Positions 1 to 64,000 of a stretch of 64,000 bases of DNA are shown piece after piece; position 1 is the first letter of the stretch; every line of letters starts with the position of its first letter. The notes under the pieces are model-generated. The model did not search any database, had not been told where the DNA came from, and worked only from the letters and a program-made list of their open reading frames with translations. A program made the translations under genes and the position numbers. The stretch spans positions 248,001 to 312,000 of the IMG/VR virus record IMGVR_UViG_3300044796_000657. The stretch is one strand, 5' to 3'.

Positions 1-862
1 ATTTGCCAGCCAAACACGATATGCCATGTTCACGAATATTCATCAATTTGATTCGCCCGCTTTGAGTACCAGTATCTATTGCCCTAAGAAGTATGATATT
101 CTTTTCAACATCAGGAGAACAATTCATTGTTACCTCTGAATCCAAGGCACCAACATATGCTTTCATAGGTTTATCGCCCACACAGTTTTCCAACGTGTAA
201 CGACCAATGCCCTTCGGATGATCAATATTAACAAATTCATGAAACGCTTCGCCGAATATCCAACTGTAATTTGCCGATATTTGAAACGAGAAAACCCTAC
301 CCGATGGCATAAATGTCACTGATACGGTTCTTGTGGGTGTGTATTCAGCTTTTTTGAATGAAAACGCACATACCGTATAATCAGTATCATCAAATACTCG
401 CTCTTCAAATACCTTACAATCCAAAATGTCGTATTGTTCAAAAAAGATGCTTCTAATTTCGGCGGATGTTTCTGCTGAAAGAAAGTTAACGGGAACGATC
501 AAAATGCCACCTTCACAACCCATCATGGATCTGATGGAACACTTGTAAAGATCGTCCAAATCATATTTGTCGTATATTGTTTTATCGGGATTTTTATTGC
601 GTGCCAAATATGGTGGATTGGTTATTATCCACTTCCCTTGATAATCAATGGGATTTAATAAAGAGTCATTTGTTATCCAAGGAAGAGTCGGATCAACATC
701 ATAACCGGTAACTGTTTGTGCGTTCCATGCCCAAGGCAAAAGATCGCCAGCACCAGCAAAAGGATCGACAACATCCTTCCCCATTAGAAAGTCTTCAAAT
801 CCCTTCAAAATGTAGTCTTTACGAGTTGTATTAAATTGACCGAGCTGTTTTTTAATTTCCAT
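1..862 (-). CDS. DNA adenine methyltransferase (possibly type IIG-like MTase-nuclease); runs off the left edge
   Basis: Not in the ORF track. Manual translation from ATG at 862: MEIKKQLGQFNTTRKDYIL...VVDPFAGAGDLL (SAM motif I)...WIITNPPYLARN (motif IV). Frame stays open to the window edge. Confidence 0.8.
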   Translation of the reverse strand, partial: MEIKKQLGQFNTTRKDYILKGFEDFLMGKDVVDPFAGAGDLLPWAWNAQTVTGYDVDPTLPWITNDSLLNPIDYQGKWIITNPPYLARNKNPDKTIYDKYDLDDLYKCSIRSMMGCEGGILIVPVNFLSAETSAEIRSIFFEQYDILDCKVFEERVFDDTDYTVCAFSFKKAEYTPTRTVSVTFMPSGRVFSFQISANYSWIFGEAFHEFVNIDHPKGIGRYTLENCVGDKPMKAYVGALDSEVTMNCSPDVEKNIILLRAIDTGTQSGRIKLMNIREHGISCLAGK

Positions 863-875
863 ACCATTAAAAAGT

Positions 876-901
876 AACAGGATCGCAAAAGCGATCCTGT
901 T
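876..901 (-). terminator. Intrinsic terminator hairpin
   Basis: Perfect inverted repeat AACAGGATCGC-AAAA-GCGATCCTGTT with a T-tract on the minus strand, downstream of 930..2231. Confidence 0.7.
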
Positions 902-929
902 CGTGATTATTAATTATTTTATCCTGTCT

Positions 930-2231
930 TTATCCACCACCACTAGAAACATTCACCACTCCACCATTATTCCAGAGTTGACCGGGATTCACAGGATCAG
1001 AAGTTGGCAAGCCTGAAAACATAACAATGCCGGATGTTGCTGCCACAGAAGCCGCAACCAAATTACCACTGTTATCAACAGTTAGATTAGACATACCAAC
1101 AATAAATGTTGATACCGCAACCTGTGCCCCACTATTTAGACTGCCATCAGTACCAATATTAAGGGCGCCGGATGCAAAACTTGCACTGCCATCGGCGCCT
1201 ATCGTAGCTGCGCCACCACCTACACCCAAACTTCCAGTTGTCGTAATTCCCCAAGTGTCCGTAATACCGGTTGTGTTGATATTGGTGTTAACGTTAATTG
1301 AATAAGGATTTATTGCACCGCTGCTATCAATCGTACAACTTCCATTAGCAAATGAAGCTGTACCGTCTACATTAAGTTGAATATTACCACTACCGATACT
1401 CGTGCCCGCACCGGGAGCAATAGTAAAGGAACCCTCGTCTAACCAAACACTCCCATCACTGTTCAATTGGTGGTAGCCGGATGCAAAACTAGCACTACCA
1501 TCAGCGACTATCGTAGCGGCGCCAGAGCCAAATGAGGCCGAACCATCGGACCCTTGTAGGTGGATATTAAGGTCACCCGATGCATCAAATAGTTGTATAT
1601 CACCATCTTGAGTATAATCAGATCCACCTGATTTTAAGATCGGAGTATAAATAGAAGCAGCGAAATTAATGTCCCCAGATGCACTAATAGATAGTCCACC
1701 ATTAGCAAAACTAGCGGAACCGTCCGGCACCAGCACTACACCATCATCACCAACATTGATGTTCCCAGAGAACGTATTGTCAACATTCTTCAATGGTACG
1801 TTGGCTGATAAAACGCCATCGGGCAAACCGTGACTGCCTGTTAATTGGGCTGCTGGAACACTTGTAAGTCCCGATGCTGCTCCTTGGAATGTTCCAGCTT
1901 GTACAATACCTGTTACGTTCAAAGCTCCCGTTAATGCATTACTTGAAGCATTCTTCAGCGGAACATTTGAACTCAACCTAGCATCAGCTACTGTACCACT
2001 GCTGATATTACTACCATTCAAAGAAGTAAGGCTTGCACCTGATCCTGAAAATAATGTAGCAGTAGCCGTTCCCGTGACGGTTAATGGGCCTGCCATTGTT
2101 TGTAATGCTGTTTCTACGATATTAACACAAGAAACCAAAAAGTCTCTAATGTCTTGTGGTGTAATGTCACCACTTGTGTTATCTACTAAAATTGCTTTTA
2201 ACGCAGCAATATTGCGTGCCGTATCTGCCAT
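930..2231 (-). CDS. Gly/Ser/Ala-rich fibre-like virion protein
   Basis: 433 aa, low complexity, about 5 DG(S/T)ASF repeats and a duplicated NVPLKN motif. Confidence 0.5.
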   Translation of the reverse strand: MADTARNIAALKAILVDNTSGDITPQDIRDFLVSCVNIVETALQTMAGPLTVTGTATATLFSGSGASLTSLNGSNISSGTVADARLSSNVPLKNASSNALTGALNVTGIVQAGTFQGAASGLTSVPAAQLTGSHGLPDGVLSANVPLKNVDNTFSGNINVGDDGVVLVPDGSASFANGGLSISASGDINFAASIYTPILKSGGSDYTQDGDIQLFDASGDLNIHLQGSDGSASFGSGAATIVADGSASFASGYHQLNSDGSVWLDEGSFTIAPGAGTSIGSGNIQLNVDGTASFANGSCTIDSSGAINPYSINVNTNINTTGITDTWGITTTGSLGVGGGAATIGADGSASFASGALNIGTDGSLNSGAQVAVSTFIVGMSNLTVDNSGNLVAASVAATSGIVMFSGLPTSDPVNPGQLWNNGGVVNVSSGGG

Positions 2232-2280
2232 ATTATTATCCTTAGATGAGTGTCCTCTATATATTATCTTTTAAATAAAA

Positions 2281-2307
2281 AAACAAGATCGTAAAACGAT
2301 CTTGTTT
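2281..2307 (-). terminator. Intrinsic terminator hairpin related to 876..901
   Basis: AAACAAGATCGT-AAA-ACGATCTTGTTT with a minus-strand T-tract, downstream of 2328..2714. Confidence 0.7.
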
Positions 2308-2327
2308 GCTTATCTGCGATTAATATA

Positions 2328-2714
2328 TCACTGCATATCAATCATCTTTTCAAATTCATCCCAATTGATCAATCCATCACCATCAGTATCCATAACATTA
2401 ATAATTTGAATTGCTATAGCCCATCGTGACAACGACATCCCAACACCAGACTTAGCCAAAATTACACACAATTCATCTTGATTAACTTTGCCGTCATTAT
2501 CTGTATCTTCGGTGTCAAAAGCCTTCTTCCAATCACCATCATATTTATCTTTTACAAACGCTGTTACTTTATCAATGACTTCTTTTTTTGTACTCATAGA
2601 TTCTTGAATTATTCCAGTGCCATTACACTTTGGGCAATCAACATATTGTGATTCGCAATTTCCAGCATTTGGATTAGACACTCTTCCAGTACCTTTACAA
2701 TTTTTGCATTTCAC
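2328..2714 (-). CDS. DnaJ-type zinc finger fused to two EF-hands
   Basis: CKNCKGTG...CPKCNGTG; loops DTDNDGKVNQDE and DTDGDGLINWDE; GTG start with GGAGG SD. Confidence 0.75.
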   Translation of the reverse strand: MKCKNCKGTGRVSNPNAGNCESQYVDCPKCNGTGIIQESMSTKKEVIDKVTAFVKDKYDGDWKKAFDTEDTDNDGKVNQDELCVILAKSGVGMSLSRWAIAIQIINVMDTDGDGLINWDEFEKMIDMQ

Positions 2715-2887
2715 GTGACATCAACCTCCAAAAAAAAGCATGGCCCATAGACCACGCTTTTATCGCCACTCGCATATCTAAAGTATAAGGCAAAGTAACG
2801 TGTTTTTGTTAACCCGTCGTTTGCTTCATCCGCTTGTCTTTACTAGGGAAGGCGGCTTATTAATTTTTCGTCTCAAGGAGGTCATAC

Positions 2888-2995
2888 ATGACCAATCCAA
2901 AGCCGAAGGTGCGCATAGCTAAATATATATGCCGTATCTTCAAATTTCTGAAGTGGCTTTCAGAACACATAATCATTCCTCTACTAATTCCTTAA
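2888..2995 (+). CDS. 35-aa basic/hydrophobic peptide
   Basis: Below the ORF-track cutoff: MTNPKPKVRIAKYICRIFKFLKWLSEHIIIPLLIP. Preceded by AAGGAGG SD, followed by the 3000..3031 terminator. Confidence 0.6.
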   Translation: MTNPKPKVRIAKYICRIFKFLKWLSEHIIIPLLIP

Positions 2996-2999
2996 ACCG

Positions 3000-3031
3000 A
3001 AAAAAGCCGCCCATATGGGCGGCTTTTTTTT
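3000..3031. terminator. Bidirectional intrinsic terminator
   Basis: AAAAAAGCCGCCCATATGGGCGGCTTTTTTTT between convergent genes. Confidence 0.85.
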
Positions 3032-3032
3032 G

Positions 3033-4655
3033 TTACATACCAGAACTAGAACTAGAACTAGAACTAGAACTAGAACTACAAGTCGGCTTGACAAGTGCCT
3101 CTTTATAAGCAAGCCATGCTTTACCAACTTCTATTATCTTCGCTTCAATTGACGACAAATAAGCCAAAATCTTATTGAAATAGTCGTTCATTTTATCGCC
3201 ATTACAGGAAGCTGAACTACATGTTAAATTTCGCATATCTTGATAGACTTTCGAAATATCTTTCATATAAGATAATCGACTACTAATCAAAGATGTTACG
3301 TAGTCAAGGATTTTACCCCATGCCGCATAGCACGCATCGTCATTTTTAGCCTTAGCATCAGCCATTCCTGCTTTTGCTTCTTTTTTCAATTGATCCATCG
3401 CATATTCGGCTTTGGACACTTTAACTGTTCCATCATTCTGTCGTGTAAAGACAAAATTGCCGCCGGGGAAATAAGTTTTATCTCTCTGCCAAAGAAATGT
3501 AATTTTATCGTCAATTGATTTTTTGATTTTAACACACTCAGGATCAGCAGGTTGCTTTAAACACCAACAAGCCTGAGCCATAGTCGTTATCTTATCAACA
3601 ATTTGAACACACAGCGTTGTATATCCATCCAGATCAAGTTCTTCATCTGGATTAGCAAGTTTTTTATTTCCATCACATGCTTTTTGCGCAGCGGCTTTTA
3701 ATAAATTAGTTACATCGTTTTGTGCGTTATCTATATCGTTAGCAGTAGCAAGAGGCAATGTGGGAACCAATGCTTGTCGCCATCTATTATCAAAACCGTT
3801 AATGTTCAACATGTGTACTCTATCGTTCAATCTGATAAATTCTAACATTTGATCATTTGCTTCATCTTGACTATATCCACAGTCTGCGAATATTGACCTC
3901 ATACAATCTCTAAAAGGTCTTTCTGATCGATATTTTTGAACACGCCCGGCCAATTCATCAATAACACCATAAACGAATAATGCGGTACCGGCAACATTCA
4001 AAGCAGTACCTAAAAAATTTGTCGGCGGTGTTGGAACCGGATTTGTTGGTCGTAGTGCAGTACCTGGTATTGTTTGCGTTCTAAAAGGGTTAAAACTATT
4101 AGGATCGACAGGAACACTCGGCGGTGGCTCAAGAAGAGGATTAGGTACACCCGGATAAGGAATCGTTCTCGAAGGGTTAAACGCAGGATCGACAGTAACA
4201 GCCGGTGGCTCAGGTACACCCGGATTGAATGGCCCTCTAGGCGTTATAGAAGGATCTGGTGCCATAACAGGAGGTGTTGGAGTCGTTGGAGTAGTTGGTG
4301 GTGGAGTCGGAGGTGGAGTCATTGGCGACTGAGGTCTTATATTAAATCTTTCTGTTGGTGGGCCTTCCGGAGCAGCAGGTTGCCCCTCCAAATAATCAAA
4401 GATAGACCCTTCTAATGGTCTAATTTGACGACTATCTGGTCCATAAGTCGGCAATCTTGGCATTGTTCGTGGCTCTATATGAGGTCGCAAATCTGGTACA
4501 GTCCCCGCTGGAGGCCGTGGTGGCCCTGCTGATGCGGGGCCGGGTGGTCCAAGATTTGGCCTAGTTAAACCACCGCTGCGAGTTGGTCCAGGTTGTCCTT
4601 GTTGTCCGGGGATATATACCCAAGGTTGTGGTGGTGTGCCGGGTGGATTAGCCAT
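3033..4655 (-). CDS. Pro-rich N-terminus / Cys-rich helical C-terminus protein, probable paralog of 55636..57135
   Basis: 540 aa; starts MANPPGTPP, ends in poly-Ser; hydrophobic linker in the middle. Confidence 0.6.
   Translation of the reverse strand: MANPPGTPPQPWVYIPGQQGQPGPTRSGGLTRPNLGPPGPASAGPPRPPAGTVPDLRPHIEPRTMPRLPTYGPDSRQIRPLEGSIFDYLEGQPAAPEGPPTERFNIRPQSPMTPPPTPPPTTPTTPTPPVMAPDPSITPRGPFNPGVPEPPAVTVDPAFNPSRTIPYPGVPNPLLEPPPSVPVDPNSFNPFRTQTIPGTALRPTNPVPTPPTNFLGTALNVAGTALFVYGVIDELAGRVQKYRSERPFRDCMRSIFADCGYSQDEANDQMLEFIRLNDRVHMLNINGFDNRWRQALVPTLPLATANDIDNAQNDVTNLLKAAAQKACDGNKKLANPDEELDLDGYTTLCVQIVDKITTMAQACWCLKQPADPECVKIKKSIDDKITFLWQRDKTYFPGGNFVFTRQNDGTVKVSKAEYAMDQLKKEAKAGMADAKAKNDDACYAAWGKILDYVTSLISSRLSYMKDISKVYQDMRNLTCSSASCNGDKMNDYFNKILAYLSSIEAKIIEVGKAWLAYKEALVKPTCSSSSSSSSSSSSGM
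3042..3077. repeat. (AGAACT)6 tandem hexamer encoding the poly-Ser tail
   Basis: Six perfect copies read directly; AGT TCT codons on the minus strand. Confidence 0.9.
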
Positions 4656-4698
4656 ATTTTTTCTTTAAAAAGAGATTGATAACTTAATTAGTCATAAC

Positions 4699-4732
4699 AA
4701 AAAAAAAGCCGCCCATATGGGCGGCTTTTTTT
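4699..4732. terminator. Bidirectional terminator with the same core as 3000..3031
   Basis: AAAAAAAAAGCCGCCCATATGGGCGGCTTTTTTT. Confidence 0.85.
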
Positions 4733-4743
4733 ATCAATCTCTT

Positions 4744-5316
4744 TTACGTAACATCTACTTCTGGTTCTTTGTTCATCTTTTCGCACAATTTACCAATGCG
4801 ATCACGGAGACTTTCCAATTCTTTGAGAATACCACCACCGCCTTGAGCTTCCGAGTCGTGGTGTTTGCGTTCCATTGCCTCAACCTTACGCTTTAACTCG
4901 TCCAATTCCCGTAATTCAGGGCCATCGGAAAAGTTCTTCGTAACTCTGACATGACCATCAGGACCGACACCATCTGGGCCGGTACTTGATTGCTGAGTAG
5001 GGTTTGTTTTGGTAGGAGTAAACGCACCGAAATTGGCCTTTGGCTTAGTTTCACCATTGTCCCAATCGACAATCAAGTCGTGCATACTAACGGAACGAGC
5101 GTAAATGTCGGCCCATGACGGATCGACTTCCGGCTCTTTTTCAGAACCAGTGCTGTTGAAGGGCTTGTTAGGTGCGAAATAGCTAACCGCTCTTGGCTGT
5201 TCAGGCTGAATATTGGCAGTTAACTCAGACGTAGATTCTTTGGCGAACTGTTCAGCAGCGACATCCCATTTGGCAAGCCACTTGTTAAACTCTTCATTGG
5301 TCGTTGTATCTCTCAT
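4744..5316 (-). CDS. Hypothetical protein with C-terminal coiled coil; probable late gene
   Basis: 190-aa ORF; TAAATA 6 nt upstream of ATG. Confidence 0.5.
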   Translation of the reverse strand: MRDTTTNEEFNKWLAKWDVAAEQFAKESTSELTANIQPEQPRAVSYFAPNKPFNSTGSEKEPEVDPSWADIYARSVSMHDLIVDWDNGETKPKANFGAFTPTKTNPTQQSSTGPDGVGPDGHVRVTKNFSDGPELRELDELKRKVEAMERKHHDSEAQGGGGILKELESLRDRIGKLCEKMNKEPEVDVT

Positions 5317-5322
5317 AACCTT

Positions 5323-5328
5323 TATTTA
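5323..5328 (-). promoter_or_regulatory. TAAATA late-promoter-like box
   Basis: TAAATA-aaggtt-ATG(5316). Confidence 0.5.
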
Positions 5329-5354
5329 GGGCTATGATCGCAATTTCTTCAAAG

Positions 5355-5606
5355 TCACTCTTTTTTCATAGCATCTTTATATTGCTTTGTTCTCTTGCAA
5401 CTAGAACACGTAACGGCACTAGCCAAACAACTGTGCTGAATAAGATTGCCGTGCTTACGGAAATCGTTATAGCTTGACATGTCCGGAGCCGTATAGATCG
5501 TGTCACCGCAAATAAAAGTCCCACAAGCTGTAAAATCAGATAAAGCGTAATGGACTGTAATTTTTGGTTCGATTGCTGCCTTCTTAACCTTCATAATAAT
5601 TCTCAC
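5355..5606 (-). CDS. Hypothetical Cys/His-containing protein
   Basis: 83-aa ORF coupled to the tyrS stop. Confidence 0.45.
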   Translation of the reverse strand: MRIIMKVKKAAIEPKITVHYALSDFTACGTFICGDTIYTAPDMSSYNDFRKHGNLIQHSCLASAVTCSSCKRTKQYKDAMKKE

Positions 5607-6760
5607 TGGAATACAATTGCGTACTTTCTGCCTACCCGTAAACGGCGACTAATGCCACCCGTCTCCATCTTAATTGCCAAGAATGGATCAATCACTTTTT
5701 CGCCGTCCAAATCCACGGCACCCTGAATAACCAAGCGACGGGCTTCATTGTTGCTAGTAGTCAAACCAGCAGCACAAATCAGCCTCATAAGCGTGGTGTC
5801 ATTCACCAAAACCTTAACTTCGGGAATGTCATCAGGCTCTTTGCGAAGACTGAATTGGTTAACCCATTGAACAGCCGCCGCCGCAGCCTTATCTGTACCA
5901 TGCATTGATTCTACAATACGAAGCGCAAGGGACTTTTTACTATCCAAAGGTGCGATCCAATCAATGCCATTCGTGAGCAAATCCACCCACTCTTGCATAA
6001 GTGTATCAGGAATGCTCATCACTTTACAGTACATTTCAAAAGGCTCTTCATCTACACCGATGTAGTTTCCGAGACTTTTGCCCATTTTCTTAACGCCGTC
6101 CATGCCCCGCAAGATCGGCAAAGTGATACAAACTTGCTGTTCCATACCAGCAAGTTTCTGCATATCACGGCCAAAATTCAAGTTAAACATCTGTTCTGTG
6201 CCGCCAAGTTCAACATCGGCAGCAACCATCACACTGTCGTACCCTTGTAGCATCGGGTACATCAACTCACTCACCTGAATAGGTTGTTCGGCTTTAAATC
6301 GATTGTTGAAATCCTCACGATCCAATATCTGACTGACTGTGAAGGTCTTAAGTTGCTCTAATGTCCATCGCAAATCGCATTTATTCAGCCAAGTACTGTT
6401 AAGATTGACTTCTGCCTTCTTGATGTCTACAACTTTACCAATTTGCTTCAAGTACTTCCGAGCATTATCCTTGGCTTCGTCAGGGGTGATTGAAGTGCTT
6501 CGAAGTTCATTTCTGCCTGTGGGATCGCCGATTGATGCCGTGAAGTCGCCCATAATGAGTACGGCAATATGTCCTTCATCTTGAAACGCCTTCATTAACC
6601 TCAATGGAACAGTATGTCCCAAGTGTACGTGCGGAGTGGTAGGATCAATGCCGTACTTGACACGCAAGGGACGACCCTTCTTCAGCTTCGCTTCCAAGGC
6701 GGGAACTTTTGAAGGGTCAAATTGCTTAACTTTTTCAAGTACCTTGCTCATATCATTCAT
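5603..6760 (-). CDS. tyrS: Tyrosyl-tRNA synthetase
   Basis: YGIDPTTPHVHLGH (HIGH), ELGGTEQMFN, KMGKSLGN (KMSKS) and a C-terminal S4 domain. Confidence 0.95.
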   Translation of the reverse strand: MNDMSKVLEKVKQFDPSKVPALEAKLKKGRPLRVKYGIDPTTPHVHLGHTVPLRLMKAFQDEGHIAVLIMGDFTASIGDPTGRNELRSTSITPDEAKDNARKYLKQIGKVVDIKKAEVNLNSTWLNKCDLRWTLEQLKTFTVSQILDREDFNNRFKAEQPIQVSELMYPMLQGYDSVMVAADVELGGTEQMFNLNFGRDMQKLAGMEQQVCITLPILRGMDGVKKMGKSLGNYIGVDEEPFEMYCKVMSIPDTLMQEWVDLLTNGIDWIAPLDSKKSLALRIVESMHGTDKAAAAAVQWVNQFSLRKEPDDIPEVKVLVNDTTLMRLICAAGLTTSNNEARRLVIQGAVDLDGEKVIDPFLAIKMETGGISRRLRVGRKYAIVFQ

Positions 6761-7715
6761 CTTTCAATTCTTTGGCCTGTTCCTTGAAATAATCCCATGC
6801 TTCCACTAATGCGGCTTCGGCTTTTTTGTCCGTCTGGGAAATCGCCTGTACATTGGTGATACCGAAATTTTTCTTCATCGCTTCCTGAAAGTACGTCATC
6901 GTGTGAGGAGCATTCGGATAACTCCCGGCACTGCCTAAGTCCTTAAACTTATGGGGAAGAGTCTCTTTGTAAATCGACTCGTTGTACGGTCTGGTATATC
7001 CGAAGCCTTCTGCCCACGTGCCGCCAGAAGTCTTAATGGGCTTCTGCGCTGCCAACCTACGAGGATCAGCAGAATGGGTTCTTGATAAAAGAATATCCGC
7101 TTTCGGATTCCAGTTAGGTCTAGAGCCACCGTAAATGCTGTGGTGAGCAAAGCCACCGAGACGCATCAAGGAATAGAACACCGTTGGATCAGTATTCATG
7201 TTAGTTAATATGAAATAACTATCCTTGAAAATGATCGTCTTTTTGTTGCCGAATGCTGCTACCCACGGGGATTCCGCCGAAAAGATGAATTCGTAATACG
7301 GCAGCTTGAAAACATCCTTGGTACTCGGACGGCAGCATCCAATGTAAATGATGTCACCTTCGGGGAACGGCACATAAATATCCCTTGGAAAGTAGGGATT
7401 CATGAAGTGCTTCTCACCGTGCGAATCACGATACTTAACAAGACCACCCAAACACGGCATTGAGTGCCGCCAATAGGTGAAAAATTCGCCATCTTTGAAA
7501 GTCGTGACTGTGTACGTCAACCCTTTCGGCTGACCTAACAAAAACTCCGTCGCTGCAAGAGCCTCTTCCTTGGTTTTGCTGCGTACGAACTCATCGTCAC
7601 GATAAACATTCTTGTTCTGAACCGGCTCTGCCCATTTCCACTTAACGGTTTCTACAGTAAATTTGCCGCTGACTTTGGTTTTGACTTCTTTGGCTTTTGA
7701 CACGATCAATCTCAC
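6753..7715 (-). CDS. Hypothetical protein
   Basis: 320-aa ORF in operon-like arrangement; no motif recognised. Confidence 0.5.
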   Translation of the reverse strand: MRLIVSKAKEVKTKVSGKFTVETVKWKWAEPVQNKNVYRDDEFVRSKTKEEALAATEFLLGQPKGLTYTVTTFKDGEFFTYWRHSMPCLGGLVKYRDSHGEKHFMNPYFPRDIYVPFPEGDIIYIGCCRPSTKDVFKLPYYEFIFSAESPWVAAFGNKKTIIFKDSYFILTNMNTDPTVFYSLMRLGGFAHHSIYGGSRPNWNPKADILLSRTHSADPRRLAAQKPIKTSGGTWAEGFGYTRPYNESIYKETLPHKFKDLGSAGSYPNAPHTMTYFQEAMKKNFGITNVQAISQTDKKAEAALVEAWDYFKEQAKELKDE

Positions 7716-7779
7716 TTGAGTGGTCTAATAAAGGGTGCAGCCGTCATTGGTTACATATTACCCTATAAAACCCGTGATT

Positions 7780-8373
7780 TCAAACCGTATTGGAATAACC
7801 ATAACGGTTAAAATCTTCGTAAAAAACAGAGTAGACCTTATCAATCGTGACGGGGTTGGCATAATAAAGACGCCAATTCCCATACCCGTCACCGCCACTC
7901 TGTTTGCCGACTTGCTTCTCAGGCAGTTTACCTACTAAATTAAAAAATTTCAATCTTTCCCATTCACTGTTAAGATTTTCGTACGTAATAATTTTGATTG
8001 GCTTGTTAAAGTGCTTTTGTGCTTCATCAATCACCGACGATTGTACAGATAAATGAAACTTGTTATATCCACAACCACTCGCCCCCGCCCGCAACCCTTC
8101 AACGTACGCATCGAATGCTTGATGCCGAAAATCTACATCTCCGGTATCTATGTGTTTAAATACCTCAAACCACTTACTAACAGTTCGTGAAAAAGGGTTA
8201 CGAACAACAGCAAAGGCAAAATAGCCCCGCATATCACCCGTTGGCGGTTGGATACTATGATGCCCCATACCTTCGGTGCTGCCGCCGATTTTCTTTAATG
8301 TACTGGATACGGTACGGGATGCGTTTTTAGGGAGAGCCAGAAACGCTATTTTGTGTTTGCGAACAATATGCAT
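7780..8373 (-). CDS. Sulfotransferase-family protein
   Basis: LPKNASRTV (5'-PSB-like) and FAVVRNPFSRTVSKW (3'-PB-like). Confidence 0.7.
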   Translation of the reverse strand: MHIVRKHKIAFLALPKNASRTVSSTLKKIGGSTEGMGHHSIQPPTGDMRGYFAFAVVRNPFSRTVSKWFEVFKHIDTGDVDFRHQAFDAYVEGLRAGASGCGYNKFHLSVQSSVIDEAQKHFNKPIKIITYENLNSEWERLKFFNLVGKLPEKQVGKQSGGDGYGNWRLYYANPVTIDKVYSVFYEDFNRYGYSNTV

Positions 8374-8945
8374 CAGTGATATTTCTTCTTGATAATGCTG
8401 TGTTCTCTATTTATTGTCGGGCCTTTAACCTTCAAAGCATCAAGAAGTGAAACAGTATAACTGATATTGCCAAGTTTTTTGTTTGAAAATCTCTTATCGT
8501 CTATAGGTACGATAAAAATCAAATTTTCCAAGACGAGATGAGGAACCAAAATTGGGGCTTTTTGTCCCGGCGGAAGTTCAATTTCTGCTACGCCGAAATA
8601 ATTGTGTCTGCCGTGTTTGAAGAAATCAACTTCCCAACCTTCGTGGATATAGCGGGTTTTGGTAACTTGATTGGTACCCTTAGACCACAACTTGTTAAAG
8701 TCATCAACATCAATAGACGACTCTATTTCCACAACTTCGCCGGGCGTTCCACAATCCTGCTTAAATGTGAAGTAATAGCTTTTTTCACCATTAAGTTTGG
8801 ATGATCGAACACGGGCAGAGATACCACGCTCCGTTACGAGATACCTCTGTTCAATAAGAAGGATTTGCTCAGACGCTTCGGCAAACTTGCGTTCTACCTT
8901 GTCAGTTTCGTGAATGACATATTTACGTTCGTTTTCAATAGGAAT
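8373..8945 (-). CDS. CYTH-domain (triphosphate tunnel) protein, probable ATT start
   Basis: The ExERKY motif (IENERKYV) lies 71 codons upstream of the first canonical start (GTG 8732), in frame. GGAGG-7nt-ATT CCT ATT GAA gives MPIENERKY. Also KTRY, WEVDFF and AEIEL motifs. Confidence 0.8.
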   Translation of the reverse strand: MPIENERKYVIHETDKVERKFAEASEQILLIEQRYLVTERGISARVRSSKLNGEKSYYFTFKQDCGTPGEVVEIESSIDVDDFNKLWSKGTNQVTKTRYIHEGWEVDFFKHGRHNYFGVAEIELPPGQKAPILVPHLVLENLIFIVPIDDKRFSNKKLGNISYTVSLLDALKVKGPTINREHSIIKKKYH

Positions 8946-8990
8946 GGCAAGCCCTCCAAATTTAGAAGTCTCAATCGTCTTATAGTTATG

Positions 8991-9644
8991 TTAGCGAGCA
9001 GAAATTCGTCTCTTAACTGCTAGACGTTTTTCGTCATATTCACTTTGTACGAGTTTGTGAATTCCTACTCCCATCTCCCCATTATGACCAGCGAATTCAT
9101 CCACCCATCCGCCAAAATCACGAATATCAATTTTCGTATTTCCATTCATGAACTTGCGAAATGCGTCCCATGTATTATACAAATAATCGTTTTTGCGAGC
9201 TGCTTTCCAGAAATATCCATTATCGTCAGTACGACCATTATATCTTCCCTTGCGATCAACACGATAAAGTCTACCTGCCCGCAATAGAATAGTTAACAAT
9301 GTAAGTCGATTGCCTGTGCCCCAAAATTTACCGGGAACCACAGCGAGGACATACCTGTTATTCGATTTGATAAAGCGGCAACGATACTTGTAGCCAACAT
9401 GAAGAATTCTTTCGGCGTGTCGTACAAAGCCGATAATCGCTCTACGACTGTGAATATGACCAAAAGGCTTTCCTTCAGCATCTTGGTGTGCCAAAGCGTG
9501 TACGAGCCTTTTAGGTCTTGGGCAATTGGTATGGAATTGCTCACGACAAGAATGCCAAATAAGCATTTTGACGCTATTAAAGTAACCAAAATCACCACCG
9601 TTAATGCCATAAAAGCACTTCGGAATTCTGACAATTGGCTTCAT
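8991..9644 (-). CDS. Hypothetical protein, tandem paralog of 9641..10300
   Basis: Shared blocks G(D/N)FG, CRExFH, TILLRA, TWDAF..FM.G.TK, GWV..F. Confidence 0.6.
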   Translation of the reverse strand: MKPIVRIPKCFYGINGGDFGYFNSVKMLIWHSCREQFHTNCPRPKRLVHALAHQDAEGKPFGHIHSRRAIIGFVRHAERILHVGYKYRCRFIKSNNRYVLAVVPGKFWGTGNRLTLLTILLRAGRLYRVDRKGRYNGRTDDNGYFWKAARKNDYLYNTWDAFRKFMNGNTKIDIRDFGGWVDEFAGHNGEMGVGIHKLVQSEYDEKRLAVKRRISAR

Positions 9645-10300
9645 GACTTTGCTCGTTTTTTAGGAAAACAAAGATCGAAATTCGTAGAACACTTATCTCT
9701 GAATCGATGATTAACGAAATCACATACCCACCCTAAAAACTTATTAGCATAAAAACGATTTGTGACTTTTGTTTGGCCGCTCATGAATGCCTCAAAAGCA
9801 TCCCAAGTTTCTTTTAGGTAAGGCTCATGACGACAAACCGCCCAAAAATCATCACCACGATATTTGTGAAACCTCTGCGCAGCCCGCAAGAGAATAGTAA
9901 ATAAATTACTGCAGACTCTTTCGCACCAAAACTTACCCAACTCTATCGCCAAAACGTTGCGATGGTTTGTCCGTATAAAGGTACAACGCTCCGTAGACTT
10001 TAACTTCAAAATCTTTTCGGCGCAACGAATAAAAGCCTTAATGTGACGGTTTTGACGGTTTTGACATTCTTCCTCAAAATTATCACATGAAAGGGTTGCG
10101 AACAGAATTATTTGTTTGGGTTTATGACTGGCAACACATTTGCCTTTTTTATTGAATGTTAAATCAATGTACGAATGGAAGATTTCACGACACGTGTACC
10201 AATTGGTAACAGGACGAAGACCTCTCTCCGCAACAATCACCCCAAAGTTCCCCATTTGAAACTTATACGGGGATTTTGGGACTTTGATGATACGTGGCAT
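9641..10300 (-). CDS. Hypothetical protein, tandem paralog of 8991..9644
   Basis: Same shared blocks as 8991..9644. Confidence 0.6.
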   Translation of the reverse strand: MPRIIKVPKSPYKFQMGNFGVIVAERGLRPVTNWYTCREIFHSYIDLTFNKKGKCVASHKPKQIILFATLSCDNFEEECQNRQNRHIKAFIRCAEKILKLKSTERCTFIRTNHRNVLAIELGKFWCERVCSNLFTILLRAAQRFHKYRGDDFWAVCRHEPYLKETWDAFEAFMSGQTKVTNRFYANKFLGWVCDFVNHRFRDKCSTNFDLCFPKKRAKS

Positions 10301-10319
10301 GTCGCACCAATTGATTTAC

Positions 10320-10778
10320 TTAACTCGTCACTGCTTCACTGTAAGCGACTTTGATCTGCTTATCAAGCTCTGGCGACAATAACTCAATCTTGCTCCAATG
10401 TAAATCGTCTGGAATATTTTCTGCTTCTGTCCAAAAGAAGAACTCAATAATCATCTGGTATTCCGTGGCAGCAACTTCCTCAACAGTTTTGCCTTCCATG
10501 AAATCGTCCGTAATATTTAACGCTACTCTTAAAGCGTCTTCATAAATCGCACCACACAAATTCCTCAAAACCTTAATGGCCATCTCTGCGCCGGTATCCT
10601 TATTCTTAAGGAGCATATCCATAACATTCCGCTTCACCCAAGCATCGACAAAATGAGCCGTAGCACGATAGCGAGCTAAGACCTGTCCGGGTTGAGGTTT
10701 GTTTTTGCGAACATCAAAGAAGTTCTTACCGAACCAAACCTTGAATTCTTCATCAGTCATTTCATTCGGCGTCGACAT
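10320..10778 (-). CDS. Hypothetical protein
   Basis: ORF track gives 10320..10793; ATG at 10778 (MSTPNEM) preferred, following an AGGA SD. Confidence 0.5.
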   Translation of the reverse strand: MSTPNEMTDEEFKVWFGKNFFDVRKNKPQPGQVLARYRATAHFVDAWVKRNVMDMLLKNKDTGAEMAIKVLRNLCGAIYEDALRVALNITDDFMEGKTVEEVAATEYQMIIEFFFWTEAENIPDDLHWSKIELLSPELDKQIKVAYSEAVTS

Positions 10779-11055
10779 GGAATTCCTCCGCAATCTTGGC
10801 TTGCTCTGCCTTTACTTTAGCAAAATGCTCATCCAACTTGTCTTTGTTCTGCTCCTTGAACTCCATATCCTTTACCAACTGCTCTGCCATTGCTTTCAAT
10901 TTCCGATTATTGATATACAAAGCCGTATTGTAAGGGTTCACAATCGGCTTTTGCTTTGGCGGTCTTTCTAACTTGTTAACTTTTTTGATATTCTGCAAAG
11001 CCTCTCTCTGCTTCTTCAACTTTTCCTTAACTCGTTCTGCCCTCTTCTTCGCCAT
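10762..11055 (-). CDS. Basic coiled-coil hypothetical protein
   Basis: 97 aa, Lys-rich, overlaps its neighbours. Confidence 0.5.
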   Translation of the reverse strand: MAKKRAERVKEKLKKQREALQNIKKVNKLERPPKQKPIVNPYNTALYINNRKLKAMAEQLVKDMEFKEQNKDKLDEHFAKVKAEQAKIAEEFHVDAE

Positions 11056-11834
11056 TACATTCTCCTGTTTCTGATAAGTGCCGCATCTTGTGCAGCGATA
11101 ATTGAATCAATGCCACCACTTCCACCACCAATAGGCGCAGTATCAACATAACTCAACCGGCCTTCTGATACCGGCAACTGCGGATCATTCAAACCAATAC
11201 CAACCAATCCTCTTCGCATCGGCTCAAAGAACAACGAACTTACCTCAATCTTTGCACCTTGATCATCCGACACCTGATAAAAGATAGGTTCCATAGCACT
11301 GCGAACAACTTCCTTGAACACAGGATAAGGCTTATTCAAAGTCAACCTCACACCCTGTCGGCCAAGTACACCCAAATCTTCACGATTAGGACGGAACACC
11401 TCATGACGCAACGGGCCAGCCGCAATCGTCGGGCCATTAGACGTAGCAACACGACGATCCGAGAATTGTATCGGAACATTCGACGGCAATGATGGCATCA
11501 TACCATTAGAAACACTAACTGCCGGTTCTAAAACTTCCTGCGACGTAAATTCACCCTGAAGCTGGTCGTATTGGAACTTACGATTTTTGATAATACAGCC
11601 ACCTTTTGTTTCCTTGAAGGCGATTTCCCTTCTAGCAAACTCAAAAACCTCTACATTAACAATCAGGATGTCACGACGGGTCATTTCACCCATAATAGCA
11701 GCAGCAACCTTTTCCAAGGGTACTTCTTCGGTTTTACGCTTGCCAATCACTTTAGCAAAAGTTTCGGTTTCTTCAGTGTTATATTTACCATCCTCTTGTC
11801 TTGGATGATAGTGGAACAAAATTTCATATGCCAT
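11055..11834 (-). CDS. Hypothetical protein
   Basis: 259 aa, GAGGAG SD. Confidence 0.55.
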   Translation of the reverse strand: MAYEILFHYHPRQEDGKYNTEETETFAKVIGKRKTEEVPLEKVAAAIMGEMTRRDILIVNVEVFEFARREIAFKETKGGCIIKNRKFQYDQLQGEFTSQEVLEPAVSVSNGMMPSLPSNVPIQFSDRRVATSNGPTIAAGPLRHEVFRPNREDLGVLGRQGVRLTLNKPYPVFKEVVRSAMEPIFYQVSDDQGAKIEVSSLFFEPMRRGLVGIGLNDPQLPVSEGRLSYVDTAPIGGGSGGIDSIIAAQDAALIRNRRM

Positions 11835-11853
11835 TATTATTCTCCTCTTGCCT

Positions 11854-12033
11854 TTAAATAGCGAAGCCCCACCAAGTCTTTTTAGGTTCAGGGTGGATTA
11901 TCGCCTTAAGGCTTTCTTTCTTTTGTTTCGTCAATGGCATGTCTATAAATCTGACATCCAATTCCAATCTTTCACAAACCTTTTTCAGTTGTTCATATTG
12001 TTGTTTGACGATCTCTAAATCCGATGGGGTCAT
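11854..12033 (-). CDS. 59-aa hypothetical protein
   Basis: Manual translation MTPSDLEIVKQQYEQLKK...KKTWWGFAI; fills the gap in a co-oriented run. Confidence 0.45.
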   Translation of the reverse strand: MTPSDLEIVKQQYEQLKKVCERLELDVRFIDMPLTKQKKESLKAIIHPEPKKTWWGFAI

Positions 12034-12041
12034 GCATTTAG

Positions 12042-12524
12042 TTATCCTTCGCCATAAATATCTTTCAGCTTACTTTCCATATCCGACTGAGTAGAAGGCG
12101 ACGACATGACATTCTTTCCATAAAGACTGTCCATTTCCTTACGCATGTTGTAACAAAGCTCTTTTGCCGTACTATGAGCATAATCCATAGACTTCAAAAA
12201 GCCGTAAAGTTCATCCTTAACATACTCGGCCATTCTCACCCGTTCCAACAAAGCACCAACTTCTTCATCCGATTTGGCTGATGCTTCTGCCATCTTATCA
12301 CTCAAATTATGCGTTACCTTGTATTCACGCAACTTGGAATTGAATAAGACCGTATGCTGGTCGTTCAATCTCTTAGCAATAAAAGAAGCATCATTGTGCT
12401 TGTTTTGATAATACCTATGTAACGAAGCGTACTTGGTAAGAAAGTCATTGATATTCTCTTGCGAAAACTCCAATGCCTTGTCATCAAGATTAACGTCTTC
12501 TTTGCCGACTTTGACCATTCCCAT
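12042..12524 (-). CDS. UvsY-like recombination mediator
   Basis: 160-aa helical protein resembling T4 UvsY in size and pattern; next to the helicase. Confidence 0.55.
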   Translation of the reverse strand: MGMVKVGKEDVNLDDKALEFSQENINDFLTKYASLHRYYQNKHNDASFIAKRLNDQHTVLFNSKLREYKVTHNLSDKMAEASAKSDEEVGALLERVRMAEYVKDELYGFLKSMDYAHSTAKELCYNMRKEMDSLYGKNVMSSPSTQSDMESKLKDIYGEG

Positions 12525-13528
12525 TATTGTGCCTTTATTTGAAGAAACTCTTTTATCAAATCATCAATATTGTTAATATCTGAGTAGTGGATAATCAACA
12601 ATGGAATCTTTTTATCTTTAGCCCATCTACTTTTTATATGATCTCGTTTTTTTATAGCCGCCAAATTATCAATAGCATCATCACAACTTATTGTGTTAGA
12701 CCAATATACAGGAACATAATGTTGTATGCCATTATATTCAATAAGAAATTGATTTTCCTTAATGTTAACTAAAAAATCAAATGGCAACCTGTTGACACTA
12801 ATGCAATCTTCAAATGTGGCTTGCCTAATAAAAGTTAAATTTTGTTGAGACAAAAATTCAACAATCTTTTTTTCACCTCTTGATTCACAGCAAAAAGGAC
12901 AACCTCTGCCGCCAGATCGATTACATATCATCGCTTCCCATTGGTGTTCTTTAACAAAAGAACATTGCCACCAAACCTTTTTATGACTTCCTGCTGTCAC
13001 TTCATACGGCGTTATTTGATTTATGGAATGCCACTCTTGTGACAGAATTGGATGCGTTGTCGCCAAACAATTTGATTGTACAATTTTATGCGTACGACCG
13101 ACACTGCGGCAACAAGGACATCCTCTACCAGCAAGTCTTTTTACTGGACTTGCAAACCATTCGTGATCTTCAGCAACGAAACATTTCCACCAAACTTTAA
13201 TACCGCTACCAATAGTCAAATCAAACGGTGAAAAACTATTTTTCAGATGCCACTGTTTTGCTAACTCTGGCTCTTTTGTCGCAATACAATTAGACAGAGA
13301 TACTTTTTGCCCAGCACAAAAAGGACATTTCGTTTTTTCAATAACTCGTTTATTAACGGTAGTTTGCCACTCATGATCTTCGGCAGTTGAACATTTCCAC
13401 CATATTTTTTTATGACTTCCAAAGCTAATTTCAAAAGGATTTATGCCCAAATTTTTAGTCGGATGCCATTCTTTAACTATTTCTGGGTACAATTTACCGA
13501 AGCAGTTTTTATTCGTGACTTTTTTCAT
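12524..13528 (-). CDS. Zinc-ribbon-repeat protein with C-terminal PD-(D/E)xK/Vsr-like endonuclease; probable free-standing homing endonuclease
   Basis: Three KxWWxC...HEW...CP(F/C)C repeats, then SRGEKKI, LPFDF, IEYNGIQHY and IPLLII. Confidence 0.75.
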   Translation of the reverse strand: MKKVTNKNCFGKLYPEIVKEWHPTKNLGINPFEISFGSHKKIWWKCSTAEDHEWQTTVNKRVIEKTKCPFCAGQKVSLSNCIATKEPELAKQWHLKNSFSPFDLTIGSGIKVWWKCFVAEDHEWFASPVKRLAGRGCPCCRSVGRTHKIVQSNCLATTHPILSQEWHSINQITPYEVTAGSHKKVWWQCSFVKEHQWEAMICNRSGGRGCPFCCESRGEKKIVEFLSQQNLTFIRQATFEDCISVNRLPFDFLVNIKENQFLIEYNGIQHYVPVYWSNTISCDDAIDNLAAIKKRDHIKSRWAKDKKIPLLIIHYSDINNIDDLIKEFLQIKAQ

Positions 13529-14964
13529 TGAATTTCAATTTTTTTAGGCTCTACATTACCCGCTTTAGCTTTTCTATAATTGGTTAAGTGCATTTGCATT
13601 TCCTCTTTGGGAATTTCCGACATTAACAAAGTACCCGTATTCATCTTATAGTGAATTTCTTGCCTACTAATGCCGTCTCTATGTTTGATAGCAAACAAAC
13701 TACCAACATTACAACCAGATTCAGGTTTATTCAAAGACCAAATAGCATCCATCGGTCGAGCTTGACCAAAACTGTCGGCCATTGCATCATCATCGATATG
13801 CCCTTCAAAGTCCTGCGCCTCACGACCCTTGCGGTTAGCCTGAATAGCCGTCAATGTACAATGTAGCTCTTCCTGTCCAAAGGCACGCATTTCACGAACC
13901 AGCAATTGACGACTCTCGTAAGTCTTCATGCCGTGGATGTCTTTCAATTCACCGACGTAATCCACGCAAATCAAATCAGGCTTGAAACCATACAATCCCA
14001 ACTGAGAAACATACGCCCGGAAAGTATTAATGTCGGCAGAACCACCCGGATAATGCTTGATAATCAACTGACGAGTATCTTCATCATGCTTAACGTGCTC
14101 AAGAATTGCCTGCTTGACAATATTTTGATCCTGCAAAAGCATCTTGAATTCAGTATTGGAAAGCAAGGAGTCAAATCGTTTGGCGATCTTGTCTTGGCTC
14201 ATTTCCAACGTGATATACAAAACTTTCTTACTCAAAAGAAGGTTAGATGCTGCGGCGTTAATAAGGGCAATGGACTTACCGGCACCCGACAAACCTACGA
14301 AACAGCCGATTTCACCACGGGATAAACCCTTGGACGTAAGCATTTGATCGATGCCCTTGAAGCCGGAAGTAAAGATTTCCTTACCTGCCAACTCTTCTTG
14401 CATCCGCTGGTAACGTTCATCGAGGGTATTGAAATAATCCAATCCCAAGTCTTGACTCTTTTCGGTAGTTAACGCACTTCGCCACAAATCCCAAATCTTT
14501 CCATAAGGATCTTTGTCAGCTTTAATGAGATCGATGGTTTGGTGAACTGCGATCTTGATGGCTTGCTTCTTGGCGAAGTCGCAAACCTTGTCCATCAAGT
14601 AGTCACGGGTTAACGACCCCGGAACATAAGACATCAAAATCGCTTCCAATTCACCTAAGTGCAGGAAGAGGTGTTCTTTGTTCTTGCAACGTTCTTTGAG
14701 TTCTTGTTGTACGTAGGCTTTGTTTGGAAGTTGTTTGTATTGTCCGAAGAAATCAAAGACGATCTTACAAATGAGTTCGTGGGATAAGTCGCCGAAATAA
14801 GTCGGCTTCAACAAACTGAGACATTGAACCAGAAAGTGTCTGTCAGTTAACAGAACCGCAACGATTTGTTTGTCTATCTCGTAAGAATGGTCAAAATGGG
14901 CTTCTTCTTTTTTTTCCTGTATCAAACTATGAACTAACGCCTTGTCTTTATCACTAATCTGCAT
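13525..14964 (-). CDS. Replicative SF4 helicase, T4 gp41/DnaB-like
   Basis: Walker A GLSGAGKS, YITLEMS, Walker B ICVDY, TAIQANR, ADSFG, KHRDG. Confidence 0.9.
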   Translation of the reverse strand: MQISDKDKALVHSLIQEKKEEAHFDHSYEIDKQIVAVLLTDRHFLVQCLSLLKPTYFGDLSHELICKIVFDFFGQYKQLPNKAYVQQELKERCKNKEHLFLHLGELEAILMSYVPGSLTRDYLMDKVCDFAKKQAIKIAVHQTIDLIKADKDPYGKIWDLWRSALTTEKSQDLGLDYFNTLDERYQRMQEELAGKEIFTSGFKGIDQMLTSKGLSRGEIGCFVGLSGAGKSIALINAAASNLLLSKKVLYITLEMSQDKIAKRFDSLLSNTEFKMLLQDQNIVKQAILEHVKHDEDTRQLIIKHYPGGSADINTFRAYVSQLGLYGFKPDLICVDYVGELKDIHGMKTYESRQLLVREMRAFGQEELHCTLTAIQANRKGREAQDFEGHIDDDAMADSFGQARPMDAIWSLNKPESGCNVGSLFAIKHRDGISRQEIHYKMNTGTLLMSEIPKEEMQMHLTNYRKAKAGNVEPKKIEIQ

Positions 14965-14967
14965 AAT

Positions 14968-15213
14968 TTATTTTTCTACTAGGGTAAGCTGAATTACTAA
15001 ACCGAATTTATCTAACTGTGGGACGATCATATATTTGTTCAATCCTGCTTGAACGAGTATATCGTTAAAATATATGGTGTCAATCAATTCTTCATACGAC
15101 CGTTTCCACTCGTAAGGAGTTGACAAAGTAAACAAGTATTCATCATTGAGCAGTTGCTGCACCAAGTTGACAGCTTCACGGACTCTGACTTGAGTAGACC
15201 AATAGTTGTACAT
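14968..15213 (-). CDS. Hypothetical protein, possible paralog of 15229..15477
   Basis: N-terminus NYWSTQVRVREAV versus NNWLYEIRIREVV. Confidence 0.45.
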   Translation of the reverse strand: MYNYWSTQVRVREAVNLVQQLLNDEYLFTLSTPYEWKRSYEELIDTIYFNDILVQAGLNKYMIVPQLDKFGLVIQLTLVEK

Positions 15214-15217
15214 GTCA

Positions 15218-15223
15218 TATATA
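15218..15223 (-). promoter_or_regulatory. TATATA box variant
   Basis: TATATA-tgac-ATG(15213). Confidence 0.35.
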
Positions 15224-15228
15224 GCAGC

Positions 15229-15477
15229 TCAAATCGTCCATGCATGCTGATTGAAACCAATCTCTACAATTTTTCCTTGATCGTACATCATATCCAAATG
15301 ATACTTATAAGCGATCACCTGTTGTACATATAATGGTTCAACTGCCAATGTCAAATTAACAAAATCAGCACACACCATCGGTTCTACTTCTGAACCAAGA
15401 AAATGCTCATTAATGCGAAGATTGATCGTTTTGACCACTTCACGGATACGAATTTCATAAAGCCAATTATTTTTCAT
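15229..15477 (-). CDS. Hypothetical protein
   Basis: 82-aa ORF, GGAG SD. Confidence 0.45.
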   Translation of the reverse strand: MKNNWLYEIRIREVVKTINLRINEHFLGSEVEPMVCADFVNLTLAVEPLYVQQVIAYKYHLDMMYDQGKIVEIGFNQHAWTI

Positions 15478-15488
15478 TTTGGTGCTCC

Positions 15489-16070
15489 TTAGATTTTGTC
15501 GCCACTATTACCCATGAAATCAAATTCTGATAATGATACAGCGCCACTTCTAACGGCACGTTCCCGGCTGATCTTTCTACCTAAGCTCTTTTGCTCATTC
15601 CAAGTAATAGACTTACAATAAGTGATGAACTTCTTATCAAAAACCAACGGGCGTTGCGGATCGGGTTTGAACTCTGCGGGCACAACTCGTCCAACGATAT
15701 AGTTTAACAATTCTTCTTGATGCTTGCCGAATTTCTGCTTATTGGCTCCATGCTTGGTACGATTTTTCCACAAACCAACCAATTCGTCCACCACGTTTTT
15801 CATGAACTCGTCTTTGGCATACTCTTGGGCTTTTTCCAAACAGTCCTCAATATAAATCTGACGTTTGTAATAGCGACCTGCCCTGATGATTGCCATATGC
15901 AATCTCTGCATAATGTCTTCAATATCTTCCGTATGATTGTTTTTGACATTCTTTCTCATGAGTTGCCAAGATGCGAAATAGCAGAGATCGGTAAATTGCT
16001 TTTGCAACAGTTGATATTCCGATTCAGTCACAGCAAATACATCTATAGCTGACTTTTCTTTTACTTTCAT
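15489..16070 (-). CDS. Putative sigma-70 region-2-like factor lacking region 4 (gp55-like role?)
   Basis: EDIEDIMQ..HMAIIRA..YY and KFITYCKSITWNEQ resemble regions 2.2-2.4; VSLSEF resembles SLD; no C-terminal HTH. Confidence 0.4.
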   Translation of the reverse strand: MKVKEKSAIDVFAVTESEYQLLQKQFTDLCYFASWQLMRKNVKNNHTEDIEDIMQRLHMAIIRAGRYYKRQIYIEDCLEKAQEYAKDEFMKNVVDELVGLWKNRTKHGANKQKFGKHQEELLNYIVGRVVPAEFKPDPQRPLVFDKKFITYCKSITWNEQKSLGRKISRERAVRSGAVSLSEFDFMGNSGDKI

Positions 16071-16078
16071 TGATTGCC

Positions 16079-17386
16079 TTAAATTAGATTTTGAACTTCA
16101 TGCCATTTTGGGCCAACCTTGGCAACTGCCTTCAAAAACAAGCCCGGTGCCAGTTTGGATTCCGTTTCCAATACCTCTCGGCAACAAACACCAATCTTGT
16201 CAATTAACTTCTCATCCGCAATGCCGACATAAGCATCATGGATACTCGCCACCAACTTCAAATCGCTCATTCTGGCTTCGTACAATTCCACCAGCTTCTC
16301 CAAACACACCAAAGCGCCTACACCTTGAATGATCGCATTGCGGGCCTTGTACGGCTCTCTATCGCTAAACGGATACTTCCTGCCAAGCTTATCTGTAATG
16401 AACCCTGATTTGGCTTCTTCTTGAATAGCGTCCATAAAAGCGAACGCCTGTGGATATGATTGCTTTAACTTGTCGATAATGGATTGTGCGGCCTTTGGCG
16501 ATAATCCCAATGACTCAGAAAGACTATTTGCCCCACAACCGTACGCAACCGGCAGAAGGATCTTCTTCATCCAGTCTCTATTGGACTGATTACACTTAGA
16601 AGCCCCGGAAATCAATTTGTACGTTGCGGCATAAGCATCCTCGCCTGAGTCTATAATACCCTTCAAGGTTTCGTCGCCACTCATCCACTGCCATACGCTA
16701 ATTTCCATATGAGCGTAATCCAAAATCAGAAAAGACTTGCCCTCACCCGGCAAGAATTCCGACTTGATTTCATCTGTCATGTTGTGAGGATTGAAAGCAC
16801 CATCAAAAGCCAATCGGCAACTCATCCGGCCATTCAAAGCACCATCAATCATATAAGATGAATAACGGCGTGTCGTACTTGACTCCGAACTAATCAAACC
16901 ACTCGTTTCAATCGTCGGCAATACTTCCAAAGACAGCGGTGAGAAAACTTTATTGTTAACTTTTGCGAGTTTTGGATTTTGTAATTGAACACTCAACCGA
17001 GTTAACGCTTCCTTGAAAGATTCCGGTCTATTAGTTTTCAATTCGCCGTTAAATGCCTCACATACCCTCAAATCGAAGACTTTGGCTTTAACGGTCATTG
17101 GCTGGAACGGATAGTGAAATTGGAACCACGAAAACAATTCTTTGATATTCCAAGAAACGATGGTGTGATTGCCATCGAATAAAGCAACGCTCAAAAAGCC
17201 TATTACTGTTCCGAGTCGTTCATCGTTGGAAATAGTGATTTCTACGGATTGGCTTCGACTGTAGATTTTGATCTTGGGCGATTTGTTGTTACGAAAGTCC
17301 GTCAAATCATTTTCTAAAGAAAGATAGAATATATCTTCCCCTTCCAATAACGGAATCAGCTCCGATGAGATTTCCTGCCTAGTCAT
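16079..17386 (-). CDS. Minimal family A DNA polymerase
   Basis: NGRMSC (motif 2), LDYAHMEI (motif A), RDWMKKILLPVAYG (motif B), NAIIQG, SIHDAYV (motif C). Confidence 0.85.
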   Translation of the reverse strand: MTRQEISSELIPLLEGEDIFYLSLENDLTDFRNNKSPKIKIYSRSQSVEITISNDERLGTVIGFLSVALFDGNHTIVSWNIKELFSWFQFHYPFQPMTVKAKVFDLRVCEAFNGELKTNRPESFKEALTRLSVQLQNPKLAKVNNKVFSPLSLEVLPTIETSGLISSESSTTRRYSSYMIDGALNGRMSCRLAFDGAFNPHNMTDEIKSEFLPGEGKSFLILDYAHMEISVWQWMSGDETLKGIIDSGEDAYAATYKLISGASKCNQSNRDWMKKILLPVAYGCGANSLSESLGLSPKAAQSIIDKLKQSYPQAFAFMDAIQEEAKSGFITDKLGRKYPFSDREPYKARNAIIQGVGALVCLEKLVELYEARMSDLKLVASIHDAYVGIADEKLIDKIGVCCREVLETESKLAPGLFLKAVAKVGPKWHEVQNLI

Positions 17387-17417
17387 AGTTAAACATTAAC
17401 CTATAGTTATAATGGTG

Positions 17418-17693
17418 TCAAGAGATTATTCCAACAATCTTACCAATACCTACAATCCCACTTCCTTCACGAATTGTAAAGTGGCTTCCGACTTCTATTG
17501 CTGAATAATCAATGTGTTCATAGAGACATTCAAATGATACTTCATTAATTCCGAAATTCATAGGGTCACAAAATTTAATTCCCAGATAATCGGCTTGGTC
17601 GTAAAGAACAAGATGTGGGCGATAACCTGCAACTGTTGGCGTTCTTCTTCCGCCAATCTCTAGTAATTCTATTGCGGCTTTATACTTTGGCAT
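17418..17693 (-). CDS. Stand-alone EF-Tu domain III-like protein
   Basis: GGRRTP..AGYRPH and FTIREGSGIVGIGKI match EF-Tu C-terminal GGRHTPF..GYRPQ and FAIREGGRTVGAGVV. Confidence 0.75.
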   Translation of the reverse strand: MPKYKAAIELLEIGGRRTPTVAGYRPHLVLYDQADYLGIKFCDPMNFGINEVSFECLYEHIDYSAIEVGSHFTIREGSGIVGIGKIVGIIS

Positions 17694-17723
17694 ATTTTTC
17701 CTTCGTTCAGATTATTCGAAAAG

Positions 17724-17836
17724 ACCCCCTGGGACCAAAGATTAAAGTACTATAGGTTAAGTACCTTTAACTGGCTTTAGAGTATTTGTGAGCACTTGTT
17801 GAATATCTTAGAACTAAAGCTCTGGTCCCGTGGGGT
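17724..17836. other. Structured non-coding element within a 390-bp divergent intergenic region
   Basis: Long stem ACCCCCTGGGACCAAAG / CTCTGGTCCCGTGGGGT enclosing two inner hairpins (TTAAAG..CTTTAA and GCTTTAG..CTAAAGC). Confidence 0.5.
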
Positions 17837-18071
17837 GTAAGCCGTAGATGACTCGATATAGCGAACTCGGAATGGGGTCAGGTTTCCGGGGAGGCCCGCA
17901 AAGTGAAGCGGTCGCCGTTTTTCTCAATCAATCACAGAGAGCGAATGCTGGCTTGTGGCTGAAAGGAATCTAGGTGATTCATACCTGTTGCTAAAGTGTC
18001 TTTAGAAAGTTAGAATGTGCATCTGGTGAGGTGGTAGTTCATTAGTCAATAGTTCGTGGAAGTACGGAAAG

Positions 18072-18077
18072 TATATA
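18072..18077 (+). promoter_or_regulatory. TATATA box variant
   Basis: TATATA-aaacaa-ATG(18084). Confidence 0.35.
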
Positions 18078-18083
18078 AAACAA

Positions 18084-18776
18084 ATGATAGACAAACAACT
18101 GCAATTGATTTTGGAATGGAAAGATCCTGTCTGGACACAAGACATGGTGTTGGCATTCCGATTGGGACAAATATACATGGAACTAGAGAAGAAATATTTC
18201 CCAACAGAAAGTAGGGCAAAATACCCGAAAAAAGGTGATCCACGTACAAGCGAATTATTCCGTCTTTGTTACAAGATGGTGAATGATAACAAAGATAAGC
18301 TAAAACCGCAAGAATATCGTTTGTTCATGCAGGCGCAATTGTCAATCCTGAAAAACATCAAAGCTGGCCCCGCAAGCCAATTGTTTTACGGCCCACGTTG
18401 CTTGATCGGTGATCCTGCTTGGGGACGTTGGGTGGTATGGAGCAAATATGCCAAAGCCCAAAAGGTTGTTGAATCGTCGTCTCCTGAACCTGTTGAAAAC
18501 TACACTGAAGACCTACTCAAGACAAAAACTCTTTTAGAAAACAAACTCAAACCCTTGAACAAAGATACGATGAATGCTGCGCTGGTCTCTGGTCAAATAT
18601 TCCGATTAGCAATGTTGAAAGTCATTTCTCCAATATTTTTGCGGGCGTGCCCATTGGTGCAGAAATATATCTCATCCCATCCCGAAGTAAGTCGATTGTA
18701 TGATGTTAAAATAACAGAACCACTTCCGAAAGAAGTGGTTCTAAAATATGACGAATTATTCGCTTGTTTGAATTAA
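18084..18776 (+). CDS. Hypothetical protein
   Basis: 230-aa ORF divergent from the replication operon. Confidence 0.55.
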   Translation: MIDKQLQLILEWKDPVWTQDMVLAFRLGQIYMELEKKYFPTESRAKYPKKGDPRTSELFRLCYKMVNDNKDKLKPQEYRLFMQAQLSILKNIKAGPASQLFYGPRCLIGDPAWGRWVVWSKYAKAQKVVESSSPEPVENYTEDLLKTKTLLENKLKPLNKDTMNAALVSGQIFRLAMLKVISPIFLRACPLVQKYISSHPEVSRLYDVKITEPLPKEVVLKYDELFACLN

Positions 18777-19360
18777 AATGTATCAAAAAACTGAACATCA
18801 ATCATTCTTTTGGCAATATATTTGACAACTTGTTTCTCGGCTTTTTTGGCGCTGGTAAACTTCATCAAAGTCGCCCATAAGTCTTCAATAGAGCTATACG
18901 TAATATGGGTTGCGTATTTGCTGCAATACAAATAAACACCCTTGAACTTAAACACATATCTCGCATTGTTGTAACTGCGATATTTCTTAACGGCTTTATT
19001 CAATCGTTTGATAAACCGTTCTTTGGGGAACGGTTGCATCTCTGGGAACAATTTAGTCAAACATTCATTGAAATTCGCTGGAATGATATTGGGTTCAAGT
19101 TTGCCACCTTCCATGAACTTTGCTTTTTCTTCTTCGGAATAAGCGTCATGTTTGTGCTTTTCCCATAATATCATTCCACGAAGCTGGTCTTCTGTTACTT
19201 CTCTCTTTTCGTAGTATGCCAACAATTTATCGGCATTCCAATCTTTTCGAAAATCAGAATTGAGCGTGTGAGCCAACGAGTAATCAACTATTAACTGTTC
19301 TTGATATTCTTCTAGGCATTTTTTCAAAGTTTCAATTGCCTCTAATTCATTGTTTTCCAT
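18773..19360 (-). CDS. Hypothetical protein
   Basis: ORF track starts at 19411; ATG at 19360 (MENNELE) overlaps the upstream gene end and follows AAGGA. Confidence 0.5.
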   Translation of the reverse strand: MENNELEAIETLKKCLEEYQEQLIVDYSLAHTLNSDFRKDWNADKLLAYYEKREVTEDQLRGMILWEKHKHDAYSEEEKAKFMEGGKLEPNIIPANFNECLTKLFPEMQPFPKERFIKRLNKAVKKYRSYNNARYVFKFKGVYLYCSKYATHITYSSIEDLWATLMKFTSAKKAEKQVVKYIAKRMIDVQFFDTF

Positions 19361-19799
19361 CGGTTCCTTCAAAAAGTGAATAGAAAGCGTGATGGAAGGT
19401 GAAAATTGCATTCACGCCATCAGCCGCTTCTTGTAAATCTGTCACCCTCAATCCGTGCATCACCCACGATTCGGTTTGTTCACCGTGTTTATCGTACGTA
19501 CGCAAAATACCGGCAAAATTACCATCGATTTCCAACAAGCGAATTTGAGACTTGCTTTCTAAAAATTTGGGGTCGGTGTAAGTCATGTTAACTTTTTCCC
19601 ACACGACACAAACCGGTTTCCAAACTTTCTTGCCGTTTTCAACAACTTCCAATTGTTCAACAATCTTGACGGAGGGTCTTTCGTCAAGGTGTACGACTGT
19701 TTCTGGTAAAATACTCAAGTGATTCTTGTCGTAGATTTCGAACGTCTGAAATTCTACACCTTTAGCGAGAATCTTGTCTACTAGCCATTTATTTTTCAT
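19347..19799 (-). CDS. Hypothetical protein
   Basis: 150 aa, GGAG SD. Confidence 0.5.
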   Translation of the reverse strand: MKNKWLVDKILAKGVEFQTFEIYDKNHLSILPETVVHLDERPSVKIVEQLEVVENGKKVWKPVCVVWEKVNMTYTDPKFLESKSQIRLLEIDGNFAGILRTYDKHGEQTESWVMHGLRVTDLQEAADGVNAIFTFHHAFYSLFEGTDGKQ

Positions 19800-19808
19800 A
19801 ATTGCTCC

Positions 19809-20612
19809 TTAGAAGTATTTTAGTGATGTAATCACAGTATCGATAATTTCATCTTTGTCTTGCGTTGGTGTGAAGAACGCATCCAAATACGGAATATCAA
19901 TTTCCCAATCGCCACCATCTTGTCCAATTGATACGGTGGACACAATCACGTGAATTAATCCACGTTTTTTATCGAAGTTAACATCTATTGTCGCTTCGGG
20001 TGTTTGTGTAACATTTCTAGTTCTACTTGCCAATTTTCCTACGCCCATGCCTCTAAGATTGAAATAAATGACGAAATAGTCTTTTCGTACTTCTTTGATG
20101 TCTTGAAAAATGTATAAATCGGGTGCGTGTGCCCTTACTCTTGCGCTCATCCTCTTAGCCAGATTGATGACTTCGCATTTCTCGGTTGCTACTTCTAATT
20201 GATCAAAATAAATTTTTTCTACTTGCTTGAAAACGTCGTCCGCTACAAACTCTTCTTTCCCTGCGTAATCTTTCAATTTTGGTTTGAATACGTTTTTGAG
20301 AATCCAAGTCGACGTACCTTCTAGGTCGGTAATGCGTCTTTCAACGAAAATGGTGATATTTGGCGTTAATTTAACTCTTACGGCTCCGGCATCTTTGCCG
20401 CCCCATACGACTTGATCTAAAAATGCATGACTTGAACGTATGCGATTGCCGATTTTCTTGTGTGCGAGAGTCCCCATCAGCCATTCGACGCTAAAGGGCT
20501 TGACCGGCATTTCGTCTTCTGCCGTATCATCCTCTGCGGCTAATACTTTCTTAGCTTCAAGATCATCGAAGCCAAATATGTCGCTTTCAAAATAACTCTT
20601 AAATACACCCAT
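19809..20612 (-). CDS. Hypothetical protein with capsid-targeting-like N-terminus
   Basis: MGVFKSYFE; TAAATA 6 nt upstream. Confidence 0.55.
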   Translation of the reverse strand: MGVFKSYFESDIFGFDDLEAKKVLAAEDDTAEDEMPVKPFSVEWLMGTLAHKKIGNRIRSSHAFLDQVVWGGKDAGAVRVKLTPNITIFVERRITDLEGTSTWILKNVFKPKLKDYAGKEEFVADDVFKQVEKIYFDQLEVATEKCEVINLAKRMSARVRAHAPDLYIFQDIKEVRKDYFVIYFNLRGMGVGKLASRTRNVTQTPEATIDVNFDKKRGLIHVIVSTVSIGQDGGDWEIDIPYLDAFFTPTQDKDEIIDTVITSLKYF

Positions 20613-20618
20613 CCTATA

Positions 20619-20624
20619 TATTTA
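20619..20624 (-). promoter_or_regulatory. TAAATA late-promoter-like box
   Basis: TAAATA-tatagg-ATG(20612). Confidence 0.5.
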
Positions 20625-20667
20625 CTCCTAATGGTTCATTTCTATGTACACATCGTAAAGGCTAAAA

Positions 20668-20952
20668 ATGAAATTCCGTGATTTTGTAAGGTTAAAAGAA
20701 GGCGTTGATTTATCAGACATCCGTGATATGATTTTGAGAGCGATAGGCGGCAACCCCGAAAGTCACGAGGCGTTTAATGCTCCGCTCACTCAGTTTGTAG
20801 AACCGGGGGATTTGGTCAACCGACTTAATTCACTAAAGGGACTCGCTGACCTAATCAAAGATAATGCTTCGGCAATTGATGCGATACAGAACGCACAGAC
20901 CAACAATTTAACTGTTGGACAATTGGCCGTGATTTTGACACGACAAGGATAA
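20668..20952 (+). CDS. Small protein with capsid-targeting-like N-terminus
   Basis: MKFRDFVRLKE. Confidence 0.55.
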   Translation: MKFRDFVRLKEGVDLSDIRDMILRAIGGNPESHEAFNAPLTQFVEPGDLVNRLNSLKGLADLIKDNASAIDAIQNAQTNNLTVGQLAVILTRQG

Positions 20953-20955
20953 CAA

Positions 20956-21189
20956 ATGCTCAATTCCGAACTTTCATTGTACGAAGGTATGCACGTGAAA
21001 ATTCAAGCGACTAATTATGGAATCGGACCTGAAACCATTGTTAAGGGAAAGTTGCGGTTTTCGGGTTCTACAAAACGTTGGTTCGTTGAAAGAACGGGCG
21101 TCTACGCCAATTTTACGTCGATGGAAATCAGCAAAATTGATCTTTGGACTCCCCAATACGAAGTTGAGATATTAAAGGAGACTCACTAA
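20956..21189 (+). CDS. Array paralog 1 of 6 (small beta-rich, Sm/SH3-like?)
   Basis: MLNSEL..Y.G..VKI...GKLRF...YEVEIL. Confidence 0.65.
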   Translation: MLNSELSLYEGMHVKIQATNYGIGPETIVKGKLRFSGSTKRWFVERTGVYANFTSMEISKIDLWTPQYEVEILKETH

Positions 21190-21407
21190 TGACCAATGCA
21201 GAATTGAAAATACTTCGCAATAAACGGGTCGAAGTTAAGTTTAGCGACCGAAGTAGTGCTGCCGGTACTACTCGCAAGGGTCTTTTGACGTACAATTATG
21301 ATCGTGAGCGATGGATGGTCGGTTCAAAATCGTTCTATCTCGACGACATTGAAACCGTTGTCAAAATACAGCCGTACGTAGTGGAGATTCTTGATGAAGC
21401 CAATTAG
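21189..21407 (+). CDS. Array paralog 2 of 6
   Basis: NKRVEV...GLLTY...VVEILD. Confidence 0.65.
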   Translation: MTNAELKILRNKRVEVKFSDRSSAAGTTRKGLLTYNYDRERWMVGSKSFYLDDIETVVKIQPYVVEILDEAN

Positions 21408-21618
21408 CCTCAAACCATTTCTCAATAAGCGAGTTGAAATTACGAGAATTCCATTAACGGTGGATGATCCTCGCACTGTTAGAGGCCGATTAAGCTACAA
21501 GAAGTCCGATCCTTATGGGTATTTTCGCATAGACAACACAGCATATTGCTCGTTCCGAGTCACTTCTATCAAACTAGCACCGGCAATTAGCGTGGAGATT
21601 CTCGATGCTCAAGAGTGA
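21394..21618 (+). CDS. Array paralog 3 of 6
   Basis: ATG at 21394 after GGAG-7nt; NKRVEI...GRLSY...SVEILD. Confidence 0.65.
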   Translation: MKPISLKPFLNKRVEITRIPLTVDDPRTVRGRLSYKKSDPYGYFRIDNTAYCSFRVTSIKLAPAISVEILDAQE

Positions 21619-21832
21619 GTTCAAGCCATATGTTGGCAAAAAAGTTATTCTCCATAGAGGCGTGTTCAATGGTGTCCAATTGCCGCCTTCTACTGGTGTA
21701 ATAACTACCACAAAGATTCAACTTATCAATTATTATTACATCAATGGAATGGCCTTTAATGTTTCCAATGTAACAAGTGTTGAAGTTGTCAAACCAAAGC
21801 TAACTGTGGAGATCCTTGATGTATACCAGTGA
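21605..21832 (+). CDS. Array paralog 4 of 6
   Basis: GKKVIL...GVIT...TVEILD. Confidence 0.65.
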   Translation: MLKSEFKPYVGKKVILHRGVFNGVQLPPSTGVITTTKIQLINYYYINGMAFNVSNVTSVEVVKPKLTVEILDVYQ

Positions 21833-22031
21833 AATAATACCCTACTTGAATAAAAAGGTAGCTATCGTTTGCTATAAATTTGGCATACCTATGAATTACA
21901 CGGGCGTATTGACAATGAGCGACGACTCTTATGGCTATTGTCACATTGATAAGTCTCCCCACTGCATCAAATACATCACTCAAATTAAGTTAAAATCATC
22001 CATCAAAGTAGAGATTCTCGATGTTGATTAA
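21819..22031 (+). CDS. Array paralog 5 of 6
   Basis: ATG at 21819; NKKVAI...GVLTM...KVEILD. Confidence 0.65.
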   Translation: MYTSEIIPYLNKKVAIVCYKFGIPMNYTGVLTMSDDSYGYCHIDKSPHCIKYITQIKLKSSIKVEILDVD

Positions 22032-22269
22032 CGAAATTATTCCTTTTAGCGGCCAAAAAGTCATAGTGACATGTATTAAGTATAAAGTTTCAGGTATCAT
22101 GCAGCAACCTTACAAGCTTTATGGTACCGAATACGTTGTAGTACAAAAAGACAATTTGTTCCACTATAACTTGCGTTTAGGAAATATAGTTTCCATTGAA
22201 CCACAACCATCAAAATACAAAGTGGAGATTTTAGATGAATCTCAATACGCTGCCAATCAGCATAGTTAA
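22021..22269 (+). CDS. Array paralog 6 of 6
   Basis: GQKVIV...GIM...KVEILD; its 3' end overlaps the PheRS start. Confidence 0.65.
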   Translation: MLINEIIPFSGQKVIVTCIKYKVSGIMQQPYKLYGTEYVVVQKDNLFHYNLRLGNIVSIEPQPSKYKVEILDESQYAANQHS

Positions 22270-23260
22270 CAAGATGGGAAAGAACCTTCATCAAAAAAAG
22301 GATCACCCATTACAAAAACTCCAAAAACGTATCACAAGTCTCTTCACAGACTTCAAAATCTTTGATCAAGTTTATCCAGTAGTATCGGTTGAGGATAACT
22401 TCGACCGCCTTTTGGTACCACACAATCACCCGTCACGCAGCCCTAGCGACACTTACTATCTGGACAATAAAGAAGTCCTTCGTACTCATACTTCAGCACA
22501 CCAACACCAGTTGCTTCGCCGTGGAAACAAAAAGTTCCTAGTGGTGGGTGATGTTTACCGCAAGGATGAAATCGATAGGAACCATTATCCCGTCTTTCAC
22601 CAGATTGAAGGCGTTTGCATCTATCCGGATGATGAGCGGGAAGTTGAAGAAAAACTCCATCATCATATTTACGATGTTATGAGTGATTTGTTCCCCAACA
22701 TGCCAACACGTCGATTAAAAAGCAGTTTCCCCTTCACTCATCCGTCGTGGGAATACGAGGTTTTCTTTAAGCAGAACTGGTTAGAGATTTTGGGTTGTGG
22801 TATCATCCAGCCAGAAATTTTGAAATCTGCCGAAGTTAAAGGTAAAGGTTGGGCATTCGGCATGGGATTGGAACGCCTAGCGATGGCATTGTATGACATT
22901 CCCGATATTCGTTACTTCTGGTCAGATGATCCGAGAACCACAGACCAGTTCAAGGATATGGGCGACGACTTCAAATTCAAACCGTACAGCCTCCATCCAT
23001 CATGCTATAAGGATATTGCGTTTTGGCTTAAGGGGGAATTTAATACGGGCGAATTCTTTCAAATGATACGTGATGAAGGCCAAGACCTTATCGAAAGAGT
23101 TGTCAAAACGGACACCTACACCAGAGAAGACGGCAAAACAAGTATATGTTACCGTATCTTCTACTGCTCAATGGATAGGACGCTGACAAACGAAGAGATT
23201 GATACTATCCAATTCAGAATACGCAAAAGAATGAGCGATTTTAACGTGGAGCTAAGATGA
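22235..23260 (+). CDS. pheS: Monomeric (organellar-type) phenylalanyl-tRNA synthetase: catalytic domain plus FDX-ACB
   Basis: HPSR..SDTYY, VLRTHTSAHQ, GDVYRKDEIDRNHYPVFHQIEG, FPFTHPSWE, WLEILGCG, GWAFGMGLERLAM; C-terminal YKDIAFW...SICYRI.Y...RTLTNEEI. Confidence 0.92.
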   Translation: MNLNTLPISIVNKMGKNLHQKKDHPLQKLQKRITSLFTDFKIFDQVYPVVSVEDNFDRLLVPHNHPSRSPSDTYYLDNKEVLRTHTSAHQHQLLRRGNKKFLVVGDVYRKDEIDRNHYPVFHQIEGVCIYPDDEREVEEKLHHHIYDVMSDLFPNMPTRRLKSSFPFTHPSWEYEVFFKQNWLEILGCGIIQPEILKSAEVKGKGWAFGMGLERLAMALYDIPDIRYFWSDDPRTTDQFKDMGDDFKFKPYSLHPSCYKDIAFWLKGEFNTGEFFQMIRDEGQDLIERVVKTDTYTREDGKTSICYRIFYCSMDRTLTNEEIDTIQFRIRKRMSDFNVELR

Positions 23261-23439
23261 ACTGCAAACTCTGCGATGGACTTGGCATGGTCGCCCGCCC
23301 CTATGACGAAACATTGGGGTTTTGGGAGGACTGCCCATTATGCATCAAACCAGTTAAGGTTCAAAGGCCGCCTTATGGCTTGTTAATATTTTTCTTTGTC
23401 GTTATTGTTACGATTTTCTTGTACAGCATGGGGAAATGA
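23257..23439 (+). CDS. Small CxxC zinc-finger protein with C-terminal TM helix
   Basis: CKLCDGLG...CPLC followed by a hydrophobic tail. Confidence 0.5.
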   Translation: MNCKLCDGLGMVARPYDETLGFWEDCPLCIKPVKVQRPPYGLLIFFFVVIVTIFLYSMGK

Positions 23440-23672
23440 TCATGATCGATGCATTCGGCCAACCAATCGGCCTTATAACACTTTGCTGCCGAGGCACCAA
23501 AGGAAGCGGCGGCACGGTTTACAATGGAGGGGTGGTAATTAAAGTGTTTGAGCAGACACACACAAGCCCAGACAGAGTTACTGTTGAAGTCAAACAAACA
23601 AGTGCTCGTCATGGAATAACGCCTTCAAACCCAATCCTTTACGCAAGTAATGTTGTTGTTTTACCGCAATAA
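23436..23672 (+). CDS. Hypothetical protein
   Basis: 78 aa, coupled by ATGA overlap. Confidence 0.45.
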   Translation: MIMIDAFGQPIGLITLCCRGTKGSGGTVYNGGVVIKVFEQTHTSPDRVTVEVKQTSARHGITPSNPILYASNVVVLPQ

Positions 23673-23693
23673 TAAACATTAAGGTGTTTTACA

Positions 23694-25043
23694 ATGGAAC
23701 TGCAAAACCTCCTTGGAAGCAACCAGTTTTTCTCTGGTGGCTTAGTGTTAATGGTGTTAGGTGGGCTACTCGCCTACTTCAGACACCTTCCAGCCAAGCT
23801 CTACGCCTTCTTTGAACGATTCTTCATCTTGAAGATTGACATTCAAGACGAAGACGAAGCCTATCAATGGATGCAGGTTTGGCTTGCTGACAGGCTCAAA
23901 CACGCACTTTCTATCTCCGTTATTACCAAACGAAAAAACGAACTTCGAGACTTTTCCGAAGACGAGTACATCACCAAACCCAAGTCGCAAATCTACTTCG
24001 TTCCGGCAGTAGGTACCTACTTCTTCTGGTATAAGAATAGGTTCGTTACACTTAACAGATCCCGTCAAGAGAATACCACCGGCGGAAACATGTTAAGTTC
24101 CACTGGTACTGGACTCACTAGCGCCAGAGCAAAAGAGTCCTTCACATTCAGAGTTTTTTCCCGCAACAAAGAGATTGCTACGTCGCTCATTACCGAAGCC
24201 CGTGACATGGCCGTACCAGAAGACGGCAAACTGGAAATCCGTGTCGCTTCATGGGCACAATGGCGTACCGGTACCAGAATCAAACCGAGAGACTTGGAGT
24301 CTGTCATTTTGGCGGGCGATAAGGTCGTGGAAATCGCTGCGGTCATCAAGGAATTCTTGGATAGTCGTGACTGGTACGAAAAAGTCGGTGTTCCTTACCG
24401 TCTATCCTTCTTGTTCAAAGGCCCGCCCGGTAATGGCAAGACAACTGCCGCCAAAGCCTTGGGTGGCTACTTCGGCATGAACATCCACGTTCTCGTTTTA
24501 TCTGATCCAGATTTGAACGACAACAAAATCACCGAGCTTCTCTCTAACGTACCCGAAGGCAGTATCGTATTGTTGGAGGATATTGATTGTGCTTTCAATC
24601 AACGTAATAGGGTTGGGAAAGATGGCGGCTTAACATTCAGCGGATTGTTAAATGCTATTGATGGTGTGGCGAGTAGTGAAGGTCGTATTCTCATTATGAC
24701 GACTAATCACGTTGAGAATCTTGATTCTGCCCTCATCCGTCCCGGCAGAGCTGACAAACACTATACGTTCGGCAATGCTACGGGGGAACAGGCTACCAAG
24801 CTCTACAATCGTTTCTTCCCCGGCAACGTCAAGATGGGGGAAGAGTTTGGAAAATTGGTACCAAATGAAGTCTATAGTATGGCCGTACTTCAATGTTACT
24901 TGATGTCATATCGCCATCAACCGTATGAAGCGGTTGTTAACATTGCTAAAATTGCGGATATACAAGCGAACATGATTCCATTACCACCCGAATCACCGCC
25001 TGAACCTGACTCGGTGTCATTGTCGGAAAAATCGGAAGACTAA
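23694..25043 (+). CDS. BCS1-like membrane-anchored AAA+ ATPase
   Basis: N-terminal TM (NQFFSGGLVLMVLG), AYQWMQVWL, FVPAVGTYFFWYKNR, WY..VGVPYR, GPPGNGKT, LLEDIDCAF, LTFSGLLNAIDGV.S.EGRI, ALIRPGRAD. Confidence 0.88.
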   Translation: MELQNLLGSNQFFSGGLVLMVLGGLLAYFRHLPAKLYAFFERFFILKIDIQDEDEAYQWMQVWLADRLKHALSISVITKRKNELRDFSEDEYITKPKSQIYFVPAVGTYFFWYKNRFVTLNRSRQENTTGGNMLSSTGTGLTSARAKESFTFRVFSRNKEIATSLITEARDMAVPEDGKLEIRVASWAQWRTGTRIKPRDLESVILAGDKVVEIAAVIKEFLDSRDWYEKVGVPYRLSFLFKGPPGNGKTTAAKALGGYFGMNIHVLVLSDPDLNDNKITELLSNVPEGSIVLLEDIDCAFNQRNRVGKDGGLTFSGLLNAIDGVASSEGRILIMTTNHVENLDSALIRPGRADKHYTFGNATGEQATKLYNRFFPGNVKMGEEFGKLVPNEVYSMAVLQCYLMSYRHQPYEAVVNIAKIADIQANMIPLPPESPPEPDSVSLSEKSED

Positions 25044-26064
25044 TGAGTTTGTCTTTTAAGTCGAAAGCAACCGGGGTATGAGTACCCATATACATTGTCG
25101 TGCTTCCGATGAGGTTTGGATAATGGTATCCGTAAGCGATACTGTTTTTGTTAAGATCACTCGCTAACTGATTTCTTTCTTCGAGGGATTCACATTTGAA
25201 TTCGTAGAGGTGATAAATGTGTCGGCTATTGGGTTGTTGGACAGGACAACGCCCAATGCCGAATATTTCATTGTACAAGTTGGCAATCGCACGTCTTCTA
25301 TCATTCCAATTATCCAATCTGTCCAGCGCATGAAAGAGTTGCGCAGCCACGATACTGTCTAATCGATAATTCCCGCCAAGACAAATATGCTCGTATTTTT
25401 CAATGCTGCCCTGATTGGCAATAATGCGAATTCTTTTTGCTAATGCTGAATCGTTGGTGATAACAGCACCACCTTGACCGCAACCGCCAAGGTTTTTCGC
25501 TGGATAGAACGAAGTTGATGCTGCGTGAGAGTAATATCCTACCGACTTCTTTTGGTACGTTGCGCCAATGGATTGCGCCGCATCCTCCAACAGATAAACC
25601 TTATGTTTCTGGCAAAGTTCGTACAGTGCTTCCATGTTCGGCATTTGGCCATACAAGTTAACTGCTAAGACTGCTTTGATATGATGTCGTTTGTTATTCT
25701 TGAGTTTTTCTTCTACGGCATCGTAATCAATGAGATAGGTGTAAGGATTGACATCAACTAGGACTGGTTTGGCTCCGGCTCTTGATACACCGAATGCCGA
25801 AGCGATAAACGAATTATTAGGGACTATGACAGAATCACCCTTACCTATGTCCAAACCCTCGCAAATCAATTGTATCGCATCTGTACCGTTACTGACGCCG
25901 ACTACGTGATCGATGTCTAAATAGTTTGCTAAGGATCTTTCAAATCTATCTAGGAAATGTCCACCAACGTAACTTCCGTGTCTCAAAACGTGTAAAACAT
26001 CACGCTCTACACCATCGGCAATTTCAGCGTGTTGTCCGGATAGGTCTACAAAAGGTACGCTCAT
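24946..26064 (-). CDS. DegT/DnrJ/EryC1/StrS PLP aminotransferase (WbpE/WlbC-like)
   Basis: VPFVDL, SNGTDAI, LLEDAAQSIGA, SFYPAKNLGGCGQGG, GGNYRLD, ISLPIFP. Confidence 0.92.
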   Translation of the reverse strand: MSVPFVDLSGQHAEIADGVERDVLHVLRHGSYVGGHFLDRFERSLANYLDIDHVVGVSNGTDAIQLICEGLDIGKGDSVIVPNNSFIASAFGVSRAGAKPVLVDVNPYTYLIDYDAVEEKLKNNKRHHIKAVLAVNLYGQMPNMEALYELCQKHKVYLLEDAAQSIGATYQKKSVGYYSHAASTSFYPAKNLGGCGQGGAVITNDSALAKRIRIIANQGSIEKYEHICLGGNYRLDSIVAAQLFHALDRLDNWNDRRRAIANLYNEIFGIGRCPVQQPNSRHIYHLYEFKCESLEERNQLASDLNKNSIAYGYHYPNLIGSTTMYMGTHTPVAFDLKDKLISLPIFPTMTPSQVQAVIRVVMESCSLVYPQF

Positions 26065-26999
26065 GTTTTTGCTTCTTTACTGTAAGTATCCTCTATTATT
26101 TTGACGACTTCCGCACCGACTTGTCCGTTGGATATGAAGGGTGTGTTATTGTTTAACGAGTCACGGAATTCTTCAAAGAGAACTTGGAGTGGTTCACGGC
26201 ACTCGCCTTGGTATTCTGACACCCAATTGAACGAATGCAGCCAAGCTTTTTCGCTTTTGGATGCTTTCTTGTCGTAAATTTTGATTGGTTTATCGGCCAA
26301 CATATCGTACTCGATCATACCTTCCGTTCCGATAACGGTTGTAGTTCTCACTTTTTTCGGGTATAACCAACTCATGCTGATAGCGTAAGTGGAATCCTTA
26401 TACTTGAGTTCTACTGCCGCCGTATCTATCACGTTCTTATCTAAGTGTCGCAAAAATTTAACTGATTCGACAGTTGGTATATCGTTCATTAGATAATTAG
26501 CCATTGCGATGTCGTGGGGCATCAAATCCCAGACTACCCCGCTATCCTGAAACTTGCCCAAGTTCTGACGGAAGCTATCAATGCGGAGTACTTTTCCGAT
26601 CTTGCCTTGTTCAATCAATGCTCTAATGGTTCTAATATGATCAGAAAATAAAAATGTATGGTCGACGCCGATTTTTATGTTATAATCCTTAGATGCTTGA
26701 TTGAGTAATACAGCTTCTTCGGAATTAACCGTCATCGGCTTTTCAATAAGAACGTGTTTATGGGCTTTGATAGCCTCCATTGCCAGATCGTAATGGGTAC
26801 TCGGCGGCGTTGCGATCACAACGACATCGCAATACGTCCAAGCATCTGATAATTTGTTGAAGGTTGGAATTGGTACATCTGAACGCTCGGCGTCGATATC
26901 GACACGTGCTGTCAGTTTGATGCCATCAACTTTGGAAATGGCACGAACGAGATTTTGTGCCCAATAACCTTTGAACCCAACCAAGCATATATTGATCAT
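26061..26999 (-). CDS. Gfo/Idh/MocA NAD-dependent oxidoreductase (WbpB/WlbA-like)
   Basis: LVGFKGYWAQN, VIATPPSTH, HVLIEKPMT, VWDLMPHDI. Confidence 0.9.
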   Translation of the reverse strand: MINICLVGFKGYWAQNLVRAISKVDGIKLTARVDIDAERSDVPIPTFNKLSDAWTYCDVVVIATPPSTHYDLAMEAIKAHKHVLIEKPMTVNSEEAVLLNQASKDYNIKIGVDHTFLFSDHIRTIRALIEQGKIGKVLRIDSFRQNLGKFQDSGVVWDLMPHDIAMANYLMNDIPTVESVKFLRHLDKNVIDTAAVELKYKDSTYAISMSWLYPKKVRTTTVIGTEGMIEYDMLADKPIKIYDKKASKSEKAWLHSFNWVSEYQGECREPLQVLFEEFRDSLNNNTPFISNGQVGAEVVKIIEDTYSKEAKT

Positions 27000-27124
27000 T
27001 TAATAATCTAATGAAATTACGAAAATTATTTTATCAAGTTTCAACTTTTGAGTCGTTCGTTCCGTAATACTATTGTGAACAAATCGTTCGCATAACATTA
27101 CAAACTTTATAGGAAACCATACAA

Positions 27125-28060
27125 ATGGCTATTGACTTAGGTACTTTACAACAAGAATTCACGAGAATTGGCACACAAGGCGGCGGTTCATCTAACTTTT
27201 TAGATAACTTCGTTCCGATGCCAGAAGGCGAAGGCAGTATCGTTCTGCGATTACTTCCCCCCACAGAAGGTCTTAACGGCTTACCCTGTGCTAGAACTCG
27301 CACTCACAAATTGAATAATAAGACATTTCACTCACCTCTCCAACTTGTAAATGGTAAATGGCTCGGCAACTGCCCCATTAACAATTACTATCGTTCGCTG
27401 TGGAAGCAATCAGAAACTGCATCTGCCGAAGAAGCTAAGGCACTCCAAGCGGAAGCCCGAAGCATCAAGCCCGTAGAACGCTATTACTTCAATGCGATTA
27501 TTCGTTCAGCGACGAGCAAGAGCGGCGAAACCCTTCACAATGTCGGCCCGAAGATTTACTCTTGTGGCAAGCAAGTTTGGGAAAAGATTCTCCGTGCGAT
27601 TATCGGTGCTCCTGAAGTAGATGAACCGGGATTGGGCGATATTACCGATCTGCATACTGGTCGGGACTTCAAGATCATCAAGAGATTAGTTAAGAGTGGT
27701 TCGGAAGCATATCCAAACTACACCGAATCTAAGTTCTTGGCTCCTTCGGCTGCTGGTACGGAAGCCGACATTGCTGCTTGGATGGCAAATCGCCACAACC
27801 TCGCATCCTTGATTACGGTCAAGACCTTCGATGAATTGGCCAAAGAAGTCAGAGTTCACCGTGGATTGGAAAAAGATCCTGATCTGGCTTTTGATGGTGG
27901 TACGCCAACGCCTGTCGTTGAAACCCGTGCCCAACCACAAGCTCCACGGAACGTAGCTCCTCAGCGTCCAGTAGTCGCCCCTCAACCGGTTGCTGCTGTT
28001 AACGATGATGAAGACTTCGGTGTCGGTGATGAATTCTTCCAGAAGCTAAGGAACCTGTAA
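27125..28060 (+). CDS. T4 gp32-like single-stranded DNA-binding protein
   Basis: VLRLLPP, CPI.NYY..LWK, RYYFNAI, KIYSCGKQVWEKI, GRDFKIIK, YPNY.ES.F and an acidic tail. Confidence 0.85.
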   Translation: MAIDLGTLQQEFTRIGTQGGGSSNFLDNFVPMPEGEGSIVLRLLPPTEGLNGLPCARTRTHKLNNKTFHSPLQLVNGKWLGNCPINNYYRSLWKQSETASAEEAKALQAEARSIKPVERYYFNAIIRSATSKSGETLHNVGPKIYSCGKQVWEKILRAIIGAPEVDEPGLGDITDLHTGRDFKIIKRLVKSGSEAYPNYTESKFLAPSAAGTEADIAAWMANRHNLASLITVKTFDELAKEVRVHRGLEKDPDLAFDGGTPTPVVETRAQPQAPRNVAPQRPVVAPQPVAAVNDDEDFGVGDEFFQKLRNL

Positions 28061-28061
28061 G

Positions 28062-28460
28062 ATGAAGTTGAGCTACACAATATTGGTAGACTCATCAATC
28101 ATCAAGGACGAAACCAACAAAAATACCGCTGTTGAAGTTACTGCTCAATTAAGTGCAACTCCCGATAGAACATGGACTAGCTTGTTTGCGGGAGAAGCTT
28201 CACGACTTTTGAGTTATGACAAACATACACATGGTTTTGTGGGTAATGATGGTCTAATCATTTTGACATTGCCTCTTACGGATCGTTGGCTTGATAATGT
28301 GAATGATTATCTTTCAAAGGTGATCAACACTACCAACAGTGCTTATGCGGCTTGGCAAACGGAAGCTAATAGAATAATTGCTGCCGTCAAACAAATTACG
28401 AATGAAAATCGCAAAATGTTTGAAGTAGGCAAATCTTCCCGAAAAAATATTAATGATTAA
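28062..28460 (+). CDS. Hypothetical protein
   Basis: 132-aa ORF in operon. Confidence 0.5.
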   Translation: MKLSYTILVDSSIIKDETNKNTAVEVTAQLSATPDRTWTSLFAGEASRLLSYDKHTHGFVGNDGLIILTLPLTDRWLDNVNDYLSKVINTTNSAYAAWQTEANRIIAAVKQITNENRKMFEVGKSSRKNIND

Positions 28461-29298
28461 ACACTGCGATGTATTGGAAGGATTACGGGAATTGCCGCAT
28501 CGTAGCGCAGACATTGTATTGGTAGATCCGCCATACAATATCGGAAAAGATTTCGGTACAACTAAAGACAAGCTGGACATTGACGAGTATGTCAATTGGT
28601 GTTCCCTATGGCTCTCTGAATGCGATAGGATACTTAAGCCGTCTGGCACGCTTTACGTTTACGGATTTCCTGAAATACTTGCTCACTTATCAGTTAAGTT
28701 CCCGATGCAACATCGGTGGCTGATATGGCATTATAAAAACAAAACCACACCGACATTCAAGTTTTGGCAACGAAGTTTTGAAGCAATCTTATGCGGGTGG
28801 AAAGACGACAAAGAACGCATCTTCAATCTGGACGACGTAAGGGAACCATATACGGAAACCTTTTTGAAGAATGCAGCCGGTAAAACCCGAAAAGGCACAG
28901 CAGGCAGGTTCGGAAGCGATAAGGAAACCGTGTACACCGCTCACAGTGGCGGTGCTTTACCGAGAGATATGATTGAGTGTCCCGCACTGGCCGGTGGTGC
29001 GGGATTGGCAGAAAGATGGTTTTATTGTAAGACTTGCGACGACGCTTTTCCAAATCCAGCTAAGGCTGATCATGAAAGCCACGAAACGATTCAGCATCCT
29101 ACACAAAAACCATCTTGTATCACCAGAAAATTATTAACAGCCGCCAAACCACCGAAAGATGGTTTGGTGGTTATTCCGTTTATCGGCTCCGGAGCGGAAT
29201 GTGTAATAGCCAAGCAATTAGGCATGAGTTATTACGGATTTGACATCAACGAAGATTACATCAAGTTGGCAACTAAATTTTTACAACACGCAGTTTAA
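28453..29298 (+). CDS. DNA methyltransferase (N4-C/N6-A, beta class)
   Basis: VLVDPPYNIGK precedes HPTQKP and the motif I variant IPFIGSG. Confidence 0.88.
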   Translation: MIKHCDVLEGLRELPHRSADIVLVDPPYNIGKDFGTTKDKLDIDEYVNWCSLWLSECDRILKPSGTLYVYGFPEILAHLSVKFPMQHRWLIWHYKNKTTPTFKFWQRSFEAILCGWKDDKERIFNLDDVREPYTETFLKNAAGKTRKGTAGRFGSDKETVYTAHSGGALPRDMIECPALAGGAGLAERWFYCKTCDDAFPNPAKADHESHETIQHPTQKPSCITRKLLTAAKPPKDGLVVIPFIGSGAECVIAKQLGMSYYGFDINEDYIKLATKFLQHAV

Positions 29299-29300
29299 CT

Positions 29301-29879
29301 ATGAGCAATTTATTCGCAAAATACGATCATTTGAATTTCAAAGAACGACTAGATCGTGGCAAGAAATTTGAAGAGATTATTGACTCGGTTCTCTTACCAA
29401 TGAACCGCAAAATCAAGCAGTCTACTCTCAACGAAGACATGCACGAGAAGATCGACCGCATCGAAGAACTTCCTGACGGTACAACAAGAAAACTCGCCTA
29501 CAAAGCCAGAACATCGGGTGACGACATCCTCTTGGATTTGTATGAACCATTCTATGGCATCGACAATACAGCAACTCGTCCCGGTCGTGACCTCATATCC
29601 CCTTATGATAGATATTTTTGCTTAGAGCGTGGTGGTGGCAACCTGCGAGAAATCGATGGCGCTGTCCAGAAAATGCGTATCAAGGAAGTCTTAACTGAAT
29701 GGGCTGATTGTAGCTACTTTTTGAGCCGTGGATGGTTCAACAGTGTCAGAGTCCCAGGTATCAGCTTAAAGTATCACGTCGATAAGAGCAACGATAGGCC
29801 GAAGATCATAATGTTCATCAAGCCAAGCGTCTACAAAGAAAACGAAGAAATCTGGTATTATAAGGTTAATAATGAGTGA
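29301..29879 (+). CDS. Putative PD-(D/E)xK nuclease
   Basis: RGKKFEEII...D.HEKIDRI...LAYKAR pattern; lies between two MTases. Confidence 0.45.
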   Translation: MSNLFAKYDHLNFKERLDRGKKFEEIIDSVLLPMNRKIKQSTLNEDMHEKIDRIEELPDGTTRKLAYKARTSGDDILLDLYEPFYGIDNTATRPGRDLISPYDRYFCLERGGGNLREIDGAVQKMRIKEVLTEWADCSYFLSRGWFNSVRVPGISLKYHVDKSNDRPKIIMFIKPSVYKENEEIWYYKVNNE

Positions 29880-31032
29880 ATTGCGACAGAAGACTTTGAA
29901 CATCATGGGACAATTGAAGATCGAAGATAGAAAAAGACTCGGCCAGTATTTCACACCAGAACATATCCGCCATGTTGCTTTCAATACACTCCCACAATAT
30001 GACTTCAAAAAGATATTAGAGCCTTCGTTTGGTACTGGCGAATTCCTAGAGGATTTAGCCTTACGATACCCGGACTCGGCCATAGATGGTTATGAAATCG
30101 ATCCCGCACTATTCAACGAGATGGCATGGGATAAGGGTACGTTAACTCTCGGTGATTTCTTGAAGAACGATATTCCCGACGACACCTACGATTTGGTCAT
30201 CGGGAATCCTCCGTACTTCCAAGTACAAGAATACGATCAAAAGTTTAATACCGTAGTCAACGGTCGGCCCAACATATTCTCATTCTTCTTTCAAGAAGGC
30301 ATCAGAGTATTGAGGGACGGCGGTTGGCTTGTTTACGTTATCCCTACCAGTATGTGCACAGGGAAATACTTTCTTAATTTAAGAAAGCACATCGAGGAGT
30401 ATTGTGGTGTCAAAGCCATCGTTAACTTTGATGACAGTGAGTTTGAAAATGCTCTACAGTCTGTAATTGTTCTAACACTTCAAAAAGGGTTTGAAAGTCA
30501 GAAGAATTTGGTGTATGGTGATGACTTCAAATTCAATTACAACGGTGACGACATCATAGAGAAATCCCAGAGTGGCAAAACCTTAAACCAATTAGGGTTT
30601 CATGTCAAAACGGGTAATCTCGTCTGGAACCAGCATAAAGAAGAATTGACCGATGTAGCCGAAGACAACATTAAGTTGCTTTGGTCACACAATGTCAGCA
30701 AGGAAAATATCCTTACCGATCAAACCAAAAAACCGCAGTACGTGCTAAACAGGATGCGTGACAAGATTACGCCTTACCAAGCACCGGCAATTGTTGCCAA
30801 GCGGACATTGGGAGCAGTCGGTAAGGGTACTCTCAACGCTTGTTTGATTGAAAGCGGCGAGTTTTATGCTGAAAATCATTTGAATGTTATAACTCACAAA
30901 GACCATACACAACTGCCAGTGCTATTGAACGAATTAACTAAGCCATCAACTTCCGAACTAGCTAGAAGGATCACGGGAAACACCCAATTATCGAAAACGG
31001 AATTGATGTACTTACTTCCATTGGCATTATGA
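29872..31032 (+). CDS. N6-adenine DNA methyltransferase (gamma class with C-terminal TRD)
   Basis: LGQYFTP, ILEPSFGTGEF, VIGNPPY, FHVKTGNLVWNQ, FYAENHL. Confidence 0.9.
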   Translation: MSELRQKTLNIMGQLKIEDRKRLGQYFTPEHIRHVAFNTLPQYDFKKILEPSFGTGEFLEDLALRYPDSAIDGYEIDPALFNEMAWDKGTLTLGDFLKNDIPDDTYDLVIGNPPYFQVQEYDQKFNTVVNGRPNIFSFFFQEGIRVLRDGGWLVYVIPTSMCTGKYFLNLRKHIEEYCGVKAIVNFDDSEFENALQSVIVLTLQKGFESQKNLVYGDDFKFNYNGDDIIEKSQSGKTLNQLGFHVKTGNLVWNQHKEELTDVAEDNIKLLWSHNVSKENILTDQTKKPQYVLNRMRDKITPYQAPAIVAKRTLGAVGKGTLNACLIESGEFYAENHLNVITHKDHTQLPVLLNELTKPSTSELARRITGNTQLSKTELMYLLPLAL

Positions 31033-31613
31033 TCGAAAAAATACTGAACGTTTTTGAGACTTATGTTTCAAGGAACGACAAATTGAGCGGTACCTACCAA
31101 ACCAAAGATACCGATCAGGAAAAAGAAATTTGCGACCTGCTATTGAGATCCGGCGTTCCTTATCTGGGCCACGGAAGTCAAGAGTACAAGAAAAGCAATC
31201 CGATGACGGACGGTTTTTATACGCAACCACATGGCACCCAAAACAATCCCGATATTGTCATACATCATCAGGGTAAAAGTTTAGGTATTAGTTGTAAATC
31301 GGCGAAAGATACGATCTGCTTCAATAGCACTCGACCGAATCCCGATGTGGTTTATGTGATTGACAATGGCAATCATCGATGTGTTCAAACTGGCAGTGAA
31401 ATCGTTTCGGAAGCAGAAGATTTAATATTTAAAGAGTACGAGAATGAATTGAAAGAACTTTGCGGCAAAATCAAAGATCGTCTCAAAGAGGTGAAATCCA
31501 AAATAGTTGTATATGAGCGCAAAGCATATTACGCTAATACGAAATTGAAAACCACCAATTTGAACACCATACAAAACCACTTAAAGAATAAACTTAAAGG
31601 AAATAATGACTAA
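31029..31613 (+). CDS. Putative type II restriction endonuclease
   Basis: QPHGTQNNPDIVI...LGISCKS resembles PD..(E)xK with S at the E position; coupled to the MTase. Confidence 0.5.
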   Translation: MIEKILNVFETYVSRNDKLSGTYQTKDTDQEKEICDLLLRSGVPYLGHGSQEYKKSNPMTDGFYTQPHGTQNNPDIVIHHQGKSLGISCKSAKDTICFNSTRPNPDVVYVIDNGNHRCVQTGSEIVSEAEDLIFKEYENELKELCGKIKDRLKEVKSKIVVYERKAYYANTKLKTTNLNTIQNHLKNKLKGNND

Positions 31614-32802
31614 AAAGAAAAAGAATGAAGACAACGCAGAACTCCACGCCAATTTGTTTGCGGAAATCAGTAAGGGTATCGGGGGCGAACTCCTAGAAGA
31701 TCGTGATAAGAACGCTTGGGGATTCATCGATACCGGCATCTTGGGACTTAACTACATCTTATCCGGTAAATTCATCGGCGGCGGCGTTCAAGCCGGTGCC
31801 TGTGTTGAAATCCTCGGAAACAGCTCGTCCTGTAAATCCCTCTTGGGAACCAATATTCTCCGTGGCGTACAGACCGCTAATGGCATTCCTGTGATGTTGG
31901 ATGCCGAACGGACAATCAGTAAGGACTTCGCCAAAAAGGCCAGCAGAATCGATCCTAATCGCTTTATCGTGGTGGAAGCCGATACGCTGGAAATGTGCTT
32001 TAACAAGATCCATACAACCATCCGCAATGTCCGTGATACGATGAAGGTACCGATGCGGTCGCCTTTGGCTATTGTCTATGACAGTATTGCCGTATCGCCG
32101 TCTGAAAGAGAATTTGCCGAAACGGACTTGGATCTAGAGCATGCAACCGAAGCCGAAAAGAAAGCAGCGGGAGCCGGTGCTGATAAGCCGGGTGAACGTG
32201 CCAAGATTTGTTCCAAGGAACTTCGCAAGATTCCGCCAATTCTCAGTGCTAACAACTGTTTGCTGGTTATTATCAATCAGTTGCGTACTAAGATCGGCGT
32301 AATGTATGGCGATCCCGATACGGCTGCTGGTGGTGGTCGTGCCTTGGAATACTACACGAGCGCAAGATTGAAGACGTTTAGCAGCAAACAGATCAAAGAT
32401 GGTTTGGGCAAGGTTATTGGGATCAATTTAAACGTTAAGTGTATCAAGAATAAGTGTCACATGCCATTCGGTCAAGTTAACGCTTTGAGAGTGTTCTTTA
32501 ACAAGGGCATCGATCCATTCGGTGGATTGTTGGAATTGTTGCAACAGAATGGTCGTATTGTTGCTTGTAAGCCTGCTGGAACTTATCAAATTGCCGAACC
32601 GTTTGCTGGCGGTAAGGAGATTAAGTTCAAGAGTTCCAAGGAACGTAATGATGTACCGGCTTCGGTATTGTTGGAATGCCCTGCTGTTGTGGACGCAGAT
32701 TCCCCAGAACAAGTGCAGTACTATATCGATATGTTTGGCGAAGCACTCAGCGCTGTTGAGAATGACATGGGTTCGGAAGTGGATATGCCAGTTGAGGAAT
32801 AA
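31606..32802 (+). CDS. recA: RecA/UvsX-like recombinase
   Basis: IDTG...LNY, P-loop GNSSSCKS, LDAE, IVYDSIA, IINQLRTKIGVMYGDP.T..GGRALEYY.S.RL, KNK..MPF. Confidence 0.9.
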   Translation: MTKKKKNEDNAELHANLFAEISKGIGGELLEDRDKNAWGFIDTGILGLNYILSGKFIGGGVQAGACVEILGNSSSCKSLLGTNILRGVQTANGIPVMLDAERTISKDFAKKASRIDPNRFIVVEADTLEMCFNKIHTTIRNVRDTMKVPMRSPLAIVYDSIAVSPSEREFAETDLDLEHATEAEKKAAGAGADKPGERAKICSKELRKIPPILSANNCLLVIINQLRTKIGVMYGDPDTAAGGGRALEYYTSARLKTFSSKQIKDGLGKVIGINLNVKCIKNKCHMPFGQVNALRVFFNKGIDPFGGLLELLQQNGRIVACKPAGTYQIAEPFAGGKEIKFKSSKERNDVPASVLLECPAVVDADSPEQVQYYIDMFGEALSAVENDMGSEVDMPVEE

Positions 32803-32805
32803 TAA

Positions 32806-33123
32806 ATGACAAAAAATGATATGATTGAAGTGGCTGGAATTCTTGAAACTATCAAAGACGGTCGAAAATATCAGCCGGGGATGAGACAAGCAGGAATTCA
32901 AGTTGACGATGGGCATGGAACAGGATTAGTTAAATGGAATACTAGAAATTCTGCCTTTTGTGTTCTTGATTTGTATTGGGACTCGATGTCAGAAAGACCA
33001 AAAAACATCAAGGATTTGATTGGCAAAACTGCTGTCATTAAAGATGATTTGCCGATTTCACAAGGTATTATAGAATTGAGTCATCATGCCAAAAATGGAT
33101 TGTGGTTGAGATTCAAAAAGTGA
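32806..33123 (+). CDS. Hypothetical protein
   Basis: 105-aa ORF, GAGG SD. Confidence 0.5.
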   Translation: MTKNDMIEVAGILETIKDGRKYQPGMRQAGIQVDDGHGTGLVKWNTRNSAFCVLDLYWDSMSERPKNIKDLIGKTAVIKDDLPISQGIIELSHHAKNGLWLRFKK

Positions 33124-33128
33124 ATAAT

Positions 33129-33158
33129 AAAAACGCCGGTCAATGACCGGCGTTTTTT
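33129..33158. terminator. Intrinsic terminator
   Basis: AAAAACGCCGGTC-AAT-GACCGGCGTTTTTT after the gp32-RecA operon. Confidence 0.85.
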
Positions 33159-33176
33159 GTTTTAAATCATTAAGTC

Positions 33177-33182
33177 TAAATA
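33177..33182 (+). promoter_or_regulatory. TAAATA late-promoter-like box
   Basis: TAAATA-tcttc-ATG(33188). Confidence 0.5.
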
Positions 33183-33187
33183 TCTTC

Positions 33188-34663
33188 ATGAATGTGCTGA
33201 ATGAAGCTGTTAAGGGTATTCAAGACCTCCTAAAAACTCACAATATTATACATATTGGTGTTATGGGTATGTGGGATACGTATTATGCCTCATCACCTAA
33301 ACCCGGTGAACAACCAACCGGAAAAGTTGTACAAGGCAAGCCTAATCCGTTAATATTACAGAAGCTCAATTCAATTACGACGGAAGCGGCACAACGATTG
33401 GGCAGTGTTGGTTTCCGTAGTCAGCGGGCGATATTGTGTATTGTTGATCAGAAGGAAATGCGAACCAATCATATCACTGGATCTACTGGTTGGGGTGGCT
33501 ATGCCAGTAGATCAAACCACTTTATGGTTTTGGATTTACAGAGAATTGATACCGAAGGTTTGGTACATGAACATGCTCACATGTATTGGTTCATGATGTC
33601 CAAACCTGCCAAGGAAATCTTTGAAAACTGGTACAGAAAAACAGTTAATGCCAACAAAGAAGATTTTGCCAAAACTCAAAACAAGTTAACACCCGAAGAT
33701 CAGAACAAGGCAAAAGAAGATTTCATGAAGAGGGCGGGAAGCTTTGCCCGATCTGTCATTGAAACTTTGGCAATGGATACGCACAATTCCAGTCCTGATC
33801 ATTATTTCAACTTGGCGGCGGCTCATGAATCGGGTGACGAACAAGCAATGTTGCGACGGGCATTGATGACAAGACATAGTGCCAATGTTTATGGAACACT
33901 GCTTAAGCCTCTGGCAGTTGGTGATACGTCTTACGGATATGCAACACAGCGACTTGAACCCGGCGAAAAAGTTAAGATTGGGTATTATGGCGGCAAGTAT
34001 ATTATCATGTGGTATCCGCCAAACGACAAATATAGAAGTTTAGAACACCCAAAATCGTTTACTGACGATCAAATGAGCGAATTAGTGAAGATTGATCCCA
34101 AGTCATTAACACCTGAACAAAAAGAAGCATATAAAAAGAATGTTGCTTTGGCCAAGAAGCCGCCCGTATCGTTCTTTGCGTCACCTGCGATGAAGAAAAA
34201 GGTAGAGGAAGTATTCACAAAGGAATTCAATAATTTTCTCAATAACTATGGCCACAACCAAATGAAATATTCTGCTCGTTTGAGTGTTTCTGGAATTTTT
34301 AGTTCGTTCATGTCAAAGTTGAGGATGCGAAAAGCTAAACTCAAAACTTTAACCGATGTTGAAGATGTTTTGATTGAAGTGATGAAGGCCAAGTTCTACG
34401 CTGGTACAATCGATTTCGCCGATGAAACATCAAAGGAAAGATACGGCCAAGAAAAGAGCAAGGTGGCTATTCAAGGTGTAAGTAAACCAGAAGGGGCCGG
34501 GTTCAGAGATTATATGCATCGTAACAGCAATTTGCCGTCTTCTTACGCAGCGGCTAACGTTGATGAATTGTGGGCTGAGACGGTGGATTTTGCGACTAGA
34601 AACATTCGTGGGATAAATCCGGAATTACGTTCTATGTTGATGAAAGTTCTTTCGATGAGATAA
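33188..34663 (+). CDS. Putative zincin-like metallopeptidase
   Basis: LVHEHAHMYW (HExxH) and C-terminal SYAAANVDELWAE; the track start at 33143 lies inside the terminator. Confidence 0.55.
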   Translation: MNVLNEAVKGIQDLLKTHNIIHIGVMGMWDTYYASSPKPGEQPTGKVVQGKPNPLILQKLNSITTEAAQRLGSVGFRSQRAILCIVDQKEMRTNHITGSTGWGGYASRSNHFMVLDLQRIDTEGLVHEHAHMYWFMMSKPAKEIFENWYRKTVNANKEDFAKTQNKLTPEDQNKAKEDFMKRAGSFARSVIETLAMDTHNSSPDHYFNLAAAHESGDEQAMLRRALMTRHSANVYGTLLKPLAVGDTSYGYATQRLEPGEKVKIGYYGGKYIIMWYPPNDKYRSLEHPKSFTDDQMSELVKIDPKSLTPEQKEAYKKNVALAKKPPVSFFASPAMKKKVEEVFTKEFNNFLNNYGHNQMKYSARLSVSGIFSSFMSKLRMRKAKLKTLTDVEDVLIEVMKAKFYAGTIDFADETSKERYGQEKSKVAIQGVSKPEGAGFRDYMHRNSNLPSSYAAANVDELWAETVDFATRNIRGINPELRSMLMKVLSMR

Positions 34664-34675
34664 CTCAATTATTTC

Positions 34676-35485
34676 ATGCAAAGAACCATCTTCGATTATA
34701 TCGACGTTAAGCGTCTCCCTAAGTGCCTTTGTGTCATTCCCTTTTACGGCGGCAGTTCCGACGCCGTCCATGCCAGTCGTGTCACCAACCCGATCTACTA
34801 CCTGAAAACCTTATTCAGTATGAAGAGGTATTTTGACCGCATTGTATCCTTCGTTAACAATGAACGTGATAAGAAGTTCCTAGAAAATCTGCCGGGTAGC
34901 TCAGAAGTCATTCAAATTGAATGTAACCCAATCCACTTGCCAGTTTCGGCAATGGGACACATTCAAACCCACGGTGATGATTTCCCCTTCGAGAGCATCT
35001 TCTACACCGAAGCCGACCAAATCCTCTATTGTACAGACCTTCCCGGTGTACTGGACAAGTGCGATGATACAACCTACGTGGTGCCTCACCGGTTCGTTAA
35101 GCTCCCTATTGCCGATAGACCGATGTTTACAACCAAGAAGTACGATTTAGAGTCGCCGATTGTAATGTTTGATGGACGACCTTTTGAAATTCGCCATTAC
35201 GTCGGAAGGGACAATCCAGAAAAAGAGCGGTTCTATCAGGTTAAGAATAAATGGAGGGCATTTGGTGGTACATGGATTGCCAAACGCAATTTGTTCATGA
35301 AAACCAAGTTCAAGTTCGTGGATTACCAGCCGATTGAGGAAGCTTGTTTTTCAATGTTTACAGATGATAGAAAGATGTATCGGACTTACGATCCTTATGA
35401 TTTGTTCGTAGATCATTTGAGTGGATTTGAGCAGATAGCTAGGGATTGTGGGATGGACATTTTGACATTGCCGGGAGGTTGGTAA
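34676..35485 (+). CDS. Possible glycosyltransferase-like protein
   Basis: CVIPFY N-terminal strand and FYTEADQIL (DxD-like); weak. Confidence 0.35.
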   Translation: MQRTIFDYIDVKRLPKCLCVIPFYGGSSDAVHASRVTNPIYYLKTLFSMKRYFDRIVSFVNNERDKKFLENLPGSSEVIQIECNPIHLPVSAMGHIQTHGDDFPFESIFYTEADQILYCTDLPGVLDKCDDTTYVVPHRFVKLPIADRPMFTTKKYDLESPIVMFDGRPFEIRHYVGRDNPEKERFYQVKNKWRAFGGTWIAKRNLFMKTKFKFVDYQPIEEACFSMFTDDRKMYRTYDPYDLFVDHLSGFEQIARDCGMDILTLPGGW

Positions 35486-36189
35486 TGTACTCTGATTACG
35501 TCAAAAAATTAACTGCTGCTTGTGAAAAACGAAACTGGAAATTAGACGGACAATATGAATTTCTGTCTATTAGGATCAATGAAGGGGCTAAAAAATCCGT
35601 TTGTTTTGCTGCTGGCATTCATGGGGACGAACCTGCCGGGCCTGAAGCTATACTGAAATTTGTCAAAGAGGGTTCGGTACCTGATGATGTGTTTGTGATG
35701 TTGATGCCCGTGATCAACTCTTGGGGATATGCCAAAGGTACTCGCAGGAACGCTGCTAGGAAAGACATCAATAGACGATTTTGTGATAAGGTGTTAACTG
35801 GCGAAGCGGCTATTGTCAGTGATCTACTTAAAGAACATCCTGTATCAATGTTGTGTTCTATGCATGAGTGGCCCGGACAGAATGGGTTTTACATGTACGC
35901 TTCTGACAAAGAGAAGAAAGAAGCGATATTGGGCATTCCGAAGATAGCCAGCGAATGGTTCAGGATTATCAATAATCGTAAAATTAACGATGAGTTTGTT
36001 GAGAATGGTATTATTTGGCATCCTGAAAAGAAGTACCGAAACAATAAGAGCAAATCGACATTAGAAAACAGGGTATTTCTTGATAAAACGCATTATGTTT
36101 GTTTGGAAACGCCGAGTGAGACGGATTTAGGCAAACGTTGCACTTGCCAATTCACCATCATGGAATATATAATCAAAGGAATTCTCTGA
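35485..36189 (+). CDS. M14 zinc carboxypeptidase / succinylglutamate desuccinylase-like
   Basis: AAGIHGDEPAG, PVINSWGY...RRNA...DINR, SMHE; ATG at 35485 after GGGAGG. Confidence 0.8.
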   Translation: MYSDYVKKLTAACEKRNWKLDGQYEFLSIRINEGAKKSVCFAAGIHGDEPAGPEAILKFVKEGSVPDDVFVMLMPVINSWGYAKGTRRNAARKDINRRFCDKVLTGEAAIVSDLLKEHPVSMLCSMHEWPGQNGFYMYASDKEKKEAILGIPKIASEWFRIINNRKINDEFVENGIIWHPEKKYRNNKSKSTLENRVFLDKTHYVCLETPSETDLGKRCTCQFTIMEYIIKGIL

Positions 36190-36200
36190 AGGAAAAAATT

Positions 36201-36509
36201 ATGTTAGAACTTACCGAAGATACGTTTAAGGCCGAAATAGAAAACCATGCAGGTTTAGCAATTGTAGATTTTTACACGCCTGCTTGTGCTCCGTGTCGTG
36301 TACTCGCACCGGTGTTCAAGGCATCGGCAGATAAGCATGTCGCAATCAAGCACGCCAAAATTGAACCTAGCAATGCACAGACTACCTTTGTGAATTTCGG
36401 CGTTAACTATGTGCCGACCTTGATTTTGTTCAAGGACGGTAAAGAACTTGCCCGCAAGGGATTTATGAACGCTGCTGAATTGGATGCTTGGTTGGAGCAA
36501 GCTCATTAA
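36201..36509 (+). CDS. Thioredoxin
   Basis: VDFYTPACAPC, VPTLILFKDGKE. Confidence 0.85.
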   Translation: MLELTEDTFKAEIENHAGLAIVDFYTPACAPCRVLAPVFKASADKHVAIKHAKIEPSNAQTTFVNFGVNYVPTLILFKDGKELARKGFMNAAELDAWLEQAH

Positions 36510-37074
36510 GTTCAAGTGTATTGTTGCTGATCCACCGTGGCCTTATAAATCAAGCGATTTGAAATCTTCCCCCGAACATAGACCCAATAGTTGGAATACA
36601 CCATTGGGTAGTGTTAGCTCGATATATCGTTATGGTTCCATGTCTTTGAAGGAATTGGGTGAATTGGCGGTCAAGAGCAAGGCGGAAGATAATGCCCATT
36701 TGTATTTGTGGGTTACGAACAGTTTTATGGTTGAAGCACATCAATTGGCCCGTCAGTGGGGCTTTGAGCCGAAGACGATTATTACTTGGGTTAAGAAGAA
36801 AGCGGATGGTACCCCGTCTATGAAGATGGGGTATTATTATCGTGGGGCTACTGAACACGCTTTGTTTTGCGTACGAGGCAGTTTGAGGTTAAAAGGCCCG
36901 CCACATCCTACAGCGTTTGAGACGCCTAGATTGCCGCACAGCATGAAACCTGATTACTTTTATGAAATGGTAGAGAAACAATCCGAGGGACCGTACCTCG
37001 AATTGTTCTCACGCAAGAAGAGAGAGAGATGGGCAATTTGGGGAAATGAATTGCCCAATGATGTTCAAGTTTAA
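36484..37074 (+). CDS. MT-A70-family adenine methyltransferase (alternative ATT start at 36505)
   Basis: IVADPPW, HLYLWVTN, WGF..KT.ITWVK, TEHALF, HSMKPD, YLELFSR. Confidence 0.9.
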   Translation: MLGWSKLIKFKCIVADPPWPYKSSDLKSSPEHRPNSWNTPLGSVSSIYRYGSMSLKELGELAVKSKAEDNAHLYLWVTNSFMVEAHQLARQWGFEPKTIITWVKKKADGTPSMKMGYYYRGATEHALFCVRGSLRLKGPPHPTAFETPRLPHSMKPDYFYEMVEKQSEGPYLELFSRKKRERWAIWGNELPNDVQV

Positions 37075-37688
37075 GTAATTGGTTTTCCGTCTGGCGTTTG
37101 ACGACCAAAGTAGATTTCCCAAGACTTAATCTTGTGGTTGTTGCCCAACACTTCCATTCCCGGCTTCCTTGGAATCTTTATCAAATGCATGCCAGATTGC
37201 TGCAAGGTCTTATCGGCCTTTTTCTGGTTGCATTTGTAGCAAGCCGTTACACAGTTTTCCCAAGTCGATCCACCACCTTTAGAGCGGGGGATAACGTGGT
37301 CGATGGACAGGTCGCCACGTGGAGGGTGACAACCGCAGTATTGGCATTCATCGCAATCCCGTCTGAACACGTTTTTCCTGTTAAAGTTTAACTGGTTCTT
37401 TGGGATACGACCGTAGCGGCTCACGATGATGATTTCGGGAGCACGGTACACCTTTTCGCCGCACCCGTGGATGATGCCTTCATCCGGTCGGGTAGGCAAT
37501 TCGATCCATTCATCGAAGTCGTATGTACGGCTTTCGTAAACGTCCAAAATTTGGGCTTTGGTGTGTTTTTTATTGCGTTCATCGAACCAATCGTTAGAAA
37601 CCATCGTCAAGGCCCGGCGAACCGAAACCGTGTTAATTGGTATCCAGTAACGATTGAGAACGAGAGTAGGTTGGGTCAAGATGCTCAT
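37071..37688 (-). CDS. HNH endonuclease (McrA-like)
   Basis: LVLNR..IPI, RDCDECQYCG, IDHVIPRSKGG.STWENCVTACYKCNQKK. Confidence 0.9.
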   Translation of the reverse strand: MSILTQPTLVLNRYWIPINTVSVRRALTMVSNDWFDERNKKHTKAQILDVYESRTYDFDEWIELPTRPDEGIIHGCGEKVYRAPEIIIVSRYGRIPKNQLNFNRKNVFRRDCDECQYCGCHPPRGDLSIDHVIPRSKGGGSTWENCVTACYKCNQKKADKTLQQSGMHLIKIPRKPGMEVLGNNHKIKSWEIYFGRQTPDGKPIT

Positions 37689-37693
37689 GGTAA

Positions 37694-38206
37694 TTAATTA
37701 GTTTGGACTTCAAAACCTTTGAGTGAGTAAACGCCACGTTTGAGTTTAACAATGACTTTGCCTTCGCTAATCAGTTGTTTTTTGACACGTGCAAGGTGAT
37801 TGCAAAGTGCCGGTTTGGATAATGAGAAGTCTTTGAATTTATTTTCTAAATCCAAAAGCGATACTTCTCGTCCTGCTAGGAACTCTTGTCGTACGTGTGA
37901 CGAAAGGATGTCTGCTTGCGCAAGAATCTTCCGTCTCGTTCTTGAAGAAGAGTTGATTTCTCCTACGGGAGAGAGTTTAATTTCCACAACCTCATAGGAA
38001 CCCTTGTTGGGATTGCCATGATGATCGCAAATGGATCGAGCCAATTCTTGAAGACTTTGAATCTTGACGTTATTGGCTTTGACCACAGAGATTTCAGCCG
38101 AACAAGTACGAGCGAATTCAACCAATTGGGCGAAATGTGCTGCTTGTGTGAAGAATTCCCTGCTGTCGGCGGTTTTGAGCATTAGACAATTAATTGTTTC
38201 TGACAT
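37694..38206 (-). CDS. Hypothetical protein, possible C-terminal winged HTH
   Basis: C-terminus LSKPALCNHLARVKKQL...IVKLKRGVYSL. Confidence 0.4.
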   Translation of the reverse strand: MSETINCLMLKTADSREFFTQAAHFAQLVEFARTCSAEISVVKANNVKIQSLQELARSICDHHGNPNKGSYEVVEIKLSPVGEINSSSRTRRKILAQADILSSHVRQEFLAGREVSLLDLENKFKDFSLSKPALCNHLARVKKQLISEGKVIVKLKRGVYSLKGFEVQTN

Positions 38207-38326
38207 TGGTTACTCTAAATTATTGATGTGCCCTTATTATAAGGTGACAACCGCCAGATAAAAAGTGCTCTTCGTAATTTGTTTTGATTTGGTAATATCA
38301 GTAAGTGAATTCACGATACATCGGAG

Positions 38327-39373
38327 ATGGTTATGGGAGCGCCTGTGAACAAATTGCCTTACCTGTCGTTTTGCTCGGATCGCCGTTTCGGCATCGAGCT
38401 GGAGATTAACGCCTACGACGGGAAAAATCGTCCCGACCAAGGCCAAAAGGTCGCCGGGATTGACGACGTAGCTATGGTGGTTGCTGCCAGTAGCACGGAG
38501 GCGGTCGAAATTCGTGAGTGGGAACACACCCACAACAATGAAGTCTGGGTACTGAAACCCGACTCGTCTTGCGGCATGGAAGTTTGTACGCCCATCTACA
38601 AAGGGTGGCCGGGACTTCGCAAGGTCGTTCAAGTCGTGGAAGCCTTCAACAAATACCCCAAAGTTAAGGTCGATAATCGCTGTTCGGTACACGTCCACGT
38701 TGAAGTGGCCGATCTTACCACCGAACAAATCGGCAGCATTATCGCCCACTGGTTTAAAGTGGAACCCGTGTTTATGGACTCTGTGCCGCCTCACCGCAAG
38801 CGGAACCGGTATTGCCAATACATGGGCTTCAACAACCTCGTACAGACGGAAACCAAGCTCAACGCTGCCGATCTGATGAAGAAAGTGGGGAATGTTAAGT
38901 ATTATTCCCTCAACACCAACCAGATGATGAAAAACGGTCGCAAAACCGTTGAATTCCGCATCGTGGAAGGTGACGGCTGCAAAGACCCGTTCCTCATCAA
39001 GAATTGGACTCGCCTCCTGCTCCAATTCATTGAAATGGCAGCACGCCGTCCGCTACCTCCTGAATATGAAGAAGGTAATCCGTGGTCGTCGCTCTGCTGG
39101 TTGGAACCTTCGGACACATTCAAATTGCTCGGCTTTGATCCGAGTGAGTACGAATTGTCTCCCGGTCTCCAACAGACCCGCAACTGGTTCTTGGCTCGCC
39201 TTCAAAAGAACATGTCTCCGGACATTGGCGAAGGTTTCCGTCAATACGCCTACGAAAACCTACAGAAGATGCTGGCCGATTACAAAGAAATGGGTGTTGT
39301 TATTTGTCCCGAAAAGCACTTGTCGCCTACGGACTTGAAAGAAGCATTATACAAAGAAGAGTTAAGGGTATAA
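38327..39373 (+). CDS. Putative amidoligase (COOH-NH2 ligase)
   Basis: RFGIELE, WVLKPDSSC.MEVCTP, CSVHVHV, KYYSLN, TVEFR. Confidence 0.85.
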   Translation: MVMGAPVNKLPYLSFCSDRRFGIELEINAYDGKNRPDQGQKVAGIDDVAMVVAASSTEAVEIREWEHTHNNEVWVLKPDSSCGMEVCTPIYKGWPGLRKVVQVVEAFNKYPKVKVDNRCSVHVHVEVADLTTEQIGSIIAHWFKVEPVFMDSVPPHRKRNRYCQYMGFNNLVQTETKLNAADLMKKVGNVKYYSLNTNQMMKNGRKTVEFRIVEGDGCKDPFLIKNWTRLLLQFIEMAARRPLPPEYEEGNPWSSLCWLEPSDTFKLLGFDPSEYELSPGLQQTRNWFLARLQKNMSPDIGEGFRQYAYENLQKMLADYKEMGVVICPEKHLSPTDLKEALYKEELRV

Positions 39374-39376
39374 GGT

Positions 39377-39625
39377 ATGCAGAGAAATGTTTATGGCGAA
39401 GCATTTGTTATAATAATGGCAATTGCTATCATCGTTGATCTTTTGTTGGTAGGGTTGGGTCTTTCCAGTATTTCATGGCGAACATGGATGGCTACTCAGC
39501 ATCACCCCACATTAATTGCTGCTGGTACGCTGGCAACTGTGGGTATTTGCTACTTGATCAGATACTCATGGAAGTATGTGATGTTCATGGGGATTATGGG
39601 TGGTCATTTGTTTGTCCACTGGTAA
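39377..39625 (+). CDS. Small membrane protein
   Basis: Two to three hydrophobic segments in 82 aa. Confidence 0.5.
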   Translation: MQRNVYGEAFVIIMAIAIIVDLLLVGLGLSSISWRTWMATQHHPTLIAAGTLATVGICYLIRYSWKYVMFMGIMGGHLFVHW

Positions 39626-39640
39626 TTAACTTCTTGTGAG

Positions 39641-40231
39641 ATGATTATGTACGCTCTTCGTGATACACGCTCCGGAAGATTTCTAAAGAATTTTTCCGGA
39701 AGCTTCAGCAGATTTGAATGGTACGCCGGATACACTCTTGAGAAGGATTTGGGTCGAAAGCCCACCGTTGAAGAGTTGCATTCTACCTTGTGGTGCCAAG
39801 ATACGCCCAATGATGCAAAACTCTACAAAACGATTGGGGGAGTTAAGACAGCTCACCATAGCGTACGCAAAAACCCAATTGAAGGCAAGTCACCACGATA
39901 TGTGACGGTTCCACTCAATGAATCCTGTCCTTGGATGGAAATTGTGAAAGTGGAAGTTGCTGTTAAGCCCACTTCAAAAGATGCGTTTCTTTTGAAGGTT
40001 TTGGATGAAGCATGGAGCACCGTTACCAGTAACATAGTCCAAGATGGCTTGGCAGGGGCACATGACCGCATTGGGGGCATGACTTCCGAAGAAGTTAAGG
40101 TTCATTATCCCAAATACAATGAATCCTTTGATCCCAATCTCGTTGGCGATGATTTTAACGATGATGTCGCCGACCAAGTGATGAAAGATGTTGGCGATTT
40201 GTTGGAACGATTAAGGAAAGAAGCAGAATGA
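39641..40231 (+). CDS. Hypothetical protein
   Basis: 196-aa ORF. Confidence 0.5.
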   Translation: MIMYALRDTRSGRFLKNFSGSFSRFEWYAGYTLEKDLGRKPTVEELHSTLWCQDTPNDAKLYKTIGGVKTAHHSVRKNPIEGKSPRYVTVPLNESCPWMEIVKVEVAVKPTSKDAFLLKVLDEAWSTVTSNIVQDGLAGAHDRIGGMTSEEVKVHYPKYNESFDPNLVGDDFNDDVADQVMKDVGDLLERLRKEAE

Positions 40232-40689
40232 TTGATCTAAAAGAAACTGTGAGAGAGATGAAAGAGGTTGCGAAAAACCTCGTCTCTCGCAGTTTTCCTC
40301 TTGTTACGAGGGAAGAAGAAGTTGCTATTGCTGAGCTCAAAAAGAGAAAAGTGGTAGTTAATGGTTATCATATCGGATTGTATTACAACGAATGCCAGTA
40401 TGGAAAGTATTTGTTGAATTCGCTACAAGTTTTCGGTAGATCCCATCCTTATTTGCCGTTTGATCTAGTAACTGACGTAGCGGTTAGGTTTTTAGGCAAG
40501 CACAAACTTTCGCTCATAGAAGTTCCATACGAAGGTAAAAGTTCGACTAGAAAAATTTATGTTTGGACGGTATATTATGGTACCGAGTCAGTGGCGGTTG
40601 ATAATCCTTTTCATACAACATCCACCCCCGGTTCGTATGGCGACATCAAGTTTAATAAAATAAACTCACATGATGTTAAGTTTTTCTAA
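40228..40689 (+). CDS. Hypothetical protein
   Basis: 153 aa, ATGA coupling. Confidence 0.5.
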   Translation: MIDLKETVREMKEVAKNLVSRSFPLVTREEEVAIAELKKRKVVVNGYHIGLYYNECQYGKYLLNSLQVFGRSHPYLPFDLVTDVAVRFLGKHKLSLIEVPYEGKSSTRKIYVWTVYYGTESVAVDNPFHTTSTPGSYGDIKFNKINSHDVKFF

Positions 40690-41054
40690 TACAGGTCAGT
40701 GTATTTTTTGGATTTGACGACTACACCGGCAAAATCATTAACAATAGTTTTTCCGTCAAGCGTCAAAATTAATTCCAAGGTACCGGCAATATAAGAGTCT
40801 GTTTGAGGGACTGTGAAATTTACTAAAATTTCTAAACCTGAAGGATGCAAATTGGCTGTACCGACCTTGATACTCACTGCTCTCCTATGGTAAGATATGT
40901 CATCGATTTCCGTTTCGGAAAAGTTCTTATTTTTTACAAATTCTTTCACGAAATTGGTGAGAAGATGCACATCAATGAAGTCGGTCCAATTTTTGACTAA
41001 GAGTTTCCCCAAGTTATCACGTAGAAGCATAGGCGGTTTCCATGAAGGGCACAA
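40686..41054 (-). CDS. Hypothetical protein
   Basis: 122-aa ORF filling the gap. Confidence 0.4.
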   Translation of the reverse strand: MCPSWKPPMLLRDNLGKLLVKNWTDFIDVHLLTNFVKEFVKNKNFSETEIDDISYHRRAVSIKVGTANLHPSGLEILVNFTVPQTDSYIAGTLELILTLDGKTIVNDFAGVVVKSKKYTDLY

Positions 41055-41329
41055 AATTTACAGAAGTAGTTAAAGAGTACGGTCGCAAATTATCTGATGC
41101 GGATCTTCGTTATTTACTACAGAGATTTCATCAAAGAATCGGTGAAGACGTAGCCGAAGCAGTTGAATTTCTCCAAAAGAGCAGCGATATTGATAGTTGG
41201 TTGAGTACGGCAAAATCTGCTAATGATTTTTTCGACATGACTGATACAATTGATAATATCCTACAAGGCGAGTCACGCAAGAGGTTTAATTCTTATGACT
41301 CAAAGGACAAATACCGCTTGGGTACCTGA
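41042..41329 (+). CDS. Hypothetical protein
   Basis: 95-aa ORF. Confidence 0.5.
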   Translation: MKGTKFTEVVKEYGRKLSDADLRYLLQRFHQRIGEDVAEAVEFLQKSSDIDSWLSTAKSANDFFDMTDTIDNILQGESRKRFNSYDSKDKYRLGT

Positions 41330-42182
41330 GTTTATTGCTTGTACCTGTGGTATTGCGTATAAAATGAATACAGGTGCACACAAGTGTATGTGTGGTGTAC
41401 GAGTCTATACCGGGGACAAACCAGTGTTCAAGTGCTGCCCAGAATGCTCCAACCCTAAATACATTGCAGAGCGCAAATTTCATTGGTGCGGTGATGAAAC
41501 CAAGCAATGTACGACTTGTGGTTACGATTTAACCAAACGTCCAAAAATCATCAGTGAAGACGCCAGAATCAGCGGTAAGATTTCGTTGCCATTTAGCTTC
41601 AAAGGCTCGGATGGCAAGGCATACGAATTTCTAGGATGGGAAAAGAACGATCCGGAAACCAAACGGCTCGTTATCGTAGCAGCCGATGAAACTAAAACGG
41701 TTCTTAATCAAAAAAGTTCATCGGAATTGTTAAGTAGACTCAAGATCAATCCTTACACTGTTCCGATCAAACACAAACCACAACAACGCAAAATGTCCCC
41801 CAAAGAATGGGGCGAATATGAAAGATTCAAAGACACTCGCAGTCGTCTGGAAGACATGACGGGCGAGTTGTTGTTGTGTTGGCGCAACCACTTGGAATAC
41901 ATCAGGGATGAACTTGGTCATTACGATGAAGATGAAACCATCGATGAAATGACGGAAATGTGTCGTACTCTGCCACGACTAATGATGTTTATTAGAACAT
42001 CGCATTTTCCAGCGATGGAAATGGATGACGACGAATTTACGGATCGCCAACGAATGTACGACGAGGATGACATCGAAAGTCGTACACAATACTATCACGC
42101 TTATAAACCAACCGAATACATAGAACAAAAACCCAAGAAGGTTCATGTGACTATACAGGATATTTCGGACGGGCAACTTTAA
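41295..42182 (+). CDS. Protein with N-terminal Cys-rich zinc ribbons and an acidic C-terminus
   Basis: CTCG, CMCG, CPEC, CTTCG; start uncertain (ORF track gives 41250). Confidence 0.5.
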   Translation: MTQRTNTAWVPEFIACTCGIAYKMNTGAHKCMCGVRVYTGDKPVFKCCPECSNPKYIAERKFHWCGDETKQCTTCGYDLTKRPKIISEDARISGKISLPFSFKGSDGKAYEFLGWEKNDPETKRLVIVAADETKTVLNQKSSSELLSRLKINPYTVPIKHKPQQRKMSPKEWGEYERFKDTRSRLEDMTGELLLCWRNHLEYIRDELGHYDEDETIDEMTEMCRTLPRLMMFIRTSHFPAMEMDDDEFTDRQRMYDEDDIESRTQYYHAYKPTEYIEQKPKKVHVTIQDISDGQL

Positions 42183-42197
42183 CAACCTGAAAGTAAA

Positions 42198-42224
42198 GAG
42201 CGGATTTTATCCGCTCATTTTTTT
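42198..42224 (+). terminator. Intrinsic terminator
   Basis: GAGCGGAT-TTT-ATCCGCTC followed by a T-tract. Confidence 0.7.
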
Positions 42225-42226
42225 AC

Positions 42227-44251
42227 ATGACAATCAAAAAATCTCTTGAATATATCTACGAATCGTCCGATCTCAAGCTGACAGCAGATTATCCTTACGC
42301 TAAATTTCCTTTTGAGAAGTTTAATCCTGTTCAAACCGGATTGCTGAAAACTTACGAACAAGATACCAACTGTATCGTAGCTGCTTCAACATCTGCCGGT
42401 AAAACCGTTTGCTTTGAAATCTACGCCAGTCACACCATCCGAAAACACGGTAAGAAGGCCATCTACCTATCACCGTTAAAGTCCCTCTCACAAGAGAAGT
42501 ACGACGATTGGACAGATCCAAGCCACCATTTCTCGGACTTGAAAGTTGCTATCTGTACAGGTGATTACCGAATGACACCGGCACGGAAGCAAGAGTTGGA
42601 TGAAGCAAATATCATCATCATGACGAGCGAAATGCTTAATTCAATGTCCCGTAACTTCTTCTCAGAAAAGAACAAGTTTTTGTCGGATGTCGGATTGGTA
42701 GGAATTGACGAATCCCACTTGTTGGGCGTTGTCGGTCGGGGCGGTCACTTGGAATCGGGAATTATTAAGTTCACGGAATCCAACCCCGAAGCCAGACTCC
42801 TTCTCCTTAGCGCCACCATGCCCAATGTTGATGAAATAGGTAAGTGGATCAATAGCCTTAACGATAAAACAACGTTATTGTTGGAATCAGATTATCGTCC
42901 CTGTAAGTTGAATATCCACTACGAACGATACTACAACTTAAATTATGGATATGATGCAGGCGAAGAACAGAAGGTTGCTTTAACGATTAAACTTCTCAAA
43001 AAGTATCCCAACGACAAATTCATTTGCTTTGTTCACACAAAGAGAACAGGCGAACTTTTACAGGGCAAACTCAATGCGGCCAAGATCAGCAACCATTTTC
43101 ACAATGCCAATTTAGAAAAAAATGAGCGAGTGAAAATTGAGCGGCAGTTTAGAGAAAATCCCGATTTGCGGGTGATTGTAGCTACGAGTGGTTTGGCTCA
43201 AGGTTTGAACATGCCAGCCCGTAGAATTGTGATCGTTGGCATCCACAGAGGTATGACCGAAGTGGATACCCATGAGATTGTACAGGAATGCGGTCGTGCT
43301 GGTCGTCCGCAATACGATCCCGAAGGCGATGCTTATGTACTCGTACCATCTTCGCATTTCGCCGAACACGTAGCCCGTTTGACTGAGCCTCAATTGATCA
43401 AGAGTCAAATGCAGGATTTCAAGACTTTGGCCTTCCACCTTGTCAGCGAAATCCACCACAAGAGCATTACGAACATGGATGATGTTCACAAGTGGTACAG
43501 TCGTACATTGGCCCACTTCCAACAAAAAGACCTTGATGAAGAAGATGTTCGTGGTATAATTAAAAACTTAGTGATGTGCGGTTGCGTGAGGGAAGAAGAT
43601 GGACAATACGTTACTACGACTGCCGGTACAGTTGCCAGCATGTTCTACTATTCGCCTTATGACGTTGCCGATCTAAGTCGCAATTTCACAAGACTCTTCC
43701 AAAACAATCTAGCCGATAACGATGTCGCTGTTTGTATGGCATTGGCTAATTTGGACGGATACAGAAATGGAATTGTTAATAAGGCCGAACAGTATGAAAT
43801 GGAAACGTTCGGGAGATTGATAACCGGCTCAATTACTAGAGCACTTTCTCCGAAGGTTGATTTTACCCCGGCAACAATCAAAACGGCTTATTGTTACCAT
43901 CTCCTCATGAAAGGGGAGCATTCGGTAGCAATGAACAATACGATGCGAACCCTTCAAATGGACTTCGGTCGTGCTTCGGAAGTTTTGTCGGCGCTGGATA
44001 GCATGGGCAGCAAGTGGGATGAAGCGGAATTCTTTAAGCTCATGAAATTGCGTGTGTCTTACGGTGTGCCTATTGAGATGGTGGAATTGTGTCAGATCAA
44101 GGGAATTGGAAAAGCCAAGGCGAAGAAGTTGTACGCTATGGGAATGCGGACACCGAATGAAGTCAACGATGTGGTTAAGGTTATTAAGGCTTTGAATTGT
44201 TCAAAGAAGGTTGCGGAAGATACCATAGCAAACGCTAAAACAATCAAATAA
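42227..44251 (+). CDS. Ski2/Hel308-like SF2 helicase
   Basis: FNPVQ, ASTSAGKT, SPLKSLSQEKY, IDESH, LSATMPN, YRPCKL, GLNMPA, QECGRAGRPQYD, HhH IKGIGKAKAKKLY. Confidence 0.9.
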   Translation: MTIKKSLEYIYESSDLKLTADYPYAKFPFEKFNPVQTGLLKTYEQDTNCIVAASTSAGKTVCFEIYASHTIRKHGKKAIYLSPLKSLSQEKYDDWTDPSHHFSDLKVAICTGDYRMTPARKQELDEANIIIMTSEMLNSMSRNFFSEKNKFLSDVGLVGIDESHLLGVVGRGGHLESGIIKFTESNPEARLLLLSATMPNVDEIGKWINSLNDKTTLLLESDYRPCKLNIHYERYYNLNYGYDAGEEQKVALTIKLLKKYPNDKFICFVHTKRTGELLQGKLNAAKISNHFHNANLEKNERVKIERQFRENPDLRVIVATSGLAQGLNMPARRIVIVGIHRGMTEVDTHEIVQECGRAGRPQYDPEGDAYVLVPSSHFAEHVARLTEPQLIKSQMQDFKTLAFHLVSEIHHKSITNMDDVHKWYSRTLAHFQQKDLDEEDVRGIIKNLVMCGCVREEDGQYVTTTAGTVASMFYYSPYDVADLSRNFTRLFQNNLADNDVAVCMALANLDGYRNGIVNKAEQYEMETFGRLITGSITRALSPKVDFTPATIKTAYCYHLLMKGEHSVAMNNTMRTLQMDFGRASEVLSALDSMGSKWDEAEFFKLMKLRVSYGVPIEMVELCQIKGIGKAKAKKLYAMGMRTPNEVNDVVKVIKALNCSKKVAEDTIANAKTIK

Positions 44252-44262
44252 GGATTATACCA

Positions 44263-44487
44263 ATGAATTCGATCAAACCGTGCAAGTGTGAAACGAACGC
44301 CATCATTTTCCAATTGGATCGTGAAATTAACACGATGGTGTGTTTGCGGTGTAAGACGCCGTACAAAATCAAACAAACAGAACCCTTTAGTATGCAAATG
44401 CCGATAAGGGTACAGATGAATTTCAGACACGAAGCTGAAATCGTCCCGAAGTATTCAGTAAATCAATTGACAAAGGAACCTCATTAA
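44263..44487 (+). CDS. Small zinc-ribbon protein
   Basis: CKC...CLRC. Confidence 0.45.
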   Translation: MNSIKPCKCETNAIIFQLDREINTMVCLRCKTPYKIKQTEPFSMQMPIRVQMNFRHEAEIVPKYSVNQLTKEPH

Positions 44488-44499
44488 AGGTATACTGCT

Positions 44500-44763
44500 A
44501 TGAGTAAGCACATAGGACGCAAGGAACGATGGGTTAATGGGGGCAACTGCCACACGACCTTTAATGGATACATCCAAAGGAATTATCGTGGTTGGTGGAA
44601 TGGATACGCAGTTTATCAAAAGAGGATGAAAAAGAATTCCACCCTTGTTAAACAATATGACATGGTCGGTGAGTTCAAGCGACCGGAACAAGCCAAGATG
44701 GTTGTTGAAGATCGTTTGAAGTTGCTGAGAGCCACTATCAAGCCAACCATGATTCTTTTCTAG
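44500..44763 (+). CDS. Hypothetical protein
   Basis: 87-aa ORF. Confidence 0.45.
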   Translation: MSKHIGRKERWVNGGNCHTTFNGYIQRNYRGWWNGYAVYQKRMKKNSTLVKQYDMVGEFKRPEQAKMVVEDRLKLLRATIKPTMILF

Positions 44764-44764
44764 G

Positions 44765-45001
44765 ATGAATGTAATGAAGGAACTACCTCTCAAAGATGTT
44801 GCTTCTTTTGTTCTATCAGACCTAGAAGTAGTACAAAGAGAATTGGATAAGCTGCGTAGTTTTATCAAAGAAGCAGGAGCTTATGAATTTCCAAAAGATT
44901 CCCCGGAAATAATGTCCTACAGGGCAAATTTGTCCGGGCTTTTGGAGACTTCGCACGCAATTAAAGGTCTTCATCAAATTCTTTTCAAAGGGAACAGATG
45001 A
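44765..45001 (+). CDS. Hypothetical protein
   Basis: 78-aa ORF, coupled. Confidence 0.45.
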   Translation: MNVMKELPLKDVASFVLSDLEVVQRELDKLRSFIKEAGAYEFPKDSPEIMSYRANLSGLLETSHAIKGLHQILFKGNR

Positions 45002-45558
45002 TCAAGATTGACAAGCATTTGATGGTGTCACAGGAGTGGCTTCGCAATACCAGTCAAATAGTCAATATGGTTAACTTCGTTAAAGACGGCGGATTTTGGA
45101 CGAAAGAGGCTTTGAAGGAATGGGCGGCTGTTAATAAACTCTCCCGTGTCAGTCCTCTCATCCAAATCACCCAATTTCCTGACGAGCAAAGAATGATACA
45201 AGACGGCCACCACCGTCTTGTATCCACCGTCATCGCCGGTCGTGACTACATCAAAGACGAAGAATTTGAAATCCAGTACTGGACTTATGATGAGTATCTG
45301 GAAATCAACATTGCCAATGGTTGGTACACTCCTTACGATCCCTGTAAGGAAGTCAGACTTAACGACATAGGTGCCTTTAAGGCCGAGGTTCGTCGTTTAC
45401 TGCAGATCGCACGGGACAAAAAAGAATCGGCTTATCTGCTGAAAGCCCTAAATTACATCGATCAAAACCGATCCATGTACGCTATTCCTAGACGCATTAC
45501 AACCGTCCAAGAATTGTGTGCGGAAATTCTGAAATCATCCAAGGAGTTGTTAAAGTGA
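44998..45558 (+). CDS. ParB/Srx-like domain protein
   Basis: PLIQI......MIQDGHHRL. Confidence 0.55.
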   Translation: MIKIDKHLMVSQEWLRNTSQIVNMVNFVKDGGFWTKEALKEWAAVNKLSRVSPLIQITQFPDEQRMIQDGHHRLVSTVIAGRDYIKDEEFEIQYWTYDEYLEINIANGWYTPYDPCKEVRLNDIGAFKAEVRRLLQIARDKKESAYLLKALNYIDQNRSMYAIPRRITTVQELCAEILKSSKELLK

Positions 45559-46226
45559 AAAAGCTTCCCGAAAAATACGTGCTTGAAGTTACCCCGCAAG
45601 GTTGCGGTCAACTGTTCGACGAACATGGTATTCCTACCATTCAGGAAGGCCGATTGAAGGAATTTCCTGAAACCATCGCCCTCGTTGTGTTCACAGGCGG
45701 GCATGATGTTTCGCCATCGCTTTACGGTGAACCCACAGGCCGGTACACTCACGCAAGTATGGCTCGTGACATCCACGAAGGCAAGATGTTCGATCTCGCC
45801 CTGAAACATAAGATTCCGATGGTTGGGATTTGTCGGGGCAGTCAATTTCTCTGTGTGAAAGCAGGCGGAAAGCTCGCCCAAGACATTAACAACCACAGCG
45901 GTGTTCATACCTTCCGAACCAACGATGGGCGACTTCTCAAGTGTAACAGTTCCCACCACCAAATGCAATTGCCGCCAAAAGATGCGATCCCGCTCGGTTG
46001 GGCAGAACCCCGCATCAGCTATGATCGGATTACCGAAAAGCTGCACTATCTCAACGGCCACAATCAGCAAATCGAAGTTCCGGAAGAATACGAAGTCGTA
46101 TACTACCCGAACATTAACGCCGTTGGGGTGCAATTCCACCCTGAGTGGAGCTCCTGTCCGGCAACTGGTATCGAATTTGCGAAAGAAGTGGTGAACAAGT
46201 ACCTCTTCAACATGGATAAAAAATGA
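45555..46226 (+). CDS. Class I glutamine amidotransferase / peptidase C26
   Basis: FTGGHDVSPSLYGE, GICRGSQ, NSSHHQ, GVQFHPE; GTG start after AAGGAG. Confidence 0.9.
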   Translation: MKKLPEKYVLEVTPQGCGQLFDEHGIPTIQEGRLKEFPETIALVVFTGGHDVSPSLYGEPTGRYTHASMARDIHEGKMFDLALKHKIPMVGICRGSQFLCVKAGGKLAQDINNHSGVHTFRTNDGRLLKCNSSHHQMQLPPKDAIPLGWAEPRISYDRITEKLHYLNGHNQQIEVPEEYEVVYYPNINAVGVQFHPEWSSCPATGIEFAKEVVNKYLFNMDKK

Positions 46227-46261
46227 GAGACGTTTACTTCAACCGTTTATAGGGGCTAGTC

Positions 46262-46582
46262 ATGCGACGTTTAACGGCACTACTATTCGTTGGTTTTTGT
46301 TTGTTTCTCATGGGTACGATGTACCGGGCGAGTCTTCACGATGCGACTCCATCTGCAAACCAACTAATAATGCCTACAATCAAATCCGAACATCAAGCTT
46401 ATGCGGAACGGACGGAAGAAAAGTTGAAGGCATTGCCGCCGAATGCTGAGTTGTTGAAAAGCGGTGATTTCGATTGGTGGGAAATTGAAATTGAAGGAAA
46501 TCGGTATTTGGCCCGTTGGAGAACTGTGTATGGCACTCGCTTTGGCGATTGGGAATTGACGCCATTTCCGAAGAAGGACTGA
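46262..46582 (+). CDS. Secreted or membrane-anchored hypothetical protein
   Basis: MRR plus a hydrophobic N-terminal helix. Confidence 0.5.
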   Translation: MRRLTALLFVGFCLFLMGTMYRASLHDATPSANQLIMPTIKSEHQAYAERTEEKLKALPPNAELLKSGDFDWWEIEIEGNRYLARWRTVYGTRFGDWELTPFPKKD

Positions 46583-46701
46583 GGTCGCTTTGCCTATATA
46601 TGGGTATCGTACAGCGGACTTGCCGACTATTGCTATCTAAACAAGCAAAATATATCATAAGTCCTCAGTCAAGAAATTTAAAAAAATGATTATCTTAGCA
46701 G

Positions 46702-48234
46702 ATGAAGCAATTTGATGAGATGTTGGCAAGTTTTGAAAACAGCAATTCCGAACAATTTAAGAAGCAAACGGGGGTTGTTTATACACCCCCTTTTGTCGTT
46801 AAATACATTCTTGATAAAACCCTCACTTCGCTTTCCGTAGATACCAAGATTATCGACCCCGCTTGTGGGGGCGGTATATTCATTCTGTACGCAATAGAAT
46901 ACCTACGACACGTCACAGGCAAAGCGATAGATGAAATCATCGCAAACAACGTGTACGGCATCGACAACGACCCTAATGCCGTCGCTCTTGCCCATGAGGT
47001 TTTGACTCAATATAGCCAAGTCGCTTGCGGCAAAAAGCCATCTAAGATCAACATATATCATGGCGATTCTACCGACATTGAATTCCTGTCATCGTTGGGC
47101 AAATTCGACTACGTTGTCGGCAATCCTCCTTATGTCCGTATCCAGAACATTCCCGAAGATAAGCGGCAGTATTTGAAATCTTGGAGTATGGTTAATGGTG
47201 ATAGTGATCTGTATATTGCCTTTATTGAACTAGCCTTTTTTCTCTTGAAGTCAGACGGAAGATTGGGCTTCATCACGCCGAATTCTTATCTGAAAAACAA
47301 GTCAACGATCAATCTTTTGAATTGGCTGATCGATAACAGAAAGATCGTTGAGCTTATAGACTTTGAAGGTTATCAGATATTCGGTAAGAAGGCCACAACT
47401 TATACTAGCATTCTTATTGCTTCCAATGAAGAACAAAAATCCATGACCATGCGAAAATTAACTGGTATGGATGAAAATCTGGATAAGGTTTTATCAACGG
47501 ATGTCAAGTCTTATGAAGTTGTCAAATCCAAGAGTATTCTAATTCCTAGCAATAAGATCAATCGCTTGAACAAGTTTGAGAATGTTGGAACAAAGCTCAA
47601 AAACCTAGTTAAGATCAAGGTAGGATTGGCAACACTCGCTGATTCAATCTTTTATACGGATACTGACTTGGAATTGGTCAAACCGTGCGTCAAAGTCAGT
47701 AAGATCAAAAACCAATCTGACATTGTCAAACATACCAAGTCCGTCATTTATCCCTACCAAATCGTCAATGGTAAGGCTGTTCCTTATAGCGAACAAGAGT
47801 TGTCGCAATTCCCAAAGACGTATGAGTATTTGTTGAGTCGCAAGGAGGAATTGATGAAAAGGGATCGTGGCAAGATTGCTTTGTGGTACACTTATGGTAG
47901 AACGCAAGGGTTGACGAGCTTGTTTGGGCGGAAGATGTTAATGCCACCGATGATACAGGATGCTAAGTTTGTTATCTCAGAAGATCCAGATTTGTTGTAT
48001 TTGTCTGGTTATGCGATATTTGGTGATAGGCTTGAGATGTTAAAGATTGTCTTGGAGTCAGATATTTTCAATGAATACATTGCTTTGACGGCGAAGGATT
48101 TTCGTGGTGGATGGAAGGCATGTACCAAGCACGGTATAGAAAACTTTTCTATTCCAGATATTGACGATAATGAGATGGATGAGTTGAAAAATGATACAAA
48201 TGCTTTTTTGAACAGAAAGTATGGTCTGACATAA
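46702..48234 (+). CDS. Eco57I/TaqI-like N6-adenine DNA methyltransferase
   Basis: GVVYTP, IIDPACGGGIF, VVGNPPYVRIQ, DLYIAFIE, VKIKVGLATLADSIF. Confidence 0.9.
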   Translation: MKQFDEMLASFENSNSEQFKKQTGVVYTPPFVVKYILDKTLTSLSVDTKIIDPACGGGIFILYAIEYLRHVTGKAIDEIIANNVYGIDNDPNAVALAHEVLTQYSQVACGKKPSKINIYHGDSTDIEFLSSLGKFDYVVGNPPYVRIQNIPEDKRQYLKSWSMVNGDSDLYIAFIELAFFLLKSDGRLGFITPNSYLKNKSTINLLNWLIDNRKIVELIDFEGYQIFGKKATTYTSILIASNEEQKSMTMRKLTGMDENLDKVLSTDVKSYEVVKSKSILIPSNKINRLNKFENVGTKLKNLVKIKVGLATLADSIFYTDTDLELVKPCVKVSKIKNQSDIVKHTKSVIYPYQIVNGKAVPYSEQELSQFPKTYEYLLSRKEELMKRDRGKIALWYTYGRTQGLTSLFGRKMLMPPMIQDAKFVISEDPDLLYLSGYAIFGDRLEMLKIVLESDIFNEYIALTAKDFRGGWKACTKHGIENFSIPDIDDNEMDELKNDTNAFLNRKYGLT

Positions 48235-48237
48235 ATA
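48231..48237 (+). promoter_or_regulatory. ATAAATA late-promoter-like box
   Basis: ATAAATA-agat-ATG(48242). Confidence 0.55.
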
Positions 48238-48241
48238 AGAT

Positions 48242-49051
48242 ATGGATTCTTTTAGTCGTTTTATTATTAGCGAAGGTGTCAATATCACGGCATCACCTGA
48301 GTTAGCAGATCAAATTCCTCAAGCGAAAAAAGCGTTGATGCTATATTTGCAGCGATATGGCGATAAGCAAGAACTCAAAGCGAGTATGGCACGCTTCAAG
48401 TATACTTTAACAAAAGTTCGTCAAGACGACTGGAACAATGAAGTAACATATCATTTCACAAATGATACGATTGACAAAGGCAAAGGTCGGGATGAGATTA
48501 TTAGCGACAAATCAGATGATCGGTATGAGTATTATCCAAATTGGGATGGTCGCACGGGGAAAAGGGTTTATAAGAGTCCCAAGGATGCTATTGATTCCAT
48601 TCCGAATGATGAGAATTTAGCTTATCGTGGTATGAGTTGGGAAGAGTGGCGAAGTATTCAGAAAACGGGCATTATCCAGAGTAAAGGTCAACATAATTTC
48701 AGCAATCAAGGATCGTTAACATTTTTCGGCCCCAAGTCTTCAACGGGTGAAAGTTATGCGGGCGGTTTTGCGCCGAATGCTTATTCACCTACGCCTGTTC
48801 GTCCGGGTGTTGTGATTGCGGTTCCCAAGAATCTTCTCAAAACACCAAAAGACAATCCTAATATTCCTCAAGGCGAGTTGGCTTTTGAGGGAACGATGGA
48901 TGCCAAGAATATTGTGAATGCTTGGATGTTGGTTGCCACGAAGACGAAACCGGGGAAATTTGATGTTGTTTTTAACTTAAAAACCAACCAAGTGCGTGAA
49001 GGTTCGAGAATGTCTATCAGTGTGTCGTATTCAATTCGTCAAATCAAGTAA
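48242..49051 (+). CDS. Putative ADP-ribosyltransferase-fold protein with capsid-targeting-like N-terminus
   Basis: MDSFSRFIISE; LAYRGMS.EE...I..TG; LTFFGPKSSTGESYA; QGELAF. Confidence 0.45.
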   Translation: MDSFSRFIISEGVNITASPELADQIPQAKKALMLYLQRYGDKQELKASMARFKYTLTKVRQDDWNNEVTYHFTNDTIDKGKGRDEIISDKSDDRYEYYPNWDGRTGKRVYKSPKDAIDSIPNDENLAYRGMSWEEWRSIQKTGIIQSKGQHNFSNQGSLTFFGPKSSTGESYAGGFAPNAYSPTPVRPGVVIAVPKNLLKTPKDNPNIPQGELAFEGTMDAKNIVNAWMLVATKTKPGKFDVVFNLKTNQVREGSRMSISVSYSIRQIK

Positions 49052-49058
49052 GTCTATC

Positions 49059-49065
49059 ATAAATA
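49059..49065 (+). promoter_or_regulatory. ATAAATA late-promoter-like box
   Basis: ATAAATA-caat-ATG(49070). Confidence 0.55.
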
Positions 49066-49069
49066 CAAT

Positions 49070-49282
49070 ATGACAGAATACGAGTTAACGTGGGTTCGTC
49101 CCAATTTGACAAAATCTTATGATAGATTGGCAGAATTGGAACGCAAGTTGGCTTTTTTCGAAGCAATGGAATCGATAGCTGCTCTTACACCCAGAACTTA
49201 TACCTTATCAAAAAATTCTTCATTGTCGGATTTGTATGCCGAAGTTGATAGGTTAACTGAAATCAAACAAAGGTTGCTATGA
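49070..49282 (+). CDS. Hypothetical protein
   Basis: 70-aa ORF. Confidence 0.45.
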   Translation: MTEYELTWVRPNLTKSYDRLAELERKLAFFEAMESIAALTPRTYTLSKNSSLSDLYAEVDRLTEIKQRLL

Positions 49283-49605
49283 ATTTTACATATGTTGCAA
49301 CTGGCGTAGTTAAGACTCACGGTTGTTTTGACATGGAGTTTGATTTTTTCTTTGTCGCCCTCTATCCAGTGGGATCGGTAGCGTACGATAAAATATCTGC
49401 CAAACGTGGCAGGATGGAAGCCGTTTCAATTAAGAGGGTGGAATTTGTAGGTTGCGACCACCACCCACTTTATACCGATAATCTGAATACCGTTTATACA
49501 GAAAGTGATTTGGTTTCTCATGACGAGGCCAAAAATTTAGCGATTGCTTATTACAATCGCTTGATCAATCAAGCCAATAATGCTATTGAGTTGCGGAATT
49601 GTTAA
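49279..49605 (+). CDS. Hypothetical protein
   Basis: 108-aa ORF, coupled. Confidence 0.5.
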   Translation: MNFTYVATGVVKTHGCFDMEFDFFFVALYPVGSVAYDKISAKRGRMEAVSIKRVEFVGCDHHPLYTDNLNTVYTESDLVSHDEAKNLAIAYYNRLINQANNAIELRNC

Positions 49606-49813
49606 CAGCGTTTGGGCTTTGAGTGACGTTGGGGTTTTGAAATTCAACGCTGATAATGCAGTTGGAGGTGGCCGGAAAGGCGTGCTTTGTAAGGCCGTCT
49701 TGTAGATATTTGATGATTTCCAGCACGCTGCCGGAAACTTCAACCCCCCACGATGCTTGGTTAGCTTGGACTGTTTCTTGTTGGTTTTTCCATTCATCAA
49801 ATTTAATAAGCAT
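49583..49813 (-). CDS. Small protein with capsid-targeting-like N-terminus
   Basis: Internal ATG at 49813 gives MLIKFDEWKNQQE. Confidence 0.45.
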   Translation of the reverse strand: MLIKFDEWKNQQETVQANQASWGVEVSGSVLEIIKYLQDGLTKHAFPATSNCIISVEFQNPNVTQSPNAVNNSATQ

Positions 49814-49820
49814 TATATTC

Positions 49821-50087
49821 TCAATTAAAAGGGTTAGCTTCTTGTGGGGTTTCAATTCGCATTTTCTTACCATCGAGATCGTATTTGATACTGACTTGCT
49901 GTACTGGCAAAGTAGTTTCTTCACCGTCCAACATGCTCAATTCGTGTTCGATCTTCAACCAGTGGCAGCGGTCGTTGGGTTTAACTTTTAATTCCAAGTA
50001 TTCCCCTGCATGAACCACGGTTACGTTACAAACGCCTTCTTCGGCATTATACATCGCACAATTCTTACAGATTTTCTTTTTTAACAT
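49821..50087 (-). CDS. Small Cys-rich protein
   Basis: ATG at 50087; CKNC..YN...GVC...C. Confidence 0.5.
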   Translation of the reverse strand: MLKKKICKNCAMYNAEEGVCNVTVVHAGEYLELKVKPNDRCHWLKIEHELSMLDGEETTLPVQQVSIKYDLDGKKMRIETPQEANPFN

Positions 50088-50235
50088 TTTTCTTCTTCTT
50101 TTTATCATCGGACAAAATTACGGGCTTTGGATACATTCTGCCTACTGATCCGCCGATAGGTCTGGCGAAGTTGGCAATATCCCCTGTACTTGTCATAGTT
50201 TCTTCGATGTTTTTTAACCATTCTCTAAAAGTCAT
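50065..50235 (-). CDS. 56-aa protein with capsid-targeting-like N-terminus
   Basis: Not in the track: MTFREWLKNIEETMTSTGDIANFARPIGG...KKKKKNVKKENL; TAATG overlap with the upstream gene. Confidence 0.6.
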   Translation of the reverse strand: MTFREWLKNIEETMTSTGDIANFARPIGGSVGRMYPKPVILSDDKKKKKNVKKENL

Positions 50236-50708
50236 TACATTCCTCCCATTGGTGGACCGCCGCCTCCGGTCGGACCAGCCAAAGTGTTACCCTGTGATTT
50301 CCATTGTACTCCACCGGAAGCCCCGGCGAAATCTGCTCCTTGATAATTAGGCGGTTCCATCAATTTCAGGAACGTATCACGTGTCATTGTGATTGATTTT
50401 TTGCCCAAATTATCAGCCGTGTCCAAATCTAATTCATCATCAATATCGTCGCCATTACCATCTTTATCCAAAGCCGCATAGGGAATTGGTTTGATGGTAA
50501 CCGTATGACTATCAAAGTCAGTGACGTAGAAAGCCGCCGGTTGGCGAATTAAGTGTCCGCCCAACTTAACATTGCTCAATGTGATCGGCATACCGAACCA
50601 CAACTTTTTTGGAACTTTGAGTTGTTTTTTGATCGTAGAAACGTAGCTGTCAGGAGCTTCCGCTTTTTTCTCTACAAACAATTTAAACCCAACTAGCAAA
50701 TTTGACAT
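50235..50708 (-). CDS. Hypothetical protein with capsid-targeting-like N-terminus
   Basis: MSNLLVGFKLFVE; Gly/Pro/Met tail; TAAATA upstream. Confidence 0.55.
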   Translation of the reverse strand: MSNLLVGFKLFVEKKAEAPDSYVSTIKKQLKVPKKLWFGMPITLSNVKLGGHLIRQPAAFYVTDFDSHTVTIKPIPYAALDKDGNGDDIDDELDLDTADNLGKKSITMTRDTFLKLMEPPNYQGADFAGASGGVQWKSQGNTLAGPTGGGGPPMGGM

Positions 50709-50712
50709 ACTC

Positions 50713-50718
50713 TATTTA
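50713..50718 (-). promoter_or_regulatory. TAAATA late-promoter-like box
   Basis: TAAATA-gagt-ATG(50708). Confidence 0.55.
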
Positions 50719-50728
50719 CACCTTGGGT

Positions 50729-50736
50729 TATAAATA
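50729..50736 (+). promoter_or_regulatory. TATAAATA, exact T4 late promoter consensus
   Basis: TATAAATA-gact-ATG(50741). Confidence 0.6.
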
Positions 50737-50740
50737 GACT

Positions 50741-52105
50741 ATGAAATTTAAGTCTTGGATTGCGGAAACTCTGAATTTTGATTCTCCTCAAAGGGCAGGC
50801 ATGCAAACGCACCCTTTGGTTACAGGTGCTACAGTTGGTTTAGAGATAGAATTAATGACCCTCTCAATTCCTTACAAGGAATTTACACCTTTAATGTTAG
50901 CAAGGGCGTTATGGGATGCTGATGATTATAAATTTGATGTTCAACAACGAATGAGATTGAATGCTGAATCTGAATATGATGATGATGAAGATTTGGATAT
51001 GCGAGATTTGATTAACTGGGTTACGATGAATAAAAAAGAGGCTTACGATTATTTCAAACAACATCTTGAAAGTGGCCAGTTGAACTTAGGTAAAACCAGT
51101 ACGGATTGGAAAGACGAAGTTGTTAAGTATTGGTCTAAACACTTTATGAAAGCTATTGAGGCGGGAGGGTTTAAGGCTTTTTATGGTGCGCAATCTACGA
51201 AAGACTCTTGGGCTGTTGGCGATGATGGTCACGATACTATGTACCATATCCCCATCTTGGAAATGAGGAGTTCCGTTATTCCTTATGCGGCGTTGCCAAA
51301 TCTTCAAAAAGCGTTAACTGCGATTGCCGAAGTAATCAAAAACAATCCAGAAGATTTAATGGTTCAAAACAATACTGGTATCCACATTCACGTTGGTAAT
51401 GCACGGACTGGCGATTTGAATGCCAAGGGCTGGCGTGGCGATCATATGGACATGTTTAGCCGGTTAGCCGCTGCCACTCATACGGACGAAGACAGCATTT
51501 GGGATACGATGTCAAAACACGATAGGGATTTTTCTCAATTCGCTATGCTTAACAGACAGCAGGATTTTGAACAGACCCGGAGCGGGTACGGAAGTGCTCA
51601 CAATGATATTATCAACCAACTGAACAACTTAAGGTACAAGAAAGAACCGACGATAACGGTCAGCAACAAAGACTTGTGGAACCGGGTCAAGCCCGACCGT
51701 AAGAGTGGAACAAGTGTCGTTTCAGAGCATCCGACAGTAGAATACCGACACTTTACATCGCAGGTGTTGATGGAGGCTGATGGCGTAGAAAAGATTATGG
51801 CGTGGATCAAGTATTTCGTTGATAATGCCGCTTCGCAAGTCAATAAAAATAGGATCAAGTTTGAGAATGACGAAGAGCGTATTATTCTGACGAAGTTGCC
51901 AAAGGATATGGTAAGAATTGACTTCCAAGACAAAGGATCAAAAGCTAGAATTCCGCAACCCGGTATGCCAAGGGATGCGTTGATGGCGACTCCCAAGAGT
52001 GGGGTACGGGATACCGATCAAGGGTTCAAGCATTGGTGGGATAGATTAACGTGGCAGCAAAAGGCTCAGTACAGAAAAGACAAGGGCAGACCGCCTCTTG
52101 TTTAA
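50741..52105 (+). CDS. Amidoligase-like protein with capsid-targeting-like N-terminus
   Basis: MKFKSWIAE; TVGLEIE, W.VGDDG, LEMRS, NTGIHIHVG, TVEYRHF. Confidence 0.7.
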   Translation: MKFKSWIAETLNFDSPQRAGMQTHPLVTGATVGLEIELMTLSIPYKEFTPLMLARALWDADDYKFDVQQRMRLNAESEYDDDEDLDMRDLINWVTMNKKEAYDYFKQHLESGQLNLGKTSTDWKDEVVKYWSKHFMKAIEAGGFKAFYGAQSTKDSWAVGDDGHDTMYHIPILEMRSSVIPYAALPNLQKALTAIAEVIKNNPEDLMVQNNTGIHIHVGNARTGDLNAKGWRGDHMDMFSRLAAATHTDEDSIWDTMSKHDRDFSQFAMLNRQQDFEQTRSGYGSAHNDIINQLNNLRYKKEPTITVSNKDLWNRVKPDRKSGTSVVSEHPTVEYRHFTSQVLMEADGVEKIMAWIKYFVDNAASQVNKNRIKFENDEERIILTKLPKDMVRIDFQDKGSKARIPQPGMPRDALMATPKSGVRDTDQGFKHWWDRLTWQQKAQYRKDKGRPPLV

Positions 52106-52332
52106 AAGTCGCCACAACAAGGCTCAGATTCCATTTTCTTAATGGTTTCCAAGAGTATGCCGCCGTACGGATCAATATTACACGTAAACGAATCATTAAC
52201 GTCAATGTTGTAGGCTTCTAGGAACAAATGATGTACAAGTATCTGCGCCAATGGCTCAGTAGACCACGGGCAGCATACCATCAAATCGTCCAATTGCTCA
52301 GTTACGGTAAAGGTATCTTCTTGTATTGTCAT
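52102..52332 (-). CDS. Hypothetical protein
   Basis: 76-aa ORF. Confidence 0.4.
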   Translation of the reverse strand: MTIQEDTFTVTEQLDDLMVCCPWSTEPLAQILVHHLFLEAYNIDVNDSFTCNIDPYGGILLETIKKMESEPCCGDF

Positions 52333-52341
52333 TCAAGTAGT

Positions 52342-53199
52342 TTAACCAATAAAATCAGAAATTCTACTCAAGACTTCTTTCCAATTACCCAATTCTTTTT
52401 GTCGCCATATTTTCATGGTGGGATACCAAATACTGTCACCGGAACCCCATCGCCAATCATGCTGATAAGCCAAAGCCAAATGTACTGTTTTTCCCATCGC
52501 TGCTGCCAAATGAGCAACAGCCGTATCAACACTGACTACAGTATGACATTCCGCTATCAGTTTGGCTGTATCATTCAAGTCTGCCAACATTAGAGAATAA
52601 TCTTCGAATCTTAAGTCGGATTGTGTGACCATTAAACTTGTTAATTTTCTTCCATCCTTAACTAATAAACTAAAATCTTCTGCTGAGGATGACCTGATGC
52701 TGTCATCGGCGTGACCTGCAAATCCTGTCCATGCCACACCAATTCTCCCTTGGTCGTTATTGGGAATGTTAATGTACTGTTCGTTGATGATTGTTTTGAA
52801 GTGAGCGGGTAAACTGGAAACTGGAATTACAAAGTTGCAATTCGGCAAAGCATCACCACGAACTATTACGTCATAACCTTGGTTTTTCATCAAGTGAAAC
52901 AGTTCAGGTGCAACTTCCAATACGACATTTGACATTAAGTCTGTATATCGTACCCACATGATAAAATCGCCGAAACCTTGATCTTGGTAAACGAGAACTT
53001 TTCCTTGTTCACCTTTCCATGTTGGCATCGGGTAATGACTTCGTCTGTTAATTGTTGAGCGATGACCTTTGAGTCGCCATTCCAATTCAGGCCACGCTTC
53101 TTGCCATCTTCCCAAATAACCCAATACACATCCATATCGCCAATGAAGTTCGGCATCATTAGGGTTTTTGAAAATTTGATCTTCGAGATCTTTGAGCAT
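52342..53199 (-). CDS. TPR-associated GT9-like glycosyltransferase
   Basis: GRWQEAWPELEWR, DQGFGDFIMWVRY, GVAWTG, VSVDTAVAHLAAAMGK, DWRW, WYPTMKIWRQ. Confidence 0.8.
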   Translation of the reverse strand: MLKDLEDQIFKNPNDAELHWRYGCVLGYLGRWQEAWPELEWRLKGHRSTINRRSHYPMPTWKGEQGKVLVYQDQGFGDFIMWVRYTDLMSNVVLEVAPELFHLMKNQGYDVIVRGDALPNCNFVIPVSSLPAHFKTIINEQYINIPNNDQGRIGVAWTGFAGHADDSIRSSSAEDFSLLVKDGRKLTSLMVTQSDLRFEDYSLMLADLNDTAKLIAECHTVVSVDTAVAHLAAAMGKTVHLALAYQHDWRWGSGDSIWYPTMKIWRQKELGNWKEVLSRISDFIG

Positions 53200-53741
53200 T
53201 AACTATTTTTTTTACGAGTGGGCTTGTAATGAATAATAGCGTCCGAATCTGGGTATTTATTTTGCCATCCCATGCTGGCGTACCAAGCCTTCAATTTTTG
53301 TGTACTTAGTCCTTTGGGCGGCTTTTGGCCTTTAACTTTAGCGGGCGTTATTTCTTGGGGTTCGGCAACTAAAGTTATTCCCAATTTATTTGCGACACTT
53401 TGCAACCATTTCAGAGATGATGTTGCCAATCCTTTGCCACGTGCTTCTGGCTTAACAATAATTGCGGCAACTGTTAATTGTTTTGATTGCTTTGGGTCAT
53501 ATCCGGCAACCATTACCCTATTCTGATAAAGGTATAGGTCGTATTCTGATAATGCAATCTTCACATTTCCGTCTGGACTAACGATTGTAGGGTAATTTGT
53601 GCCACCCAATGAGACGACTTCGGGATTAGTACCCGGAATTAATCGATTAGATGGTGCTTCCCACCGCCAACCTTGTTTTTCAATTTCAGAACGCAAACTG
53701 ACAAATGGGTGTGCGGCTTCAATGAATAATCTAAAACTCAT
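53199..53741 (-). CDS. GNAT acetyltransferase with capsid-targeting-like N-terminus
   Basis: MSFRLFIE; IIVKPEARGKGLAT (motif A); LKAWYASMGW. Confidence 0.75.
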   Translation of the reverse strand: MSFRLFIEAAHPFVSLRSEIEKQGWRWEAPSNRLIPGTNPEVVSLGGTNYPTIVSPDGNVKIALSEYDLYLYQNRVMVAGYDPKQSKQLTVAAIIVKPEARGKGLATSSLKWLQSVANKLGITLVAEPQEITPAKVKGQKPPKGLSTQKLKAWYASMGWQNKYPDSDAIIHYKPTRKKNS

Positions 53742-53745
53742 CTTC

Positions 53746-53751
53746 TATATA
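53746..53751 (-). promoter_or_regulatory. TATATA box variant
   Basis: TATATA-gaag-ATG(53741). Confidence 0.4.
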
Positions 53752-53856
53752 TTGCTCGTAAAAATTAACTTTTACTTCAAGTTCCATCAAAAAGACGGAT
53801 AAAAATTTTTTGGTCGAGACTAACTATTACGTTATCTATAAAGTGAGGGTAGTACC

Positions 53857-54399
53857 ATTCCGATTTTATCCACTGATCTTTTGTTCAAATACTCAACAAC
53901 GACTGGGTCTGCCGGAAATACGACGGCTCAAGGCAATCCTAATAATGCGCTCGGAAAATATATTTCTACAACGCAATGGACGGGTGGTACCTTAAATGAC
54001 TTGTTTGACGACATTACGGGTGATGAAAACGCCAACTCGATTGTTGATTACCGCTGTATTTTCCTTCATAACAACCACGGATCGTTAACTTTGTTGAGTC
54101 CTAAGTTATGGATTGCTTCCGAAGTTTCTGGTGGTGCCAATATCGCTCTTGGTGTTGATACGACCGCCGCTTCTGTTATCGGTGCTTCGTCCGCTCAAGG
54201 TTTGACGATTGCCGATGAAACTACGGCTCCTTCCGGTGTTTCATTCAGTAGCCCAACTACCAAATCTGCTGGCCTTTCACTCGGTGACATTCCAGCCGGT
54301 CAATGTAAGGCATTCTGGTTCCGTCGCACGGCAACCAATAGTGCTGCTTTGAATAACGATGGCGTAACGGTACAAATTGAAGGCGATACGAGTGCGTAA
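53857..54399 (+). CDS. Probable virion structural protein (beta-rich), probable ATT start
   Basis: In-frame stop at 53839; GAGG-GTAGTACC-ATT gives MPILSTDLLFKYS; VDYRCIFLHN, FWFRRT. ORF track starts at TTG 53881. Confidence 0.6.
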   Translation: MPILSTDLLFKYSTTTGSAGNTTAQGNPNNALGKYISTTQWTGGTLNDLFDDITGDENANSIVDYRCIFLHNNHGSLTLLSPKLWIASEVSGGANIALGVDTTAASVIGASSAQGLTIADETTAPSGVSFSSPTTKSAGLSLGDIPAGQCKAFWFRRTATNSAALNNDGVTVQIEGDTSA

Positions 54400-54417
54400 T
54401 GAATGATTGAAACTATG

Positions 54418-54449
54418 AACAAAGCCCGCTATAATAGGCGGGCTTTGTT
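54418..54449 (+). terminator. Intrinsic terminator hairpin
   Basis: AACAAAGCCCGC-TATAATAG-GCGGGCTTTGTT. Confidence 0.75.
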
Positions 54450-54467
54450 ATTTAACGTGGAGATATT

Positions 54468-54674
54468 ATGTACTTTTACTTAAGACAGCGATCAAGTGGC
54501 ATGGTGTTGGAAAGTGATATTAATCAATCTCGTCCCATGTTAGAACCGGGTTTTATTAGATGGACGCCCGAAATTCAACACTCAATTGATATTACTCCTC
54601 AATTAATTGAACAACTACAAGTAGAGTGTGGTAATTGGGCTGCAAGACCAATTCCTACATGGTGGGAAAACTAA
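54468..54674 (+). CDS. Hypothetical protein
   Basis: 68 aa, GGAG SD. Confidence 0.45.
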   Translation: MYFYLRQRSSGMVLESDINQSRPMLEPGFIRWTPEIQHSIDITPQLIEQLQVECGNWAARPIPTWWEN

Positions 54675-54682
54675 TCACTGAT

Positions 54683-54689
54683 CTAAATA
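54683..54689 (+). promoter_or_regulatory. CTAAATA late-promoter-like box
   Basis: TAAATA-ctctcact-ATG(54698). Confidence 0.45.
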
Positions 54690-54697
54690 CTCTCACT

Positions 54698-55594
54698 ATG
54701 GACTTTAAACTTTGGTTAGAATATAGCGGGGCTAAATCGGTTCTCGTTTATCACGGTACAGATCCCAAAAACATTCCTTCTATTATGTCGCAGGGTTTGA
54801 TTCCAAATCCCAAAGCAAGAAAATGGGCTGATGATCCACATGCCAATTTCAATTCAGCAAGCCGCAAATCAATTGGTGGTATTTATTTAACCACCAATCT
54901 ACAAACGGCCTTTTCTGCTGCCCCACCGAGAACTGCTTGTATTGTTGTGGCCGAAGTACAGCCGAGAAGTATGTTGGCGGATGAAGATGATTTGATGTCA
55001 ATGGGACAAGCAAGCGATCACGAATATACTTTATTGGAATTGTTTTTTGCGATCAAAACGAATACCAATCACGAATTCGTAGAGCAAATGAAAGCCAAAT
55101 ACGAACAAAGTGTATTCGCAAGAATTACATGGAAGATTCCAAATATATCACCACAATTGAAAATTAGAGTTAAGCAAATTCTCGATGACGCATTTCCTTA
55201 CGTTGTAGACCGTCAAACAGCACACGTTCATACAGATGAATTTCGCAATAGAAAGTATTACCACAAAGAAGCCAAGGATGTTCAACAACCCAATAAGCAA
55301 GCTGCGGAAGCCGCTTATCAGAAACACCTAGATTTGGCAACCAGAGCCTTGAAGTCAATCGGCAATCCTTATAGTCGTAAAGAAAACAGTTTGTTCATGT
55401 TCGTCGGACGGCTAATGGAACCAATTAGATTCAGTGGTGCGAATAAAATTGTATGCGTTATTGAAACTTGGCTTAATGAAAAAAATAAGACAAGAGTGAA
55501 ATTGCTTTACGGAAGCGTACCAGATAAGCTCATTAAGGATTGGAACTCAGCCATTGGCCCGTGGGAAAAGGCCATTAGCGAAGAGGGCAATTAA
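54698..55594 (+). CDS. Putative ADP-ribosyltransferase (H-Y clade, PARP/Tpt1-like fold) with capsid-targeting-like N-terminus
   Basis: MDFKLWLE; LVYHGT.PKN..SI..QGL.P; GGIYLTTN...A. Confidence 0.6.
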   Translation: MDFKLWLEYSGAKSVLVYHGTDPKNIPSIMSQGLIPNPKARKWADDPHANFNSASRKSIGGIYLTTNLQTAFSAAPPRTACIVVAEVQPRSMLADEDDLMSMGQASDHEYTLLELFFAIKTNTNHEFVEQMKAKYEQSVFARITWKIPNISPQLKIRVKQILDDAFPYVVDRQTAHVHTDEFRNRKYYHKEAKDVQQPNKQAAEAAYQKHLDLATRALKSIGNPYSRKENSLFMFVGRLMEPIRFSGANKIVCVIETWLNEKNKTRVKLLYGSVPDKLIKDWNSAIGPWEKAISEEGN

Positions 55595-55596
55595 CG

Positions 55597-55629
55597 AATA
55601 AAACCCACTTATTATAAGTGGGTTTTATT
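55597..55629. terminator. Bidirectional terminator
   Basis: AATAAAACCCACTTAT-T-ATAAGTGGGTTTTATT between convergent genes. Confidence 0.8.
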
Positions 55630-55635
55630 GCGATT

Positions 55636-57135
55636 TCAATAAGACGAACTACTAGATCCGGTTTCACATGTTGAAACACGCATTCTCGGAAGATCGTACT
55701 TTAACCAATCACGATAAATCTTGGTAAAATCTCTTATCATTTTTTCAATTGATGAACATAGGTCATTCATCCCGTCAATGGTAGCCTTCCAATCACACTT
55801 ACAAGTAAACGCAAGAATAAAATCATTCAAATTTTTCAATGCATTTTGAATTGGTGTAAAATAATCTTTAACAGTAGCAAAAGAATTCAGTATTGCTGTT
55901 CCAATTTTACAACAAGCTTCACTCTTACTGCAATAAAGATTCTTAAGAGCAATCATTTCGTCATTCGTTTTATTGACTTCTTGGATGATAGCATTAGCAC
56001 TGTAAGTAATAGTATTCAAACGATTGAATACAGCTAAATTGGCAGCATCACACTGAGCTTGTCTTTCAGGAGGAGCAGCAACAGCATTTACTCTATCGCA
56101 TAAGCAACCTACAATTTGCTGTCTCAAATAAGTGCAAATGCTCTTACAGTTATCGTCTCCTCCTGCACACTGAGGAACTACGTTTTCGGGTGTATTGGTG
56201 TCAGTGAGGAGTTGTCCAAACTTGTTACAGCCTATTTCTACAACTTTGTTAAGTGCAAATTTCATCAATGCATCAATTTGCCTTCTTTCGGCTTCATCGG
56301 GGCTTATTCTTCTTGCACCTGAATCAACAGCGTATTCGTAATATAATCTTTGTGCTTCGGTAAATGTGCTTCTCGTAACACCAAACGGTGAAACTTGAAT
56401 CGTATATTTTAAAACATCCGAAGTTAAGGTGCGGGAAATACCAAACGCATCGGTATAATTAGTGGCGTCAGCACCCATTGTTTCGAATAACTTAATTACG
56501 CAAGCATCCTCTGCGGGAGTAGGAGTTGGGAAAAACAAAGCTAATGGTCCACCGCCGCCTTTTGGTCCACCTTTTGGACCACCTTTTGGGCCAAGTCCTC
56601 TTGGCCCGGTGCCCGGCGATACTGTTGCAGATGGTGCTGCAGGAACAGGAACGACTTGCGGTCTAATAATAGCCGTCGGCTTTGGAAGTTTAACTCCGGG
56701 TTGCTCGACGGAAGAGAAAGGCTCTCCTAGAGGGCCGGATATAATTGGTTGGCCATTTGACGGCACAATTGGGCTTCCTTGTGGCGGCACCGTAGTTAAC
56801 GAATATGGTCCTCTTGCACCACCAGTACTCATGCCTTTATCATAACCCATACCTTGATCGCCAACAATAAGTTGTCCGTTGCCGAGGCGTCCATTAGCAT
56901 ATGGTTGCGCTGGCATAGGTATACCAGGACCAGTAGATGGTGCTGGAGCAGGTTGCGGTCTGACCGTACCCGGAATTAATTGGCCAGTATTCCTATCAAA
57001 TTGTGCACCATCGAGTCTTTGTCCTGCTCCATATGGCATTGCACTATTTCCTTGTCCTGCCTGTGGCATTGGTGGGAATGGACCGAGAGGTCCGGGGGTG
57101 CCGGGGATTGGAGGTGTACCGGGTGGTGGTGCCAT
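55636..57135 (-). CDS. Pro/Gly-rich N-terminus / Cys-rich helical C-terminus protein, probable paralog of 3033..4655
   Basis: Starts MAPPPGTPP; ends CETGSSSSY; about 14 Cys in the C-terminal half. Confidence 0.6.
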   Translation of the reverse strand: MAPPPGTPPIPGTPGPLGPFPPMPQAGQGNSAMPYGAGQRLDGAQFDRNTGQLIPGTVRPQPAPAPSTGPGIPMPAQPYANGRLGNGQLIVGDQGMGYDKGMSTGGARGPYSLTTVPPQGSPIVPSNGQPIISGPLGEPFSSVEQPGVKLPKPTAIIRPQVVPVPAAPSATVSPGTGPRGLGPKGGPKGGPKGGGGPLALFFPTPTPAEDACVIKLFETMGADATNYTDAFGISRTLTSDVLKYTIQVSPFGVTRSTFTEAQRLYYEYAVDSGARRISPDEAERRQIDALMKFALNKVVEIGCNKFGQLLTDTNTPENVVPQCAGGDDNCKSICTYLRQQIVGCLCDRVNAVAAPPERQAQCDAANLAVFNRLNTITYSANAIIQEVNKTNDEMIALKNLYCSKSEACCKIGTAILNSFATVKDYFTPIQNALKNLNDFILAFTCKCDWKATIDGMNDLCSSIEKMIRDFTKIYRDWLKYDLPRMRVSTCETGSSSSSY

Positions 57136-57186
57136 AATTTCTTTCTTTCTTTTGGGCGACTGAGTGCCATTATTATATTGATGTGC

Positions 57187-58158
57187 TTATTTTTTTTTAG
57201 GCAAAACAATTGGCTTAACATTTAATTCTTGTCTCGCCTGTTCGAGTTGTTCTTCAAACTCTTTGATTTGTTCTGGAAATTCTTTGACTATAGCATTTTT
57301 TAAGTGATTCAATAATCTGAAGTGATTTCTTCTTTCATTGTCGTCGCCATGAACCATTAATGGTACTAAATTTATAGCATCTTCCCATTCCCTATCAATC
57401 ATACTAACGCCGCTTTTATCGACCAAAGTATTAAATCTACTCATATCATCTTTGAACGACCAGTCGTCTCCCTTTTGCATTTTCCCTAAATCGTAATGAT
57501 ATATTTTACCACGATAAACACCTACTTGAATTTGGTCGTTGATTGAGTATCCTGCTTTGTGAAAAGCGTTTATAGTATCCTTAACTTCGTTCAATTGTTC
57601 TTTGGTTAACTTACCCGGAATATCCACTTTCGGCCTTACCGCAAATGCTTTGTCGCCTATAATTCTAACATATGTCGGCAGAATACCGGGAACGCCTTGC
57701 TTTCTCAATTTCTCTGTTAGTCTTACATTTTCCAGCATACTTCTTGCAGCGCCAGCCGGTGTTCTATGAAAGACACTTGCATTTGTGGGTTGAAACGGTA
57801 CAGTTGTAGAAACTTTAACGATCATATCTCCAACCTCAAACGCCATACCGTCATCGCCTTTTCCTAAATACTTGGCTTGACCGTTAATGACTTTTGAAAT
57901 ATAGGGATCATCGGTTTTTTTGGATACTTCAACTTTTTTGGTTAGATCGTTGGCGAAATGTTGTACGGCAGCACGTGTCATTTTGAACGCACCGATAAGG
58001 TCATCATGTTGGAGATGTTGAGTTAGCCAAACCGAATCGCCTCTGATGTGTACGATCTTGACTTTGATGGGTGAACGGTTATCTTCCTCGGAAGCAGGAA
58101 TGTCAATGATCTGTCCAATTTTCAAGTCTACGGCTTCTAACCACAGTTTGAAATTCAC
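57187..58158 (-). CDS. Protein-kinase-like protein with capsid-targeting-like N-terminus
   Basis: MNFKLWLE; YLGKGDDGMAF (Gly loop), IVKV (Lys), YHYDLG (DFG-like); catalytic loop divergent (SINDQIQ). Confidence 0.55.
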   Translation of the reverse strand: MNFKLWLEAVDLKIGQIIDIPASEEDNRSPIKVKIVHIRGDSVWLTQHLQHDDLIGAFKMTRAAVQHFANDLTKKVEVSKKTDDPYISKVINGQAKYLGKGDDGMAFEVGDMIVKVSTTVPFQPTNASVFHRTPAGAARSMLENVRLTEKLRKQGVPGILPTYVRIIGDKAFAVRPKVDIPGKLTKEQLNEVKDTINAFHKAGYSINDQIQVGVYRGKIYHYDLGKMQKGDDWSFKDDMSRFNTLVDKSGVSMIDREWEDAINLVPLMVHGDDNERRNHFRLLNHLKNAIVKEFPEQIKEFEEQLEQARQELNVKPIVLPKKK

Positions 58159-58337
58159 TTCTTGGCATTCCTTACAACTGTAGGCTCGCCGCTATCATCA
58201 AAAGTAAATTTGACTTTCTTCTTTGGCTTGTCACCGCCAACTACAATCGGCTCACCTTCTAAATTTGAGGCTAAACGAATTTTATCGTGATGCTTTTTGG
58301 CTTCAACGAACTCTCTGAATGTTTTGAATGTTTTCAT
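58155..58337 (-). CDS. 60-aa protein with capsid-targeting-like N-terminus
   Basis: MKTFKTFREFVEA. Confidence 0.6.
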   Translation of the reverse strand: MKTFKTFREFVEAKKHHDKIRLASNLEGEPIVVGGDKPKKKVKFTFDDSGEPTVVRNAKK

Positions 58338-58342
58338 AACGT

Positions 58343-58348
58343 TATATA
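58343..58348 (-). promoter_or_regulatory. TATATA box variant
   Basis: TATATA-acgtt-ATG(58337). Confidence 0.4.
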
Positions 58349-58370
58349 GGATTTCTTTTTCGTTCCATTC

Positions 58371-58376
58371 TAAATA
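58371..58376 (+). promoter_or_regulatory. TAAATA late-promoter-like box
   Basis: TAAATA-acttc-ATG(58382). Confidence 0.55.
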
Positions 58377-58381
58377 ACTTC

Positions 58382-58765
58382 ATGTTAACTTGGCAAGATT
58401 TCCTGAAAATTCGTGAACATCAACTACACGAACCCAAAAACCACAAAGATGCTGTCAAGGAAGCCAAGAAGGTTAAGTTGGAATTTTTCGAAAAACGAAA
58501 ACAAGGAGCGGCTAAGATTGCTGCCGAAGCACGATCAAAAGGTGGCCCGTCAATGTTAACAGCTTGGCATTTCGCTGCCAAAGCCCAACCTTACAATGAT
58601 GTATTGTCTGCCATTCGTACTGATAAAGATGAAAACTTCTTTATGCAAAAGTGTTTGTTGTTAGCCACCAAGTTGAAATTCGCCAAATTGGATGAAGAGC
58701 AATTTCAAAAACTGATGGGTCAAATTGAGGTTTGGGGCGAAGCGTTTGCCAAACTATGGCATTAA
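58382..58765 (+). CDS. Hypothetical protein with capsid-targeting-like N-terminus
   Basis: MLTWQDFLKIRE. Confidence 0.55.
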   Translation: MLTWQDFLKIREHQLHEPKNHKDAVKEAKKVKLEFFEKRKQGAAKIAAEARSKGGPSMLTAWHFAAKAQPYNDVLSAIRTDKDENFFMQKCLLLATKLKFAKLDEEQFQKLMGQIEVWGEAFAKLWH

Positions 58766-58768
58766 AGT

Positions 58769-58796
58769 AAAACGGATTGGTTTTCCAATCCGTTTT
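58769..58796. terminator. Bidirectional terminator
   Basis: AAAACGGATTGG-TTTT-CCAATCCGTTTT between convergent genes. Confidence 0.85.
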
Positions 58797-58806
58797 TTAT
58801 TTAACA

Positions 58807-61800
58807 TTAGCCCGGTGATGAGACGTTCGTAATAATACCACCAACAACTTCAACAAGCATTCCATCGCCTGATTGGAATGATCCTGTATATCCTTGAACC
58901 CCACCAATTGAAAAGTAATTTGTAGCATTGAACCACGCAGCGTTAATAATTCCAGAGGCATTAACCGCAGGGGCAATGAGATCAATAGCAGGATCTTCGC
59001 CAGTAGTTCTACATAAAACTTGGGCATCAACAGTACCCACAACTACCGAATTATCGATATTAGATGTGATGCCGAATCCGAAAGCATATTGATTTTCAGA
59101 TATGTCAGCACCTTCAATGAATGTCGGAGCAAATACATTGTTCGCCAAGGTTCCACTCAAACTTCTATTACCAGCAGCACCATAAACAGCTTGTGCCAAA
59201 GTACCAGAAGGGCCGACATTTGATTCAAGGAAAACAATAAAATGGGAACTGTAATTGGTGGTAATTTCATTATAGAAATTTTGAGAAGTAAACATAGCAC
59301 TATAACCACCATCATTAAAGATGGTGATGGGGATATTTCCACCAGACACACTTGAATTATCATCAAATTCAAAGGTGTAGACATTGCCATTGGTGTCAGT
59401 TAGCACAATAGTATCACCATCTACTACTGTTTGTGAACCAAAATTGAAAGATGCTGCTCCTTGAGCTGGTTCGTGTCCAACTGTATTATCGTTGCCAATA
59501 GTCAAATTATTATTAGTGTCTGGTCCAACAAGGAAATCACCGTCACTTAATAAAGTATGATCCACAACAGTGCCCATTGCGTCAACCGTAGTGACCATTG
59601 GGGCAAAGCCGCTTTCATCATCCCTCAGCCAAAAGAACATCTTGTGAACATCCCCTTCAACAATAGAAGGGGGAGCAGCTGCGTGTGTACCTAATGGACC
59701 AGATATTTCAAGTTGTCCATCAACGCCAAGATTCAATAAGGTTTGATGATTATCCCAAGTAGTTGCTTCTTCACCAGCATCGACACCTTGAATTTGAAGC
59801 CCATTGTATCCGGCAGTACCTTGGAATCCTAATTTGAATGCGGCATTACTCTTATTGTCAATTTCATCATTATCTGGATTGACATTATAGCCCCAAACCA
59901 ACTCGCTGTTTTCTTTTTGAATTAACCAACCGCTTTCTAGTGGTGTACTTTCGTGAAGGGTATTGTTAATTGTAATGCCTGGCGAAACATTGATGTGGGT
60001 TGCGTGTAAGTTCAGAGTATTAGTATCGCCCAAAGCTTCAATGTAGTTTGCGTCAACCCCAAATCTGGAAGAGTTATCAACACTGACAGTTAAGCCTTTA
60101 CCAAACGCAGTCATATAAGTTCCAATATCCGATCCGTCATGGAACTGAGTTTCAAATATTGTTCCAGCTAAAGTGCCAACAACTTCCGTGTTTCCACTTT
60201 CCCCTTGATAGACTTGCGTTAGAAGATTGCCACCAATATCCACATTGAATACAGCATCTTGACTTTGGTAATTGTGGGCGTTTAAGAAAGCGAATTTTGT
60301 ATTTGCGGCACTATAAGTTCCGGCAATGGCAACCTGAATACCATCGGTATGCGTTCCTACATTGGTGAAGTAGAAATTATAAACGTTTCCAGAAGTTGCC
60401 GTGAAGCCAATGGTGTCACCTTCTGTGATGGTGCCACCGATACCGAAGTCGCAAGATGCCGTCGCCCCGTTATCAACATCACCATTGGTGAATGCTGACG
60501 GGAAGAAGCCACCGTTCAAATTTCCAGTAAAAGCCGTGTTGCCTGCCGTGCCGTTGGCTTGGGTAAACAATATGGTCGTTGGTCCAGTCTGAGTAGCAGT
60601 GATTTCAAAACCGGGACCGGCTTGAAACATTTCAAAAAAGTTTGTAGTAGTGTTGTTCGCATCGTAACCGGTCGTTCCAATACGAACAATAATAGAGCCG
60701 TCAATAGAACGAACACCATTTGTGAATTCATAATTGTTAGATAGCTCAACCGCCCCGGCTTGGAAAGTGACATAATCACCATTGGAAATTGATCCAGCAG
60801 TGAAATCAAAGTTAAGAATCGCACTTGCCGCACTTCTGTTGGTGCTGTTGTTAAACCCTATAGCAACTAGATTATTTGGACCGTTAAGATTGTTGCCGCC
60901 ACCCATTTGAATGCTGGCTGATTGGACGATGAAATTGTTTGTGGTTGACATGTAAAGATCAACTCCGCCCTCACCAGACGCAATGAAGGTTGTATTGTCT
61001 TCATTGTTCAATCCAATATATGCACTGTCAAAGTGTAAAGTTCCACCAACTTCAATGAGGGAATTGTTACCATTGAATGTTAAGTTGACATCATCAATAC
61101 CTATTTTTAGGGTATTTTCTACTTGGTTATCTTGACCAGTTCCAATAGAATAAATGTTAACTAGTGGATTGAGACCGCCTGAAAAAGATGATGATCCAAA
61201 GTAATCACTACTGATTGAAGTATTGCCATCTGTGCCTGTAAAATTTTGCGTTAATTGAACAATGCTACCATCAACACCATAGCCTAATGGAACATTACCT
61301 TCGCTGAGAGCATCAAGAAAATTATTTGCTTGTGCTGAAGAACTTCCAGCAATCGTTACTGGAATATTGCCTTCTGTTACCGACATATCGTCATCAAACT
61401 CAAGAGTATAAGTGGTAGTAGCACCTGCCGCCTTGAGAACTTCGATAGTTACCGTTTGTCCATTCGTAGGAATACTCGTAAATGTTAGTGTTGCTTGTGC
61501 TGGAGTGCCGTCGCTGCCGGTTGTATTATTATCACCGAAAACAAATGTGTTCCGTCCATTAACGGTATTATCGCCAATGTCAACACGACTTGCTTTCAAT
61601 TGCATGGTATTGAAAGACGCCTCCGTTGTATCAAAATACAATAGACCATAAGTGTTGCCTTGGTCGTCTTCTTCCGAACTTAATTCAACTTCACAATAAC
61701 TATTTATGATTTCGGCATCACCGCCAATAGCTTGAACTGAAATCGTGCTACCGTTGCCATAAACTTGTGCGTAATTATTTGGATCATCATCTTGACCCAA

Positions 61801-63270
61801 GAAAAGACGACCTTCAGTAACATACAAATTGCCGTTATCCATAGTGAATTTTTCGGCATTGTTATCAATTTTTAGACATGTATCATGAGCACCAATTGTA
61901 ATTGTTTTGTTATTGACATTTAATCCGAAACCAAAACCGAATGCATTATTCGGATCATCCGTACCACCCTGAAATACCGTTCCAAAAATACAGTCAGTGC
62001 ATGAAAAATTACCTTCAATATTCGTATTTCCAAAAGCACCTTCAACATTTTGAGCAACAGAGCCAGTTGTGCCATCTTCATTAATGTTTACTGTAAACGG
62101 ACTATTGGCTTCAACGGCGATCTTAAAGTTCGTAACGGTTTCGGCAAGAGTCCCACCGATTGTTACACCATATGTTCCTCCTGTAATGCTTTCATTATTA
62201 TCAAATTCAAAGACATATTGTTCACCATTGGTATCTTGAAAACTGACGCCATAACCATCTACTACGCTTTGACGACTAAAATCAAACTCTGCCGAAGCAG
62301 GCGCAAGTGCATCACTGAAATGATTGTTGTTTCCAATCAACATAATATTGGTATAAGTGTCACCGATGACATTAACATCCTCGCCTCCGTTGAGATTGTT
62401 AATGTTGATAGCATCGAGAATATCGCCGCCGTTCATATTTAGAACACCAGCAGGGTCTTCGTCTGCCCCTTTCATGATCAAGGCACTAATATTGTGAAGA
62501 TAACTAACTCCGGCCCCGCCACACGATTCTACACCACCAACAAATGCTATGCCCGGCGTATAAATTCCCGATCCAAATTGGAATGTTTCTTGATCGGAAT
62601 TAAAACTGACTATGGACTCTTCACCCGCACCAAAAACAAGTGTGGGTGTTTGAACTAGATCAAAAGCCACTTGATCGGTCGTATTCAAACTTTGATCAAA
62701 TGAGTCCCCACCACCGCCTCCACCTGTTGCTGCCCATGAAGTTGTCGTGCCGTTAGTAGTCAAGAACTGTCCACTGTGTCCGGTTTGTGTTGGAAAAATA
62801 CCGGCAGCATCACCCGTAATATTCAAATGATGAACATCTAGTGTTCCTGTATAAGTCCCATTGTTGCCACTTAAAGTATCAGCCATCAATTGGCCATCCA
62901 CACCGGCATTATTGCTGACAACGAGATTGTTAAACGTGACGTCATCGGTTGTATTCAAATCCTGATCAAACGAACTGCCACCACCACTAATGGTTTTGAA
63001 TATGATTGTTTCACTTTCAGAATCATATGCCAAAACTCTATTGTTTGCTTTATTGGACGTATCAACGTTAATACCGTCAATGGTATTATCATCTACGGTT
63101 TTGAATTCTATCGCTTGCGTATCAGCGTTATAGAATAAGACTTTTCCGTCACCCTTGTTTGTAACATCAATCTTTATCCCTTTGATAAAATTTGCATCCG
63201 TTCTATTGGTGGATGCAAACTTAAGAGTTATAAATGGAACATAGGCGCCGTTGAGAAAATACATTGTCAT
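58807..63270 (-). CDS. Large tail-fibre/adhesin-like protein with five internal repeats
   Basis: 1487 aa, acidic and Gly/Asn/Thr-rich. FPTQTGHSGQFLTTNGTTTSW fibre-type motif, duplicated SFDQ.LNTTD, and five A..F.F...G..V.....Y..(E)F...G...I units. Confidence 0.65.
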   Translation of the reverse strand: MTMYFLNGAYVPFITLKFASTNRTDANFIKGIKIDVTNKGDGKVLFYNADTQAIEFKTVDDNTIDGINVDTSNKANNRVLAYDSESETIIFKTISGGGSSFDQDLNTTDDVTFNNLVVSNNAGVDGQLMADTLSGNNGTYTGTLDVHHLNITGDAAGIFPTQTGHSGQFLTTNGTTTSWAATGGGGGGDSFDQSLNTTDQVAFDLVQTPTLVFGAGEESIVSFNSDQETFQFGSGIYTPGIAFVGGVESCGGAGVSYLHNISALIMKGADEDPAGVLNMNGGDILDAININNLNGGEDVNVIGDTYTNIMLIGNNNHFSDALAPASAEFDFSRQSVVDGYGVSFQDTNGEQYVFEFDNNESITGGTYGVTIGGTLAETVTNFKIAVEANSPFTVNINEDGTTGSVAQNVEGAFGNTNIEGNFSCTDCIFGTVFQGGTDDPNNAFGFGFGLNVNNKTITIGAHDTCLKIDNNAEKFTMDNGNLYVTEGRLFLGQDDDPNNYAQVYGNGSTISVQAIGGDAEIINSYCEVELSSEEDDQGNTYGLLYFDTTEASFNTMQLKASRVDIGDNTVNGRNTFVFGDNNTTGSDGTPAQATLTFTSIPTNGQTVTIEVLKAAGATTTYTLEFDDDMSVTEGNIPVTIAGSSSAQANNFLDALSEGNVPLGYGVDGSIVQLTQNFTGTDGNTSISSDYFGSSSFSGGLNPLVNIYSIGTGQDNQVENTLKIGIDDVNLTFNGNNSLIEVGGTLHFDSAYIGLNNEDNTTFIASGEGGVDLYMSTTNNFIVQSASIQMGGGNNLNGPNNLVAIGFNNSTNRSAASAILNFDFTAGSISNGDYVTFQAGAVELSNNYEFTNGVRSIDGSIIVRIGTTGYDANNTTTNFFEMFQAGPGFEITATQTGPTTILFTQANGTAGNTAFTGNLNGGFFPSAFTNGDVDNGATASCDFGIGGTITEGDTIGFTATSGNVYNFYFTNVGTHTDGIQVAIAGTYSAANTKFAFLNAHNYQSQDAVFNVDIGGNLLTQVYQGESGNTEVVGTLAGTIFETQFHDGSDIGTYMTAFGKGLTVSVDNSSRFGVDANYIEALGDTNTLNLHATHINVSPGITINNTLHESTPLESGWLIQKENSELVWGYNVNPDNDEIDNKSNAAFKLGFQGTAGYNGLQIQGVDAGEEATTWDNHQTLLNLGVDGQLEISGPLGTHAAAPPSIVEGDVHKMFFWLRDDESGFAPMVTTVDAMGTVVDHTLLSDGDFLVGPDTNNNLTIGNDNTVGHEPAQGAASFNFGSQTVVDGDTIVLTDTNGNVYTFEFDDNSSVSGGNIPITIFNDGGYSAMFTSQNFYNEITTNYSSHFIVFLESNVGPSGTLAQAVYGAAGNRSLSGTLANNVFAPTFIEGADISENQYAFGFGITSNIDNSVVVGTVDAQVLCRTTGEDPAIDLIAPAVNASGIINAAWFNATNYFSIGGVQGYTGSFQSGDGMLVEVVGGIITNVSSPG

Positions 63271-63277
63271 AGTAAGA

Positions 63278-63283
63278 TATTTA
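63278..63283 (-). promoter_or_regulatory. TAAATA late-promoter-like box
   Basis: TAAATA-tcttact-ATG(63270). Confidence 0.5.
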
Positions 63284-63331
63284 CTTTTTTTTACTCAATA
63301 TCCTAGAAAAAGTTTTTTAGAGGTGTTGCCA

Positions 63332-63835
63332 ATGGATTATCTGAAAATGGGATTAGTGATGATTCCCGACTTTATCACCGAGGATGAAGAAAAAGCCATT
63401 ATGTCTCATATCATTAAGGCAAAAGCAACTAAAAGTAAAAGTCGAAATACCATTAAACGTTTCGGTTCTAGTTTGCCTTACAAAAGTAATATGGCATCTA
63501 AAGTCATCCCGCCTTTTTTAGACGCAATTGCCAGCAAGCTTTACGATCAAAACTTATTAACTGCAAAGCCCGATTCCGTAACGATCAACGAGTACTTTCC
63601 CGGCCAAGGGATTGCACCGCATATCGATAGCAAGAGCAGCGGCGACATTATTACTATTTTAAGTTTGTTGGGATCTGCTAAAATGGATTTCGTGAAAGGT
63701 GATAAAAAGTTCAGTATCGATTATCCCGCACGCTGCTTGTTGCAGATGAAAGATGAAATTCGATATTCTTGGATGCACTCAATCTTAAAAGTTAATGAAA
63801 TACGATATTCCCTTGTTTTTCGCAAGGGAACTTAA
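63332..63835 (+). CDS. AlkB-family 2OG-Fe(II) dioxygenase
   Basis: PDFITEDEE, VTINEYFPGQGIAPHIDS (HxD), RYSWMHSI, RYSLVFR; ATG at 63332 after GAGGTG. Confidence 0.88.
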   Translation: MDYLKMGLVMIPDFITEDEEKAIMSHIIKAKATKSKSRNTIKRFGSSLPYKSNMASKVIPPFLDAIASKLYDQNLLTAKPDSVTINEYFPGQGIAPHIDSKSSGDIITILSLLGSAKMDFVKGDKKFSIDYPARCLLQMKDEIRYSWMHSILKVNEIRYSLVFRKGT

Positions 63836-63836
63836 T

Positions 63837-63998
63837 TCATATTAACCATTGATGCGGTTTGGCAGCAAGTTTGGGCTTTGTTAATGTTGGCGACACTTCG
63901 GTTTGAAGGGTTGGCGTATGCTCAATGTTTGGTGTAATAATTGGCGAAGGTGTGGGTTGTTTGAATGGATCGCCGTAAATTGCACAATGCAGTACACC
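63837..63998 (-). CDS. 3' end of a gene running off the right edge (Pro/Thr-rich tail)
   Basis: Open frame GVLHCAIYGDPFKQPTPSP...HQWLI*; YGDP is often seen at the end of enzyme domains. Confidence 0.35.
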   Translation of the reverse strand, partial: GVLHCAIYGDPFKQPTPSPIITPNIEHTPTLQTEVSPTLTKPKLAAKPHQWLI

Positions 63999-64000
63999 GA

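What the first reader, a model, noticed from the sequence alone, without database searches (positions are those of the whole stretch)
20956..22269. Six-paralog gene array chained by a 16-nt element that is C-terminus, RBS and next start codon at once
Seen: six divergent 70-82 aa paralogs (pattern NK/GK-x-V-x-I/V...G-x-L-x-Y/F...VEIL). Five junctions (21381, 21592, 21806, 22008, 22222) read GTRGAGATYYTHGATG. This encodes VEILD in gene n, holds the GGAG SD (AGAG in one copy) 7 nt before an ATG, and that ATG starts gene n+1. The last copy starts pheS. Inference: the VEILD conservation may be driven by the translational-coupling element. The element could act as a recombination hotspot, allowing an accordion-like array of diversified small beta-barrel (Sm/Hfq- or SH3-like) proteins co-translated with PheRS, perhaps as RNA binders or anti-defence decoys.
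Basis: partly seen in the sequence, partly recalled or inferred. Interest (0 to 1): 0.76.

Follow-up and report, generated by a model that had tools for sequence, protein, structure and literature searches.

The report
Six chained Sm-like phage genes
A huge peat-soil phage carries six old, strongly diverged copies of a small Sm-like barrel gene directly in front of its phenylalanyl-tRNA synthetase gene; the conserved tail of each copy (VEILD) also serves as ribosome-binding site and start codon for the next gene, which is a tidy but essentially ordinary case of overlapping, probably translationally coupled genes.

Summary
Six overlapping ORFs (70-82 aa, 20956-22269) are true paralogs, and a 16-nt element (GTRGAGATYYTHGATG) sits at five junctions and nowhere else in the 430-kb phage genome. 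Codon statistics show dual coding. The rare codons GTG and GAG build a GGAG Shine-Dalgarno at this genome's modal 7-nt spacing. GAT-G supplies the ATG. The Ile and Leu codons vary freely, so VEIL is also kept at the protein level. AlphaFold and four independent fold searches place the proteins in the Sm/SH3-like small beta-barrel class, but only at fold level. VEIL lies in a tail outside the barrel. The family has no detectable homolog in 5.8 or 1.8 billion proteins. The two closest syntenic relatives carry unrelated genes in this slot, yet the same GGAGA-N6-7-ATG pheS initiation region is embedded in the upstream gene. I therefore read the junction as the pheS initiation region copied by start-to-start tandem duplication. 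The accordion or recombination-hotspot idea is not supported: nucleotide identity is 32-51%, the longest shared words are 7-13 nt, and three assemblies are identical. Protein function is untested. A second, unrelated chained array elsewhere in the genome shows the architecture recurs. Interest is modest.

The parts
20668..20952 (+). First gene of the operon (94 aa, no known family). It is conserved in relatives L013 and L018. Its stop lies 3 nt before copy 1.
20956..21189 (+). Paralog 1 (77 aa). It ends VEILKETH.
   Evidence: AF2 pLDDT 80.6
21163..21191 (+). Atypical junction 1 to 2. VEIL is encoded GTT GAG ATA TTA, followed by a separate AAGGAG (21175-21180), an 8-nt spacer and a TAATG stop/start overlap. 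It serves as a natural control for the other junctions.
21189..21407 (+). Paralog 2 (72 aa)
21381..21396 (+). Junction element GTGGAGATTCTTGATG. It encodes VEILD of copy 2 and holds GGAG, a 7-nt spacer and the ATG of copy 3.
21394..21618 (+). Paralog 3 (74 aa)
21592..21607 (+). Junction element GTGGAGATTCTCGATG (copy 3 to 4)
21605..21832 (+). Paralog 4 (75 aa)
21806..21821 (+). Junction element GTGGAGATCCTTGATG (copy 4 to 5)
21819..22031 (+). Paralog 5 (70 aa). It gives the best-modelled copy: a helix plus five strands, with the VEIL tail outside the barrel.
22008..22023 (+). Junction element GTAGAGATTCTCGATG (copy 5 to 6). The SD is weakened to AGAG while Val is kept.
22021..22269 (+). Paralog 6 (82 aa). 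It overlaps pheS by 35 nt.
22222..22237 (+). Junction element GTGGAGATTTTAGATG (copy 6 to pheS). The same GGAGA-N6-7-ATG initiation region precedes pheS in relatives L013 and L018, inside an unrelated upstream gene.
22225..22243 (+). Possible 7-bp hairpin covering part of the SD and the G of the pheS ATG. It is not beyond chance (z -1.1 to -1.8).
22235..23260 (+). pheS: single-chain, organelle-type PheRS (tRNA-synt_2d plus FDX-ACB, 341 aa).
23257..23439 (+). 60-aa gene (Cys-rich plus a hydrophobic tail). It has an ATGA overlap with pheS.
23436..23672 (+). 78-aa gene with an ATGA-type overlap with the previous gene.
23694..25043 (+). BCS1-like AAA+ ATPase, the last gene of the tightly packed + strand block. 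It is conserved next to pheS in L013.

Best explanation
The region is one tightly packed operon (20668-25043) of a huge phage (430 kb or more). It contains a lineage-specific, old tandem expansion of an orphan gene for a roughly 70-aa Sm/SH3-like small beta-barrel protein, placed directly before a monomeric PheRS gene.

The 16-nt junction element is a translation-initiation region embedded in the last codons of the preceding copy. It consists of GGAG, a 7-nt spacer, and an ATG inside GAT-G.

The element is dual-coded:
- RNA-level selection fixes the third base of Val (G), the Glu codon (GAG) and the Asp codon (GAT).
- Protein-level selection keeps Val, Ile and Leu, which form a conserved tail outside the barrel.

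Most likely origin (inferred): an ancestral pheS initiation region already sat inside the upstream gene. Start-to-start tandem duplication then copied it to every junction.

Most likely working (inferred, not shown): ribosomes finishing copy n re-initiate at, or expose, the start of copy n+1 8-11 nt upstream of the stop. The six proteins and PheRS would then be made from one mRNA in fixed proportions. The proteins are probably diversified small binding modules for RNA or protein that share one tail-mediated contact.
For: The element and its codons:
- It occurs only at the five junctions.
- The rare codons GTG (17% genome-wide) and GAG (21%) are used in 4 of 5 and 6 of 6 copies. GAT is used in 5 of 5. 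The joint probability is about 3e-7.
- Elsewhere in the same six genes, Glu is GAA 17 times and GAG 4 times, and Asp is GAT 7 and GAC 7.
- The invariant V14 and G31 have scrambled codons, so synonymous sites are otherwise saturated.
- Genome-wide, GGAG upstream of long ORFs peaks at 5-8 nt with a mode of 7. An SD core occurs before 26% of starts against a 4.4% background.

Protein-level selection on the tail:
- Ile and Leu codons vary only at synonymous sites.
- Copy 1 keeps VEIL with the common GTT codon and has its own AAGGAG further down.

Origin:
- Relatives L013 and L018 (PheRS 55-56% identical, same flanking genes) carry an unrelated DUF4177-like gene before pheS. Its C-terminus (LVILEKDQ and LIILEKSDGS) also holds GGAGA 7-8 nt before the pheS ATG. 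In L018 the frame and the GAT-G are the same as here.

Operon:
- No promoter or terminator signal above chance inside the array.
- All junctions from 20668 to 23694 are 21 nt or less.
- One contig from an RNA library spans 20415-22768.

Fold:
- AF2 gives pLDDT 80.6 and 88.1, with an N-terminal helix plus five strands.
- A search of 48,161 PDB chains that does not rely on Foldseek returns almost only Sm-fold proteins: YaeO Z 7.1, RimP C-domain, Hfq, SmAP, LSm, WYL, Gemin6.

Literature:
- SD motifs inside the upstream gene are the rule at overlapping gene pairs, and such pairs are coupled and enriched for complex subunits (PMC6728339, PMC10666635).
Against: - Coupling itself is not shown.
- The SD core is only 4 nt, and AGAG in one copy.
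- Overlaps of 11-35 nt are longer than the -1 and -4 overlaps for which termination-reinitiation was demonstrated.
- No significant RNA structure masks the starts, so plain de novo initiation at each gene is equally possible.
- The RNA evidence comes from assembled contigs of an unstranded-by-contig library with flat depth. It cannot exclude DNA carry-over.
- There is only one genome with the array, so synonymous-site conservation cannot be tested in orthologs. Shared ancestry of the copies could contribute to the codon pattern.
- Fold matches are all below Z 8 or above Foldseek E 0.01, so they hold at fold level only.
- The protein function is a guess.
Confidence: 0.62

Rival explanations
1. 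There is no coupling. Each gene is initiated de novo at its own internal SD, and the overlaps are only genome compaction inherited from duplication.
For: No structure sequesters the starts. GGAG sits at the genome's normal spacing. SD-preceded overlaps of 8-14 nt occur at other places in this genome.
Against: Overlapping same-strand pairs with intragenic SD were coupled in nearly all tested cases (PMC6728339). Ribosomes translating copy n necessarily pass over the start of copy n+1. Sequence alone cannot separate this rival from the main explanation.
Confidence: 0.2
2. This is the first reader's strong form: VEILD is conserved only because it is the RNA element, and the peptide itself is irrelevant.
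For: VEIL lies outside the predicted barrel in a low-confidence tail in both models. It is the only invariant block besides M1, V14 and G31. Unrelated upstream proteins in relatives also end in hydrophobic-Glu-rich tails at the pheS start.
Against: The three variable spacer positions are exactly the synonymous ones, and every change is silent. Val is kept when the SD base is lost (GTA in copy 5, GTT in copy 1). Copy 1 keeps VEIL 20 nt from the next ATG. A spacer has no known need for AT-Y-Y-T-H.
Confidence: 0.1
3. The array is an active genomic accordion, and the element is a recombination hotspot that changes copy number.
For: The phage encodes a UvsX-like recombinase. The five elements share 8-13 identical bases. 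The array must once have grown by duplication.
Against: Copies are 32-51% identical in DNA and TRF finds no repeat. There are no joints or indels in the DNA or RNA-library contigs. Three assemblies are identical. No array was found in 2 syntenic relatives or in the other 43 viral or metagenomic PheRS loci examined.
Confidence: 0.05
4. A prfB-like programmed +1 frameshift operates at the junction, with the SD 3 nt before a CUU codon. It would fuse successive barrels into multidomain proteins.
For: GGAG-AUU-CUU has the SD-to-slip-codon spacing of the RF2 site (own knowledge). Each next gene is in the +1 frame.
Against: The would-be slippery codon is CTT, CTC, CTT, CTC, TTA, so it is not conserved. 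No stop or rare codon follows it. At the pheS junction the +1 frame reads TAG just before the ATG. Every copy has its own ATG at the modal SD distance.
Confidence: 0.03

Closest known systems
Overlapping same-strand gene pairs with an intragenic Shine-Dalgarno, coupled by termination-reinitiation (Huber et al., PMC6728339 and PMC10666635; review PMC12548453)
   Same: The SD and start of the downstream gene lie inside the 3' end of the upstream gene. The genes share a strand, form a tight operon, and are expected to give fixed stoichiometry.
   Different: Overlaps here are 11-35 nt rather than the usual 1 or 4 nt. The same element is repeated five times in series and coincides with the one conserved peptide of a paralog family. 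Coupling has not been measured here.
Sm/LSm/Hfq-like small beta-barrels, including RimP C-domain, YaeO (Rof), WYL and Gemin6
   Same: The predicted N-terminal helix plus five bent strands matches. These proteins fill the top of every structural search.
   Different: No Sm1/Sm2 motifs and no Pfam, NCBIfam or PDB sequence match. Z is 7.1 or less. Ring formation and RNA binding are unknown. The conserved hydrophobic-acidic C-terminal tail has no counterpart.
T4 family of LSm-like fold early proteins GoF, MotB.1 and Frd.2 (PMC12152347)
   Same: Several small phage proteins with very dissimilar sequences share a predicted LSm-like fold. Their function is unclear and possibly RNA-related.
   Different: The paper does not describe those T4 genes as a chained array. 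Here the six are adjacent, overlapping and recognisably paralogous.
Poxvirus-type gene accordions (own knowledge)
   Same: Tandem copies of one gene in a viral genome.
   Different: Accordion copies are near-identical and vary in number between genomes. These copies are 18-39% identical in protein and identical in number in all assemblies seen.
Second chained array in the same phage (G000:C1:24740-28097)
   Same: About eleven adjacent small paralogs. A conserved C-terminal [LM]-E-L motif has a TTG/CTG/ATG-GAG that supplies GGAG 5-8 nt before the next start. Overlaps are 4-11 nt.
   Different: It is an unrelated family (hhalign probability 0.3%). It has a conserved MNLNK N-terminus, more heterogeneous junctions, some fused two-domain members, and is not next to an aaRS.

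Membership tests
Translationally coupled overlapping gene pair (termination-reinitiation type) | Same-strand neighbours whose stop and start overlap or lie within a few nt | tested here: met
   Overlaps are 1, 14, 14, 14, 11 and 35 nt. These are longer than the typical -1 and -4.
Translationally coupled overlapping gene pair (termination-reinitiation type) | SD motif for the downstream gene inside the 3' end of the upstream gene at a functional distance | tested here: met
   GGAG (once AGAG) lies 7 nt before the ATG, which is the genome's modal spacing. The codon bias has p of about 3e-7.
Translationally coupled overlapping gene pair (termination-reinitiation type) | Translation of the downstream gene depends on translation of the upstream gene | not testable with these tools
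   This needs reporter fusions with premature stops, or ribosome profiling.
Sm/LSm/Hfq superfamily | N-terminal helix followed by a five-stranded, strongly bent antiparallel sheet | tested here: met
   AF2 models: helix at 3-9, then five strands (pLDDT 88.1 and 80.6). The top structural neighbours are Sm-fold proteins. These are predictions only, with Z below 8.
Sm/LSm/Hfq superfamily | Sequence membership (Sm1/Sm2 motifs; Pfam LSM, Hfq or related models) | tested here: not met
   No Pfam, PHROG, NCBIfam or PDB-sequence hit at a meaningful E-value. The only link is an indirect weak chain through a 172-aa ORF elsewhere in the genome.
Sm/LSm/Hfq superfamily | Ring oligomer and RNA binding | not testable with these tools
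   No multimer prediction or assay was available.
Viral gene accordion / recombination hotspot | Near-identical tandem copies offering long homology | tested here: not met
   32-51% nucleotide identity, longest shared word 7-13 nt, and no TRF array.
Viral gene accordion / recombination hotspot | Copy number differs between genomes or reads | tested here: inconclusive
   Three assemblies are identical. No joints were seen, but only contigs were available, and contigs hide rare variants. Relatives lack the family altogether.
prfB-type programmed +1 frameshift site | SD-like element 3 nt upstream of the slip codon | tested here: met
   GGAG-AUU-CUU geometry is visible in the sequence.
prfB-type programmed +1 frameshift site | Conserved slippery codon followed by a slowly decoded (stop) codon | tested here: not met
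   The codon is CTT/CTC/TTA and is followed by GAT. At the pheS junction TAG is in the +1 frame just before the pheS ATG.
Monomeric organelle-type PheRS (for the downstream gene) | Class II core (tRNA-synt_2d) and FDX-ACB anticodon-binding domain in one chain of about 340 aa | tested here: met
   Pfam E-values are 6e-55 and 4e-18. It is 50-56% identical to thousands of such proteins, many on huge-phage contigs.

The most novel reading that the evidence does not exclude
The six Sm-like paralogs assemble into one hetero-hexameric ring, a phage-encoded heteromeric Hfq/LSm analogue. Serial translational coupling would supply equimolar subunits, and the shared VEIL tail would dock each subunit onto its neighbour. 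The ring would act on RNA, for example tRNA or mRNA, during infection. My evidence neither shows nor excludes this. In its favour are six copies, the Sm-like fold, the tight chain of overlaps, and a conserved tail outside the monomer fold.
Probability: 0.08. Interest if true: 0.75.

Novelty: new member of a known kind. Interest (0 to 1): 0.3.

Why it matters
The array is a clean natural example of dual coding. Within one 16-nt stretch one can see which bases are held by the ribosome-binding function (third base of Val, GAG, GAT) and which by the peptide (Val, Ile, Leu). Copy 1 acts as an internal control. It also suggests a simple rule: start-to-start tandem duplication of a gene that overlaps its neighbour's initiation region produces a self-chaining array. 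The rule is seen twice in this phage. The protein family is an orphan with an Sm-like fold in a huge phage that also encodes two aaRSs, 37 tRNAs and a tmRNA. It adds to the growing list of small LSm-like phage proteins of unknown role. None of this overturns current understanding.

Tried and rejected
Searches for relatives:
- A pattern search with the six-protein alignment failed because no stretch was conserved enough.
- The single-protein PheRS search of viral contigs found nothing close.
- The conserved 267-aa neighbour gave only L013 again plus a distant, non-syntenic locus, L016.

Protein hits rejected:
- The exhaustive profile search gave five non-self hits (Tudor repeats, cadherin-like repeats and others). 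All are multi-stretch repeat proteins with inflated summed scores, so I rejected them as homologs.
- Sub-threshold Pfam and PHROG hits (DUF7246, phrog_2283, Chalcone_N) were not pursued. Each is an isolated hit to a single member.

DNA pattern search:
- A pattern of two chained junctions found nothing in viral contigs. It found three hits in 596 Gb of genomes.
- At least one Gammaproteobacteria locus is a PepSY protein with repeated YEVEILDA[DE]G (L021; the second, L022, was not inspected). One is an assembly duplicate with Ns. None is related.

Comparisons and signals:
- hhalign of the family against the relatives' DUF4177-like protein and against the second array was negative.
- RNA folding of all junctions gave no structure beyond shuffles.
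- The promoter and terminator scan was at chance level.
- The tandem pair before pheS in L055 is a zinc-finger repeat on the other strand of an AT-rich giant-virus-like contig.

Other ideas dropped:
- Phe-codon attenuation, as with the pheST leader. By eye the copies hold one to three Phe each, so they are not Phe-rich.
- Stop-codon recoding. All three stop codons end genes, and coding density is normal with the standard code.

Full report
WHERE THE WINDOW LIES. The window is bases 248001-312000 of a 430,229-bp IMG/VR virus record. The record is labelled provirus, with 97% estimated completeness. It was cut from a 614,480-bp JGI peat-metagenome contig. The genome is 43% GC. It encodes 37 tRNAs including tRNA-Phe, plus a tmRNA, and a large terminase. 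In the window it encodes DnaB, Pol A, gp32, a UvsX-like recombinase, a TyrRS and the PheRS discussed here. It is therefore a huge phage of the kind described in PMC7162821.

THE OBSERVATION. Six ORFs of 77, 72, 74, 75, 70 and 82 aa run head to tail on the + strand from 20956 to 22269, and pheS starts at 22235. The 16-nt pattern matches five times in the window against 0.01 expected. It matches nowhere else in the genome on either strand. The repeat finder recovers the same five copies. Start-to-start distances are 233, 205, 211, 214, 202 and 214 nt. Overlaps are 1, 14, 14, 14, 11 and 35 nt, and each of the five element junctions moves to the +1 frame. Public gene callers called the same six genes. 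Only the annotated frame of each has a positive codon-usage score.

HOMOLOGY, TESTED WITHOUT CIRCULARITY. A profile of any five copies finds the sixth at E 1e-6 to 3e-13 among all 5,008 six-frame segments of the genome. With the VEIL tail removed, E is 7.5e-9 to 0.024. Copies 1, 2 and 4 are then only marginal. Identity is 18-39% in protein and 32-51% in DNA.

WHAT THE ELEMENT IS. Genome-wide, GGAG upstream of long ORFs peaks at a spacing of 5-8 nt with a mode of 7. An SD core is found before 26% of crude starts against a 4.4% background. The junction has GGAG, exactly 7 nt, then ATG.

- Val is GTG in 4 of 5 junctions (17% genome-wide).
- Glu is GAG in all six copies (21% genome-wide; GAA 17 and GAG 4 elsewhere in these genes).
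- Asp is GAT in 5 of 5 (7 of 14 elsewhere).
- The joint probability is about 3e-7.
- The invariant V14 uses four different codons and G31 three. Synonymous sites are otherwise saturated, so inheritance alone is a poor explanation.

The Ile codons (ATA, ATT, ATC) and Leu codons (TTA, CTT, CTC) differ, always silently. Copy 5 keeps Val as GTA although that weakens the SD to AGAG. Copy 1 has a remodelled junction, with its own AAGGAG 8 nt before a TAATG overlap. It still ends in VEIL, now with the common GTT codon, and has Lys where the others need GAT-G. The stretch is therefore dual-coded. The SD and start fix three synonymous choices and probably the Asp. The peptide V-E-I-L is kept as protein.

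ORIGIN. No homolog of the family exists outside this phage, either in 5.8 billion clustered proteins or in an exhaustive HMMER pass over 1.84 billion representatives. The non-self hits there are repeat-inflated noise. Three assemblies hold the array and are 100% identical over 2.3-20 kb, so they are one population.

The two closest relatives I could find are L013 and L018. Their PheRS is 55-56% identical, their 267-aa neighbour is 64% identical in L013, and the flanking genes are the same. Both have the conserved 94-aa gene and pheS. Between these lie a peptide deformylase plus two small genes in L013, and a 49-aa membrane protein plus one small gene in L018. The gene just before pheS in both is a DUF4177-like protein unrelated to the six paralogs and absent from this genome.

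Yet its last codons also carry GGAGA 7-8 nt before the pheS ATG. In L018 the frame is the same and the ATG again sits inside GAT-G. So a pheS initiation region buried in the upstream gene is older than the array. Duplicating a unit that runs from one start codon to the next copies that region to every junction. This is inference, but it explains why the last element starts pheS.

Thirty-nine further viral PheRS loci, plus four more loci reached through PheRS homologs, contain no family member and no comparable array.

THE ACCORDION IDEA. The longest identical word shared by any two units is 7-13 nt. TRF sees no repeat. The DNA contig and the RNA-library contigs show no joint, indel or variant. 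The array is old and, as far as the data go, stable. Contigs cannot exclude rare variants.

EXPRESSION. From 20668 to 23694 every junction is 21 nt or less, and pheS and the two genes after it overlap by ATGA. No promoter or terminator signal exceeds chance. One contig from a metatranscriptome library covers 20415-22768, which is the 94-aa gene, all six copies and the 5' part of pheS. Depth is flat and DNA carry-over cannot be excluded.

No junction has RNA structure beyond shuffled controls. A 7-bp hairpin over the pheS SD and start reaches only z -1.1 to -1.8. Coupling is therefore plausible by analogy (PMC6728339, PMC10666635) but not shown. Plain de novo initiation is a live rival. SD-preceded overlaps of 8-14 nt occur elsewhere in this genome.

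THE PROTEINS. AlphaFold2, using the six-sequence alignment, gives pLDDT 80.6 for copy 1 and 88.1 for copy 5. Both models show a short N-terminal helix, five strands, and a low-confidence tail that holds VEIL. All structural searches agree on the class:
- Foldseek on PDB, AFDB clusters, Swiss-Prot models and viral models.
- The ESM Atlas structure search.
- VIA-align, both on Foldseek's candidates and on 48,161 PDB representatives without Foldseek.

The neighbours are YaeO/Rof (Z 7.1), RimP C-domain, Hfq, archaeal SmAP, LSm, Gemin6, WYL, the BirA C-domain and YolD. All scores are modest (Z below 8, Foldseek E 0.02 or higher). This is fold-level placement, not family membership, and no sequence model matches. 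A 172-aa ORF elsewhere in the genome matches the family profile weakly. Its N-terminal domain hits Sm-clan Pfam models just below threshold.

The conserved tail lies outside the monomer fold and is protein-selected. That points to an intermolecular contact, either with a common partner or with each other. pI ranges from 6.7 to 9.7. Function remains untested. The variable slot they occupy, and the unrelated genes there in relatives, argue against a dedicated PheRS partnership.

A SECOND ARRAY. Outside the window, at 24740-28097 of the genome, about eleven adjacent small ORFs all begin MNLNK. Most end in [LM]-E-L-x-x-E. The Leu/Met-GAG of that motif supplies GGAG 5-8 nt before the next start, and overlaps are 4-11 nt. 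This family is unrelated by hhalign. The architecture is thus a recurring by-product of tandem duplication in this phage, which lowers its singularity.

VERDICT. The coupling-element reading is supported at the sequence level, with the correction that the peptide is also selected. The fold guess is supported. The accordion reading is not supported, and the functional ideas are untested. In kind, this is a new orphan member of the Sm/SH3-like small barrels, arranged as a textbook overlapping operon. The serial dual-coded junction is a neat variant rather than a new mechanism.

Noticed in passing
G000:C1:24740-28097 (+), = L020:1741-5098 (outside the window): A second chained tandem array of about 11 small paralogs (58-186 aa). 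All start MNLNK[LI], and most end [LM]ELxxE(P). GGAG in the Leu/Met-Glu codons lies 5-8 nt before the next start. Some members appear to be two-domain fusions. The family is unrelated to the six paralogs.
   Followed up: partly
window 22235-22252: PheRS starts MNLNTL, which resembles the MNLNK start of the second array. It is 4-5 residues longer at the N-terminus than the PheRS of L013 and L018. Only one other ORF in the genome starts MNLN. This may be chance or a favoured start context.
   Followed up: partly
G000:C1:49457-49972 (-), = L007:1168-1683: A 172-aa ORF whose N-terminal ~65 residues weakly match the six-paralog profile (E about 0.01). They also hit Sm-clan Pfam models below threshold (DUF150_C 4.7e-4, LSM 0.024).
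   Followed up: partly
window 24946-25043: The BCS1-like AAA+ gene (+) and the DegT-type aminotransferase gene (-) converge and overlap by 98 nt. The gene calls for relative L013 show a similar convergent overlap.
   Followed up: no
window 23694-25043: A BCS1-like AAA+ ATPase (BCS1_N, AAA and BCS1 lid domains, a family best known from mitochondria) sits in a phage next to an organelle-type PheRS. It matches phrog_7485 strongly and is conserved in L013.
   Followed up: no
window 5603-6760 (-): A second aminoacyl-tRNA synthetase in the window: tyrosyl-tRNA synthetase (phrog_9270, E 2e-69).
   Followed up: no
G000:C1:399874-399948 and 131045-131411: ARAGORN calls a tRNA with a four-base anticodon (ggaa) right next to three tRNA-Thr genes. 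It also calls a phage tmRNA with tag VEPELRMAA. The junction sequences contain no TTCC, so I see no link to the array.
   Followed up: partly
L013:1225-1779: The closest relative carries a peptide deformylase in the slot that the six paralogs occupy here. In this clade the slot between the 94-aa gene and pheS is a gene-turnover hotspot with a translation-related flavour.
   Followed up: partly
window 21600-22400: GC drops to 0.35-0.37 over copies 4-6, against 0.43 for the genome.
   Followed up: no
L021:5501-6067: A Gammaproteobacteria PepSY-repeat protein repeats YEVEILDA[DE]G, encoded by the same 16-nt pattern at about 240-nt spacing. This is a coincidence of motif and codon use, not a relative.
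   Followed up: yes

Follow-up and report, generated by a model that had tools for sequence, protein, structure and literature searches.

A mitochondrial-type, single-chain phenylalanyl-tRNA synthetase gene in a huge phage from peat and its relatives in viruses and eukaryotes

Why would a virus of bacteria encode the phenylalanyl-tRNA synthetase (PheRS) of an organelle, and how do the viral and organellar enzymes relate to each other? The PheRS of most bacteria is an (alpha-beta)2 tetramer, and a chimeric monomer is typical of the mitochondrial and chloroplast enzymes; to our knowledge, the fused monomeric PheRS has no bacterial counterpart. The question is raised by a stretch of 64,000 nucleotides (hereafter the window) which corresponds to positions 248001-312000 of a 430,229-bp IMG/VR record from a peat sample (IMGVR_UViG_3300044796_000657, here G000; CheckV completeness 97%). 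At 22235..23260 on the plus strand of the window lies a gene which the ORF, Pfam, NCBIfam and PDB searches and a structural model identify as a single-chain PheRS of the mitochondrial/organellar type, here called PheRS-M.

The PheRS-M ORF comprises 341 codons plus a stop, begins with ATG, has no internal stop and was translated with no alternative genetic code. Its product joins a class II PheRS catalytic core (PF01409, tRNA-synt_2d; residues 15-239, 22277..22951, plus strand; Pfam E 6e-55) to an FDX-ACB anticodon-binding domain (PF03147; residues 252-341, 22988..23257, plus strand; E 4.3e-18). Both matches are far over the gathering scores and the two domains are separated by a 12-residue linker alone. 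An earlier reading made from the letters only (hereafter the sequence-only reading) had proposed this 341-aa fusion of a catalytic class II domain with FDX-ACB; the Pfam matches confirm it, including the identity of the C-terminal domain. The FDX-ACB is a homologue of the B8 domain of bacterial PheT, and the C-terminal 97 residues of the phage protein match the last PheT domain (positions 698-798 of TIGR00472, pheT_bact). Across 25 homologues at approximately 50% identity, HTSAHQ, R109 of motif 2, FHQ.E, FPFT, A207/G209 and R214 of motif 3 are invariant, columns which we take to be the ATP and Phe-pocket positions. The motif 2 region, GDVYRKDEIDRNHYPVFHQIEGV, maps to 22547..22615 (plus strand), with R109, Q123 and E125 invariant in the family, and the motif 3 region, GWAFGMGLERLAMALY, to 22847..22894 (plus strand), with A207, G209 and R214 equally constant.

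Profile comparisons place the protein with the organellar enzymes. The best NCBIfam equivalog is TIGR00469 (pheS_mito), with 330.7 bits against a cut-off of 258.35, and the score for the bacterial alpha subunit (TIGR00468) stays below its threshold (174 against 237.45). The same is true of NF051887, the "PheS-related mystery ligase SrmL" (252.9 bits against 300), a family of similar length that was compared through its HMM alone. Given that the latter alignment is full length (residues 20-333, profile positions 8-346 of 349), proteins with such an architecture may exist that NCBI curators do not call PheRS. All 10 homologues tested, phage and diatom organellar alike, score above the pheS_mito cut-off and below that of SrmL. 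Among solved structures, the best sequence match is human mitochondrial PheRS (E 1e-82), with both domains covered, whereas bacterial alpha subunits in the PDB match the core only. The AlphaFold2 model, for which 25 homologues served as input (mean pLDDT 93.6, pTM 0.89), has as its top Foldseek match human mtPheRS 3cmq (E 4e-41, TMq 0.90 and 38% identity for the predicted model); the open tRNA-bound form 3tup reaches 0.70, and bacterial alpha chains approximately 0.58 over the core only. The organelle-type assignment of the sequence-only reading is thus borne out by the family profile and by the closest solved structure. No PHROGs family spans the full architecture of core plus FDX-ACB.

The human and yeast mitochondrial enzymes (FARS2/MSF1; PDB 3CMQ, 3TUP) are the same chimera of an alpha-type core and a B8-like FDX-ACB. 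Like them, the phage protein has no editing module; it shares motifs 2 and 3 and the Phe-pocket residues with them, and both domains of its model superpose on human mtPheRS in the closed arrangement. However, the phage enzyme is without the insertion of 30-45 residues that opisthokont enzymes carry after motif 2. It also lacks an N-terminal targeting peptide, beginning at the conserved core where eukaryotic homologues have 30-90 extra N-terminal residues, and its gene has a bacterial-type ribosome-binding site. With respect to bacterial (alpha-beta)2 PheRS, the homology of the phage core is to PheS, at approximately 34-38% identity. In contrast to this heterotetramer, PheRS-M is encoded as one chain that lacks the N-terminal coiled coil and the B3/B4 editing site, and there is no PheT.

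The position of the gene within the phage genome provides additional clues. A GGAG Shine-Dalgarno lies 7 nt upstream of the ATG, and residues 4-25 align to a motif kept in all homologues, with I10 invariant in 25 sequences; the ATG at 22235 is therefore well supported. A 328-aa gene call in a public collection (P0001) was rejected, since the shorter start would remove this conserved N-terminal motif. Upstream, six tandem paralogous small genes of 71-82 aa (20956..22269, plus strand), 18-28% identical to the first member and each ending in VEILD, run into the PheRS start in the same direction. A 16-nt motif, GTGGAGATTCTTGATG, which comprises the end of one gene, GGAG and the next ATG, repeats along the array at a spacing of approximately 211 nt. 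Its fifth copy, GTGGAGATTTTAGATG (22222..22237, plus strand), unites the upstream VEILD end, the GGAG Shine-Dalgarno and the ATG of PheRS-M. From this arrangement of the nucleotide sequence, PheRS-M is probably translationally coupled to the phage small-gene array, and its embedding there is a strong argument against a chimeric assembly. No Pfam or PHROG family was found for the array, which also has no homology to the small ORFs that precede PheRS in other phages. Downstream, after two small ORFs, is a BCS1-like AAA ATPase (BCS1_N + AAA + AAA_lid_BCS1; 23694..25043, plus strand), whose best PDB match is the mitochondrial chaperone BCS1 (E 3e-66) and which also matches phrog_7485 (2e-78). The contig of P0002, the nearest relative (55-56% identity), repeats the order PheRS then BCS1-like, with the BCS1-like gene at L056 3509-4825. 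With the ATPase, another family known chiefly from mitochondria lies in the vicinity of a mitochondrial-type PheRS.

The carrier is a huge tailed phage (Caudoviricetes, >200 kb) of at least 430 kb. The 430,229-bp record contains a Terminase_6N large-terminase ORF of 560 aa, 37 tRNA genes and one tmRNA, while the window encodes a gp32-like SSB, RecA, a family A DNA polymerase (PolA), a DnaB-type helicase and DNA methylases, in agreement with the phage-encoded status claimed from the letters alone. The NCLDV capsid family PF04451 gave no match in the record, in a search run without a positive control. IMG/VR labels the record "provirus": it constitutes the first ~430 kb of the 614,480-bp peat contig Ga0480561_0000004, the remaining ~184 kb of which were trimmed as host. 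The 430-kb element may be a prophage or a phage of >600 kb. The GC content of the PheRS-M gene (0.428) equals that of the genome (0.43), codon use is similar to that of the neighbouring genes, and in an independent assembly one DNA contig spans the locus with 0 differences. Identical contigs from a peat metatranscriptome run cover 20600-22768 and 22825-23610; these are compatible with transcription of PheRS-M, but they may also be carried-over DNA. Elsewhere in the window, a 334-aa protein with three copies of the DUF4379 treble-clef zinc finger (E 1e-49; 12524-13528, minus strand) adjoins the DnaB-like helicase.

The sequence-only reading had noted that the window holds no pheT, and the observation extends to the entire record: the PheT hallmark B3_4 (PF03483) is absent across its 430,229 bp and was found in 14 of 14 control genomes. 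FDX-ACB occurs a single time in the record, as does a strong PheRS core, the second core match (25.9 bits) being a 255-aa class II fragment. The phage encodes a tRNA-Phe (G000 408772-408843) with a G1-C72 pair, discriminator A73 and anticodon GAA, which are the usual Phe identity elements. A separate tRNA-like gene (G000 399874-399948) has an 8-nt anticodon loop in which ARAGORN reads the 4-base anticodon GGAA (Ser|Phe), and could be a frameshift-suppressor-like or an aberrant tRNA. Further aminoacyl-tRNA synthetase (aaRS) genes of the same phage include a TyrRS-like (tyrosyl-tRNA synthetase-like) gene in the window (5603..6760, minus strand) and a 946-aa class I enzyme. Within the tRNA array are two adjacent short aaRS-like ORFs (G000 392959-393435 and 394027-394512), one of 241 aa (class Ib, Trp/Tyr type) and one of 255 aa (class II tRNA-synt_2b type), both too short for complete synthetases.

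To what extent is such a gene found in other viruses and in cells? A word-indexed protein search returned thousands of full-length two-domain homologues, at approximately 50% identity and mostly of 330-345 aa, and an exhaustive search of 50%-identity representatives gave 437 clusters at E <= 1e-30. In IMG/VR, 39 viral contigs with a PheRS-M homologue were recovered by an alignment-based scan. At least 28 other records of prokaryote viruses carry PheRS-M, at 40-55% identity; the six that are near-complete (>= 90%) measure 208-536 kb, and Terminase_6N is present in 10 of the 28, including 5 of these 6. B3_4 is absent from all 28, and the NCLDV capsid family had no match in them (again in a search without positive control). 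The remaining eleven IMG/VR contigs, four with GVMAG names, look like giant viruses judging from their scanned neighbours, namely ankyrin, RING and eukaryote-type ProRS. The neighbourhoods of short homologues (326-390 aa) were phage-like in 10 of 10 cases examined, with small ORFs densely packed in one direction and PhageMetallopep/PcfJ synteny, and many metagenomic contigs in a phage-like setting encode a homologue. Several PheRS-M neighbourhoods cluster with CCA-adding enzyme, Rnl1/RNA ligase, Tpt1, PTH2 or peptide deformylase. In L049, L060, the P0377 contig and L058, PheRS-M sits amid genes of tRNA repair and recycling, these neighbours being T4 Rnl1-type and other RNA ligases, CCA-adding enzyme, Tpt1 (PTS_2-RNA), an HD domain protein and PTH2.

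TIGR00469 exceeded its cut-off in 0 of 401 Bacillota genomes and in 0 of 14 control genomes, and a single-protein scan of IMG/VR and GTDB genome contigs retrieved only alpha-subunit matches, in two Bacilli MAGs. Similarly, tblastn against 50,697 deposited phage records found only alpha-type PheS matches, covering at most 69% of the query, many of which sit in records resembling host DNA. The uncultured phage L055 (LR745206.1, 634,780 bp) encodes a divergent PheS-like protein of 359-362 aa, approximately 28% identical over query residues 48-279, which forms a long branch near the base of PheRS-M.

We propose, with a probability of roughly 80%, that the phage gene encodes a functional single-chain PheRS which would charge tRNA-Phe(GAA) without a beta subunit or editing. 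Since motifs 2 and 3 are intact, the Phe-pocket residues are in place and a tRNA-Phe(GAA) with A73 is co-encoded, a one-gene Phe-charging enzyme independent of the host, as the sequence-only reading had suggested, may reasonably be inferred, with host Phe and ATP still needed. We infer likewise that the enzyme is catalytically active, that it works as a monomer, which tRNAs it accepts and that the phage gains from it. The enzyme would be made by the huge tailed phage during infection. Its N-terminal class II core would form Phe-AMP and then transfer Phe to A76 of tRNA-Phe, while the FDX-ACB would read the GAA anticodon by the closed-to-open swing known from human mtPheRS; neither a beta subunit nor an editing domain would be required. 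The substrates would be the phage's own tRNA-Phe and probably that of the host too, and the use of both is plausible by analogy, because human mtPheRS charges bacterial tRNA-Phe. PheRS-M would thus form part of a phage translation kit composed of 37 tRNAs, the tmRNA, TyrRS, the 946-aa class I aaRS and others, in which it would probably serve to supply Phe-tRNA-Phe once the machinery of the host is switched off, damaged or in short supply. A 341-aa monomer from one gene would do the job for which the host employs approximately 1,100 aa in two.

Other explanations have to be weighed against this proposal. The protein might represent a PheRS-M-like paralogue with a changed job, either an SrmL-like ligase, an enzyme for a non-standard acceptor (e.g., the GGAA-loop tRNA) or one for an amino acid other than Phe. 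The full-length alignment to NF051887 would be in line with this, as would the tRNA-like gene with its 4-base GGAA anticodon, but the SrmL score is under the cut-off and that of pheS_mito well over it, a pattern repeated in 10 of 10 homologues. Moreover, the residues of the Phe pocket and of the ATP site agree with those of genuine PheRS and a canonical tRNA-Phe(GAA) is co-encoded, and we consider a changed job unlikely. The presence of several relatives amid tRNA-repair genes (Rnl1, RNA ligase, Tpt1, CCA-adding enzyme) hints at a link to tRNA damage and defence, and in this context one might envisage a catalytically dead decoy or regulator which, for example, sequesters tRNA-Phe or shields it from a host anticodon nuclease. 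Yet active-site motifs that are invariant across homologues only ~50% identical follow the pattern of a working enzyme, and a dead protein strikes us as very improbable.

An origin of the gene outside the phage, through an assembly chimera, contaminating eukaryotic or organellar DNA, or a record that is in reality giant-virus or cellular, might be suspected from the "provirus" label of a record cut out of a 614,480-bp contig and from the ~50% identity of the protein to diatom organellar PheRS. Against it, the gene has no transit peptide and shares its bacterial Shine-Dalgarno and start codon arrangement with the phage gene array, its GC and codon use match those of the neighbours, and phage replication genes flank it on both sides. 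The identical DNA contig of the independent assembly, the recurrence of the PheRS-then-BCS1-like order in a 55%-identical relative and the 28 further phage records also tell against it, and such an origin is hardly credible.

How, then, does a single-chain PheRS in phages relate to what has been reported before? The nucleocytovirus PheRS is likewise a virus-borne member of the PheRS-M family and falls with the phage sequences in our trees, although its hosts are eukaryotic, unlike those of the phage enzymes. A study in which phages are neither sampled nor mentioned (Mol Biol Evol 2024, PMC11304981) showed that it groups with the organellar enzymes and proposed that an ancient exchange preceded LECA. 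Huge phages encode up to 15 aaRS, which have been called related to host enzymes (Al-Shayeb et al. 2020, PMC7162821). These phages provide the same setting as ours, with genomes >200 kb, many tRNAs, aaRS and genes for tRNA repair or modification. We found no mention of a mitochondrial-type monomeric PheRS in that paper (Al-Shayeb et al. 2020) and no description of a phage or jumbo-phage PheRS-M in full-text literature searches; in one deposited huge-phage genome such a gene is listed as "Phenylalanine--tRNA ligase alpha subunit." The family and its presence in giant viruses were thus already known, while its wide occurrence in phages of bacteria appears to be undescribed, with the sequences being public.

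The relationship between the viral and organellar enzymes was explored by identity and by phylogenetics. Named organellar enzymes, which come from diatoms, green algae, a plant, a chytrid, a choanoflagellate, Euglena, Vitrella and animals, share 42-52% identity with the window PheRS-M (approximately 50% for diatom organellar PheRS), and other viral PheRS-M share 41-56%. The main tree comprised 56 rows of labelled sequences and was inferred with IQ-TREE (LG+C20 PMSF, with UFBoot/SH-aLRT supports), with five bacterial PheS as the root. Eukaryotic PheRS-M form one group (82/86), which also contains the giant-virus-like L013, and the phage sequence belongs to a viral clade outside that of the eukaryotic mtPheRS. 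L013 (IMG/VR_UViG_3300035162_000991) groups with the diatom (Cyclotella) enzyme inside the eukaryotic clade, which points to a later, independent acquisition from an algal host. The closest partner of the window PheRS-M is P0002 (100/98), and L006 joins the two (96/87). The best tree places these three as sister to the eukaryotes (72/84) and has its root among the phages, with backbone supports of only 43-79. A giant-virus-like clade composed of L019, L020, L021, L028, L039 and L040 (100/99) branches inside the phage diversity in the same tree. The contigs of these six have ankyrin, RING and eukaryote-type ProRS neighbours, and one has a GVMAG name.

In AU tests, neither the monophyly of all viral sequences as sister to the eukaryotes (delta lnL 1.7, p 0.45) nor a single clade of giant viruses plus eukaryotes (delta lnL 16, p 0.19) was rejected. 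The backbone differed in a FastTree run and in a quick run of 64 rows, and the FastTree topology with eukaryotes nested among phages was set aside, as the better model changed the backbone. Judged from these alignments, the closest relatives of the eukaryotic PheRS-M are the viral ones and vice versa, with the eukaryotes as a single clan. The phylogeny that the sequence-only reading had called for thus delivers a single eukaryotic group with the viral sequences as its nearest neighbours. Both the phage-rooted best tree and viral monophyly (AU p 0.45) are compatible with the data, as is either direction of transfer. The relevance to the origin of organellar PheRS asserted in that reading holds nonetheless, given this closest relationship and the fact that no cellular prokaryote in the sample searched carries the enzyme.

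In this context, we put forward as a tentative scenario, possible rather than probable, that the single-chain PheRS was an invention of large phages, passed to the proto-mitochondrial or eukaryotic lineage before LECA. If so, FARS2 would be a further phage-derived part of the mitochondrial information system, next to the T7-like RNA polymerase, Twinkle and Pol gamma, and the window gene, P0002 and L006 would represent the nearest sampled phage relatives of the organellar enzymes. The PheRS of giant viruses would likewise come from the phage pool, and a one-gene enzyme would have been at a premium in large phages.

Irrespective of direction, the window gene is not a one-off but one of hundreds in huge phages, part of a broad and deep clade of a mitochondrial-type enzyme in viruses of bacteria. 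This brings phages into a discussion that had until now included eukaryotes and giant viruses only. The distance of the phage enzymes from organellar PheRS (42-52% identity) is similar to that among themselves, which makes the origin of the organellar enzyme testable with real sequences. A monomeric PheRS of ~340 aa from a bacterial context, devoid of an editing domain, is also a possible compact part for cell-free translation and genetic-code work. For the phages themselves, PheRS-M offers a handle on how huge phages sustain translation in their hosts.
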